64,000 nt of DNA from Ramazzottius varieornatus (taxonomy: Eukaryota; Animalia; Tardigrada), in the NCBI GenBank assembly GCA_001949185.1, contig BDGG01000007.1:1136730-1200729 (forward strand). The letters are read 5' to 3'. The translations under genes and the position numbers were made by a program. Shown here piece after piece: positions 1 to 64,000 of the stretch (position 1 is the stretch's first letter; every line of letters starts with the position of its first letter). Under the pieces are notes generated by a model, which was given only the letters and a program-made list of their open reading frames with translations, did no database searches and was not told the DNA's origin.

Positions 1-60
1 TGTACAACAACACAATGCCATTCTGGCCACAAGGGCGCACCGCTCCACCAATCAATAGTA

Positions 61-249
61 CACGCTCGAAGGGAAAGCTTGGAACAGTAAAAAGTTTGGA
101 ATAGGCGGACAAAACGGCAGATTTAACCGTAGAAAATCGTCCAAAAGTGCGTTGGTGTGAATTGCACATGAACGTACGAACTTCCGTTCCGCCGTTCCGG
201 GATCGTCTGTTCCAAACTTTTTGCTGTTTCAAACTTCTCTTCGAGCGTT
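61..249. mobile_element. MITE, TA-flanked (Tc1/mariner/pogo-type)
   Basis: Imperfect ~45 bp TIRs (ACGCTCGAAGGGAAAGCTTGGAACAGTAAAAAGTTTGGAA / TTCCAAACTTTTTGCTGTTTCAAACTTCTCTTCGAGCGT) with TA on both sides. The internal CCGTAGAAAA...AAAAGTG core resembles elements at 35657 and 56576. Confidence 0.75.
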
Positions 250-378
250 TACGCTGTTTGGGAGAGAACTCAATCCCGCTCAGGAGCACCATCCAGTGCA
301 CAGTTCGTTCAGCGACTTTGGCGACTAGTTGTGGCGGACCGATCCAGGTTGAGTCGATGTTTCGCACAGACGAGTTTA

Positions 379-701
379 AGCTCTGTTTCATACACAGATG
401 GGTGCTACTTTTAGCCTCCGACTGATTGACAGCTGACCGTTGATTGGCTGGTCTGCCGCGTGCTCACTACACGGGACGGATTCACGCGTACGACTGTGTG
501 GAGGATCGTACACACTGACGATCAGAGATCCTATCAGTTGATCTTCCCCGGGATGATCAAGAGCTGATCTTAACTTTCTAAAACGGTCAAGTTGACCCGC
601 CTCGCGAACTAAGAACTATGGCCGTAAAAGAATCCATAAAAGTATCGGACGGGTTGGCCAGGAGGCTAAAAGTACCACCCATCGGTAGATGAAACAGATA
701 T
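379..701. mobile_element. Internally deleted copy of the foldback MITE at 62304-62964
   Basis: 420-701 is a close match to the right arm of the 62304-62964 element. Only ~40 bp of the left TIR remains (CTCTGTTTCAT...TTTTAGCCTCC). TA flanks. Confidence 0.85.
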
Positions 702-1264
702 TAAGTGTATACCGCTGTAGTTGGCGACGTGAGCCAGCTTTTCCAGTTGAAAGTATTGCTGTATGCTCCGTTCTCTGTGACGAATGGGCAGTTCGGTGGA
801 GCCCACTGGGCGAAAGCCGGCGTGATAAGCACGTCGAGGTTAAAACGGACCACGTAATCGTGCAGTAGAGTAGGCAGCAGAATATTTCACGAGTCGATAG
901 ATGGAGTCGATGAAAGGATCCTCTTTCATTTTTTCGTAGATATCCGACTGATATACTGTGATTAGCACAGTACGAATTTATTACGTTTGGTCGCGCCGGT
1001 ACAGTCCATTAGTAGACACGCTGTTTCGTATCTGTGGAATTTGGACCTATTTTCCAGTCTTGGATTCGAGCATACTCCACAAGGATGCATTTGAAGGGTT
1101 CGGATGCATTGCGGCGAGGTATCGTGCTACGTCCAACCTGCAGCAACTCGAAAAGATTGGTGTTGCCAACGTTGAGGACCAAGTCAGTGCGCCACAAAGG
1201 CGGCTCGGTTTCAGAGATTTCCAGTAAACTTCGCATGCACCATTTCAGCTGATGACAATACGTA

Positions 1265-2579
1265 CACGCGCGACGAGATATTATGGACCAGTAAAAATAA
1301 GGGGACACGCGGAAAAGACGGCAAATTTATAGTTTGTATACAGGTTGATTCGAATTCTTCGGATCGTTTTCGAAACCCTACGGAAAAATCAGCAGCTATC
1401 TCCTTGCTACCAGAATTAACCCCCAGGTGGCTAGAGTATCCAACAATGAATCCTGGAAGTTTCACAGAGGTCGCGTGTATCTCACAAAACACGCACAGAA
1501 ATGTCTGAACTGCCTGGAAATCGATCAGTGATTTAGACGCCCCACATTTTCGCAGCTCAAATTAGTTTGCTTCTAAACGATAGTCTTTGAAACACTTCTG
1601 CTGATGCTATGTCATTCGCATATCTGTTGGCCTTGGGAAATATTCTTCTGAAATGTCGTTCCTTGCGTCGGACGTGCGACACTTCATTTCTGACTGCTGC
1701 AAGAAAAATTTCGTTTTTCTCGTATTTTTCGTTTTTAAGGAGACGGTAAACTTCGAGCTAGATTCTATTTGTAAATTTGACCAACCAGTTGTCCAACAAA
1801 GAATGTTCAGGACTATCATATCATTTCATACTTCAACCAAAAAATATCAAAATAAAATGTGAATTTTTGGTCGAGAAGTGACGGTTTTGCTTTTTTTATC
1901 TCCTCTGAGACCTCCAGGAAATTCCGCCCAGAACAGTTACATGCAGTCGATAGCTCAGAGAGCGATCTATCAGATAAGTGGTGAAACGATGAGATTGGAC
2001 GAGATGAAGTTTCTCTACCGGAAGCCAAAGACAGCTGATGGGTGTTTTCCGGGTAGTTTGAGTTCATTTTGATGTTTTCTGGGATATGAGTAATCCCCAC
2101 AAAACTTTCAGGGATCTTATTCGGATGCAAGAACTGCTTAGTTATTAAACCTGGAAGCAAGGAGATGCGTGCTTATTTTACTATAAGATTTCAAAAATAA
2201 TCAAGAAAATTAGAATCACCCTGTAAAAGTCTGAGACAGAAATCGGACAAATGACGTGAAGCAGTAAAATTCAGCCGAAGAAAATTGTGGTCTGTAGCCA
2301 TCAGCTGATCAGCTGTTTTACTCTAACGCTTCTATGCTGTGGTCGACTTTCTCCCGGAGGCCGGAGAAGCCTTGGACTGTTGAAGGTATAATGAAGATCT
2401 GAATGCTATAACATTAATATGACAAGCTTTAGCTCCTCGGTCCAATATCCAGCACGCACGTACAGCAGTGCAGCCTTCGATGTGGTTTTTACTTGAAGCA
2501 AGAATCACCTGCCCGTGCCGCCGTAGCGAATAGGCCTGGTCCGTAGTTACTACTGGCCCATAATATCGCATGGTTCGTG
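1265..2579 (+). mobile_element. Non-autonomous pogo-like DNA transposon (deleted, opposite-orientation copy of 36764-41929)
   Basis: TIR CACGC..ACGAGATATTATGG(A/G)CCAGTAAAAAT at both ends. 2232-2320 matches the reverse complement of 41753-41850, and 2440-2579 matches the reverse complement of 36764-36900. TA flank on the left, TG on the right. Confidence 0.85.
1341..2223. mobile_element. Mariner-type MITE nested in the 1265-2579 element
   Basis: ~80 bp degenerate TIRs beginning CAGG(T/G)TGATTC, TA target duplication. Host element sequence resumes after it. Confidence 0.75.
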
Positions 2580-3312
2580 TGCACTTCTGAGACACTGGAA
2601 AATATGCCACGATGACTCTAGTGAAAGACCGTTGGTGCACAGATTCCAAATCTCCCAATAAACATGTTACGATGTCCCCGACCGGTGCAACGACGTCGAG
2701 TTCGTAATGGGGGCCGGTAGTCCGTATTCTGTACACCAAGTTCGGACGGTACATTGTAATGGTCTTTACACGACCAGGCCAGTAAGAGTAAGAATCCATG
2801 CCTGTGCCAGCGTCATCGACTTTGTTCTTCCCTGCTAATTCAAGCAACAATGGTTGCCGCATAGTACTGAAATAACTGAGTTTGAACAACACGCACACGT
2901 GTTCTCAGAGCTTCTTGGAGAAGGAAAAAACAAATAAATTATGCCTTCAAATCAGCCTGGACTACGATACTACGATCCAATGTAGAGTCCCGCACAAAAC
3001 CATATTATGGGCCATATCCAGTCATAAAAAGACTCCATAACCGCTTGTCTGTTCTTTTCGCTCTGAAGTATCGTATTATGGGGAACGAAAACGGAGATCG
3101 GCTGGCGATATAGAAGCTTGCATATCGTAAGAATCGCGACGGAGATATTAGGTAACGAAGAACCACAGAGAATAAGTGGAGGGTGTCGGATAAATGGGAG
3201 GAGCTCGCAGAACGAAGAATGAATGTGAGAGAAACTTTGCCATCCGATGGTCATGGTCAAACGTGGCTAACTTGTACGTTCACATCGACTGAGTACGGGG
3301 GGACAGTCTCAA

Positions 3313-3423
3313 CTTTTCTAGCGCATACAACTTTGCTAGCATACGTCACGAGAAATTAGTACGCACTTTAAGCTTGGGACGCAGGGATGAGGTATGCTAG
3401 CAAAGCTGTATGCGCTAGAAAAG
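3313..3423. repeat. Short palindromic element/MITE
   Basis: 36 bp arms CTTTTCTAGCGCATACAACTTTGCTAGCATACGTCA / TGAGGTATGCTAGCAAAGCTGTATGCGCTAGAAAAG with two mismatches. Confidence 0.75.
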
Positions 3424-3649
3424 GATGGTCGGCAAATTTTCTCTTGCAATTTTCTCGGCAAATCGAAACCTGTTGGACTGTTCTTACAAGTGGCGCACGT
3501 TTCTATTGGTGGTCACCGATGGAGTGCGCTACTTAAGGTGTAGGTCTTCCAGGTCTCGTCTGCCGGACCCACAAGTTACAACTTGCTAACTTTTGCTACA
3601 GAAAGTATTTTTTGAGTCGTGCTCGGCTTCTGCTAAGATTTCCCAGTAA

Positions 3650-4036
3650 CTACTCACGTTGACTAATGAGCAGGATCACGTGCGGGTGGTGATACACCGG
3701 CTCAAGTGTAGGTTGTCGGTTGTGCGGCATCAGCGCCCGGACGTAGCACTGGAGATAACCAGGCTTACTGGTCCAAGCAAAGTAGGATATCCCGGCGTTG
3801 TTAGGGGCGTCTCTGAGCAGGGTGTTTCGTAGAAAGTCAGAAGGCACTGGCGTCCGCGAACCTGACCCCATCCAAGTTTGGTAACGCCATTCAATCAAAG
3901 CGTCGGCTTCGCCATGCAAATTCCGGTCGGAATTTCTTATGAATGGTATGGCGCGATGGAGGAACAGTCGAAGTTCTTTTCCGACGTCGCACTGGATCTC
4001 GTACCACTGGTCGTAAAACTGAAGCTTAACCGGCAT
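3650..4036 (-). CDS. Hypothetical 128 aa protein (orphan ORF or exon)
   Basis: ATG-initiated ORF with protein-like composition. No motif recognised. Confidence 0.3.
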   Translation of the reverse strand: MPVKLQFYDQWYEIQCDVGKELRLFLHRAIPFIRNSDRNLHGEADALIEWRYQTWMGSGSRTPVPSDFLRNTLLRDAPNNAGISYFAWTSKPGYLQCYVRALMPHNRQPTLEPVYHHPHVILLISQRE

Positions 4037-4698
4037 GAAGAAAGCGCATGGTTGACCACTACAGTTTTCGTCAATCCCAATGTTATCATAGACACCTGGA
4101 AATGAACACTAATGCTTTGTGTTAGCTCTTGCAGATAAAATTCTCAACGGAGTGTGTTTGGATCGTAACGCGGAGAGACCTTTGGAACCTAAACTAGGCA
4201 AACTTACCGTTTGCAAAGGCACCTCGAGCTGTCAAGTATCCGAACAGGATTGGTAGGACTACTGTCGAAATTATTCGAGCCGGGCAAACCATTCTACGCA
4301 TTGTCAATACTTGACTGAAACCAAAGACGAATCCTCATACGTGGCGAAACACAAAGTCGAGAGGATAAAGTTATCAAACGCATATACAGGAGAGCTGATC
4401 AACATGCAAGCAATCATGCATGTTGGCGGAAACACGTAAAGTTTTTCGTTCCAAATAAGGTTAGTGATTCCCATTGGTCACTAGTCGATCGCTCGTTGTA
4501 GACGCTTTCGGGACACGTCCTATGCTTGTTAGGGAGCGCGAAGGTCGCAGCAACGAAATCAAATTTTTCACTGACAACGCAGTGCACAAGCAGTTTAGAT
4601 ATTTTACTGTACATATGTGCAAAGTTCAGACTATAGAAGCTAGGACGTTGACGACGGAAATAAACCCGAGAACAACTTCGTTTTGGCCCATTGTTTGG

Positions 4699-7374
4699 TT
4701 AGCCCATCGTTTGGTTGAAATCAGCGAGACGTTGCAAGTCAGTATTCATACTTGTATCGCTCCATGCCGGCTTGTTGAGTACATCAAAGACCCACACACC
4801 CATCGTATGGACATTCACCACCAGTATCAAAATCGCCAGAATATTCAGCATGAACCCTGCTTTGATCATGTCCCAGATCTTAATGTATCCACAACCGAAA
4901 GCGATCGCATTGGGCGGGGTCGCCACTGGTAGCATGAAGGCGAACGAACAGGCAATGGTGGCAGGTATCATGAAGTACAGTGGATTCACGTCGGCAACTT
5001 CCGCCTGAAAATCATCCAAGATATTTGTCATACGTAGATGCAAACATGGAATATTATTGCAGCATTTTACCAGCTTGGCCAAGACGGGGAGAAAAATCGT
5101 AGCGATGGCTCCATTACTGGCGAACTCGGTCACAGTGGCAATGAGTAGTGAGATGACCACCACGATAGCCCAAGAAGGCAAATGGGCAAAGTAGAACATT
5201 TGTTCCTTCAACCAGTCGGTCAATCCAGAAGCCTGTAAACATTACATTCCAGAATAAGGGAGTCTCATTCGAATCGTCAAATGGGATGTCGGCAAACAAA
5301 ACGTGGAACGATTTTCATTCAAATGACGCACGCTTTCAGCCAGTACCAGTGATAAAGGCTTTTAAGTGCAATAGCGATCCTGTACTTCTCGTACGAATGC
5401 TCACCTGAGTGCCGTCAGCCAGAGCGATGGCGCCACCGAGCAGTAGGAAGACATCCCATGGGAACTTTCGCTTCATGGACTTCCACGTTAAGATCGCTGG
5501 TACGTTTCTCACACTGGATTCGAAGCCCCAGAGTCTGGAAGGCCAAATGAAGAAAAGAAAGGAAACCAAGATGGCCGGCGTGGCGTCCGTCACGTAGCCT
5601 TTCGGGAACCAGACCTCCCACCCTGGTATAAACTGGGGACTTCGGAACAACCAGGAAAAGACCAGCAGGACAAACAGGAACAATACGGACGCTTCACCAA
5701 AACTGGAACAAGAAAAATCGTCGCGTACTGCGATAACCCAGTTCCAGGCAAAGACTATAGTGGAGTACCTCATAGATCCCAGTTCGGCATACTGGCGACG
5801 AATAATATGGCTGATGTTTTGGCTGCCTTCCGCTTCAGTATCCGACACTGGATCGTCAGACACTTTCTTTCTTCCGCAAGCACAGCGAGTAACGAAGATC
5901 CATTGGAGCCACAACCAAGCCACAAACAGTGTAACTATAGCTCCGGGTACAGAGTATAGGAGAAAGGTGGCGAAATTGACACCAGTTGCTTGTCCATACA
6001 AGCTGAAGCGAAATATCAAATTTCTTCATTCTTACTGGTACGGTGAATCATCGAAACTTTCTGGCTTACGTATCGATTTGGCCTTTGAAGACGATATTTG
6101 GTAAAGTTCCCGTCAACGTTGCGGTCCCGCCAATATTCGCCGCGTACGCCACGGACAGGACTAACCCCTTCGCTATCCTCAGTTCATGCTGTGTTAAATC
6201 TTTAACGGAGAAAGGTTCATCCGCTTTGGCAAAATGTCCATCGGTCTGCTTTTCTTCCAGCGCATAATTTTCGTAGGCGCCACGGGGGTGCTTCTCGTCG
6301 GTCTCACGTGTGGCGTGAAACCTCTCGCCGTTGATGAGAAGTGGGTTCAAGGAAAGGGCGGTGACAGTGCCTTGCGTGGTCGTGGTGGTTGTAACAGTAG
6401 TCGTCTGCTTTCCGTGATACACCCCGTTAGAGTCTTGGGTAGTCGATAGGTTCTGTGACGTCACTGTAACCACGTCCGGATTATTGCGAGCGTTACCGCG
6501 CTTTCTTTCAAAGAGTTCCAAGACGACGGCTTCGGCTATAGGCGTAATCATCGCGGTAGTCGCTGCAGGAATTTCGGTCATTTCGGTGTCCTGCTTCCAA
6601 AAAGGTGATATCACATGTCTGAGTAGATAAACATTACCTGTATTGCTCATCCACATTGACAAGAAGCCGGAAATGCTCATAAATCCGAGCATTAACCTAC
6701 ATAACCAGAATGACGTTTTAAAATTCGGCAAGCTGGATGATTCGTCTGTACAATCGTTACTGTACGCTATGGAGCATGCAGCAGTACATGTAAATTTGCA
6801 CTGCGATAAACAAAATTTAGGGTGTATGTTTAGGGATTTGATTACCATCGGGGTTGTGATCCGACCCACAGCAATACTCGCAAGGCCATCCGCTTGTGAA
6901 GGTTGCTCTCTTCAACAGCCACCGCCACTATCAAGCTTCCCACGAATAGCATCACTGAATCCTACGAATCAAAACGTTAGTTCAGACCACTTGAATGCAT
7001 CCACTGCTCTCGTGGATTACTTATCAAGAGAAATACCTTGAAGTAATTCCGGCAGACGTCTTTGGATGGCTGAACTCCCATGAGAGGGAAGAGAATAACA
7101 GGCAGCAGAGAAACCACAGCCATCGGCACTACTTCCGTCAGCCAGAAGAAGCCCATCACCGCGATGACGTAGGCGCAACATGCTGGCTGGAATAAAAATA
7201 ACAGACAGGGTAGCAAAAACCCAGATTGGGAACTCGGTGCGCTGTTAAAAAGACGAAACAAATTCTTCGGACTCTCACCTTGGTCGGTACGAGCAGCGGT
7301 AAGGGAAGAAACAAAAGAGGTATTCCAATGACGAAGAATTGCCTCCAAAAGCGTCGTAACGGCCAGCAGGCCAT
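4699..7374 (-). CDS. SLC13 family Na+/di-tricarboxylate (or sulfate) cotransporter, Indy-like; multi-exon
   Basis: Exons carry family motifs [69 protein letters not shown] introns. ATG at 7374, TAA at 4699. Confidence 0.93.
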
Positions 7375-8027
7375 GCTTTGTCGAGATCCGCCCAAGGTGG
7401 CTCTTTTCGTAATCCGGGATCTTTCCGCTACATTTCGGGCTCATCTGCTACTATAAAGTGCTGCGGGAAGAGCACACGGACACGCACTGCATGAGATCGT
7501 TTGCTTCATTCAGATGAGAGCTCGAACAAGTGTCATCGGTACTACCGGGAGCAGTGAAAGTAAGAGCGATCGTCGCAGTTCCGCTGAAAGTGACAAGGTC
7601 ATAAAAAGTACGTTTGGATGGAGTGTTATCTTCACGGGTGATGGGTACTGTGACAGATAGCGCTTAACGGCTTTGGCTTGTGATCTGTATACAACCAGCT
7701 TACGGATAATGAAGACAACATACCTACTTCAGACCGACCGAGACACTTATTGTCTTGGTCAGTCAGTTATCTACTCGCCGTCAGTGTCTGCCGGAAGGAA
7801 GTACTCACAATGGCTCATCATGTATGCCCAGTGGTATTTGTTTCATATGCATTTACACGGATCCATCTCTGCACTGACCAAGGCCAACTGTGACTGTTTT
7901 TCATGGGGGTTGCATTAGTACAAACTGTAAGTTTACGATATAGGAGCGGAAATTGAATGAGCTATGAGTTACATGTTGGCTTCGAAAGTCCATTAAGGTG
8001 AAGGTGACTTGAATCAAGCAAATTGGT

Positions 8028-8490
8028 CTAAATTTTTCTCGTTAGCATCAGTGATAATTTTCGGACTTCTTCCGGACCACCGTCAGCAGGAGTTCGGTCT
8101 GGCTCCGTATTATAGTAGTTGGGAGAGTGGCAGTTTGGCGTCAGCCGGAGGTCTGGCACCTTGACGTTGTCCGCGCCTGCTCGCTTTCCATCACTCGTCT
8201 GGTACACTAGAGCATCATATGTGATCAAGATCCCCACCACCTAGACCAGCAATACTAGGTTAGCAAACGATCAGCTGGATATAATGCACTGCATTACGAG
8301 TAACGCCTGACATCTTGTACTCGTATCCCAGCAATGTGTTCCAGATTGATGCACGACAATCCAGTAGTCGACATGGCGCCAGCGGTTTTTTCGGTTCCCA
8401 AGAGAAAAGTTTGCGCGGTTAGTTTTAACCAGTTCGCAGCGCGACTCCGCCCGATGATGTTCCACGATCTCGGCAATTCTTCTGATCTCT
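8028..8490 (-). pseudogene. Gustatory receptor pseudogene, exons 2-3 (C-terminal part)
   Basis: AGAMSTTGLSCINLEHIAG and VVGILITYDALVYQTSD align with exons 2 and 3 of the intact receptor at 32583-35394 (TGTISAGGFALINMEYVAG; VFGALVAYGVVVYQASD). Frameshift in exon 2; donor GT reads AT. Confidence 0.75.
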
Positions 8491-9193
8491 GGAAAGAACA
8501 ACGCCATTTCACTCAGGTTGCACTGCATGGTTTGCCGGATCCCAGACTTTTGACGTGGAGATAGCGAGGGCGTCTTCGGATCTGCTTTGCTGTACTTTCG
8601 CTTATGGTGGGAACAGTGATCCGAGAGCCTTTCAACTTCGCTACCTTCTCGCGCGAAACGGACAAAATAAAAATTATCAAACGCATGCGTAAACTTTCCG
8701 GAGCGTTATTTCAGAGGCGGACCAGAATAAAAAACGTCCAAGGTAGAAACGTCTCGTAGCGGGGATGCATTACGTTTGTCGCACGACTACCATCCCGCAG
8801 TCTAAGGCGCCCAGGCGGTTACAAACGCTGGCTGCTTTCTGATCCATTGACGTCACACCGTAACGCTTACACCCATGGTCAGTCGAGCGAAGCGGCGCCA
8901 TTCTAAGTCCGTCAAGATTTCAATGGATGTCGCAAATAATGAAGCTTGCTGAAATCGCAAATACCGTCATGTAAAATAACGAGCCACGTGATGTGGGTAG
9001 AAGAAAGTTTCATTCGCAAATGGCAATCCCCACTCTGGTTGAGTGAACGCGACCCGAGCATAGTCAAGCAAAGATTGAACGTGCGGTCGCGCGACCATGA
9101 TCGGGTAGCGCCCACACTGCCTCACTCAGTTCGTTATGCCGGATACGTTGACAGCGGTCGCCGCCTTCTCGCTTCCGCTTTCAGGATGGCTTT

Positions 9194-11334
9194 CCTGGCT
9201 TGAATCGATCGAGCCTGGCTTGATTCAACACTTCTGTTTCGGGCAAGCGGCCATTCCGAATTTTGCTCCCTGGAACGTTTTGCTCTGCAGAAATCGATCA
9301 CTTTCTTGACCAACTTCCATAAGCTGTGTTTTGTGTATGGCTTGGCGAGATGACAAGACTTTGCTCTGGAGCTGAGAATGCCCTGTCCGACCGATGGGCA
9401 CGATAAAAACCGGAGGAATGGAGTCCAACTACCGTTCTGGTAATCTCGTTTGTTCCCGTCGCCTCGCGTGTTCTCGCCCGAGCTCGGTTCATCCACCTCA
9501 AGGTAAAGATCCTACTTTCTTAAGGCTAGAGATTAGGGCTTGTTTGACCATGAGCCGAAGAATCTGCAGACTATGCCGTTTGGAGATGTATGCAGGCTTG
9601 GTTGAGCTGGTTATGATAACCGTTGATTAATTGCTTTTACTTCTACCGCAGTTTTGCTTTCAGAAGTATTACGGCTACTCCTGAAACGGACAAGGGTCTC
9701 ATGAACTATTACCAATCAGGACGGAGAGCCGATCTGACGAGCGAGCTCGCGGTTCCATCAAGTAAGCAGTCTGACGCATAGCGTCAATCATTTTTAGGTT
9801 GATAGAATTCAGATATGAACTGGCGCGGATTCTGGCTGCCTGGNNNNNNNNNNNNNNNNNNNNNNNNNNNNNNNNNNNNNNNNNNNNNNNNNNNNNNNNN
9901 NNNNNNNNNNNNNNNNNNNNNNNNNNNNNNNNNNNNNNNNNNNNNNNNNNNNNNNNNNNNNNNNNNNNNNNNNNNNNNNNNNNNNNNNNNNNNNNNNNNN
10001 NNNNNNNNNNNNNNNNNNNNNNNNNNNNNNNNNNNNNNNNNNNNNNNNNNNNNNNNNNNNNNNNNNNNNNNNNNNNNNNNNNNNNNNNNNNNNNNNNNNN
10101 NNNNNNNNNNNNNNNNNNNNNNNNNNNNNNNNNNNNNNNNNNNNNNNNNNNNNNNNNNNNNNNNNNNNNNNNNNNNNNNNNNNNNNNNNNNNNNNNNNNN
10201 NNNNNNNNNNNNNNNNNNNNNNNNNNNNNNNNNNNNNNNNNNNNNNNNNNNNNNNNNNNNNNNNNNNNNNNNNNNNNNNNNNNNNNNNNNNNNNNNNNNN
10301 NNNNNNNNNNNNNNNNNNNNNNNNNNNNNNNNNNNNNNNNNNNNNNNNNNNNNNNNNNNNNNNNNNNNNNNNNNNNNNNNNNNNNNNNNNNNNNNNNNNN
10401 NNNNNNNNNNNNNNNNNNNNNNNNNNNNNNNNNNNNNNNNNNNNNNNNNNNNNNNNNNNNNNNNNNNNNNNNNNNNNNNNNNNNNNNNNNNNNNNNNNNN
10501 NNNNNNNNNNNNNNNNNNNNNNNNNNNNNNNNNNNNNNNNNNNNNNNNNNNNNNNNNNNNNNNNNNNNNNNNNNNNNNNNNNNNNNNNNNNNNNNNNNNN
10601 NNNNNNNNNNNNCTTGTACGCAGGTCTTCCAAATTGCAGTCGGAAAGGAACGTCTGTTACTAGCTTGTCTGTGCTTATTTGCTTGTACTATGCATATTTT
10701 GGAGTTGTCTGAGCTCCACGTGATGCGTCAGGATACACGATCTCCAGTTTTCCATATGCATGGCTTCCTCTAATCTTCTATGATCTTTTCGCTATATTTT
10801 GTGCAGTCGCAGACTCGTCGTGTTGTAGTGTTCCACGAGGTTTAGCGCGGTTTTGGTTGCATCTCGGTGAAATTAAGTTTTCTATCAGAAATCATGTTTT
10901 TCATCTCTGCTTCAGCTAGGAAAAACAGTCCAGTCTGTGCCGGAAGTAAGCCTGTTTTTTTACTCGAAAGAACAGCCAGTTCAGAGCTTTTCTAATATAC
11001 AATAAACACTAATCAGTGTTCCAGAACTGCCTGTTTTCGGACACAGAAAGAGCTGTTCTTGACAGAATGAAGATAGCGTTTTCTGTGTTTCTTTCCTTCG
11101 AATTTTGAGCCATCTGATGTTTGAAAACAGGCGTTTTTTGGATCCGGGCCGTTTATCGTTGGTCTTGCTGTGGCCTGTTGTCTACTCTCATCTGTCGCTA
11201 TAATAGGAAGTGATTTGTCCATCGTAGCGCCACCTGCAGGGGGGAAGAGAGAGACTTCGTTGCTTTTCGTTCGAATTTTCGGTTCGAAATCACAGGCCGC
11301 GTCGATGTAAGTTTAGGCAGAACTCGGCGAAAGG
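9194..11334 (-). repeat. ~2 kb unclassified repeat, copy 1 (contains N gap 9844-10612)
   Basis: Near-identical reverse complement of 21356-23272; the same short ORFs appear on opposite strands. Termini CCT...AGG. Confidence 0.92.
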
Positions 11335-12404
11335 TTTTCAAATTTCAAGCGCGTGGAGGGCGGAGCTAATCGTCGGCAGGCTTGTCCATGGCTGGATTAT
11401 TCCCTTAACTACAGTAAGCAGGAAGTTTTTCCCGGAAACTTTGAGGAATAGCGAAAAACTCTGAGGAAACTTGAGTAGCGATCATGATGAGTACGCATTT
11501 GATAGGTGAGAGGAAGACATCCAGGGTACTTTCCGCAGTTGACAGTAAGCTGGGCGAAAATAACGAACTCGTATGTAGCCGTCATAAGTGCAATGTGCAC
11601 CCTGCACGTATGCCTAGGAGGTAAAGGACATAATTCTGGCATAGCGGTTTACTATAGTTGTTTACGGCATAGTTTTACTCGTAATTGGGGCATATTTTTC
11701 CTCAGCTCCTGCTACCCGTAATGAACTGCTCTTTTATTTCTGAGGTAGACTGATCCATCTCCTCAAGGTTTCAATAGGTTTGAGAACGGCAAAGCGTTGT
11801 GGATCACGGGAATTTGGTCTGGGTGGGAGATGGTAATGTTGTATCAACAGGCGTACGATGACGGATGAATCAAGCGCTAACGATAATGCTCATACTATTC
11901 GCGTTGCCCGAATTATGTCGTTAACCTCGTACCACTTCTGCCGGCAGTTTTAGGAATAAGCGCAATGTGTACATTGCAGTCGCTGGCCCACTTACGACGG
12001 CTACAGACGTATCATAAGTTCAGACAGCACAATCCTTTACCCCCACTGGGGTGCCGCTGGTCAAATGAGTTGGTTATCAACATTTTATTTTGGCAGCGTA
12101 CTCCAGCCTCGTTTCAGGAGGTTTCACGCCTCACGAATTGTTACAGAATAGAGAGATCCAAATTTCGGATCACAGTATAATCACTCAGTGACTATTGTTT
12201 ATCAAAAAATGTTCAATTTTCTCAGATTGCATCTCATCGGAGTGTCCGCTGTAATCCGAGGGTGGGACATCCGTTCCGACTTTTCCGAAATAAAATAAAG
12301 AACTCGGAACCCTTCGAACCTCCTCGACGGTTGGTGTAGTGGCCGGAAGCAGAACCATAGCCGCCCTTAGCACCTCCGTAACTTCGATCACGAGCAGCTG
12401 AGTA

Positions 12405-12446
12405 GCTAGCCGCTTTGCTAGCCGGTTTGACTAGCCGGTTTGACTG
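12405..12446. repeat. Short tandem repeat (~12 bp unit CTAGCCGGTTTGA)
   Basis: ctagccgctttg-ctagccggtttga-ctagccggtttga seen directly. Confidence 0.6.
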
Positions 12447-13865
12447 CCTCCAGGGTGCTGTCCATGTCTTTGGAGCCCACCATAATTACCTGATGGCCCT
12501 CCGTAGTCTCCCCCGTAATGACAGGAGGGACCTCCGTGCCCTTGATGGTCTGCCTGCTTGATGCCCAGATGCCCACACCCATCCCCAAAATTCAACGAGT
12601 GATCTGTAAACGAATAGCAGGATTATCTATTGTCTAAGCTTACACACCATACGCATGATCGAGGTGATTATCGCCTGTTTACAGCCGCTTTTTCTTTCAT
12701 CTGCCTTTCATTTCATCTCGAGGGGAAGCGTGCGAACGAGTGGATTCCAACAAATCACGAATGTCGCTATATTCGGACCTATGTTACGCTCACCTCATAG
12801 CTACGATGTAAGACCTTCCAAAACCTGTCCGGTTAAGTGGGAATTTCATGGTATTCTCGTGCGTGATGCTGTTCCATACCCGCCATGAGAACCACCGTAC
12901 TACCAAACGTATACATCAAAGCGTTTCTAGCATTCTAGCTTTTTTTTCGACAACAAGCAGAAGATCAAAAAACGTTTTGGAGCTAAATTTCAAAATAAAG
13001 CTCTCGAACCGGTTTGCACCTCCGACAGTTAGAAGAAAGGCTAAAATTTATGAAACTAACTGGCGTGGCGATTTGAATTTTTAAGATTAAGGTGCGCGAG
13101 CAGCGGAGACGACTTTGCTGTAGCGGGCTGTAGTTGACAAGATGCAGCGCCATCTCTGTTGTCGAGCTCTTGCGGGGGAGGGGATGGGTGGCTGGTCGTT
13201 TAAAACCCCCCAGTACAAGTTTAAACAAGAAAAAGGTGTATTCCGGACTGAGTTTTGCCTGCGACCTCAGCTGTTGGCAGTAGACTTACTGGAAATTCTC
13301 AGTTTTTGGCGAATTTGGCGAATGAAGGAACAGGTGTCGAGCGCAGGTGTGCAGTGAGCATCAGAACACGACGACACGCACCTAGAAACAGCGGTTCCGT
13401 CACCGTTCGACTTGATTGAATTCACTCGAACGCTGAATAACTACAAGACTGTTTGGTTGACGAGAACTTGCACTGCGTGCATCCAGCCGGTAAACAGGCT
13501 GAACAAAAGCAGTTGGATTGAGCCAATCGCAAATTTATACAGGAAATGGAGAATTTCCAGCAACTCTAGTTGGCACCGTGTTAAGCACGTTCTGCACCGG
13601 GAAGCATTTGTACCAGCGTATCGGTGTGCTGGGCACCAAGAGGACACAGTGTGGGCTAAAGTGTCTGTGTATACTCCTGAAACGTTGCTAAATATCGATA
13701 CTCGAATGGAAAACGAGCCGACCGAGCACCAGTATTCTTGAATAGTCCTAACCCGGCAGGGCTGGATAAATCCGCTAACGAAGCACCAAATACGGTCGAT
13801 ATCAGGAAGCCTCCTGCTTGCTGTACTCCACATCTTTCTTTCCTCACATTTCTGATTTTCTTGTT

Positions 13866-14354
13866 ATGGAGGTACAGCAATTGCTCGTCGGGATAGCGGT
13901 GCTTGGGTTTACCTTCAGTGGACTATACCACACGGCGGAGGGACAATCAATTTCCGACCAACTGGGGAACAGTCCTCCAGCAGCCAATGCTTCGTCAAGT
14001 AAGCCAGTTTTCGTAGCGAACTACGAGCGCCCGTTAGTGCTTTCGCAGTTGGTTTGTAACAAGCTCTAAATATGAACTGTTGCAGATTCAACGACACAGA
14101 CCGCATCAAAGCGGATGTGGGGTTGGGGACCGTGGGGTGATTATGGAATGGGGGACGGAATGCGGGGCTTGCTTTGGGGGTTGACTCTTAGCGGGCATCT
14201 CCCTTCAGCGGCAGCCGCAGCACCGGCACCCGCACCCGCTGCCGTCTCACCGGCAGCGCCATCGCCGGTCTTGCCAGAGGTCTTGCTCCTGTTGTCGGAA
14301 ACGCAATTTCGTCGGCGTCGAGAGGCTCCGGATGTCGGTGGCGCTCTGCTGTGA
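13866..14354 (+). CDS. Secreted peptide precursor, 133 aa (exons 13866-13998, 14086-14354)
   Basis: Signal peptide MEVQQLLVGIAVLGFTFSGLYHTAEG. A phase-1 GTAAG...TTGCAG intron joins in frame to NSTTQTASKR-MWGWGPWGDYGMGDG..., an Ala/Pro linker and an RRRR site. Confidence 0.72.
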
Positions 14355-14942
14355 TTTATTACTTACACCTTCCCGTTGTCAGCTTGACCTTATCCGAATA
14401 TCATGCTTCATGTTAGACCGATACTTCTGACATTTCTAGTACGTCCCGAAGCAGATTTCTACGTGCTGAAGAAGCTGGTGGGTAGGTTGCGTTTGGCAAA
14501 CGCATGCGTCACCGCAACATCACATGACGACGTGCCGTACTGTAGAGCGGCGTTGTGGTTTGTTTTTCTGCGGTTGCCTGAGTCTCCAGAAGTGAATTCC
14601 AAATTCACCGCACACTCCTTCTTAAGCATGTTCCTGTGACGTACTAAAGAAGTGTGACTTATTATTGTCCATGGACGGAAACCGAATACCATAGTTGTTT
14701 CGAACCTTCGCGCTCAACTGGGGCGACGTGCATGGTTGGCCAGTCAGTCAGTCCACAGAAATACCGTTTAAACTGTAGAAAACGACGATTTTTCACTTTG
14801 ATAACCATAGCTAATTGCACGTGACGAAGCCAAAAATTCCAAGTATATCAGGACTAGGTCGGTATGAAGATATCCAGTGAAAATCTCCCGCATGGAAATA
14901 CCAACGGAGCATTGTTTCGAATACTTGATTGCTGGTTCGTAA

Positions 14943-15079
14943 AATGTCGAAAGTGCTTCCCAGCCCGTGATCAAATTTGAATGGTTTGGTGTGTCTAAAC
15001 AAGTTCACTGTGATTGTAGTAATGTGTTCACAACTGCTAGTCAAATTTGACCACGGGCTGTGAAGCACTTTCGACATTG
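14943..15079. repeat. Short palindromic MITE-like element
   Basis: ~36 bp arms TGTCGAAAGTGCTTCCCAGCCCGTGATCAAATTTGA / TCAAATTTGACCACGGGCTGTGAAGCACTTTCGACA. Confidence 0.72.
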
Positions 15080-16940
15080 TAGTGCTTCAAATGGGCTTTT
15101 TAACATCACGTCAGACCTCCTTTTCTTCCAAGGAAGATATCTCATCAACATTGCTTTCCTTGAGCTTCTGGATTGTTTCAGATCGGTCTTAATCGGAGCT
15201 ACTCATCGTCTTTGCATCAGCATCGGTCCGAAGAAGATGATGCAGTGTGGAACGAAGAAGCACCTAACTGCCCTAAGGCGGGCTCCTCTGGCCTTCCATT
15301 TAGCTTCAGTCTCCTTGGCTGCATATGTGCCAAAGCCATAGCACTTATAGCGCCCGATCTACCGAAGCTAAAGAGAAAGCCAGAGAGGCCTGCCTTTCGT
15401 TTCGCCTGGTTTCTTTTTTTGCGCTTGCTGAGTGCATGGCAGGCACAGAACGGAATGGGCCGTCTTATCACTGAAGCTTTCCTTCGGTTTCTACAGTAAA
15501 ACCTAGCAAACTTAAGTCTATGAGACATGAAAGTTCCTGACTTGCACCAAAAAGCCAACAAAAAACCACCAAACAGAACCCAAACGTGTCCCAAATCTGT
15601 TTTGGATGGAGTCAAGGCTTTAGACACTCTCATGACCGGGTACAAGGCCGACAGGTTGAACTCCCTGAGCCGCTGCCCGATATTACAGAAATCACTCCGG
15701 CGCCTTCGAGGAATCCGGCGCTCAGGCAACAATTCGCACTCTTGCTACAAAATAAGCAAGAAACCGCAGCGCACTACTCAATCTGAATATCCCGATGACA
15801 TCAGAGGGCTTCGCACCCCGAAGCCCCTGCCAGCACGCACCTCGGAGTCGGCGCTTCGCGCCTTCTTTGTTCGGTGGACGATAACCTCGAATGGTACCTG
15901 GGTGTGGGTCCCCTGTACCTACAGTCCATGCGTCCCCCGTGGGCAGCGCATTGACTGTAGATAAGCTGAGCAGGCATAAAAATCTCGGATCGATGTCGCA
16001 AGCGCACCTATGGCCACTGGGGCCCTGCATGAATCAAAGCTGTTTTTGCTCTTAGATTTCAGCGAAAACATGTCGACCTTCCAACGCGTCAACATTTACT
16101 AAAAAAGAGCCTTCATGCGCTCGGTGGGTCTTCTCAGTTCCGGCGGTGTTCGGTCAGAAATGTGGGCAATACATGGAAATCAGTATCCTCAGACCCGTAC
16201 ACGTCGGCTTACCGTTCTGAAACGCAAATGTTTCATAAACCATGAGCACTCGTGTTTTTTCTCTCGGGTCCTCTGAATCCCGTAATCAACGTGCGAGCCG
16301 AGGGCGAGGTTTGTGCTTGCGTTTTAAAGCCAGAAGCTTCAAGTATAAAAATAGCTGTTAATGTAGAATGCGGACGGAGGTTACCTATTAATAAAAATGA
16401 CTTATAGTAAGCCACAATATGTTGATATTTGAACAAGGTTTGATAAAATAAGCTGGGCGAGCCGCGGGCGAGCACCTGCCTGCGCCTACCGAATACGTCC
16501 GGTCCGAATTTCGTTGCCGGAACGGATTTCCCATACATATCTCTTAAAACCGAAAGATTACATCAGCTATTCAACCAATATGTGCCTGTGGCCCATATCT
16601 TTTCTATCACGCAGAGTGCTGTTCGTCATACGAAGTACTGGTGTGAACATGGAAAACGTCAGGCTTGGCGAATATTTTCTGTCTGTCTGTACTGTGGGTC
16701 CTTCTGATGCTTAATCAGTGCGGTCCTCCTCGTACCACTGTGTACCTCAGAAACAGACGTACATGTTGCCGATCGCGACGACCGAGCGTCCCAGATATCT
16801 TCAGTTGTTTATTGTGAGCCAATAATCGACTGGCATCACCAGTTTTCAAAAATTTCAGTCGGCGATTCCATCATTAGTTTCTGTGCAACTGCAGGCCGTT
16901 TTCACCAAACCAGTGACCACTGTGACGCAGTTTTTACTAG

Positions 16941-18319
16941 ATGGTAGAAACTTACGTTTTACTTATCCGGCTGATACCATTCTCAATTATGCCTTTCCTA
17001 AAGGGTGAAACGATAACTGCCGAGATAGTTGTACTTGGTGAGATCCCGCCGAAAAGTATTGTTTTACTGGCAGTACAAGGCCCAGCGGTAGAGGATGTAC
17101 GGCAGCGCTACGCTGAAATTATTTTTGTCCAGACGCATTTGCTGTCTCTTGAGCATTGTCCCGCTGCGGTTGACAGTTTGGAATACCGTTTATCCAGTTG
17201 GTACTACGGACGGTCATTCATTCCCAACGTTACTGTAGTGTTGTCTCCAGGTGAAACTTGTCTGCTCCCTATGATCAATTTCTTAGTGTTGTCACTCCAC
17301 GATTGACCTTTACAGCCAGAGTGTACAACATGCATCCCTGCCAGTGCCAATTTTATATAACTGATTGGTTTTTAAATCGAGTTGCAGTACGGTAGTCTTG
17401 TGCACACAACTTCCGATCAAAATTTCGCTCTCGTAGTGATGCATTTTGTGACATATATGTACGCACCGTATCCCACACAAACTTCACGCCGATCTTTAGG
17501 TATGTGTGCCGGCATCCCGCAGAAGCTGAATCAGTGGGCTACTAACCATAATGTTTTGGTCCTGACTACGTAAATCCATTTCGTGACTAACTAGTTAATG
17601 ACTAACTCCTGACTACGTAAGCTCATTTTGTAAATTACTTTCCCTGGCTGACGGTGCGTCGGTGTCATAGGGTTGGGTTTGACTCTTCAGTGCGGAACCG
17701 GTGGCAGAGTCCTGCATACATTACCCTCACGCTCCCTTCACTGAATATGCCGGAGTTCTACGGCCAACTATTAACTCGGTACAAATGGACCACAGTGTTC
17801 GTGGTGGCGGAATCTAGATCTCTACTGGCATACCCCGGCAACCTGGAACGCTTTTTGACCGGAGCAAAGAGGGTGGGTACTCAGTCGACAGCGATGACCT
17901 ACGATGCACCCGACAATGGCAGCGAAATCCTGGATATCCTAAACAGATTTGCTGGTCCAAACCAAGGTACTGCGAGATGTAGTGATCTATCATTCCGGCG
18001 TGCACTGACCCGACTTTTTGTAGTGCTGTTTTTCTTTGGATACGCGCAACTTTTCCGAAGTTTTGTGGTCTGTTCTTAATTCTCTCAGTTCTGGTTCACT
18101 GAAAGATCAAGTGTAAAAGCGTCTTTCGTTTTCCAGATCAAAGCAGCGCAGCTGAACATGACGAATGGCGAATACGTATGGTTTCACTTCTTCAGTACTG
18201 TATGCTCATAGTCCACTATACCTTGGCGAATTTGCAGATCTACCTCACATTGGATTACTTACCACTCCCGGAATTTTATGGATCATTTGTGCCGGTGTAT
18301 AACGATACGCTTGACGATG
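16941..18319 (+). CDS. ANF-receptor-type (receptor guanylate cyclase-like) extracellular ligand-binding domain; 3' part not found
   Basis: Signal-like N-terminus and spliced exons ...VVLSPG/MC, LLTRYKWTTVFVV, VLFFFG...FRSFV, IKAAQLNMTNGEY, IYLTLD typical of this domain. Donor at ~18319 has no recognisable next exon. Confidence 0.7.
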
Positions 18320-18690
18320 TAAGTGTGCAAAGTGGCAGTCTAGCCTGCTCGATTCCAAAAACCCGATAACCGTTTTTCCACCAACGCTGCTCCTTGCTTT
18401 CGGAGTTCTGCGAAATAAAATAGAAACGAGGCGTCATAAACTAATGTTTCTGTGGCTAAGACTCGGCCCACCCTCGGTTTCTCAGTGAAGCTGAGGGCTC
18501 TGGGAGGTAAACCCGATGTGCTGGATGTTGCTCCAGCACAAACCATAAAAGAATCCAGAGGGTTCTCTAATTTCTCCCGATGGGGAGGTGGAGCCTAATC
18601 GGAATGAGTTTTTGATTGGTCACCTGCTCGCTTGCGGCGTGCTGACTTTCGTGAAATTTCGTTTTCCGAATTTCGGTCGTGGTCAGAAGC

Positions 18691-18826
18691 ATCGCTGGAA
18701 AAAAACATCATCAGCGTCACAGAGCCTTAGCTGAGCGAATCAAAGCGCTAACGCCGCCCCTTGCATGAGCGGTCTGACGCAGATGCCCTGTGACGTCAAT
18801 TAATGATGTTTTTTTTATCCAGCGAT
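18691..18826. repeat. Degenerate inverted repeat/MITE relic
   Basis: ATCGCTGGAAAAAAACATCAT..GCGTCACAG is mirrored by CTGTGACGTC..ATGATGTTTTTTTTATCCAGCGAT. Confidence 0.55.
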
Positions 18827-20262
18827 ACCTCTGATGGTGGTGCGACATTTGGGTATCTCCGTATGAGAATGCGTCCAAAGTGTGTCTGACCACATTGTTC
18901 AGGAGAACGGTTTAAAGTTTGTGGACCCTAAAGTCTCACTGTAACGAGATTTACGCCTACATCAAACAGATCCCGAGAAACACGAATCTGAAGTCAGGAT
19001 TAAGTTCCTACCACAGATCAGAAAGTTACTAGCGGCAACCCAAAAGAGCGTGAAGATTGTGTGGTGCATAAATCGGCACGCATGACGGTCAAATACGATT
19101 TGCGCAGCTGTTCTCGATCGTTCAATAAAACACCAGCTTTAGTCGCACAACATGCATCGGACGTGGTCGCTGATGCGCGTCTCCGGCTGGAGTGCGTTGC
19201 CGACGCTAAGACTGCCCCTTAACACCCCTGTGGTTTCTGATTTATTAGCTCGAATCTTTCAACCGTTCTCTCTGGTTTCATTACCGCGGCAAATGCGGCA
19301 AATTGAACCTATGGTACGGTTCCCTATTCCAAAGAACTTGATGTTATAAAAAGCCAATTGCGAGCGAAAATGCTTTGGACACATTCTCATATGGGGATAT
19401 TGTTTTTCTCCATCTTAACTCGCATGGCAAACTATCTCATTATGTGACCGTCATGGAAATCTAACTTCATGAGAAACGAGCGCTAAAGACAGGAAACGAC
19501 CGGAGAAAGATCGGATCGGCAAATTTGACTCGCTGCATCTTCTACGCTCTTCACTGAAAGCTGGAGTTCGCTGTGTAGTGCCGGAACCGATTTCCAAGGT
19601 ACAGCCTGCTTTCCAGCAGCTGAGATTTTTCGGCCAGCATTAGGCTGGTCTCGGATAAGATAGGATAACAGTTTTTGTTCATTTCTATCCGCGGTTGAAA
19701 AGAATGAATAAGGACGGATGAAAACAGAGAAAAACCACGGTACTGCGGTATCCTGTGACATGGCCGTGAATATTTTTACGGGCATGAAACGTCGTTGCGC
19801 AGAACCATCGAGGGAGTACAGTAGTATTCTTCCATAATCTTCATTCTTAGACTGGAGGACTTGCCTCGGTTATTGCATTCCCCACCGCAGAGCTTTCTTC
19901 CTCGACGTTGCTAAGATGATCCTTACAGCCGCGAAAATGACTTTGTTTGCCCTAAGTGTGCCGTCTATCCCGAGCTATACGAGTCATTTATGTTTCTGCC
20001 TGCGTTTGATGCACCAGAAGGCGGTACTTTTCCTTTCCCGAGTGCCGCTCCCTGGAGTAATCGAGGTGCACGTGAACCAGAGGAGCCGGAAGCACTCGGC
20101 TGGCGAACTCCATAGGAAGCGCGTCGCAACGACTTCGAGTCTTGATCACTTGTCCAGGCAGCCGGCCTGATCCGACAGCGATGTTGCCAAATACCTCGTC
20201 GCATTGATTTCACTGAACGTTATTTTCACTCGGGACTGAGGTCGACGGGTCAGCTTGGTCCA

Positions 20263-21269
20263 ATGCATCTGTGCGGAAGTTCTAGTTCATTGGAAATGCT
20301 AAACACAAGTTTTCGATCAGACGGTGTGTTGCCGGTTACCTTTCTTCGGTACTTGTGGTTGTGTGAACTATATCATCCGACAAGTCCACAAGATAGTAAT
20401 GATAACAACGCTAGAGCTTCAGGATTTTTTTTACGTTCGGAAAATACAATTCTTACGCATTAGCCACTTTCATGAGTGTCTCGGCAATTATTGGCGTTCC
20501 AGAGTACTTCATTTATTACATGCGGGAAATTTCTACCTTGGACTTTTTCATCCTGGTCCGGCTGAAAAACCATGCTTCGAACATTATTCAAGTGTACTTC
20601 ATCTTCTCTGTCCTCTTCAAGTGCCGGAAAAAGATCACCGACTTTTTCAGAGCATTCGCGAAATTTGGAATTCCCGCTGTCATAACCGAAAGCAAAGCAG
20701 ACGAGTTGCGAGGACGCTTTTCTTTTCCGTGTCACTGCTGGCCCTATCTTTATTCTACTGAAGCTCTCAGCAAACCGCTTGGCTTGTTCGGCAACATGGT
20801 CTCAGCATTCAGCATTCAGCGATTCCTTATTTGATTGCAATCATTGCGGATATGTCTTCGCAACTGTCTTATATTTTGCCGATTTTGGGCATAGCTGCAG
20901 GCTTTCGCGGTGTCCACGTGCGTATCAAAAATTCAGTTACTTCCAACGCCGACTACAAAGGTCCTGTCAAAAGCACTGGGCGAAGAGATGCAGAACCCTT
21001 CTTTTCTTCAACACTTGGTGCGAAAGTTGAATAACACATTCGGGTTCCTCATTTTGCTGAACTGTATTCGCGATATGGTCGCTGTGGTAGGAATCACTGC
21101 ATTGGTCTTGCAAGTCCCTGACAAACAGGAGTTCGCGGAAAATGATGCCGCCCACGCAGCACGAGTTGAGATTAGAGTACATCAGAACTACTGAGACTAT
21201 ACTATTACCGTCATTACTCTGGCTAATGCCGGGCTGAGGATTGGGGCCTGCTTATATTGCAACTGGACT
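20263..21269 (+). pseudogene. Gustatory receptor pseudogene, exon 1 (N-terminal part)
   Basis: LWLCELYHP, ISTLDFFILVRL, NNTFGFLILLNCIRDMVAVV and RIGACLYC align with exon 1 of 32583-35394. Frameshifts, a deletion and TGA at 21192. Ends at a GTGAG donor in the homologous position. Confidence 0.85.
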
Positions 21270-21355
21270 GTGAGAGCACACCATCAAAATTTACCTTTTA
21301 AGTCAATGTACCTGATAGTCAACTCTGCATGTCCATCGCCGAATTCTGCCTAAAT

Positions 21356-23272
21356 CCTTTCGCCGAGTTCTGCCTAAACTTACATCGACGCGGCCTGTGA
21401 TTTCGAACCGAAAATTCGAACGAAAAGCAACGAAGTCTCTCTCTTCCCCCCTGCAGGTGGCGCTACGATGGACAAATCACTTCCTATTATAGCGACAGAT
21501 GAGAGTAGACAACAGGCCACAGCAAGACCAACGATAAACGGCCCGGATCCAAAAAACGCCTGTTTTCAAACATCAGATGGCTCAAAATTCGAAGGAAAGA
21601 AACACAGAAAACGCTATCTTCATTCTGTCAAGAACAGCTCTTTCTGTGTCCGAAAACAGGCAGTTCTGGAACACTGATTAGTGTTTATTGTATATTAGAA
21701 AAGCTCTGAACTGGCTGTTCTTTCGAGTAAAAAAACAGGCTTACTTCCGGCACAGACTGGACTGTTTTTCCTAGCTGAAGCAGAGATGAAAAACATGATT
21801 TCTGATAGAAAACTTAATTTCACCGAGATGCAACCAAAACCGCGCTAAACCTCGTGGAACACTACAACACGACGAGTCTGCGACTGCACAAAATATAGCG
21901 AAAAGATCATAGAAGATTAGAGGAAGCCATGCATAGGAAAACTGGAGATCGTGTATCNNNNNNNNNNNNNNNNNNNNNNNNNNNNNNNNNNNNNNNNNNN
22001 NNNNNNNNNNNNNNNNNNNNNNNNNNNNNNNNNNNNNNNNNNNNNNNNNNNNNNNNNNNNNNNNNNNNNNNNNNNNNNNNNNNNNNNNNNNNNNNNNNNN
22101 NNNNNNNNNNNNNNNNNNNNNNNNNNNNNNNNNNNNNNNNNNNNNNNNNNNNNNNNNNNNNNNNNNNNNNNNNNNNNNNNNNNNNNNNNNNNNNNNNNNN
22201 NNNNNNNNNNNNNNNNNNNNNNNNNNNNNNNNNNNNNNNNNNNNNNNNNNNNNNNNNNNNNNNNNNNNNNNNNNNNNNNNNNNNNNNNNNNNNNNNNNNN
22301 NNNNNNNNNNNNNNNNNNNNNNNNNNNNNNNNNNNNNNNNNNNNNNNNNNNNNNNNNNNNNNNNNNNNNNNNNNNNNNNNNNNNNNNNNNNNNNNNNNNN
22401 NNNNNNNNNNNNNNNNNNNNNNNNNNNNNNNNNNNNNNNNNNNNNNNNNNNNNNNNNNNNNNNNNNNNNNNNNNNNNNNNNNNNNNNNNNNNNNNNNNNN
22501 NNNNNNNNNNNNNNNNNNNNNNNNNNNNNNNNNNNNNNNNNNNNNNNNNNNNNNNNNNNNNACAGACGTTCCTTTCCGACTGCAATTTGGAAGACCTGCG
22601 TACAAGAAGCAGACATCAGTCACCAGGCAGCCAGAATCCGCGCCAGTTCATATCTGAATTCTATCAACCTAAAAATGATTGACGCTATGCGTCAGACTGC
22701 TTACTTGATGGAACCGCGAGCTCGCTCGTCAGATCGGCTCTCCGTCCTGATTGGTAATAGTTCATGAGACCCTTGTCCGTTTCAGGAGTAGCCGTAATAC
22801 TTCTGAAAGCAAAACTGCGGTAGAAGTAAAAGCAATTAATCAACGGTTATCATAACCAGCTCAACCAAGCCTGCATACATCTCCAAACGGCATAGTCTGC
22901 AGATTCTTCGGCTCATGGTCAAACAAGCCCTAATCTCTAGCCTTAAGAAAGTAGGATCTTTACCTTGAGGTGGATGAACCGAGCTCGGGCGAGAACACGC
23001 GAGGCGACGGGAACAAACGAGATTACCAGAACGGTAGTTGGACTCCATTCCTCCGGTTTTTATCGTGCCCATCGGTCGGACAGGGCATTCTCAGCTCCAG
23101 AGCAAAGTCTTGTCATCTCGCCAAGCCATACACAAAACACAGCTTATGGAAGTTGGTCAAGAAAGTGATCGATTTCTGCAGAGCAAAACGTTCCAGGGAG
23201 CAAAATTCGGAATGGCCGCTTGCCCGAAACAGAAGTGTTGAATCAAGCCAGGCTCGATCGATTCAAGCCAGG
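21356..23272 (+). repeat. ~2 kb unclassified repeat, copy 2 (contains N gap 21958-22561)
   Basis: Inverted near-identical copy of 9194-11334. Confidence 0.92.
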
Positions 23273-23638
23273 AAAATTTCCAGCTGTATGACTGAGGCCC
23301 CGCCTCCATCCTTATTTTGTTTGACATGCGCTTTCTCAGCGCGTACGACCGAACTGCCTCAAAAATCAGCCACAAAACAAAAACAAGCCACATGATTAAC
23401 TACAAAGTCGCTCTGCTTTGGTGCAGCAGTGCGCGACTGAATCGTGCCATTTTAACCGGGCGGCATGCTTGGCGCCGCACATCCTGCTTACTGTTTAAAC
23501 TGTCAGGCTGACCGATGAAAAAGCAAGGAAGTCGGTGGTAGAGCTTGATGGCCATGGGTTAATCTCCCAGCAGCTGTTCTACAGTACTGTACATGTGAAG
23601 CGAGGACAACTAAAAGCAGCTTGTAAGTTGTAACTGCA

Positions 23639-23645
23639 TATAAAG
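23639..23645 (+). promoter_or_regulatory. Candidate TATA box of the Gly-rich gene
   Basis: TATAAAG ~125 bp upstream of the ATG at 23766. Confidence 0.4.
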
Positions 23646-23765
23646 CGGTGCAAGACAACGCTACCCGGTAGTCTTAACTGGCAATTTCATTTTCTTGGCT
23701 AAAGCCTTGCAAGGTCACTTCGCTCCCTTCTAATAGACTCATTTCTGTTTCACGCCCTAGCAAAC

Positions 23766-24592
23766 ATGTCGTCTGGACACTATGGTGGTTCCTCTGGCGG
23801 CTACGGCGGATCTCACGGGGGAGGTAAGTTTCTCAACGTTGCACAACGGGCGGAAATGGAGATACATTTGGAAACTCTTCTTCTTTGGAGATCACTCGTA
23901 CGGAGGTAGTTACGGTGGTGGTTACGGTGGTGGTCACGGAGGAATGGCGCACTATACCGAACCTAACCGTGGATATGGCCATCTAGCCCACCAAGGCGGC
24001 GGATATGGAGGCTCTTCTGGTCACCACGTAGGTCCATACGGTGCCAGCCATGGATCAACTGGCCACTACGGTGGTATGCCCGGTTCACACCATGCTGACG
24101 CTTATTATACCGACCAAAACCGCGGATACGGCAACCTCAGCCATCAAAGCCATCAAGGCGGCCAGGGAGGCTCATCCGGTGGATACGGTGGATCGTCAGG
24201 CGGGTATGGTGGATCGTCTGGACAGCAGGGCGGATACGGTGGCCAGCAGGGTGGAGGCTATGGCGGATCGTCTGACCACTACGGAGGAACCCAAGGAGGC
24301 TATCAAGGCCAAGGTGGATATGGCTACTCGTCGAACCGGGACCGAAGCTACGGAGGTCCCACTAGAGGATACGGCTCGTCTTCTGGACACTACACCAGTT
24401 CTCAAGGAGGACAGCAGGGCGCGGCTGGTCAGTACTATGGAGGAAGCGACTCCTCTGGACACGGCTATCGTGGACAGTACGGTAAGCTGATTACTTGTAC
24501 ACTGCAGACTGCAGCCTTGAGAACTTTGTGTCCGATAAAACAGATCTTGATGGCGCTTTTTCCTCGTTGCAGATCACGGTCGCAGCCATTAG
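23766..24592 (+). CDS. Gly/Tyr/Ser/His/Gln-rich low-complexity protein, 222 aa (exons 23766-23823, 23891-24481, 24573-24592)
   Basis: Kozak-like CAAACATG. Two phase-1 GTAAG..AG introns keep the frame, MSSGHYGGSSGGYGG...DHGRSH*. Repeated GGYGGSS motifs; no signal peptide. Confidence 0.85.
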
Positions 24593-25555
24593 AAAACTCC
24601 CCCTCCCGTTTTCTGAATTGTGAGGCTGGATAATTTTCATTCTACTGTCTTTGAACTCGCATCTATTTTTCTGGTTCGTTTCACGCTGTGATTTTGTGAA
24701 CTTGTCGAGCGCACCACTGTCTTTTGCATTTTCTAAGTGTGGTTGAAGTGTTGAGTGGTGGTATCGAGTGCCGGAGGTCGATTGGTATGTGTGCAAAACA
24801 TGTTTCTAAGTGTTGATATCATGTACATAAAAATACATGACGGAACTTTCCCATATTAACAAACAGTCGGAAAAATCCTCTGGTTATAAATATCCTGTTT
24901 GCCCGCTTCCTTACCAGCTCCGGGCTGACACGGATGAGACAAAAATACTTTGCAGCAGTTTGGCAAATAGTTTTGGACCCTGGCATCAAAACGATGGTCA
25001 CCGTGTTGATGTTTGAGTCCAAGTGTTTTTTTGCATAGGTCTGTTGTGGTGTTCAGAACGTAGAACCGCTTGAGCGAGGTCACAGTGCTGCCACCTAAAG
25101 AGCCACTGCCCTGGTCAGCATACCGTACCGCCGACCCACTCATTCCGGCGCATGGATGATGATGCGTACCAAGTAAGTATGTGCTTGTCGCGCCCTTCGC
25201 TAAGCTGTGGACTTGTCACGCACCACCATACAGGTGAGGGGAGGATACGTGCACATACAACATAGGGTTGGAAGCCATCAACACTGCGTCGGCCTCGATT
25301 CGTAGCTTAGCTTGTTGCTGTGTTCGGCTTAGCAGTTGATTGATCGAACAATCATCTCGATTCTGAATTGTAACTCACTGTGATAGAGCATACGTGTGCC
25401 TATGCTTCAGCAAAAGGGTGATGCAGTCGGGCTGTCCGAGAGAATACCCCGCAGTGCCGGGAAGGAGTAAGAGGAAACAGTTCCTGGCTTTCCGGTTGTC
25501 CGTAGAAATCTATCCATGGACATCATCGTATGTTCTTTTGGACTGATATTCAGCG

Positions 25556-27076
25556 ATGTTGAAAATGAGCTACGAGAACCCAACCGGACAGCAACCAGGA
25601 AGTGTCTCTCACATCGATTTCTATCCCCGTCGCAAACTCCCCGACTTGGTAGCCGTAGACTTCTGGGAACGGCACGAGAATCTGTTTGAGTTGCTTCAGC
25701 GTGCCAACGATTATCTTGTGCATCGGCCATCGCTTACACCCATCTTTGCCGAAACCGTAGACGTTTGCATGACAAAGGACTGCCACGATGTGAACAATGA
25801 AAGTCCTTCTTTTCATGCTCGTGGCGAACGACCTCGCTATTATGCTCAAGGAATACGCCTTTGGATGTCGGATAACAACCTAGCTCGCTCCGAAGAAGAA
25901 CCTACCCAGCTGGGGATACTGAATATTACTCCTTTGTGTACATTCGAAGACCCCGAACATTTGACTGGGTTACAGAGCGAGCCTGTAAACGTTCTGCTGG
26001 AACATCTCAACGAACTACCTCAGCAAGATGAGGCATTTTCGTTGGAGAGAATCATCAATGTGCAGTCGCTCAACCTGGAGTTTTCCTGCAAGTGTCGGCT
26101 ACAGCCGGAGCGAACCGTGTGGAAGGACCGCGAGAACGCAAGGCAGACTTTCGTGACGATGCTCAGAGTATTTTACTTGACGGTAAGCACATTGCCGAAA
26201 CACACAAATTCGGTGACGGTCTTGCACGCCTGACAATCCTGCTCTCTACAGGGCCGTCGCCAATTTCGAAACGGACATCAGAAACTTGTGATTCAAGATT
26301 TCCTGCCCCGCGTTCTTTGTCCAGAACTTCAGGGTTCAAAGCCGCAACGACCAGTATTGGAGTCTTTCTCCATGGTATTCAACGGAGCGAGAGAATTTGA
26401 GCGAGCCTCACATGATAATTTACATCAAATCGTTAGCATTCAGACGATGAAGTTTCGACAAGAATGCTTGGAGATTATCGACACAGAAAAAACAAACTTC
26501 ACGGAGGACAACATGCGCATGTATTACATCAAATATTTACGTGTGGTTTTCAGAGTTGATTTCTCGGCACGAAGTATCATGGAAGTGCCAGTTCCTTTCT
26601 ACAGTCAGCCATTGAGACTAAACTACAAAATCTTCATTCCGCGTTTGAAGAAGGATCCGACGTTATGGAAAGACGCTGAGTTTGAGTCGACCAGTGACTT
26701 TGAGAAACGATTGACAAATTGGTTGGCTGGTAATGCCCACTTGCGGATAATCAGCAGCGAGAGCGTGACAATGCGCGTGTTCAGCGGGGCAGAAGCACTG
26801 GAAGGACTGGATACAATGCACACATGGAACCGCGTTATCCATCATTCGACTGCGGCGCATACTCATCACCATAACTTCCTTCATGGCCGAACCCATCATC
26901 GGCATGGCGTACGTTATCGAGAAGCCAGCGTGGCCCGCGAGACCTTCGTGATGGTTTTAAAAATTTATTATGATGGCGTGGAAGCTGTGGAATCCACTCA
27001 GGATCGGCAAAGCGAAGACGCACTAACAGATTTTATGGCTGCTCGACAAGCAGGCACTTCATGCTGCGTCTCCTGA
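25556..27076 (+). CDS. Uncharacterised four-repeat protein with C-terminal CCVS CaaX motif (intron 26183-26251; 5' exons uncertain)
   Basis: Two long ORFs join in frame through a GTAAG..CTACAG intron. Four repeats of D/I-F-x-P-R ... (Y/F)xxxLR(V/L)(W/F/Y). Confidence 0.8.
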
Positions 27077-27096
27077 TGCCGTGATCGTCTTGGCCA

Positions 27097-29361
27097 TTAA
27101 ACACTTACTGAAGAGACACTTTGCTGATCGAGTTCCAGGCCGACTCGGAGGTCGCTGGTGACAAATCGAAGATCGTAGTGTGGCGGATCGATCAGCAAGT
27201 TTGAATAGTCGCCGAGTGTAACCGTATACTTGCTCATTAAAGCTGCTATAAAATCCATCATGGTGCGCATGGCAATGGATCCGCCTGGGCAAGATCGACT
27301 CCCTGTAAAAACGACAACCCGCTGTTAGTCAATGAAACGGTTTCCCTTCGAATGCCAGTATTTTTTTGGTGTTCGATCATCTGCCATCCTTCTACCAAGA
27401 TCTCAGAACTTTGTCTTCCGCGGTTTTCTACGTTACAATAGATTAGGTCATCGACTTTGTTTTACTGGTTTTCGGACCTTGAGGTAGTGAGTACTCACAG
27501 CTTATACTCAACATCGACAGATGGTGCTTTCGTACGTTGTCTTTGTAAAGTTTGGAGCAAATCTAAGTAAACAGATTTACCCATTGAGAATGGAAGGAGG
27601 CTGGGCGGTATTGTCAGTCTTCCATCCATGTCGAAATAGCGTTCGGGTAAAAAGACTTCCGGGTACGCCCATGCAGCATTATCGTGGTGGATCGCATGCA
27701 GATTGGCAATCAATAAAGTACTCTTGCTTATTCTGTAAGAGCCGACTTTGAATTCCCGAGCGACTCTCCGGCACGCCCCAACTGTTCGACCCGACGTCTG
27801 TCTCAAGATTTCACAACAGACGGCAGCCAAGTACGGCACGCTGTCTGAAGATACACCGGAGAAATCTGCCATAACCATTTCCAATACTGTCTCAATTGCT
27901 ATAAATTGAGGGAATTACCGTATGATAGCAACGAAGAATTGTCTGTTCTGCTGCGTCTCAGATGGTCCAATGCCAGCTGAATTTTGAGCTGACAAACTTG
28001 GTGTTTGGCTAGTAGGTACAATCCTTCGTACAACGTATGAACAAGTGGCACCACACTTCCCGCCAGTAGTTCGATCGTCCATGTCACAACTTCCTCATCT
28101 GAAAGTCAGAAAGAAATAGTAGTAACTACCTATGTATATTGACAAGTGATGTTGTCTTGGTGTCAGAATTTTGTTGACAGTGCAAATTGAATACTGTTGT
28201 TGAATGATTTATATGCACGCCTTTCTTGTTGGAACATCACGGCGCAAATGACTCTTGGGTTCTCACCTGTGAAAATCAGCTTGTCTATTGCTTTGCCGCT
28301 GAAGCTTCTAATTTGCGCCATGTGACTGAGGCAACAGCCGACAAAACTGTCGCTTGAGGCCTTCTCGTTGTGTTTTTGCACTACGAGGTCGTCAGTCAAA
28401 TCCTTTCGCACAGCACGAGCATACTTCTCGACTTTGCTGCATTGTCTACTCCACGAGCTGGCCAACGGACAACTTCCGCCTTGAAGATCGTAGCTACCGG
28501 TGGCGGTTTCCATGCTGATGGCTCTGATTAACTTTGACAGGCGCTGCATCTTCTCGAAGTCTCGCACGTAGTTACTTCCGATCATGATCTTGACCATACT
28601 ATCAAGAACAGATTTGTGCAACGTCATGTGGAAGCTAGGCAATTGCTGCTTCGTCCGATTGTGCAGTATATGAATCAGCGACTGTGCACCTGCTTCAAGC
28701 GTTGCCGAAAACTGAGTTTCCTGTTGTAATTGCAGCAACGCCGAGTTGACAAAATTCCTGGTGATTCTCCACGGCAGATACGATGCGTATGTCAATCCGA
28801 CTGCATGTCCATGTTTGATGTTGGAAACTGGTGCCGGGTTGTTCGTTCTTCCTTGTAAGGGCGTTGAATGTGGATGAGGAAATCGGTCAAGTAAACAATA
28901 GTCGTTGTCACGAAAGGCAACCATCACCGATGACAGGTCGTTAAGAACCACGGTAAATTGATTCCTAACGAACAAGTGAAATATCGCCCCGTACCTGGCC
29001 TTGATTCCCGACAGAAGCTTGGTCGTTACGCGTGAGCCCCACCACAAGCCTAATATAAAATGATCAAACCAAATATTATTGATAATAAACCAACGAATCC
29101 AACTTGTTCACACTAGAATTTTTTCTATTGAAACTAAAATCTATACTTACCTAAAGGACCCGGTGGAGCGTGCCGTAACTGCCGGCATCGAAGAACCAGG
29201 AAGTACAAGAGCATTCCCACGCTGAATGACACCCCACAGATGCCCGCAATGACATAAACAGCAGAAAAATCGGTCTGCCTGCCATCGTCCGAATTCTTCC
29301 ATGGATGTCTTATCCAAACCATCCTGGATGTGACGAATTTCGAAGGGGAGGTCAGATTCAT
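27097..29361 (-). CDS. Cytochrome P450, divergent, clan-2-like; multi-exon
   Basis: TM anchor, PPGP hinge, EILR (ExxR), FLPERY (PERF) and spliced heme motif FSMG/SRSCPG. Stop at 27097. Confidence 0.88.
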
Positions 29362-29651
29362 GTTACTGTAAACTTATTCGATGTGCGGTGTTTTTCTTCG
29401 GTCACAAAGAATCTTCTCCATCGAGCTCGTTCAGAAATATAAACACCAGACTGAACAGTTATCAAACTGTGCAAAGTTTTGATGTAAGCGTCACCCCGAA
29501 CATGACTGCTTATGATCACATGGCTTCGAGATCTCTTTTTCACCGCTGTAGCCTGCGGTCAATAAAATATGTGCAGACGAAAATCTGTCTAGTCGTTTGA
29601 TGTGCATGGTTTAATTACTGCGTCACCTCAGTCGCACAAGTTTCTGCAATA

Positions 29652-29907
29652 CAGTCCACTCGCTGGAAATCTGGACAAAATTTTCCGATTTCAAAACATG
29701 GAAATCATGAAAGTTAACAACATTGCTCCCCAAGCCCACCACAGCCGAATATCTGCGACTTGATTACTTGATTACGTCCGTTAAAGCATTGTGTAACGTA
29801 TGTGTTGTGTAATCTTGGCCTGTAGCCTAGTACGCTGTGCGGTGAATGTTTAGCAGGCCTCAAATTAAGAACGAAAACGTTTGTCCACATTTCGAGCGAG
29901 TGGAATG
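29652..29907. mobile_element. MITE (Tc1/mariner/pogo-type)
   Basis: 28 bp TIR CAGTCCACTCGCTGGAAATCTGGACAAA mirrored at the right end; TA flanks. Confidence 0.8.
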
Positions 29908-29947
29908 TATCTTATTAATACTTGGCAAAGTGCAGTCCAAAGGCTTA

Positions 29948-32299
29948 CGAGGGGATTATGCCTGTCCTCCGCCTTCCCGAAATATTCTGGTATGATAGAA
30001 TGGTAGAGAAGAGTCTGATCCATCATCTGAAACTGGCGCAGACTGCCGAATGAAATCCTGGAAGCCTATACAGGAACCGGAAGTGACGTCAAAATCTGGG
30101 CGGTACATAGTTAGTCAATCAAGCGGTTTGATTCCCACGTTGTTGATTCGTTACTGATTGACAGAGCTACATCGTGCTTCAGTATGCAACCTCATAAGAA
30201 TTTCTTTCTTCTCTTCTTGTCCTTCCGATAGCCCCATGGATTCAGTTAATCCCCTCAGCATCTTCAAACTACTGCAGTCGGACTACGAGCAACATTTCCA
30301 ACTTAGCGACTCGCCGAGCGAATTTGACAGGATGTTAAAGACAATCATCAAGGGTAAGGTAGACTTTCACCCTTACATCGCTATTTGTAAGCATGTCTCA
30401 GGCTTGACCTTGTGCTTCCAGATTTCTTAGACGTCCAGATCGACCTAGCGGGAAGTCCGATATCGGCCATCGAAGAAGATCTCGCGTACGAGCTACTCGT
30501 TGGCGTGCTAACGTTCGATGAGCTGGAAAAGTCAATGGCTGAAACCAACCTACTCCACGGACAGAGCGAAGCAGACTTCGAATCCATTCCGAATGATCGC
30601 CTTACCGAACCTGCTTCAGGTGGAACAGAACCATCTTCTCATGAGCTGTTTATACCCCGAATCCCGGATCCCGAATCACAAAGTGACATCAACCCAGGCA
30701 GCTGATTTAGCCTACAAGAAACGTGCTGTCGCTTACTGCATTAATGTCTCTTCCAAGCAACGTCGTAGCCTTTCCAGTGTGCAAAAGCTGTTCAGAAAAG
30801 TCACCAGTACGCGCCAGCTGAGAGAATGGGGACGTCACGTTGAAGAAGGAGGCTCGCGGATCGATAAGCTGAAGGCGATGCGACTGGAAACAGGAGAGAA
30901 GTTTTTCCTGGCCAAGCAAAAGCCTAATGTAGTGAAGGATTTGGATATCCAGCAATGGGCAGTTACAGCGAACCGTAAGATTTGTCTTTCCGGTTTCACA
31001 GGTTCTCCCCATTGAATCGGAAAATTCAAAAAGTAAGATTCATGTCAGACCTTGACCATTTACAGACCAATTCAGGTGTTCGTCGTTCCTAACCTTGTCG
31101 CTCGTTTATAGGTACTACAACATTTGTGACAGGAAGATTACAAAGTTCGTCACCGAAAAGCATCTCAAGGCAGAGCCGGATAGGAAGAAGCGCGCCGAAG
31201 AGTGCGGTGCTATGGTCAGAGAAAGAATCCTGGCGTACGGGGAAGACTGTCTGTGGAATGCTGACCAAAGTGGGTTCGAGTACGAAATGAGGCCAGGTCG
31301 AACTCTGGATTTCGTCGGTGCAAAGCACGTTCTGGCACTTACACAGTCTCAGAACTCGATGACTCACAGCTACACGGTGATGATGTGCGTCTCCCCAGGT
31401 GTTCGCAAGTTTCTGCCCGTTCTCTTCATCACGCTGCAAGAACCCAAAGGAGTCTTCGGACCGCTTGTAAAAAAGTCCATGTTCAAAGCTGGTAACCTGT
31501 ATGTCACTGCTTCCACGTCTGGCAAGATGACCAAGCAGCTATACATCGAATGGTGCGTGAAGGCTTTCTTCCCGCAGATGAATCAGCACTGTATATTCCT
31601 TGCTGATTCATGGCCGATGTTTGCTGACCAAGGAGCCGTGGATGAAGTCAAACCGGAGGAACTGGAATAAGAAATGATCACTATACCACCTAGAGTCACG
31701 GGCCAGATTCAGCCACTGGACGTTCTTTGCTTCCGGATGTACAAGGGGTATTTCAGGAAGGTTTCGAACTGGATATTCTTGAACAATCAGCCGGTTCAAG
31801 TGCACCATCGGGACGTCATATTGAAAATTCATTCCCTGATTTAGCAGCAGTTTACTTCCCCCAGATTTGCTAATCTCATTGCTCAAGCTTGGCATTTGTC
31901 AGGGTGTGTTGACAGGTCCGTAGAATATGTTAATCCAACGGAATTCTGTTTCCAAGGACTGATTGGTCGTTGTGACTATGATAACTGTGAACGTTCCTTG
32001 CTTCTGAAATGTGGATGGTGTAAAGCTCCTTTATGTTTTCATCACTTTTACGAGGAATATCACCTCTGTAAGATTCACCTTCCCTGATAAGCTGAAGATG
32101 AGTTTGAATAGTAAGTAAGCCCGATAAAATCAATAGGTGCGTACCGCCCAGATTTTGACGTCACTTCCGGTTCCTGTATAGGCTTCCAGGATTTTATCCG
32201 GCAGGTCACGCCTGTTTCAAATGATAGAGCAGACTCTTCTCTACCGTTCTATCATACCAGAACATTTCGGGAAGGCGGAGGACAAGCATAATCCCCTCG
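29948..32299 (+). mobile_element. Tc4/Tc5-family DNA transposon with inactivated, intron-containing transposase
   Basis: ~160 bp TIRs (CGAGGGGATTATGC...) and TTA target duplication. DDE-region motifs NADQSGF, LADSW, QPLDV. C-terminal C..C..CGWC..CFHHF..H.C as in Tc5. Stops at 31013, 31668, 31841. Confidence 0.9.
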
Positions 32300-32582
32300 T
32301 TAATCAGTTATTTTTCATGTGCGTTCGATGTCGCATGAAGGCTTTCGAGTTTGGCACCTGCTGCAAGCTTTTGTCAGTCTGCGCGTACCGTTATCTGTCA
32401 CGAACTGATCTCTTGCGAGTAAAAGGCTTTTATGACCTTTGGAATATAACACTCGTCGCGGAAAATTATGATACTAAACGCCGGATTGCTCTCGTGTAGT
32501 AGATTCTGAAGTTGGTGAAGAGAAAAAGCGTCCACCAAAGATTGTTCTGCTCCAAAGTGTCATGGAATTTGTTGTATTGTCG

Positions 32583-35394
32583 TTATGGCATCTGAGAAAA
32601 ATTCCCGAAATGGTGGCGGATGAACTCTTTCAGTTCGTTTGTCTCATACCGGACGGTGTTGACTTTTGCCAGTTCTTGGGCCGCCTCCTTACTATCGCTG
32701 GCTTGATACACCACAACACCATATGCAACCAGCGCACCGAACACCTGCAATCGGAATAACAACAACAAACACGGCTGACCATGGGATCACGCCAGTCCAC
32801 CGTCTCTGATCCACAAACCAAGATGATAAAAGTAGATAGAGAGAAACTTTTTTCCATAGTCTGAGCTTAGGCACTTAGTCGTGTTTCCGTCCCTGGAGTA
32901 AACTACAGGAAGCGAAAGTCACGCCGGAATCACTTATCTGATAATGACCTGATGCCATATTGAAGAAACGGAATATAACTAGGCATATCTGGCTTGGACT
33001 ATATGGAAGAAAGTCTCTTCTATCTACCTGTCATGTGGCTCTGTGGTTCAGAGGCGCCTGATTGGCGTTATTCCTGTATGAGAGAACCTAAACGTCGTTG
33101 AACAAATATCGGTACAGCCAGCACTGCCACGACCTGACAGCCTCTGTGGAAACTAAACTGGCACCCCTTTGTACTGCCCATCATGTGACCAACAGCTTGT
33201 GTTCGGCTAGGTGAATTTAGTAGGCGGATTTTGCTTTGCCTCCGTTACGGCTAAATGGGTGCACAGGCTAACGCATCGGTCTAAGCAGTGATGTCCTGCC
33301 GATCATTGCCGTTCCCCAGCTGTTTTCCGCAAAGGCTACTGGGCAGCGGCAGGGCTGGGTTTGGCACAGTAAAGACAAGTAGTGAGCAGATCATTCCGGT
33401 AGAAAAGCTCATGCCGCACGAGCTACCTGGGTGCAGCGTCACCTGCCTGTACCCACGGGAGATTCCGCTAGATTAGCATTGTTTGTCCCGGGGGACATTG
33501 GTAGGGTGAAGTTCGTCACCTGCATAGAGGCTTCTGAGGGATCAGTGATCTGAGTGGTTATCTGTTGCTTTGGAACCTTCGCTAACCTTCGAGCCCTCAT
33601 AGCTGAACGAAGGCATGACCTGCAAGCGCTATTCTTCCGCGCACAAAAGGGCTCTTACCCCTGCAACGTATTCCATGTTGATAAGGGCAAAGCCGCCGGC
33701 TGATATCGTTCCCGTTGACGGATCAATCTTTGACAGCATGTAAGAACAGGAAGTCCGCACGTTCTCGGCATTGACTTCTATTTCGACTTTCTGCAGTAGA
33801 CGGATAATCTTGACCACCTGAGAATATATTCGTCTTAGAATCATTAACCAGTTCAAATAAAGGTATAATCGTAATCTACGTCACCCTCTCAGATTTCACC
33901 CCTTGATAGCTCAGTCGACAGATCTCGACTAGCTGAGTCGAATGGTCGCATTCGTTTTCCGGTAAAACGCACTTTGGAGTCAGGGGGAAGAAATTAGTTT
34001 CGCCGGAAGACACGTTTCCGTTGCAGCGGTGGGCCCTTCCCGAAGTTGTAATGATGGGAGTGGGGGTTGGGGGTGGGGAAGGGTGTACGAGCGTCTAGGT
34101 AAGGGAGGGGGTTGGAGATGGCCGCGTCAGGATCGGTCTGGGCACGAGCGAAGCAAGGCCTAGACCCATCCTAAGCTCTAATCACAGGCATTTTTCTTCG
34201 TGTCTGCGATCCTCCCAGAATGCATTTTCCCAAAACCGGATACGCCCATTCGTTCAGTTCGTCGAGTTCTGTCGAATGAGCTATCGTGGGGCGAAATCTG
34301 AGGGGGCGACGTAGATTACGATATTACCCACATAAAAGCTAATAAATAAATCCCAAAGGTCATCTTACAGCTTTCGAACAATACAAACAGACGCTGATGC
34401 GTATGACGGAATGTGTCAACGTTATAGTGAGGAAAATGTAGTCCCAGCGGTCACTTCGTGCCTGAATGACACTCCGAGCATCGTACTGCTCTGAAGTTTC
34501 ATCCATTAGTTTTCCATTATACCGCAACAGGAGCGCAATAAAACTAATTACAGCAACCAAGTCTCTGACGCACTGTAGGAGAACCAACAAACCGAACGCT
34601 TCGTTAAAGTCAGCAGTCAAGTTCCTCAGCTTTTGGAGACGAGCGGTTGCTTTCTGTATGACCACCGATAGTTCCGTGTCGGGCAGCATGGCGCAGTACG
34701 CTTCTTCAACCGTACGGCGCACTTTGTCAAATCCAGAAGCCAGGACCACGATGAAAGTGACACCGCTCATTTGCGAAGCTAAATCCACATTCACACAGAG
34801 CGGCGTGGTCAGCAGCGCAAAAGCCATGCCGGTATACCCCGATTGATTTTGATAACCGATGACCACGCTGTGAAAAAATCCCAGTCTTGTCCACTGATGT
34901 TGTACTACTGCTGCAATGGTGATACCCAGAATAGCCGATATGTAGATAAACAGAAACATACTACAGTACTTTCGAATTCGGGCTATCTCCGGTCGACTGA
35001 ATACCAAAGGCACTGTCTCGTTCAGTGACATTCTAAAGTCAGCAGCAGCACGACGAGAAACGATGAGGACAATGAAAATAAGTGGAACTTGCACTCCAAC
35101 AGCATTGTTATTAATAAGCCGGATCAGGACGAAGAAATCTAGTGTGACGATGTCTTTCCAGTAGAAGCCAAAATAGTCCATTTGGGTGAGCACGGCCAGT
35201 GTGGTGGTCACAAAAGCGACAATGTAACAGTAAACTTTTCCCGCCGGAGACATAACGAACTTCATAGACTGCAGCGGGGAAGTGTCTGCTTTTCGCCTAT
35301 GAGCCGTGTGCTCCGCTGGATAAATCAAGCCGGAAAGCCAGATGTATTGTAAGAACCAGCGAGGAACAACTGAGGTCGAAGAGGTTTCTAGCAT
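32583..35394 (-). CDS. Gustatory receptor-like 7-TM chemoreceptor, 448 aa (exons 35394-34369, 33817-33659, 32744-32583)
   Basis: Multi-TM exon 1, two phase-0 C-terminal introns and TM7 motif AYGVVVYQ, matching the arthropod GR superfamily pattern. Spliced frame is open. Confidence 0.85.
32783..33077. mobile_element. Degenerate MITE in GR intron 2
   Basis: ~100 bp imperfect inverted arms (GATCACGCCAGT..GTAGATAGAGAGAAACT / AGTCTCTTCTATCTAC..ATTGGCGTTATTCC). Confidence 0.6.
33862..34328. mobile_element. MITE in GR intron 1
   Basis: ~90 bp imperfect TIRs ATCGTAATCTACGTCACCCTCTCAGATTTC... / ...GAAATCTGAGGGGGCGACGTAGATTACGAT. Confidence 0.75.
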
Positions 35395-35656
35395 CTTCAG
35401 AAGTGCGAAATGCGATCTTTGTGATCAGCTTAAGTTTGTGGAGTGTATCCACTAAACATCGCCTCAGATAACTGTGATCCAGCACGAAACTAGGAGATCG
35501 TAGTTTTCCTCTTTAGTGGATACTGAGAGCCCTATATACGAGATGCAGGATAGACCTACCTGATGCACTACACTACTCGTGCTACAATGATACCCCGAGT
35601 ATTCAAGAGTTCCAAAAGGTGCGAACCATATACGTATCTAGTCAGCGTGTACAGTA

Positions 35657-35834
35657 TACGCACGATGTAAAATTATGGGGCAGACGGAAAGGACGGCAAA
35701 ATAGACTTTCGACCGTAGAAAAGTGTCGAAAAGTGTATGACTGTGAACGGTCGCGCACTTACGTGCTTCCGTTCCGTCGTAGCGAAAAGATCTGTCCCAT
35801 AATTTTCACTCTCTATGATTTCCCATCGTGCGTG
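35657..35834. mobile_element. MITE (family shared with 56576-56748)
   Basis: Termini ACGCACGATG / CATCGTGCGTG with TA flanks. Core CCGTAGAAAAGTGTCGAAAAGTGT is shared with 56627. Confidence 0.7.
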
Positions 35835-36194
35835 TACAACATGAACAGATCTCCTTCATAAGCTCACACCCAGGGAGCAGAAAACGAAATGATGGATGCA
35901 AGGTGCTGCGTCTACTTTCCAAGCACATCAGACATGTGTTAATGTTTCCCCCGCGGGAGGTTTTGCTGAAACATTGCTGCTCTTCTAGGGTCTACCAATG
36001 TCACATGACAGTTTTACGAGACAACGAGGAAGCGCTAAACTTTCGTTGCGGATGTAGCGGGTGCCTCGTGTCATTCGAAACTCTGCACTGTAAATTACAG
36101 TAACAGCTGCCAACCTGAAGTAGTTCCTGGTAGTTTCTTATGGTAGATTTTGAAATGGAACTAGTGCCAAATTAAAACAGCAATGGAGTAGCTA

Positions 36195-36397
36195 CAGTGT
36201 AGGCAAATAAGGTACTCTAAAAGGGGGCAAGGCCAAAATCGACGTGACACAGAAAGCAAACAGCTGATCAAGCTGCAATCTAGAGACGTGAACTGCCGCT
36301 TGATCTGCTGATTACTTCGAGCCGGAGTTTCTACGTCACTTGTTGAAAACTCGATTTTGGCCCTCCCCCTTTTAGAGTACCTTATTTGCCTACACTG
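36195..36397. mobile_element. MITE, CAGTGTAGGCAAATA family
   Basis: ~47 bp TIR CAGTGTAGGCAAATAAGGTACTCTAAAAGGGGG; TA duplication. Confidence 0.88.
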
Positions 36398-36763
36398 TAT
36401 AAGCCCTTGTCCACCGACTGTCAGATACAAACACCGAATCAAGCGTCAGATTGTCCACCTTAATTTTGTCTTGAAGGCTTTCCTTGCGCCGGATAATACA
36501 TTCCCGAAAGCCAGTAATACGGCACAAACCCTTGAGGTAAGGGTGTGAACAAAGGAGCTTGGTCGTACCGAAATATCTCCAGAACCATTTCAACGGCGCT
36601 TTCAAGAGCTCAGAACCAATGTTCTACGCCGTGGCCGTCGAGGGTAATGGACCAGGACAAACGATTACCAGATGTTCTGCAAACACCGGCAGTAACAGTG
36701 GGTTCTGTATGACCACCGTACCTGAAGTACCGTACTTGAAGTACAGTGTAGGCAAATAGGCTA

Positions 36764-39700
36764 CACGCAGGACGAGATATTATGGGCCAGTAAAAATTAC
36801 AGGCCAGGCCTTTTCGCTGCGGTGGCACGGGCAGGTGATTCTTGCTACAAGTAAAAATCAACATCCAAGGCTGGACTGCTGTACGTACGTGCTAGATATC
36901 AAACCAAGGAGCTAGAACTTGCCATATTTATTATGAAATTTCGATCTCTGTTGAGTCTATTCTACCGGAACAAGCACACCTTCCACAGTCAGAATAACAT
37001 ACACCCAATTGTGGAATTTCTAAGCGTACCTAGGTGCGTAACGACAGACGTGGATAGATTGACAGTGACATATTAAGAATTTTCAGGTAAATTCAGTATA
37101 AAGCAAAAATAACGAAATGTGCTAGCAAAAACTAGCACAGAGCATACAACAAACTACACCACCTGTTTCTAAATATCTAAAACAAAATAGACCTCTTCTA
37201 AGTCCCGAGCATGAGGAAAAGTGCTCAAAACACAGGCGGAATTGTCTCTCTGAGTATCAATGGAGACTCGTTGGCGAAGAAATTCGGAAGATCTTTTCTC
37301 TCCCGTTCTTTCTCTCATCTTCTTTCCAATTTTATACAGGAGGTCTCTCGCGGCAGGTCTAAAGGTTCCGTAAACTTTGAAGCCAACAGGGCTGAAGAAA
37401 TACCTCCCTTCCAGGTTGGTGTACTTAACCACTTTCAGCCCTTCGGCTCTTTCCGCGGCATATCGAGCTTTATCGGAGCAGCCTGCAACATAAGTCTGGC
37501 ACAATGCATCAACACATGTTACATCCCAAACCAGTGCTTTCCCTTCCTTCCATGGGATCTGGGTAATTCCGTCAGGTCGCTTCACTGAGTTGTCACGGAG
37601 GATGCCGTTGGGCTCCAGTATGGTAGGGATCTGACACGACACGAGGACCCTCTTAATGGACTCATTCAGGGAAGAATGGCGGCTGTGGCGTCCGGCGGAG
37701 TACTTACAGCTGAGGCCGTGACGTCCATAGATGTCCACCTGTGCCGAACTCCGACAGGTATGGGCCTCACACAGCGGAGCACCCAAACGTACGCCGACGG
37801 AGATCCGGAGGGCGTCATCGTTAAGAAGATTGCCTAAGCAGGCAGCTGGCAATGCATGTAGCCAAGCGCCCGACTCTTTGGCGGACACAGCGAGCATCCT
37901 GGCCTTGTCCAGCACTGAGCTTGTTTCTAGTTTTTCAACGAAGCATCGGTCAGCAAGAGGCTAACCCCAGACACGCTGTACTCCTCTGAGGGCAGCTATC
38001 GGAGGCTCAGTTCCCGACTGAACACTCCAGCTTGCCAACTCATCGGCGCACAGGTCATCCACGTCGAAATCGGCGACCATTTCGGACACTAGACGTCTTG
38101 CAGAGTAGATCGACGCCAAATAGGCCGGGAGGGCAATCTGCTCTGCTCGACGGATGCCGAGGCCACCTTTACCCACTGGTAAGGTCGCTTGCTTCCATAC
38201 GTCGTCCGACATGTTGATGTTGGAGATCTGCGCAACGGAGTACGCCGTAGCAGCTCAGGGAAGGTCCAGGTTGGGCTACACCTTAGAACATACAAGAGTT
38301 TAGGCAAGAGTTTAGGCGAACATACAAAAGTTTAGGAAACAAAGCCTGGTGAGCAGCCAGCTTAGTGAGTCGTGAAGTCATCAAGCGTGCATGTCCAGTC
38401 TTCTCTTCCAAAACAGGAGTGATGGCTGGCGGGAGGACCGGCGCGCCGAGCAGCGTGAGACTTGCGTCCGTCAAGAAAACCATCTCGGGGCAAATGGAAC
38501 GAACGCAGATTTTAGTCTTCAGCTGGTACCGTTTCACTCCGCCAAAAACAAAGCACTCGCATTTTGACAGGTTCAACTCCAACCCAAGTGATGCGCACTG
38601 ATCCTTCACGGTTTCGAAATCCTCCAAGACGCTGGCCGTATCTCCACCAATGGTTGCATCATCCAGGTACCAGCAGTTGAACGGAGACACGAGCGACTTG
38701 GACAGTTTCCTCGTAACGTGGCAAAAGAACAAAGGACCCAGCGGATCCCCCTGCTGAACACAACGGGCCGAGGACAGCAACTTCTCGCCGAAGAAGAGGT
38801 TGGAAGGATGGCGATACAACTGATGAGCGGAGGCATAGTAATCTGGCAATGTTTCCCTCACTTCTGATAGAAGCCTTTCACGATAAACCGTGTTAAATGC
38901 GTTTTTGAAGTCAAGTTTTAGGAGTACTTGACAGTCATTGGTGTTGCTGCTGACGAAGAGACGAGCCGCGTGGACTGCCGCTTCAGCTCCTCCTCTCGTA
39001 CCGTAGCCGACTTGCTCTGGGCGTAGGAGTTCACCCATCGAGAGCATGACCCGCTTGCTGACGATCTTTCCAGCTATGCGACGTAGCGTGCTGCCGACGG
39101 CGATCGGGCGAATACCACCGTCCTTCTTTTTAAGTGCCGTGAGCGACGCACCGTAAAGGAAAGGGCATATATCCGCAGGGACCTTTCCGCTCAGCATGAT
39201 GGTCATCAATCCTGCGAGTGCCTCTGTCAGCTCGTTGGAGGCCACGTCGGTGAGACCATTCGTCAGGTCCTTCAGGTGCGGCGGACGCAGACCATCAGGT
39301 CCTCCTCCGGATCCGTTAGGGAAGCTGATAATTGCCTGGCTGATTTCGTGCGGAAGAACCGGTGGAACAGCGACATCAGACTCAGGCTCAGGAGAAAAAC
39401 TGGTGACGTCCTGTTCCGGTGGGTGTTTTAACCGCGGTGCTTCCAGCACTTCAGCAGTGCGTGGTGCGATGGAATCTTCCGAGACTAAGGTTCTGACAGC
39501 ACCACCGATGTTACCTTCGTTGACTTTGCCCTCCACGCGTTTACGCAGAGCGGCATCCTCATCTGCAGGCTTACTAGGCTTTCCCTTGTTAATCGTTGGA
39601 GACTGCGCGGTTGCTGGGCGAAGGATATTGTCTTTGACAAGCGAGATGAGGTTCTCTTTACCTTTACTGGACTTGTCCGACTGCTTAAGAGCAACTGAAG

Positions 39701-41929
39701 CGAAACCTAGAAGCTTACACCACGTCTCGGTGTCGTTCTTCCTGGTGCAATCTTTGACAACGTTGAATAACGCAACAGCAGCGGCGGGCCGTGCACCTCT
39801 GGTTATCCGGCGCAAGGTTCGTGTAGACTGAAATGAATGACGTAACCTATCGACTGGTGAGAGCTGATTCTGGTCACCGACGGCTGCAGGTTGACTGGAC
39901 TTCTTAGCTTGAAGGGTCCTGCGTTTGCTGGAGCCTTTATGACGTTTCAAGCCTCCTTCAGTCTTGCACTCACTGGAGCACAGCTCACAGGTGAACACAG
40001 CGGCCATGTCGAGGAGATACCTGCCGGGAGATCCGAGGCTGCCTACAGGGTCGTATGATGATTGTTGCTCAGATCTGGTAGACTTAGGTAGCCTTCGTAC
40101 GGTGATTCCTGATTAACGTCACCAACAGCTGACTGGGAAAGTCCACCTACAAAACTGCACTACGGCAGCTTACTGGCCACAGCACCATAGGGTACAGAAC
40201 GTACCTGGCAGACTTATGTGGGCTTCAGCACACATAAGAAAGGAGAGGAAGCTGGATGAACGTCGCAGATACTGGAAGAACGTCGAGGCGGAGAAGATCC
40301 GGGTACGGCTGATGAGCTGGCCTTTCCGTCGACTGATTGCTTGAAACGCGTATCCTACAAAACTGTCTCAGCGGCAGATTTTTGACCACAACAACCATAG
40401 GGTGCAAAACGCACCTGGTGACCTTACGTGGCTTTCGAGACGTCCACAAAATGCTGCCAGAGATGGGGGGGGGATGAAGGGGAAGCGTAGGAAGTCCAGA
40501 GATTGCAAAATAGGATATTCGATGGATTGATTCTTACAGAATGATAGAGTAGATAGATTGAGCAACGAACACACTCGCGTACACGAGGACATCTGACCTT
40601 TGTTCTGACTCGAACTTAGTGAACGACAGCCGTTTGGTCTTGTTGCCGCCGGCACAGTTTGAGTCTATTACGTAATACTCGCGGAGCTTATTAATAAACC
40701 TTGCATGCGACTTGATACCCCATGTGTCCCATGTCAAACCACTTCAGGTGGTCCAACATGAGATTTTTGGGCACGAGCTGTCGCTGCGGAACTGATTTTG
40801 TTCGTAAGTTTGTGTTTGAACCCCTCTGCTGAACTTTGCTCAGTGAAGGGCAAAGTACAACGTTAACGGAGACAAGCTTGCGAATGGAATGTGACTGAGG
40901 ATGGAACAGAAGGAGATAAGGCTATATCATTGCATTCTGAGTCACAGGGAGTAATTCAATGGTTGGGAACTTGGGATACGCGCTGCCATCATCCCAGTTC
41001 CCGTTTTCTTCCCTTTTACCCTCCCTCGGCGGCAACAGTGCCCGTTAGGGTGCCGCCCCGCGAATCTCTTTGGCTCTTTCTTGATTTCGATAGTTTTTAA
41101 CATGGAACTGGCTTGATATATCGATATATCACTGCAATAAAATTCGATATATGAACAATAACATATCAGTAACGTATCATATCGAAATATCGATACGTGG
41201 TTGATATCTAGAACGAAATATAAATATTGAAAAATACTAATCAGAAAATAACATATCGTATTTTATCGTATTTATCCCAGCACTACTCAATGGTACTCAG
41301 AAACCAAAACCACTGGCAAGAACGAATATAGAGGAAGTGAAAACGACTCTAACTTTAGGTGTTCCCATCCCATCCACAAACACGCGCAGTTGAGTCTTGT
41401 TGCGCGAAAATCCAGTATTCCCAAATTTCTTCAGCAGGTCGACCATCAGTCTTTCTTCGGAAGTATTCAGCTTTCTTCCTCACCGATCTTCTTTGCTGTG
41501 GTATCTTCGACATGGCGCTTGACGGTGGTGCGCGGAACTTTAGACATCCGAGCTGCTTCGCGCAGTGCCATTCCATCCTCGACATTCGAAAGAGCGTCCT
41601 CCAGAGTTTCTTCGGTGTATTACCAATGCCGCGTGGTCTTGAAAGGCTGGGACATTTTCAAAAACGCTTGCGGGACGGATATCGAGACACCGAGTCCAGA
41701 GCTTCCCGAGTGAGAGTCGAATAGCCATGCAAAGCAGTGTTAAAGTGGAAATGTAAAACAGCTGACTAGCTGATAGCCACTGTCCATGACGACTTTTCTA
41801 CGGTTGAATTTTACTCTCAATACGTCATTTGTCCGATTTCTGTTTCTCACTTCCATATAAATTGTAAATTTGCCGTCTTTTCCGCCTGGCCCGTAATTTT
41901 CACTGGCCCATACTATCTCGCCCTGCGTG
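36764..41929 (-). mobile_element. Pogo-like DNA transposon relic with pipsqueak-type HTH remnant
   Basis: ~45 bp TIR CACGCAGG(A/G)CGAGATA(T/G)TATGGGCCAGT..AAATTAC.GGCCAGGC, TA duplication. Minus strand ~41505-41620 reads YTEETLEDALSNVEDGMALREAARMSKVPRTTVKRH. Confidence 0.82.
37063..40551 (-). mobile_element. CRE-clade non-LTR retrotransposon (C2H2 finger, RT, restriction-like endonuclease), frameshifted; coding 40007-37169
   Basis: CELC..H finger. RT motifs IRPIAVG, KLDFKNAFN, QQGDPLGP, WYLDD. C-terminal CR..GRHGLSC, RPDG..WDVT, QRDNS. Candidate 10 bp TSD GATAGATTGA at 37053 and 40552. Confidence 0.9.
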
Positions 41930-42593
41930 TACTCTAAAAGCGGGCTAGCCTATCGGCAGTGAAGAGAACGAATCAAAAACTGTTTTAGACGAGACAGTTT
42001 TTCTTTATGGTTGATTATAACAGTTGATCAAACTTATACTCACTCCACAGGTGACTGCCCAAATGGGAGGCAACAGAGTCCGTAACACTCGACAGAACGT
42101 GCATGTTGGTCTGAAAGTTTTCCTCCTGGACATCTATTTATCCCAGCTCGACGTACTCGGATTTGGAAATCAATTTTCATCCAGTAATACAGTAAACGAA
42201 TTGCTGCTGAATGTTACAGTATCAATTGGTCCATAATACTTTGATGCGCGCCCATAGCTGCCGCCCACTTTTGGAGTAGCTTATTCGCCTACACTGTACG
42301 TGAACCGATCGGGTATTGATTTCTGCACGTCCGTGTTCGAGATCGATATGAACACAAAGAAAAACCGCGCACTCACTTTATGGCCGAGACCATTGTTGGC
42401 TTTACCTGGAAGTACGTAAACTTCCATAGTCAACAAAAACCTTTCTTTGAAGGCTGTGTCGTTGCTGCCGTACACAGCTCAAAGAATATGCAGTATTAAA
42501 AACCAGATAAATGTTCCGACCATGTAAACTCCTATTTCATTTGCAAGTCTACCTTTCATGCCCGATCTGTAACACATTGGAAACTTATTCAAC

Positions 42594-45500
42594 ATGTCCA
42601 GCAGAGGTGGGCAATGATAATACTAATATATCAGATGTAATTTCGTACAGCTTTAATTTTTGCAGATAACGAAGCTTTCGAGAGTGATGAAACCGGCGCC
42701 GGTATTCGCAAATCTTCTGTCATCGGTTTGCCACTGGAACCCGTAGGAAACGAGGGAAACAAGGTGGCTGTGAAAACCAAGGAGCGCAACGACGATTTGA
42801 AGGAAGCGAAGCAGGACAAGGCTGCCCAGGTTGGGGTGTTCGAAATCGTAAGTATCGCCTGGAATATCTTCTTATCGTGAACGATGTTGGTCGATCACGG
42901 CTACAACATTACGCATCAACTGCAAGTGCTTCGGTCCATCATAGTTTCGATTTGCGGACAAATGGGACATAATGCTTATGGTCGTTGGGACCATCTGCGC
43001 CACTATCTTTGGACTTTGTCTACCTGTCATGGTACGTAGAGCAGTCAAAAAATATTCCCACCACAAATCCGCCATGATCCAGAATATCGCACGTGACAGT
43101 TCTCTTTCTTTCCCCAATAAATAGATTATTGTTCTGGGAGACATGACCAATTCTTTCATTCAAGATGGACGAAAAACCGAGATAGCCCAACAACTAAGTA
43201 CAGGTATGCATATGGGTAGTACTTTCTTCGAAGCTCCAGAACATATTTTTATTGCCGTACATACTGCGAAGTGTGGGCAGTGGGTAAATAAGGAAGCTGT
43301 AAAGGTTTCATATCCACCACTTCTGCTGATCCTGCTATAGTATTGTCAATACTTACTGCCATTGTGTAGGTTCCGCGGCTGTTGATGGACTGACTGACAT
43401 CCCAGAAGCTACGACCAACACCACATATTCACCCAGCGTCGAATCGTCGATGAAGCTGTTTGCGTACTATTATGTCGGTATCGGCTTCATCACGCTGCTT
43501 ACCGGTTACATAATGATCGCCTTTTGGGTCTGGGCTTCAGCTCGCCAGACCCACCGTATACGCCTTGCCTACTTCCGCGCCATCATGCGACAGGATATTG
43601 GCTGGTACGACGTCAACAAACCCAGCGAGCTTGCCACACGTCTCGCCGAGTAAGTCCAGAGGCATACTGCAAAATTTGTAACCTCGAAAAACGAATTCAC
43701 GCCAATCGCTGTCTCACGTGCCGCACGTGTTCATTGATATTGGCCGAGAGCGTGCGTCACTTGGAAAAACGATGTGGGTGGTCTGATTTGAAATCGTCTC
43801 ATTTGTATTTCGCGACATTGAACAAAATACTGCAGTGATCTGGGAAAGATTCAATCGGGAATCGGGGATAAAATTGCCCTCCTGTTCATGGGTTTGTCTT
43901 CCTTCGTGGCTGGTTTTGTCATCGGGTTTATTTACGGTTGGGAACTGACTTTGGTTATTCTTGCCTTCACGCCGTTGCTTGCCTTCTGTGCGTCGATGAT
44001 GGTCAAGGTACGAGCATACCCAATGGAAATTAGTCTGTGGTGTCGATAGGAAGCCATTTCGGTCTTTACAGTTTTCCACCAGCCTGTCGACAAAGGAGTC
44101 GCTGGAGTACGCGCAAGCTGGTTCGGTTGCCGAAGAAGCGCTCTCGTCCATCCGTACAGTTGCAGCTTTGGGAGCTGAAGACCGGATTGTGGCCAAGTAC
44201 ACGGTGAACCTGCAGAACGCCAAGCGGACCGGTATCAAGAAAGGTTTCATCTTCGGCACGGGAATGGGCTTTTTCTGGCTGGTGATTTACTGTGCCTACT
44301 GCGTGGCGTTCTGGTACGGCGCGAAGCTGGTTCGGGATTCCCTTCGTAGTGGAAGTCTGCGCTATGATGGTGGAACCATCTTGACTGTATGTACCATGCA
44401 GCACTTGGAAATTCTCGACTCAAATGCTCGTTATTTTATAGGTTTTCTTTGCCGTGTTAATTGGAGCATTGTCGTTAGGAAATGCAGCGCCCAGCCTGCA
44501 AGAGTTCTCCATAGCTCGCGGCGTGGCAGCACTGGTCTATGAGCTGATTGATCGTACGCCACCTGTCGACACCCGGTCAACAAAAGGGAAAGCGCCGAGC
44601 AGCATGAGTGGCCGGGTCCGATTCAAAAACGTGGCTTTTGCCTATCCCGCTCGCAAAAATGTACCCATCATACGAAACTTGACCTTAAGCATCAATGAAG
44701 GGGAAACAGTTGCATTTGTCGGACCATCAGGGTAAGATTAGCTGTTGCCACCGCTGACGAAGAGATTTTATTAGCGGCGTTTTGCCGGTTTTTCACGATG
44801 ATTCGTACAGAAGTCCACAATTTTTCAGATGTGGTAAGTCTACAACGATCGCGCTTCTGCAGCGTTTTTATGACCCTGACGGGGGAGAAGTCTATGTTGA
44901 CGATATCAAAGTTCGTGACTGGGACATCAACCAGCTGCGCAGCTTCATTGGGGTAGTGTCTCAAGAGCCAGTGCTGTTCGGAACAACCATCGGCGAAAAC
45001 ATTCGATATGGACGACCGGAAGTCAGTCAGGTATACTACGTTCCGTCAGGACAAATTTCAGAATGCGTTCCAGTCAATCAAGAGCTCGCACTTTTTTAGG
45101 ATGATATTGAAGTGGCTGCCAAGAAAGCCAACTGTCACCAGTTCATCATGGAGCAGCCACAAAAATACGACACGATCGTCGGCGAGAGAGGCTCGCAGTT
45201 ATCCGGTGGGCAAAAGCAACGCATAGCTATAGCTCGAGCCATCGTCCGCGACCCTAAAATTCTCTTACTCGACGAAGCCACTAGCGCCCTTGACGCCAAC
45301 AGCGAGAAAGCCGTCCAGGAGGCGCTGGACGAGGCGCGCCAAGGGCGAACCACCATCATCATTGCCCATCGTCTCAGTACCATCCGCGGTACCGACAAGA
45401 TTATCGCCATGGAAAACGGTGGAGTAGTCGAAGTTGGAACTCACAACGACCTCATGCAGCAAAAAGGTCTGTACTATCGTCTTGTTACCAACCAGTCGAA

Positions 45501-47855
45501 AGAGGATGCTGAAAAGGCTGAGAATATGGAAAGTGGAGGGCCGGATGTTGTGCCTGAAGCCGAGCGACCAACGCAACGCGAGAGCGTCATCACGTTGCGC
45601 GGTATCGAGGTGGAAGATGGGGTCGTAAAGGCGACGAAAGATGCAGACGTGTCGATGAGCCGAATATTCAAGTTGAACAAGCCAGAGTGGGGATACATCG
45701 TGGTGGGGTGGATAGCTGCCATGATTACCGGCGCTTCACAACCGGCTTTTGCCATCCTGTTTTCGCAGTTGATTAGGGTCTTCATGACGGTCGATTTGGT
45801 CAAACAGGAACAAGACGCATTGACGTTCTCGCTGTGCTTCATCGCCATTGGCGTCGGTACTTTCCTCAGCTGGTTTCTCCAACGTAAGATTACTCTTAAG
45901 CGCTGTGATGGTCTGAAGTCAACCGACACCTTCATTTTTAGATTCCATGTTTGCCATATCGGGTGAAAACCTGACCGTCAGATTGCGCCAGCAAACCTTA
46001 CAAGCCATGCTGCGACAAGAAATCGGCTGGTTCGATCGTCAGGAGAACAACACCGGCGCGTTAACCACGAGATTGGCGAGTGACGCGTCTGCTGTTCAAG
46101 GGGTACGTACACACCTTTCTGTTTTCGGGTCTCTTGATTTCGTCCAGGCTATGGATGTAAAAGTGTTCTGGTACAATACAGATTATTCTGTAGGCCGCGG
46201 GTGTTCGAATTGCCACTTTGCTACAAGCCGGCACTCTGCTATTGGCGGCTTTAATCATCGCCTTTGTCTACAGTTGGAAGCTTTCCCTGGTAGTCCTGGC
46301 TTTCGTCCCTCTGGTGGTGCTCGGTGGGCTGTTCCAGAACCGCGTGCTTGTCGGACAAGCTGGTCGCAACCAGAAGTCCCTCGAGGCGGCAGGAAAAGTC
46401 GCATTCGAGAGCATCTCCAACTTCCGTACGGTTTGCATGCTCGGTCTTCAGAACCACTTCTACGACTCGTACAAATCAGCGCTGAAAGCTCCCATGCGGA
46501 ATGAAGTAATCAAAGCCCATACCTACGGTATTGCCTACAGTTTCTCCCAGTCCGTCATTTACTTCTCCTACGCAGCAGCCTTCACTTTCGGAGCGTACTT
46601 GATCGGACAGGGCGAGATGGATTTTCCTGATGTCTTTCGGGTATTTGGCGCACTTGTCTTTTGTGCCATGGGACTGGGTAACACCTCAAGTTGGGCACCG
46701 GACTACGCTAAAGCCAAAGCGGCATCTGCAAGAATATTCGGTTTAATTGACCGGAAACCCGAGATTGACAGTAGCTCTTCGTCTGGTAAGATGCTGGACA
46801 ACTTGCAGGGACATATCGAGTTTACGGACGTTCAGTTCGTTTTTCCCACACGTCCCAAAACTAAGGTAGAAAGCTCCCTGTGTAAGCTACTGAAAGTCTG
46901 GTCAACCAATTACTTGCCTGTACTGCAGGTTTTGAGAGGCCTGAATCTCAGTATCAGTCCTGGCCAAACCTTGGCACTGGTTGGTCATTCGGGCTGCGGA
47001 AAGAGCACAACCATATCCCTGGTCGAACGATTCTACAACGTGTTATCGGGAAATGTGGTATGCGGATCTTGAAGATGTTTATTGTAGGTCTATGGTTCAG
47101 TACTGACGTTGTAAGTTGTTTTCTCACAGACTTTGGATCGGTTTCCTCTGGATGGACTCAACATTCGCTGGTTGAGATCTCAACTTGGTTTTGTCCAACA
47201 AGAACCAGTCCTCTTTTCGGGCACTGTTAAAGAAAACATCTTATACGGGTGCGCCGATAAGCAAGTCGATATGGACAAGGTGATAGCTGCGGCAAAAGAC
47301 GCCAACATACACGGTAACTACAGTACTTTGTTCTTTCGCGCGCCAGTTTGGTTTTCGTTTATTTCTGTCCTGCATGAAACATGACCATTCAGCGTTGGTC
47401 TCGATAGGTTTCATCATGAACCTTCCGTCTCAATACGACACGCATTTGGGAGACCGTGGCTCACAGTTATCTGGCGGTCAGAAACAACGTATCGCTATCG
47501 CCCGCGCCATCATCCGCCGTCCGAAGATCTTGCTGCTGGACGAAGCAACGAGTGCTCTAGACACCGAATCCGAAAAAGTGGTGCAGGATGCGCTAGACCG
47601 AGCTCAGCAAGGTATGGGCAGATGTTTATGTTAAAAAAGTGGCTAGCCTAAGCGACAAAACGCCTTTGACGTGCTGTCTTGTTAACAGGACGGACATGCA
47701 TTGTGATTGCTCACCGACTGAACACCATCCAGAATGCCGACAAAATCTGCGTGATCGCACACGGTAAAGTGGCAGAACAAGGCAGTCACGACCAGCTAAT
47801 GGCAATTAGAGGTGTCTACTGGAAAGCATTTACCACATTACGTGGAGCATCATGA
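42594..47855 (+). CDS. ABCB1: Full-length ABCB1/MDR P-glycoprotein; multi-exon
   Basis: FRFADKWD N-terminus, two TM domains and two NBDs (GPSG/CGKST and GHSGCGKST Walker [26 protein letters not shown]). GT-AG introns. TGA at 47853. Confidence 0.95.
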
Positions 47856-48468
47856 GTTTTCCGTTAGAATTTTCCGTCTGAGGGGTCTTGTATCTTTTAT
47901 ATTAATGAACTTACGCTTTCCTTGTTCTCCTTTGCACATAACTTTTCCGTGTGGAGATGGAAGTTCGAGCTTGAGAGCAAATGGGTGTTAGCGGCCCATT
48001 TTGCGTACGAACGATTGCCAGTCAAATTGTTCGGGAAACGAGTATGTGATTTTGGGAGCCCCAAAGGGCAATCTTGAACGACTAATGCGATCTAGTGTAA
48101 AGAACATGGAAGAACGCGATTTTGAGATCCGTTTAACCATCTGACTATTGGCCAGATGGCTACGTCAGGAAACTGAAAGGGTCCAAATGTTGGGCTGAAA
48201 AAGTTTTGACGTGACAATAGTGTCATACATCGCATAAAGGCACATGTGATGGTTTTGGCACAGGGCCTTAGCAGGCAGGAAAGTTTCTGCTATTATTCAA
48301 CTATAAAGTTTCCCAGAGTATCTTCCCAAAAGGGCGAACAGTTTTTGAGACTTTGAGTCACGGTAAAAATAGCACGTGATGCCCTTCGATATTGTCTATG
48401 ACTTTAACACTAGTACTCTGGGTACCAGGTTTCCCGTGTACCTAATGATGCTATGTGATCCAAACTAA

Positions 48469-48895
48469 CCCCGGCAAATTAACCCCATCGACCGTAGCGC
48501 GAATCCGAAAGTATACAGTGACGAGGAGTACGGTCGAACTTCACCCATCGAAGGTGATTGTCCGGAATTTGTGGAACGCGAACTGAAGGAAGTCACTCTG
48601 GATCTCATCCGTCGTTCCAGGATAGTTGAGGGAGAAGGTAAATTTGCTTTCTTCAACGAGGAAAAGAACGAAGGTGTCACCGCTGTCCTCAACAGGTAAA
48701 CTGTGCCCCAACACTCTGTTTTCCATTTTGCGTAGGTCGTGTTTGGTGATATTTTTATTTCAGACTCCGTATCGCCCTAGACGAGATCGTTCCAGACAAG
48801 CGCCGCCATCAACGTGGAAAGTATTTCCGCTTCCTCGAGTCTGTCATAGACTACAAAATGGAAACCATTAAGAAGTATTTGTACAATGACAATTA
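48469..48895 (+). pseudogene. Two-exon fragment of an unknown protein
   Basis: Open frame PRQINPIDRS...TAVLNR splices (48696-48763 GT..AG) in frame to LRIALDEIVPDK...KKYLYNDN*. An in-frame stop lies upstream and no start was found. Confidence 0.35.
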
Positions 48896-50414
48896 AATTC
48901 TTCTTTCTCGGTGTCGAGCTTGTACGGAACCGTCTTTTCTTTTATTCTCTATTCTTTCGTTTCTGAAGACATTTCAAAACAGCGCTTATCTGGCTCAGTT
49001 TTTCAATTTAATAATTCTTGCTCAATATCGTGGTCAGAATCATAAAGTGCAACGGTAAGATACCCGCAGTGGGGTTCCAATTGGCTCTTAGCAGACATAA
49101 AACATTCCGGTAATGCTACGTAACGCATACTTAGGGCGCCTGTGAGGGTACACTAATCAGTCTCTCACCGTATTCCCGCAGTAAAACTGAACCGTCCGAG
49201 TAAGACACTGAGAGCAGAATACACAAGTTGTAGACCTGCCAAATTTTCAAGACACCGCTGATGGATGTTAAACACCAGTAATAATCGGTAGTGTATCGAA
49301 TCCACTTCTAGTGTCTTACTATTTTGACTTTTTTATCTAGGCCCAGTGCTTTAACTGGCTAGACCTAGAGGCGGAACCAGGTTTAACCAATCACCTTGGA
49401 TCCAAAATTTGTGAATCTCACATCTTGATGATGTCACCAGTTGCGATATTTCACGCCAACACCAATGAAATTTTCTTACAGTGGCCGATCAATAGCAAGT
49501 ACTCGTCTGACTTGATACCTGGTTGTAGCAGACTACGCAGGACTTTCCAGATTATTTCGGGACGAACTGGACATCTCATTGGCTTGGGGGGAAATCCTAA
49601 CGAAGTAGCGTCGGAGACAGCGGATGTCAAACTTCTGCTTGTCCAAATTTTGCTGAGACTGATGGACGCTCGTCACCACCTTTAGACGACAGACTAGTGT
49701 TTTGTCGAGGTAGAGCAAAAAATTTCCGGACGAGAAGGGTCAAACAGACGTTAGAAAGTTTGGAAACACCGCCCTGATGCCATGGCCATCAAAACCGTAG
49801 CTGAAACCTCCTGGAAGCCCCGAAGTTTTAGCTGCGGTCCAGATACGAACCCACAGGAAACCAAAAAACGACATGAAACTGACATTACTGGTTTACCTAT
49901 GGAAAATATAAGTTTATGGGACATGGATAAGTTCTGAATTTTTTATGGTTTTTACTGGAAGACGAACCCTAACAAAACCCAAAAACTGATTTTCATCGCT
50001 GTTGATTCCCACTGCTCCTGAAATAGCCAAACAGCGAACAGGAGAAGAAAATTGAGCGCAAGAAACTACATCTCAACTTAAAGATAACCTGAATACCTTA
50101 AATCGACAGTACAGGCGTCTAAGAGGCCGAGGAAGAGATCTTTGAGGAGACAAAGCCACTGGGAAACACAATGCAAAGCAGGTCGTTGTAGCCTGCTACG
50201 GTATTCTATCCATCCCCACTGGCGACTGGTTTTGCTCGAAGTGCGCATTCCATCGGGCCAAGAGTAACGGACAAGCTGATGAAACCCCCAAAGCGGCCAC
50301 GGATTCGGACGCGCAGAAAAGCCTCCCAGCTGTGGATAAACTGGCAGGATGGCGTCGGATTTTGACTGAGCTAACAACAGCTCCACTAACAAGGATCCAG
50401 CTAACAAGGCTCTA

Positions 50415-53400
50415 TTCACTTCCCTCGTCCTCCCGTCCTCTCACCCCACTTCTAGCAGGCTCCTGGAGGTTTCGCGGACCACGTAAGGCTAGCCAGGTAC
50501 GTTTCTTGTACCTGGTGCTGTGGTCACAGAGTCTGCTGCGACGGGTATTCTTTCAGGTCCATCTGGTGTCAGCTCTCTCCCAATCAAGAATCAAGCAACC
50601 CCACTGGCATCAAATTTCCGCCTAAACAGCGGTGGCACCAAGGCTGTTTCTCACCACTCGTCCTTTGGTGGAAACATGGGGGAGCTTTTTGTGCATCATG
50701 CTATCCTGCAGGAAGCTCAGTTCTCCCTGCAGGTCTCCCTGTAAGTTTCCCTGTCGTTCAAGCACTATTCAGAGCCACCCCTTCGTTCTGTTGCTGTTTT
50801 CAGGCAACAACGGGGAAGATTGTTTTGTGGGTTCGGTCGTAGCAAAGAGGTAGGTTGCCCGTTGAACTCAAACTCACTCTGGCTATGGCAACAAGGAATG
50901 ACTTCAAGTGCGACTTGTGCGGGACTATCCTGTCAACAGCAGCATGGCTGGAAAGGTACAAGAACAACCAGACCTGCAGGAAGAAGGCAGTAAAACAGTC
51001 CAGCCAAGGGACTGTTTCGGCGGATGACGCTCAAGCTCGAGCTACGGTTCGGGGAAAGCTCCGAAGCACATTCCGTTCGGCCAGAACTCTACGCCGTATT
51101 CCAAAGGGTGCCAGATCGACTGCTGCTGCCGCTCTCTTGAAAGTCATCAGGGAATGTGTGCAGACAAACAGCCCGGAAACTTGGTGCGCGCTTCTAACCT
51201 TTCCGTCCACAGCATTTGCTCAGGCGGGCAAAGCTAGCAAAGGAGAGCAGTCGCTCACCTCAGTCGTCAAAGCCAACATTTCTCGTCCCCAAACCAGTGC
51301 AGTACCGCCGCTGAAACAGCATGCAAGGAAGAAACCTCCGGATGACGACGCCGCCATACGTAAGAGAGTAGAAGCCAAGTTGAATGAAGGCGACATCAGT
51401 GGAGCTGTTCGGACGTTAGCGTCAGAAGACTCGATAGCGCCGAGAAACACGAAAACGCTAGAGTCACTGATAAAGAAGCACCCAGCAGAGCAACCTGACG
51501 TCGATAACATGATCTTACCTGACGACCTGCCAGCGGCTAACATAGTCACGTCTGAAGAGATACGAAACGCCATCCTCAGCTTTCCGAATGGGTCGGCAGG
51601 TGGAGCAGACGGCCTACGCCCACAACACCTGAGAGATCTAACTTCAGGCCTGAGCGACGTCATGGCAGAGGAGATGCTGGAGGCGCTCGCGTCACTAGCG
51701 TCACTGTTGTTGAGCGGAAAGGTACCAGGGGAGGTCTGCCCCTTCCTGAAGGAGCGTCACTCATCGCTCTGACTAAGACGGCGGGATCCGTCACATTGCC
51801 GTCGGTTGCACTTTGCGACGCCTAGCAGGGACGGTGGTCAGCAAGCGAGTGATGCAACCGATGGGCGAACTGCTGCGGCCGGGGCAGGTCGGCTATGGCA
51901 CAAGGGGAGGTGCTGAAGCTGCAGTTCATTCGGCGCGCCTCTTCGTCACGCAGAATGAGAAAGATTGCAAGTTCTTCTCAAGCTAGACTTGAAGAACGCT
52001 TTTAACACTGTTTTTAGAGATAAACTGTTGTTAGAAGTTCAGAAATGCCTCCGACAATATTTCCTCTTCGTGTACCGGATGTACGGTCAACCATCAAACC
52101 TGTTCTACGGCCACCAGATTCTGTCGTCGGCCAGAGGCGTCCAACAAGGCGATCCCCTCGGACCACTCCTTTTCTGCCTAGTGACACGAGAACTCTCCAG
52201 ATCCCTCCAGTCGCCCAATTGTTGGTATCTGGATGATGCGACAGTTGGAGGGGATTTGGACATCTTCCTCGAAGACCTGCAGACGGTGATTGACCAGTGT
52301 GCCACCCTCGGCTTGGAGCTAAACATGTCCAAGTGTGAGATGTACATTTACGGAGGCAGCAAGAAAGAACAGGCGACCACAAAGTCCAATTTTCCCGAAG
52401 TTGGCTTTCCTGACGAATGCAGATCTGCTGCTTCTGGGTGCACCCATCCTGGAAGATGCTTTCCTTTCAATCTTCCAAGAAAAGACAGGACAAGCGGAAC
52501 TGATGGCAACGAGACTCGCGAAACACGGGACTCACCACGCCTTGTTCCTGCTAAAGAACGCGTTGTCCTTGCCAAAGCTTCTTTACATCTTACGTTGCAG
52601 CCCCGTCTGGAAGTTTTCTGCACTACTACGCAACTTCGACGAGGTTCTTCGAAGCAGTGTCGCCAGCATTACCAACGCCAAGATGACGGATTTAGTCTGG
52701 AGGCAAACTAGCTTACCAGTCGTAAAAAATGGCCTCGGCCTTCGCCCAGCAGAAGAGATAGCCCTTCCGGCCTATTTGGCCTCTATTTTTTCTGCGAAGC
52801 GTTTGGTAACGTCGATGGTCGCTGATTTCGACGTGGACAAGCTCTGTGCTGCCGAGCAGGCAGCGTGGGTTGAGCAGTCTGGTGTTGAACTGCCAATGCC
52901 TGAGCTGCGGGTCCACCAACGGTTGTGGGACCAGCCTATCGTTCAGAAGCACTTTTTCGCAGTCGTGGCTGCCTATTCTGAGTCGGAAGAAGAAACGGCT
53001 CGATTCCTCGCCGCTTCCACGACAGAGTCTGGTGCGTGGCTGAATGCGTTGCCGGCATCCTGTCCGGTCAACCTTCTCGACAACGACTCACTGCGCATTT
53101 CGATCGGTCTCAGGCTAGGAGCCCCGATCTGCGAACCTCACACATGTCGGTGCTCGGCTACGGTCGACATCCACGGGCGCCATGGTTTGAGCTGTAAGTA
53201 TTCCGCTGGCCGCCACAGCAGACACTTCTCCCTTAACGAGTCCTTGCGGTGTACTTTAGCCTCTTGTCAGGTCCAAGCCGTTCTGGAGCCGTCCTGCGGG
53301 ACGACTCTCAGAAAAGGCCAGACAGGATGACGCTGGTTCCTTGGAAGGAGGGCAAGGCGCTGGTGTGGGATGTGACCTGCGACGACTCTGTTTGCCAGAT

Positions 53401-53750
53401 CTATCGTAAGGGATCTGCGCAGAACGCGGGCTACGCAGCTAACAAGGCCGAGGAGAACAAACGTCTGAAGTACCAGAGACTTGAAGGCAGCTACTTCTTT
53501 TGTCCAGTTGGTTTCGAGACCTTCGGTCCTGCAGCTACCAGCCTCTTGACAGAGATAGAAAAACGAATGGCCCACCGAACCGGGACAAAGAGATCCTCGG
53601 AATTTTTGAGACAGAGAATTAGCATTGATATTCAGAGGGGTAACGCAGCCTGTGTTTTAGGCACGTTCCCTTTTCTCGCGGTTTGGATGAAATTTTTTAC
53701 ATTTTAAGTGTGAGTAGCAAGATAGTCTAGCGTGTTTTTGTTTTCTAGGC
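50415..53750 (+). mobile_element. CRE-clade non-LTR retrotransposon, second subfamily, frameshifted; coding ~50885-53707
   Basis: Same domain order as 37063-40551: CDLC finger, KLDLKNAFN, QQGDPLGP, WYLDD, CRC..GRHGLSC, RPD..WDVT, QRGNA. Several frameshifts. Ends approximate. Confidence 0.9.
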
Positions 53751-56575
53751 TAGACTCAAAACTTCAGCTCCTCCGTTTCTGTCCTTCTCCGATCGTTTCT
53801 GTCTTCGGCGTTCCGTTCCGGAGGAGCTAGATATCCGTGAAGACCGAATGAAGCAACGGTTTGGGAGTCGAAATCAGGGAGATAAACACAAAACATCGGA
53901 GAAAACCAAACTTCGCGAAAGTGAAATAGCGTAACCGCTAATCAAGAACCAAGTTTAATTTAGCTTCACCTCCCTGTCGGGAGAAATTGCAGAACTGTCC
54001 GTATATTTTCATGTTTGTACTAATGCGACTCCAACCCATCAGGTTTACCTCGGCAAACGCACAGCATCACTGAGAAGCCGCTGGTTGGTGCGGCGTTCTC
54101 AGAAGAAACGTTATTTGATTTTAATGTGGATAAGGCTCATCCGAACCGGGGAGCCAAACTGAACGACTTTCCACCCAAAATAATTCACGACATGTAGAAC
54201 TAATTGGACGACTTTTAATATTGGTAGTGCAACCCAGAAAAGTATCAAAGCGGTCGAAATCAGACAGTGTGACCGATCTCATGCTATCATTATCATTTAC
54301 GTCACTACCACGTTTTTACTTCCGTGCACGTTACTCCCGCTAAACTCCATCGTTGCACATTGGCAGCTTCGTTAACACCTCCCCGTTTACACCAATTAGA
54401 ACTCTGTACTCACAACAGGGGGATGAAAGCCAGGCTCGATCGAGATATACCGTCGGTGAAAATACACCGATGCTGGAAAGCGTCTCCAGGACACAGAACT
54501 GGACAATTCAGATCACCGACTCCGCTTTGCACTGAATTTTCGGCGAAATATGGACAAGCATCCAGAGCTCGTCTATATTTCACCGACAACTTGGACAAGT
54601 TTTGCTCTTGGTCCTGTGACTGATTGTCCATGTTCTTTTCGTATTTCCCATTCTTCCGGGTATCTTGGATATTGTTCGAAGCTTCTATAATGTTTTACAC
54701 GAGGAAACATTTCTAAAACGTTTCGAAAACCTTGATATATAACGAGATGGATCAAAGCTGGGATCACTACACAGCACAGGCAATTTCGAGCGAACATGTT
54801 GGTTGTTTCCGAGCAAACGAGTCCCTATCCAGAAATTACCAGCGGTGTGTCGTACTGAGGCAAAGTATTTTCCATTTTATACTTCGCCTCAGCTCCTACA
54901 TTCGCGGGGGGCTTTCAACGACTCAGCCGGAGCTGATACGAAGCTTAGTCGAAACTCAGTCGAAGTTCAGTCGTTGTTTTATTCAGAGCCCAGACGAAGC
55001 TTCCGAACAGCTGCCAGCCGAAGCTGAGGCGAAATTCTTCTTAGACAACAGCGTAAAAAAGTTTCGGTATCGAAAAAAATCCAAGCGAAAGCAACCCTAG
55101 TTTCTGGAAAAATAGAACACAGTAATTTCAAAACAGGACACTGAAATCAACAAACCAAAATCAAGCTCAAAGGATACCAGACGTCCAGGGAAACAGTGTC
55201 GCGTCGACAAAAGAAACACTAAAGAAAACACGGGAACGTTCTGCAGTTCAGCGAAGGGATACTCGTTGGCTCCGACGACGCTGACGGTGTTCCAGTCTTT
55301 ATTAGATGTTCCCATGTGCCGAATACGCGACCTACAACAAGCCTGTCGTTGAGCGAAGATCGTCTTATCATCAGGGGACTGGGAGCATCAGGCATTGACT
55401 TACCCGTGAGTCAGGTTGGGAGTTCCCTTTCCGGTTTTCTACACATCCTCCATCCATCCCCAAAGCACCCTGTAGAAACAAAGACGAGACGGTTTAGCTG
55501 TTAACAAGATAAACAGGATAGATTGCCACGTTCAACCAAGAAAACGATCCGGGTCGAAGCTTTGTCGGGTTGACAGGCTGTGTTGAACTGGGCACGGCCT
55601 TGTCCTGCACACATGTGTGCGCCCAAGACGCTGTTGATCACTCTAGACAATCAGCAATCAGCCGAACGAAATCCCCCCATTTTGTCTCAACCTGTCTCTA
55701 TCAGGTAAGCGGACACCCGGAGGAAATGAACCTTACAGTTATCGAACAATTGGCCGTTGGTAGGTCACTGTGCCACCTTCAATGCACGGAGGGATCTGCG
55801 TCCCTCCCTGCACTACATCGACATTACGCCTCCTATCACCTTCCGCCAGTTTGGAGCAAATGGTCGATCGTTCGCCACGTTTGTGGTGACGAACCCAGCG
55901 GCCAACACTGTCATGTACCGTTTGGAAAAGGATGCAGAAAAGTATAGCCGGGTTTTCTGTGCAATTATTGTACTCTGGTCTGAGCTGAGGTCAAAAGCAT
56001 GATTTACATCGATGGCATCTTGCAGGTCGCTGTTCATTTCTCCTCGTTTCGGCGTCATGGAGCCCGGTGACCATCGCCTCATCGTAGCCTACCTTTCGTC
56101 ATGCCGGCCGAAGGCCCTCATATCGAAGGAGCTGTCCCTCGTACTGAACGATAACGAAGACAGTGATGCCACATTCCCCGTCCAGTTTCGCGCTTTCAAC
56201 GACTCGGAGATACGCGTCACTATGGCCGACACCTTGATCTTTCCCGACACCTTTCTGAATTTGACGTCGCAGCTACCGTTTGAGCTATCTAGTGGTTCGG
56301 CGTTCCCTTTGAGGTACAAGTGGTACGTCCTCGATACGGTCGGACGGTACCTGCAAGTGTCGCCCTCTAGTGGACTTCTCATCAGCCATGATAGTCTGGA
56401 CTTTACCTTTACCTTCAAGCCGTATGCGGTACAGACGTATCAAACGGATTTGGTGTTGCGAGTGACGGCTCCTAACGCCAACTTTCTGTCACTTCGCCTG
56501 TCCGTCACGGCAAAAGGAACTCTCGGCCATTTGTCGGTAAGACACTCATCCCACACGTACAATAGGAAATTATAG

Positions 56576-56748
56576 TACAGTAAAAATTATGGGACAGGCG
56601 CAGAAGACGGCAACATGCTAAATCCGGCCGTAGAAAAGTGTCGAAAAGTGTGTTACTGTGAATCGGTCGCGTGCGTGCTTCCATACCGCCGTACCGAAAA
56701 GGCCTGTGCCATCCTTTTTACTGTCCCATAATTTCTCATCGTTAGTAT
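56576..56748. mobile_element. MITE relic (family of 35657-35834) in CFAP65 intron
   Basis: Shared GTAAAAATTATGGG and CCGTAGAAAAGTGTCGAAAAGTGT cores; mirrored TGTCCCATAATTT. Confidence 0.65.
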
Positions 56749-56884
56749 ACTTTAAATTATTATGAGCCATTCCAACTCTGTGAATGCAACGGTAAAATTA
56801 GACACATTTTAGAAATCACTTAAAAATCACTTGAGCTAAAAGCAGGTTGAAAGGAAGACTTTGACTTTGTAAAAGGAAAGATTG

Positions 56885-57334
56885 TTAATAGGATTGGCAT
56901 TTGCCTTGGGCCTTGAGCTGGTCAACGACGGCTTGGAAAGCGTCGTTGTCTGCTCGTTGTCTGGAGCTCCTGCAGTTTGCGTTGGTTTCGGCTGTGGGGC
57001 ATCGCAGGTGGGTCTTGTAGGTCCACTCCCACTTGCAGATTTGGGTGGCTCGTCGAAAACTGCAGGGCTGTCCGCAGACGGTGCCGTAGGCGGTGTTGCC
57101 GATGAGGCCAGAAACTTGTCCCAGTCCAAGGATCAGTCCAGCAGTGCTGATCGTCACCGCAAAGCTTCGGCTTGCCATGTTTGATGGATTTGCCATCTCT
57201 GGACTGTAGTCTCCTCCAACTCTACCATCCTCTTGTACAGCCACTGCGTTATGGACAGCGGCCTCGTTGTACCTGGCGAACGAGCTTCCAAACAGACATA
57301 CGGCCAGAAGAGCAGCGAGAAGCTTAGGGGCCAT
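56885..57334 (-). CDS. ALF: Anti-lipopolysaccharide factor (ALF)-like secreted protein, 149 aa, nested antisense in a CFAP65 intron
   Basis: Signal peptide MAPKLLAALLAVCLFGSSFA. GQPC-x20-CP loop (CSFRRATQICKWEWTYKTHLRCP) has ALF spacing and the W/Y/K pattern. Amphipathic C-terminal helix AFQAVVDQLKAQG. Confidence 0.78.
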   Translation of the reverse strand: MAPKLLAALLAVCLFGSSFARYNEAAVHNAVAVQEDGRVGGDYSPEMANPSNMASRSFAVTISTAGLILGLGQVSGLIGNTAYGTVCGQPCSFRRATQICKWEWTYKTHLRCPTAETNANCRSSRQRADNDAFQAVVDQLKAQGKCQSY

Positions 57335-57420
57335 GCTGCACAGACAGAACAAATGTCGAAACTATCCGATCTGGAAAGGCGAGTGGACACTGAATGTCTT
57401 TCAGGTTTTGGGGTAAAACG

Positions 57421-57427
57421 TTTTATA
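57421..57427 (-). promoter_or_regulatory. Candidate TATA box of the ALF-like gene
   Basis: TATAAAA on the minus strand ~90 bp upstream of the ATG. Confidence 0.4.
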
Positions 57428-57428
57428 C

Positions 57429-57756
57429 AGGCTTGACTTTATCTTATCCGTAATGTTCCGCTCAACTGACCCCGTAACAATGTCGAGCCAACAGGATCGG
57501 CTGGTTGATAGGCGCCTGACCGAACAACCAAGCGTGCGTTATCCCGATGTGGCGGACACAGCGCCCANNNNNNNNNNNNNNNNNNNNNNNNNNNNNNNNN
57601 NNNNNNNNNNNNNNNNNTGGGCGCTGTGTCCGCCACATCGGGATAACGCACGCTTGGTTGTTCGGTCAGGCGCCTATCAACCAGCCGATCCTGTTGGCTC
57701 GACATTGTTACGGGGGCAGTTGAGCGGAACATTACGGATAAGATAAAGTCAAGCCT
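57429..57756. repeat. Near-perfect palindrome (139 bp arms around a 49-N gap); foldback element or assembly artefact
   Basis: 57429-57567 is the reverse complement of 57617-57756 apart from about one difference. Confidence 0.8.
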
Positions 57757-58019
57757 AGTGTGTGTGCTACGCATGTTAGGCCAGCTACACTCAGTGCCAT
57801 GGGTCATCGTCAGGCCCGCTTGTTTCCGCTATTTCTGGTAAACCTCAACGACGGGAGTTTCAAATCGCTTGAAACTTTACGTACAGTTAGTTCAAACTAT
57901 TCATCTAGGAATGTTAAGACAAAGCAGGAAAGCTAAACTGGGAAAGAGAAAAACATTATTTTTCCAAATAGCTCTGAAAATTAGCCACCTAGGAAATCTT
58001 CTATTACCTCCCGATAAAA

Positions 58020-58931
58020 ATTATTTTCACAAAACTTTCTCGTTACGCGCCGGTATCTCAATACTTCGTTGGAAAGCCCCGGTTACCTTTCACCTTCTGA
58101 AGTCGGTTTGGAATGGATCGGACCAACTTTGCGCAGATTGCCGGATCCATCCCATACCAGATTTCCTTGACGGTTCCTTCCAGCTCTTCCAGGTTCGAAG
58201 GATGTCTTTCTTTCAGCTATTCCTTGACTTCAGACCACAAATGCTCGATAGGGTTGAGGTCCGGTGAATAGGGAGCCCACTCCAACACTTTAAGCTTCGT
58301 TTCAACGATCCAAGCTCGGGCAACGAAGGAAGTATGTTTGGGATCGTTGTCGTGCGGGTAATGCCATCCCTTCTTCAAATTCAGTTTTTTCGCCGACTGT
58401 AGCACGTTCTTGTCCATAATGTCTCGATACATGGGCCCATTCATATTTCCATTGATTACAGCCAAATTTCCCACACCTTTTGCGCTGAAACATCCCCAAA
58501 ACATCAGCCGACCGCCGCCATGCTTTACTGTTGGTACCGTGCAACTTGGCGCACATTCCTCACCCGGCTTTCTCCACACTCTCACCATTCCGTCCGACCC
58601 GAACAAGTTGATTTTGGTCTCGTCCGACCACAGCACGTTATCCCAAAAAGTTTGTGGCTTTTTCCCGTACCGCATGACGAATTTCAGACGCTTCATTCTG
58701 CTGGCATAGCACACCGGTCCGATCAATAATAGCCGTGGTCTTCCGAATCGGTCCCGGCCGCCGCTTCACCTCCGCTGATCCAGTCTTCTCGAACTTTTCG
58801 ATCATACTTCGAACTGTACTTCTTGGAAGACATGCTCGGCGAGCTATTTCACTGGCTCCCACGTGATTCCGATGGTGGTAAATCACAAGTTTTCGAATTT
58901 CAAGAGGGTGTTCAGATCTCGGGGGAGACAT
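58020..58931 (-). mobile_element. Tc1-family DD34E transposase, frameshifted
   Basis: HTH N-terminus, WSDETKINLFG, TVKHGGG.LMFWGCF, HDNDPKHTS, SPDLNPIEHLW. TIRs not identified. Confidence 0.9.
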
Positions 58932-59551
58932 TTCTAACGATCTTTTGCTAAAGTTTGAGAGAAAGAAATCGACTGTTCTAAACGCGTTAAAACACGTTCC
59001 GTACATCCTAATACATGCAGAAAAAATTTCACGTTGGGCAGACTTGTGGTCACTATGTTATTGATTTTTGGATTTCCGATGACGGTGAAGATGGGTATTA
59101 CCGATTCTGACAGTTTTTGGGTCTCCAAAGCAAAGCTACTGTTTTACTTGAATCTTTGGTTCTAATGTATATGCATCATGAAGAATGATGTTTTGCGAGT
59201 CAGGGGAAGAAACAATTTTGCATATCCGTCCGGAGGATCGGAACTGACACCAAGAATGGTGAAAATAAGCTGGCCAGACGATGACCCATGGCGCTGACTG
59301 TACTTCCGTGTATCGCTTGACAGCTAGCTATAGCGTGGTGGACGAGAAGGTGTGGTACGTGCCCACAATCGCCAATCTTTCGACTTGCTATGACAAACCT
59401 AGCATTAGAATCGTTTAAACGAGTGTGATCCATGGTGCCTCCAAGAGACTCTCAAAACGGGGCGACAGCTTTGTGCAGCTGGCAAACACAGAAGAACACT
59501 CTCCTTTCGGACATTAGGATACGGTCTTAGACAGTAACCATCAGTACTGTA

Positions 59552-59667
59552 CTGTATGCTCTCCCGAAATTCACGTACATCACTGACTCTCAAATCATTG
59601 GGGTCTTACCGTGACGAAAATACACTCTGAATGGACTGACGTACGTGAATTTCGGGAGAGTACACAG
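59552..59667. mobile_element. Short MITE
   Basis: ~31 bp TIR CTGTATGCTCTCCCGAAATTCACGTACATCA / TGACGTACGTGAATTTCGGGAGAGTACACAG; TA flanks. Confidence 0.75.
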
Positions 59668-59777
59668 TATTCCCTTGATAGTTCTGTTCAATCACGTGAC
59701 ATGTTCTCAAATGTCACGTGGCGGGGACAGAAAATATCTATTACCTTCAATCAAGGACTAATCGTTAATCAAGTGTA

Positions 59778-60403
59778 CGAGGTAAACGACATAATTCGGC
59801 CGCACCCGTTTTTGGGACATAATTCGGACGGCTGTTTTTTTCAGTAACTTCTGGATGGATTTTCATCGTGTATGATTTACGGATCTGGAAATATTTTTTC
59901 CTAAAGCTCTAAACGGTTCTGGAGAAGACCCGATGGTCAGAGGATGGAATACAGGTCTTCGAAGAGAGAAGGGTCGCGCTAATGCTAAAGAGCCTGCGAA
60001 ACTAAAATCAAGTAGGCCTCGTCGTCGCCGTTTCCATGAGTATCCTGCCCGTCACTCAGCTTGTTTTCAAGATTTCGAGCGTTGTGGACGGTATGAAACA
60101 ACTCTCTTACGAATTTCCGTTTGGTGACCGTGGTCTGATGCAATACCGCACTGCCAATTTTATAAAAGAGTGTTTTTTGATGTTGTAATCGCTTCCGGAA
60201 AAGTAGTTGTCGTGGGGGAAGAAGCTTTGCTCGATAGCCAGTGCGGTACCGTAAAACAGCGTTACCGCGAAACCGAAGTGTGGTACGGTCATGGGTGCGG
60301 TATTCGGCATACAGTAAAGTGCCACGTGCTGCCACCTTATACCGCAACACCGGCAGAATTATGTCCCAAAATCGGGTACGGCCGAATTATGTCGTTTACC
60401 TCG
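59778..60403. mobile_element. MITE (Tc1/mariner/pogo-type)
   Basis: ~48 bp TIR CGAGGTAAACGACATAATTCGGCCG.ACCCG.TTTTGGGACATAATTC; TA duplication. Confidence 0.85.
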
Positions 60404-62303
60404 TAGTGATGGGTGTCAATCAAACCATTAGTTATACCGGTGCTGTAGTCTACTGGCTGGATGACGTACTGTACTGCGCGGAACCATCGAGGGAAAACAG
60501 TACACCCACAACAAAATACAACATAGTTTAGGCACAAACAGAATTGGAATTACAATACCTGCGCCAAACTGAAATTTTTGTTGGATGCTCAAGCCGAACC
60601 AACAAGGGTTGATTGGCTGGATCCGACTGTTGAGTCGGCTTTCCTATTTCCAACAGATGCCCGCAACTGGATTTAATTTTCACAACGAATGTCGAAAGAC
60701 GCCGGTGACTTATACCTTCCAAATACGCAATGATAACAACTTCCGGATTCGTTGCCGCCTCACTGCTGATATTGTGCTGCCGGAAGGTTGCTCCCAGCGT
60801 GTTACTCTCTGCTCGGCCAGCGCCGATCCACACCCGCATTTTCACCACTCGGCGATACGGTATGTACTACAGTCAATATTATTACAACTGCCATTTTCAC
60901 GGGCTTTCAATGTCAAATACCTCTTTCCAGGATGTCGCGCGAGGACGATGTGTTTGATCTACCGGCTTCCACTCACGAAGATGTCAACTTGACCTTCTGG
61001 GCCGAACACTGCAGTACCAGCCAATACCACCTGTATTCGGAAGCCTTGTCCAGCCATCCTTCCATGCAAGTCAAGCGCATCGGAACGATCAAGCTTCAAG
61101 TCAGCCAGCCGATTTGCCAAGTGGTGGACCTGGTGGGCAGCGGTAGTATGCGAGTCTACGGAAAGGAACGCCTGTGGCGGCTGTTACACATCAGCCAGCT
61201 CAACAACCTCTTGGCCTTGCCTGCTGACGACCAGCAAGACCTACTGTCCAACGTCTTGAGCTACAAAGGCCGTACCGTCCTGCAGATCAAATGCTCTTCT
61301 CAGGTCGATATTTCACTAGGAGCGGCTGTTCTTGGCCAGGCTGGAACTGTCCGCTTGGCTCTGCACAATGACAGGGGACCAGTGTGTCATTGGAAAGTTG
61401 TGCATTTGACTGATCTGGAAATCAAAGTCAAGGAAATTTCACCCATATCCCAATTGCCGGAAGAATATGTAAGGCAAAGTCATGTCCACTTAAATTCATG
61501 GCCGTGCTTAACCTTGTACGTGTCGACAGCTAATTCTACGGAAGAAAAAGCTGATCAGCATTTCACCGTCGCACGGCTCCATCAGCGAAGGTTCCACGTC
61601 CACCATCGAGCTGCAGTGCAGCCATGCCCAAGTGGGCGAGTTTTTATTGCCCTTCTTCCTCCAGATCGATAAGGGCAAACTCATCCTGATTCGCGCATCT
61701 TGTCAAACTCTAGCACCAACCCAGGCCGGACTGGTGATCTGCCGCAACGAACTACGATTCTTCCCGTCACCTCTTTCTTCCAAGAACGTCCGCATTGAAA
61801 TGTGCGAAATGTACAACCCGACCCTGCACAAGATCAACTTTCAGGCCACTCTAAACCGACACAACAAGACGAGCGGCGAATCGGACTATGCGCAGGGGAC
61901 CAACAAGGATAAAACCCATCAAGAGTTGCACCAAGTTCAGGATGACGTCTTTCACATTTTGAACTGGAAAGGACAGATTGGACCGCAGTCCTTCGCTGTC
62001 ATAGCATTCACCTTCAAGCCACAGCACTTGACTTTTTCGGAGGTAAGAACGAAGAACGAAGAAAGCGGGTTTAGCTCTCGTTGAAACTGATGACAAAAGT
62101 TCAATATTTAACAGAGGCACTGCACGATCAAAATCCACAACGAGCGAGAGTACGTTGTCAGGCTGTGCGGCAAAGGCTGTTCATTGAAACACTTCGTGAA
62201 GACGGCGCCAACAGTTGAGCCTTCCATCCAGCCGGTGGTTGACTGGCTTCTTCCCGAAACCAACGTAGGCAGGCCTTTATGGCCAATCATCCTCATTGCG
62301 CTA

Positions 62304-62964
62304 AACTCTGTTTCATCTACCGAAGGGTGGTACTTTTAGCCTCCTGGCCAACCCATCCAACAGTTTTCATGGATTCTTTTACGGTTATAGTTCTTAGTTC
62401 GCGAGGCGGGTCAACTTGGCCGTTTTAGAAAGTTAAGATCAGCTTTCGATCATCCCGTTACGGGGGAAGATCAGCTGATCGGATCTCTGATCCTCAGTAT
62501 GTACGATCCACCACACAGTCGTACGCGTGAATCCGTCCCGGGTAGTGAGCACGCGGCAGACCGGACAATCAACGGTCAGCTGCCAATCAGTCGAGCATGA
62601 ATGTGCAGTATCACACACGGTTAGCCTAGCGTGTCATTGATTACCTGATTATGTACTCATGGCGCAGATTTGTTCGACTGCTTGGCAGCTGACCGTTGAT
62701 TGGCCGGTCTGCCGCGTGCTCACTACCCGGGACGGATTCACGCGTACGACTGTGTGGTGGATCGTACATACTGAGGATCAGAGATCCGATCAGCTGATCT
62801 TCCCCCGTAACGGGATGATCGAAAGCTGATCTTAACTTTCTAAAACGGCCAAGTTGACCCGTCTCGCGAACGAAGAACTATAACCGTAAAAGAATCCCTG
62901 AAAACTGTTGGATGGGTTGGCCAGGAGGCTAAAAGTACCACCCATCGGTAGATGAAACAGAGCT
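62304..62964. mobile_element. Foldback MITE with ~300 bp arms in a CFAP65 intron
   Basis: Near-perfect inverted arms, ~55 bp spacer, TA flanks. Second copy at 379-701. Confidence 0.92.
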
Positions 62965-64000
62965 TACATATCCATGAATCGGAATTCTGACAACTTGTTG
63001 GGTCGATTGCAGATGCTACAGATATCGACAACGCAACTGGACTTTGGCTTTGCTCCGCTCTTCAGTCTCAACCAACGCGTCATTTTCGTCCAGAACGTCT
63101 GCAAGGAAGCTATCCGCTTCAGATGGCACGATGTACCCGAAGCACAAACGTCCATTGATGTACGTAGACATGAATGACATGAAGGAATCGAAGTGAATTC
63201 TGCACGCTGGCACCAAGCTCTACACTGATGAGCCCCTTTTTCTACAGTTTGTACTTGCAGAGAATTGCCATTGAGCCCAAAATGGGTCTTCTGTGACCGG
63301 GTGAAACGGCCGTCTTTGCAGTGTCATGGGACGCCCACAACGAGTCCTCCCATTTCACCCACACCTTCGCGCTTCACTTTACCCAAGACGCTGCCATGGC
63401 ATCATACCTCAACTGGCTTCACACCTGGATGGCTCAAGTGCGAGAACGATGTCTCAACTTTACCATCACGGAGGAGAACCCAACCGCCGCGCAAGACATC
63501 CGCACCGCTTTCGAGTACATTGAGGCACTACATCCCAATCCTTGTCCCGCGTTGCCCAACACCAAGTCAAAGACAGACGGCCTTTCCAGTAATTTTACCA
63601 TTCTTGAATCAAAATTTTGCTGACCTGATCTAACAAAATTTGCTAAAATTTAGTGGTAGAATTCGGCAGCACAGTTGATTAGCGTATTGTGTGTGTGTTC
63701 TAATTGTTCGCAGGTGGAACGCCCTTGTCATATCCTTCTCCAACGTTGCCGGCTGGACCATTTACCGGCAGTTATCCATGTCCAGCGCCCTCATCCAAGC
63801 CTTCGGCCACCTCCCTCCAAGCGGACCCTCTTTCTCCAGTCTTCCAGCATCTTCTGTCCCTCCTTCAGTCGCGTCCAGACGTCAAAGTCCCACCTTTGCA
63901 GCCCGAACCACCCATCCACCGCATACATTTCAGCGTAGCCGGACACAGTATCGAGCGATCCCACTTTGCCAAAGCCTTCCCCAATAAGTCCGCCAACTTT

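Follow-up and report, generated by a model that had tools for sequence, protein, structure and literature searches.

The window analysed here is a 64,000-nt stretch of the Ramazzottius varieornatus genome (C7:1136730-1200729; the assembly comprises 55.8 Mb and 200 contigs), and the feature of interest is a small gene on its minus strand, at 56885-57334. We call this gene ALF-like after the anti-lipopolysaccharide factors (ALFs), antibacterial proteins of shrimps, crabs and horseshoe crabs that its predicted product resembles. The open reading frame runs from an ATG at 57334 to a TAA at 56885-56887, and its translation gave a protein of 149 amino acids with no internal stop codon. Because a homologue of the same length, P0002 (149 aa), could be aligned with this protein from end to end, one exon suffices to encode a complete ALF-like protein, and the intact single-exon coding sequence reported in a preliminary description of this DNA was confirmed.

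The predicted protein begins with a signal peptide (residues 1-20; 57275-57334; this and the following protein features are all on the minus strand), which has a basic n-region and a Leu/Ala-rich core and is kept in P0002 and in a further homologue, P0007. Using the -3/-1 rule, we placed the probable cleavage site after S-F-A, with small residues at positions -3 and -1. The signal peptide is followed by an acidic spacer of 36 residues (residues 21-56; 57167-57274), a putative propeptide with a net charge of -2, a pI of 4.9 and the dipeptide SR at its end. The remaining 93 residues (57-149; 56888-57166) form a cationic ALF-like domain with a pI of 9.1 and six cysteines that are invariant among the homologues. 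A hydrophobic segment of 23 residues near the start of the domain (residues 58-80; 57095-57163; FAVTISTAGLILGLGQVSGLIGN) was aligned with helix alpha-1 of ALFs; it was not resolved in our own AlphaFold models. Translation thus bore out the signal peptide, the acidic region of about 35 residues ending in SR and the hydrophobic segment listed in the preliminary description.

Within the domain, the Cys91-x20-Cys112 loop (56999-57064) is the likely counterpart of the LPS-binding beta-hairpin of ALFs. It reads G-Q-P-C91, then the 20 residues SFRRATQICKWEWTYKTHLR, then C112-P, with a net charge of +4 and four aromatic residues, matching the G-x-x-C-x20-C-P pattern with a cationic and aromatic loop that had been described. 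Four further cysteines, previously noted from their contexts VC, IC, NC and KC, were located at C87, C100, C121 and C146, respectively; C87 lies just ahead of the hairpin and C100 inside it, and C121 and C146 flank a predicted C-terminal helix (residues 121-142; 56909-56974). The helix, also part of the earlier account, was assigned by DSSP on low-confidence AlphaFold models; in the alignment with the shrimp ALF structure 2JOB, it falls on the helical part at the C-terminal end.

A TATAAAA motif on the minus strand at 57421-57427, 93 nt 5' of the ATG, is a candidate TATA box and is the same in a second copy of the gene (the twin copy described below). Two bases upstream of this motif begins a long palindrome (57429-57756, no strand assigned), whose two arms are 99% complementary and flank an assembly gap of Ns. 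The arms had no other locus in the genome, and there is an assembly gap at the matching spot in the twin copy. Each palindrome arm also contains GATAAG/AGATAA motifs. On the 3' side of the gene, the nearest polyadenylation-like signal is an AATAAT on the minus strand (56756-56761), and a 41-nt inverted repeat (56559-56599 and 56702-56742; 80% complementary, 102 nt between the arms) lies about 140-325 nt 3' of the stop codon.

The ALF-like gene is nested in antisense orientation between exons of a CFAP65-like gene. A CFAP65-like Ig-domain exon is present on the plus strand at 56012-56537 (PF24507, 31.5 bits; PF25249, 27 bits) and is followed by a GTAAGA donor with its GT at 56538, and the next CFAP65-like coding stretches, also on the plus strand, lie at 60788-62084 (PF24816, 30.8 bits; PF24291). 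The intron between these exons contains, besides the ALF-like gene and the palindrome with its gap, a fragment of a DDE_3 transposase (58217-58726, minus strand; PF13358, 44.9 bits), from which ~145 bp have been deleted in comparison with the twin copy. A reverse-transcriptase fragment (RVT_1, identified with Pfam) lies upstream on the plus strand at 51965-52711. With CFAP65 exons on both sides and the DDE_3 and RVT_1 remnants nearby, the previously proposed position in an antisense intron among transposon debris was upheld.

Gene copies and homologues

A protein identical to the window protein is encoded at C7:1883196-1883642. The coding sequences of these twin copies differ at only 3 of 450 nt (window positions 57140, 57215 and 57290); all three differences fall in third codon positions and all three are synonymous, whereas the flanks of the two genes show about 1-2% divergence as well as indels. 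Both copies lie within an inverted segmental duplication of 9.65 kb with about 98% identity, which pairs the sequence from window position 55671 (C7:1192400) to C7:1202047, ~1.3 kb past the window end, with C7:1875356-1884869. The duplicated segment comprises the ALF-like gene, the 3' exons of CFAP65 and transposon fragments, and its two copies are 690 kb apart on one scaffold; it may be either a true duplication or an assembly artefact.

The preliminary description had called the surrounding gene a decaying host gene, and the CFAP65 copy in the window is indeed incomplete. The upstream CFAP65 Ig exons, however, were found only beside the twin copy, at C7:1884982-1887537 (the best match being PF24507, 70 bits, at C7:1885968-1886192), and none is present in the window upstream of 55671. 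The window CFAP65 stretch is therefore most simply read, from the arrangement of these sequences, as a partial duplicate lacking the 5' part rather than as a gene decaying in place. The twin ALF-like gene occupies the same nested position within an apparently more complete CFAP65 gene.

A third paralogue on the minus strand of the same scaffold (C7:519513-519846) has decayed. It still has a recognisable signal peptide, spacer and C-terminal helix, but a deletion of ~101 nt eliminated the Cys hairpin entirely and caused a frameshift. Searches of the genome with the family profile, with the Hypsibius protein and with a degenerate DNA pattern for C-[KR]-W-x-x-T-Y-K yielded no paralogues other than the two copies and this relic. 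A search of the genome with PF11630 gave no candidates and missed the window gene itself as well, so that this negative carries no weight.

Relatives of the window protein were recovered by several routes. A word-index search found P0002, which is 50% identical to the window protein over its full length, and P0003, a close relative that is frameshifted; P0007 was found by a profile-seeded word search. A profile search of 1.84 billion representative proteins found P0004, which matches over the cysteine domain with an E of 1.5e-9 and corresponds to BV898_06250 of Hypsibius exemplaris. Used as a query in turn, P0004 finds the ALF-like gene in the Ramazzottius genome at an E of 7.4e-10. Another H. 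exemplaris protein, P0006 (BV898_06245), is encoded on the same scaffold as BV898_06250, five locus-tag numbers away, and is 68% identical to it. In BV898_06245 the segment before the cysteine domain is internally duplicated, with EEVRATGIVEAVI...QVIGTRWRD occurring twice, and the duplication involves the hydrophobic N-terminal segment. One further candidate, P0005, a 334-aa bacterial-type repeat protein (E 6.6e-6), was discarded as spurious: it aligns solely with the spacer and the hydrophobic segment, and the cysteine pattern is absent from it. Metagenome contigs scanned with the family alignment contained no relatives.

We aligned five proteins (the window protein, P0002, P0007, P0004 and P0006). 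Across this alignment, in which identity goes down to 27%, none of the six domain cysteines varies, the x20 spacing is constant and the motifs Q-I-C, T-Y-K-T and G-K are fully kept; the Pro after the second loop Cys is not family-wide, other members having D or S. A full-length open reading frame with the invariant cysteines is kept across species at 41-50% identity. Every member has an anionic spacer (32-56 aa; charge -2 to -7) and, after it, a cationic domain with a charge between +3 and +8, and in all five the loop has a charge of +3 to +5 and three or four aromatic residues. In four members the domain boundary has an R or K no more than three positions away, and in P0004 no more than five. 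Both the additional cysteines and the acidic spacer, which the preliminary description had seen in a single protein, are thus conserved family traits according to the five-protein alignment and a charge script. The two Hypsibius proteins have the six cysteines, the x20 loop and the anionic spacer in common with the window protein, along with Q-I-C-[KR]-W and T-Y-K-T, at an identity of about 27-29% overall and 39% across the domain. Since the six cysteines and the loop length of 20 residues hold down to 27% identity, and since the differences between the twin copies are synonymous, the pattern goes beyond what chance would produce.

Relation to the ALF/scygonadin family

The sole Pfam match of the window protein was PF11630 (Anti-LPS-SCYG), at residues 84-143, with a score of 19.5 bits (E 1.2e-3) that lies below the curated gathering cut-off of 25 bits. 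PF11630 was nevertheless the top or only Pfam match in all five family members, scoring 19.5 bits in P0002, 14.7 in P0007, 24.5 in P0006 and 27.1 in P0004. The P0004 match, the one above the cut-off, starts in the hydrophobic segment and spans 74 of the 100 model positions (7-80). Since the window protein's own score is sub-threshold and that of its homologue P0004 is above threshold, membership of the window protein in PF11630 is transitive. The profile match that had been proposed as a check on ALF identity was accordingly obtained with the Hypsibius homologue (27.1 bits against 25), but the window protein, at 19.5 bits, falls short of it.

We also compared a profile of the five proteins with 177,635 distinct PDB sequences and obtained a single match at E <= 10, to 2JOB_A (shrimp ALF-Pm3), whose E of 0.11 is not significant taken singly. 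In this alignment, profile positions 64-144 correspond to 2JOB residues 14-89, C91 and C112 fall on both ALF cysteines, and the aligned region also takes in the hydrophobic segment on the N-terminal side and the helical part on the C-terminal side. A PDB search with the window sequence by itself had returned two other types of protein, neither of which was retained. One was an SRCR-like match to PIT54 (E 0.1), in which residues 77-102 (L-I-G-N-T-A-Y-G-T-V-C-G-Q-P-C-S-F-R-R-A-T-Q-I-C-K-W) resemble the motif W-G-T-V-C-D-x-x-W-D-x-x-x-A-x-V-V-C-[RK], probably by chance; the other was a set of antifungal proteins from fungi (E 0.66 to 2.6). Both disappeared when the family profile was used and Pfam gave no SRCR match, so we rejected the SRCR and antifungal readings.

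Structure prediction gave mixed results. The ESM Atlas models the window protein at a pLDDT of 0.60, and the structure cluster nearest to this model was 'Anti-lipopolysaccharide factor', with query and target TM scores of 0.64 and 0.51, respectively, over 81 residues (positions 62-149); the nearest structure cluster for the Atlas model of P0007 carried the same name (TM 0.45/0.51). The nearest Atlas feature clusters of these two proteins also carry PF11630, at scores of 0.76-0.83 that fall in the range the tool describes as 'a lead only'. AlphaFold2 models built on alignments of two and five sequences had mean pLDDT values of 38.9 and 40.5, respectively, and no residue of the five-sequence model reached 70. 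A Foldseek search of the PDB with the five-sequence model (mean pLDDT 40.5) found no match at E <= 0.001.

No single one of these lines is decisive; the reading best supported by the sequence comparisons and the models together is that the window protein is distantly homologous to the ALF/scygonadin family. The ALF-like identity given in the preliminary description therefore stands as distant homology, as indicated by PF11630, 2JOB and the Atlas neighbours, but not as strict family membership (19.5 against 25 bits).

The published characteristics of ALFs allowed us to place the tardigrade family more closely. ALFs have two conserved cysteines that form one disulfide and flank a central 20-residue hairpin rich in charged residues, and their fold consists of three helices on a four-stranded sheet (PMC6213531). 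The window protein has this feature of authentic ALFs, two Cys around a 20-residue charged loop, and the charge and aromatic residues of the tardigrade loop agree with the published LPS-binding hairpin (PMC6213531). Like ALF-Pm3 (2JOB) and the Limulus/Tachypleus ALF, it is small and predicted to be secreted, with a hydrophobic segment, a G-x-x-C-x20-C loop and C-terminal helices. Sequence likeness between ALFs and the tardigrade family is at the profile level only, and the host phylum here is Tardigrada.

The differences from authentic ALFs concern the precursor, the cysteines and the gene. In the ALF precursor, nothing separates the leader from the mature peptide (PMC6213531), whereas in the tardigrade family 32-56 aa of anionic spacer come between the signal peptide and the domain. 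Authentic ALFs have two cysteines and the tardigrade family six invariant ones, one of them within the hairpin. Shrimp ALF genes consist of three exons and two introns, with the beta-sheet encoded by exon 2 (PMC6213531), in contrast to the one coding exon of the window gene. The wider ALF/scygonadin family also includes the shrimp MjALF-E1 group and the crab scygonadins, some of which have extra cysteines (PMC6213531), and in phylogenies the ALF-related proteins with three and four cysteines and the scygonadins fall outside the authentic ALF clade (PMC6213531). From their descriptions, scygonadins, which are anionic and have 17 residues between the cysteines, are set apart from the tardigrade family, as are the ALF-related penaeid proteins, with three or four cysteines against six. 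Since precursor layout, cysteine number and exon structure all differ, we did not file the tardigrade family as authentic ALFs; on the sequence comparisons, we file it as a variant within the ALF/scygonadin superfamily.

Interpretation and possible role

We conclude, with a probability that we put at roughly 0.7, that the open reading frame is a real, selectively maintained gene for a presumably secreted pre(pro)protein that ends in a cationic domain of 93 aa distantly homologous to the arthropod ALF/scygonadin fold. In the mechanism that we propose from homology, the protein would be secreted after removal of its signal peptide, and the anionic spacer might mask or neutralise the cationic domain or aid its folding until, possibly, it is clipped off next to the R or K close to where the domain starts. 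The cationic and aromatic 20-residue beta-hairpin, closed by a disulfide, would then bind anionic microbial lipids or glycans such as LPS or lipoteichoic acid, as in ALFs, and this binding could damage or neutralise bacteria. Pairing of the other four invariant cysteines would probably add two disulfides, stapling the C-terminal helices to the sheet. What the analysis itself establishes is that the gene is intact and conserved, together with its architecture and its link to the family; secretion, propeptide cleavage, the disulfide pattern, microbial-surface binding and antibacterial function are inferred.

An ALF-type fold could also serve outside immunity, and the gene might encode a secreted structural, reproductive or signalling factor (of the cuticle, the egg or the seminal fluid, for instance) that has a common ancestry with ALFs. 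The homology is distant, and the probable extra disulfides and the spacer distinguish the tardigrade family; moreover, scygonadins belong to PF11630 too, and an anionic character is known for several groups of shrimp ALFs (PMC6213531). We nonetheless consider a non-immune role unlikely: the hairpin is cationic and aromatic in all five members, a character linked to microbial-surface binding, and lineage-specific duplication and loss, as seen in the twin copy, the relic and the two adjacently numbered Hypsibius genes, is typical of immune effectors.

Less probable still is that the family consists of unrelated, tardigrade-specific cysteine-rich secreted proteins in which the C-x20-C spacing and the weak ALF matches arose by convergence or chance. 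The sub-threshold Pfam score of the window protein, the E of 0.11 for 2JOB, the AlphaFold and Foldseek results (pLDDT 39-40), which give the ALF fold no support, and the SRCR (E 0.1) and antifungal (E 0.66 to 2.6) matches of the single-sequence search would all fit such an origin. Against it, five diverged members choose PF11630 and one of them passes the cut-off across 74 of the 100 model positions, the family profile drops the SRCR and antifungal matches and leaves 2JOB alone in the PDB, and two separate Atlas models place the ALF cluster first by structure. That the open reading frame is non-functional, a chance survivor within an intron of a duplicated gene fragment, is very hard to credit even with transposon fragments around it, a truncated CFAP65 copy and a decayed paralogue on the same scaffold, given its full-length conservation across species (41-50% identity, with invariant cysteines), the intact state of both copies with 3/3 differences synonymous against flanks that are 1-2% divergent and carry indels, and the TATA-like motif 93 nt 5' of the ATG.

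The preferred reading, a gene for a secreted, distantly ALF-related protein, bears on a lineage in which ALFs had been described beforehand as little known. Our search supported this: in the searchable literature no ALFs are reported for tardigrades (PMC6213531; PMC5437397), no paper joins tardigrades or Hypsibius with ALFs, and BV898_06250 and BV898_06245 are nowhere mentioned. A survey of tardigrade immunity left open whether antimicrobial peptides are present in these animals (PMC7056985). Both Hypsibius proteins are annotated merely as 'hypothetical protein', and in the protein collection BV898_06250 already has a precomputed, automatic assignment to PF11630. The link between tardigrades and ALFs has therefore been visible in databases, yet undescribed. 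With the Pfam assignment of the Hypsibius protein pre-existing and function proposed by analogy, we grade our claim as modest.

A bolder proposal, which we regard as possible but rather doubtful, is that the ALF fold did not originate in crustaceans and horseshoe crabs but is an ancient panarthropod (or older) immune effector and that the tardigrade form is a three-disulfide zymogen, with an anionic pro-region and a cationic mature domain, activated by cleavage. If true, this would be the first identified tardigrade antimicrobial effector family and would provide a handle on the steps downstream of the reduced Toll/Imd pathways. The occurrence of an ALF-related family in two tardigrade genera would place the origin of the fold at or before the panarthropod ancestor, or else represent a striking convergence. 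Such a family would offer a variant, naturally triple-disulfide by our prediction, of a scaffold that has already been mined for anti-endotoxin peptides, and it would give tardigrade immunology its first concrete effector candidate.
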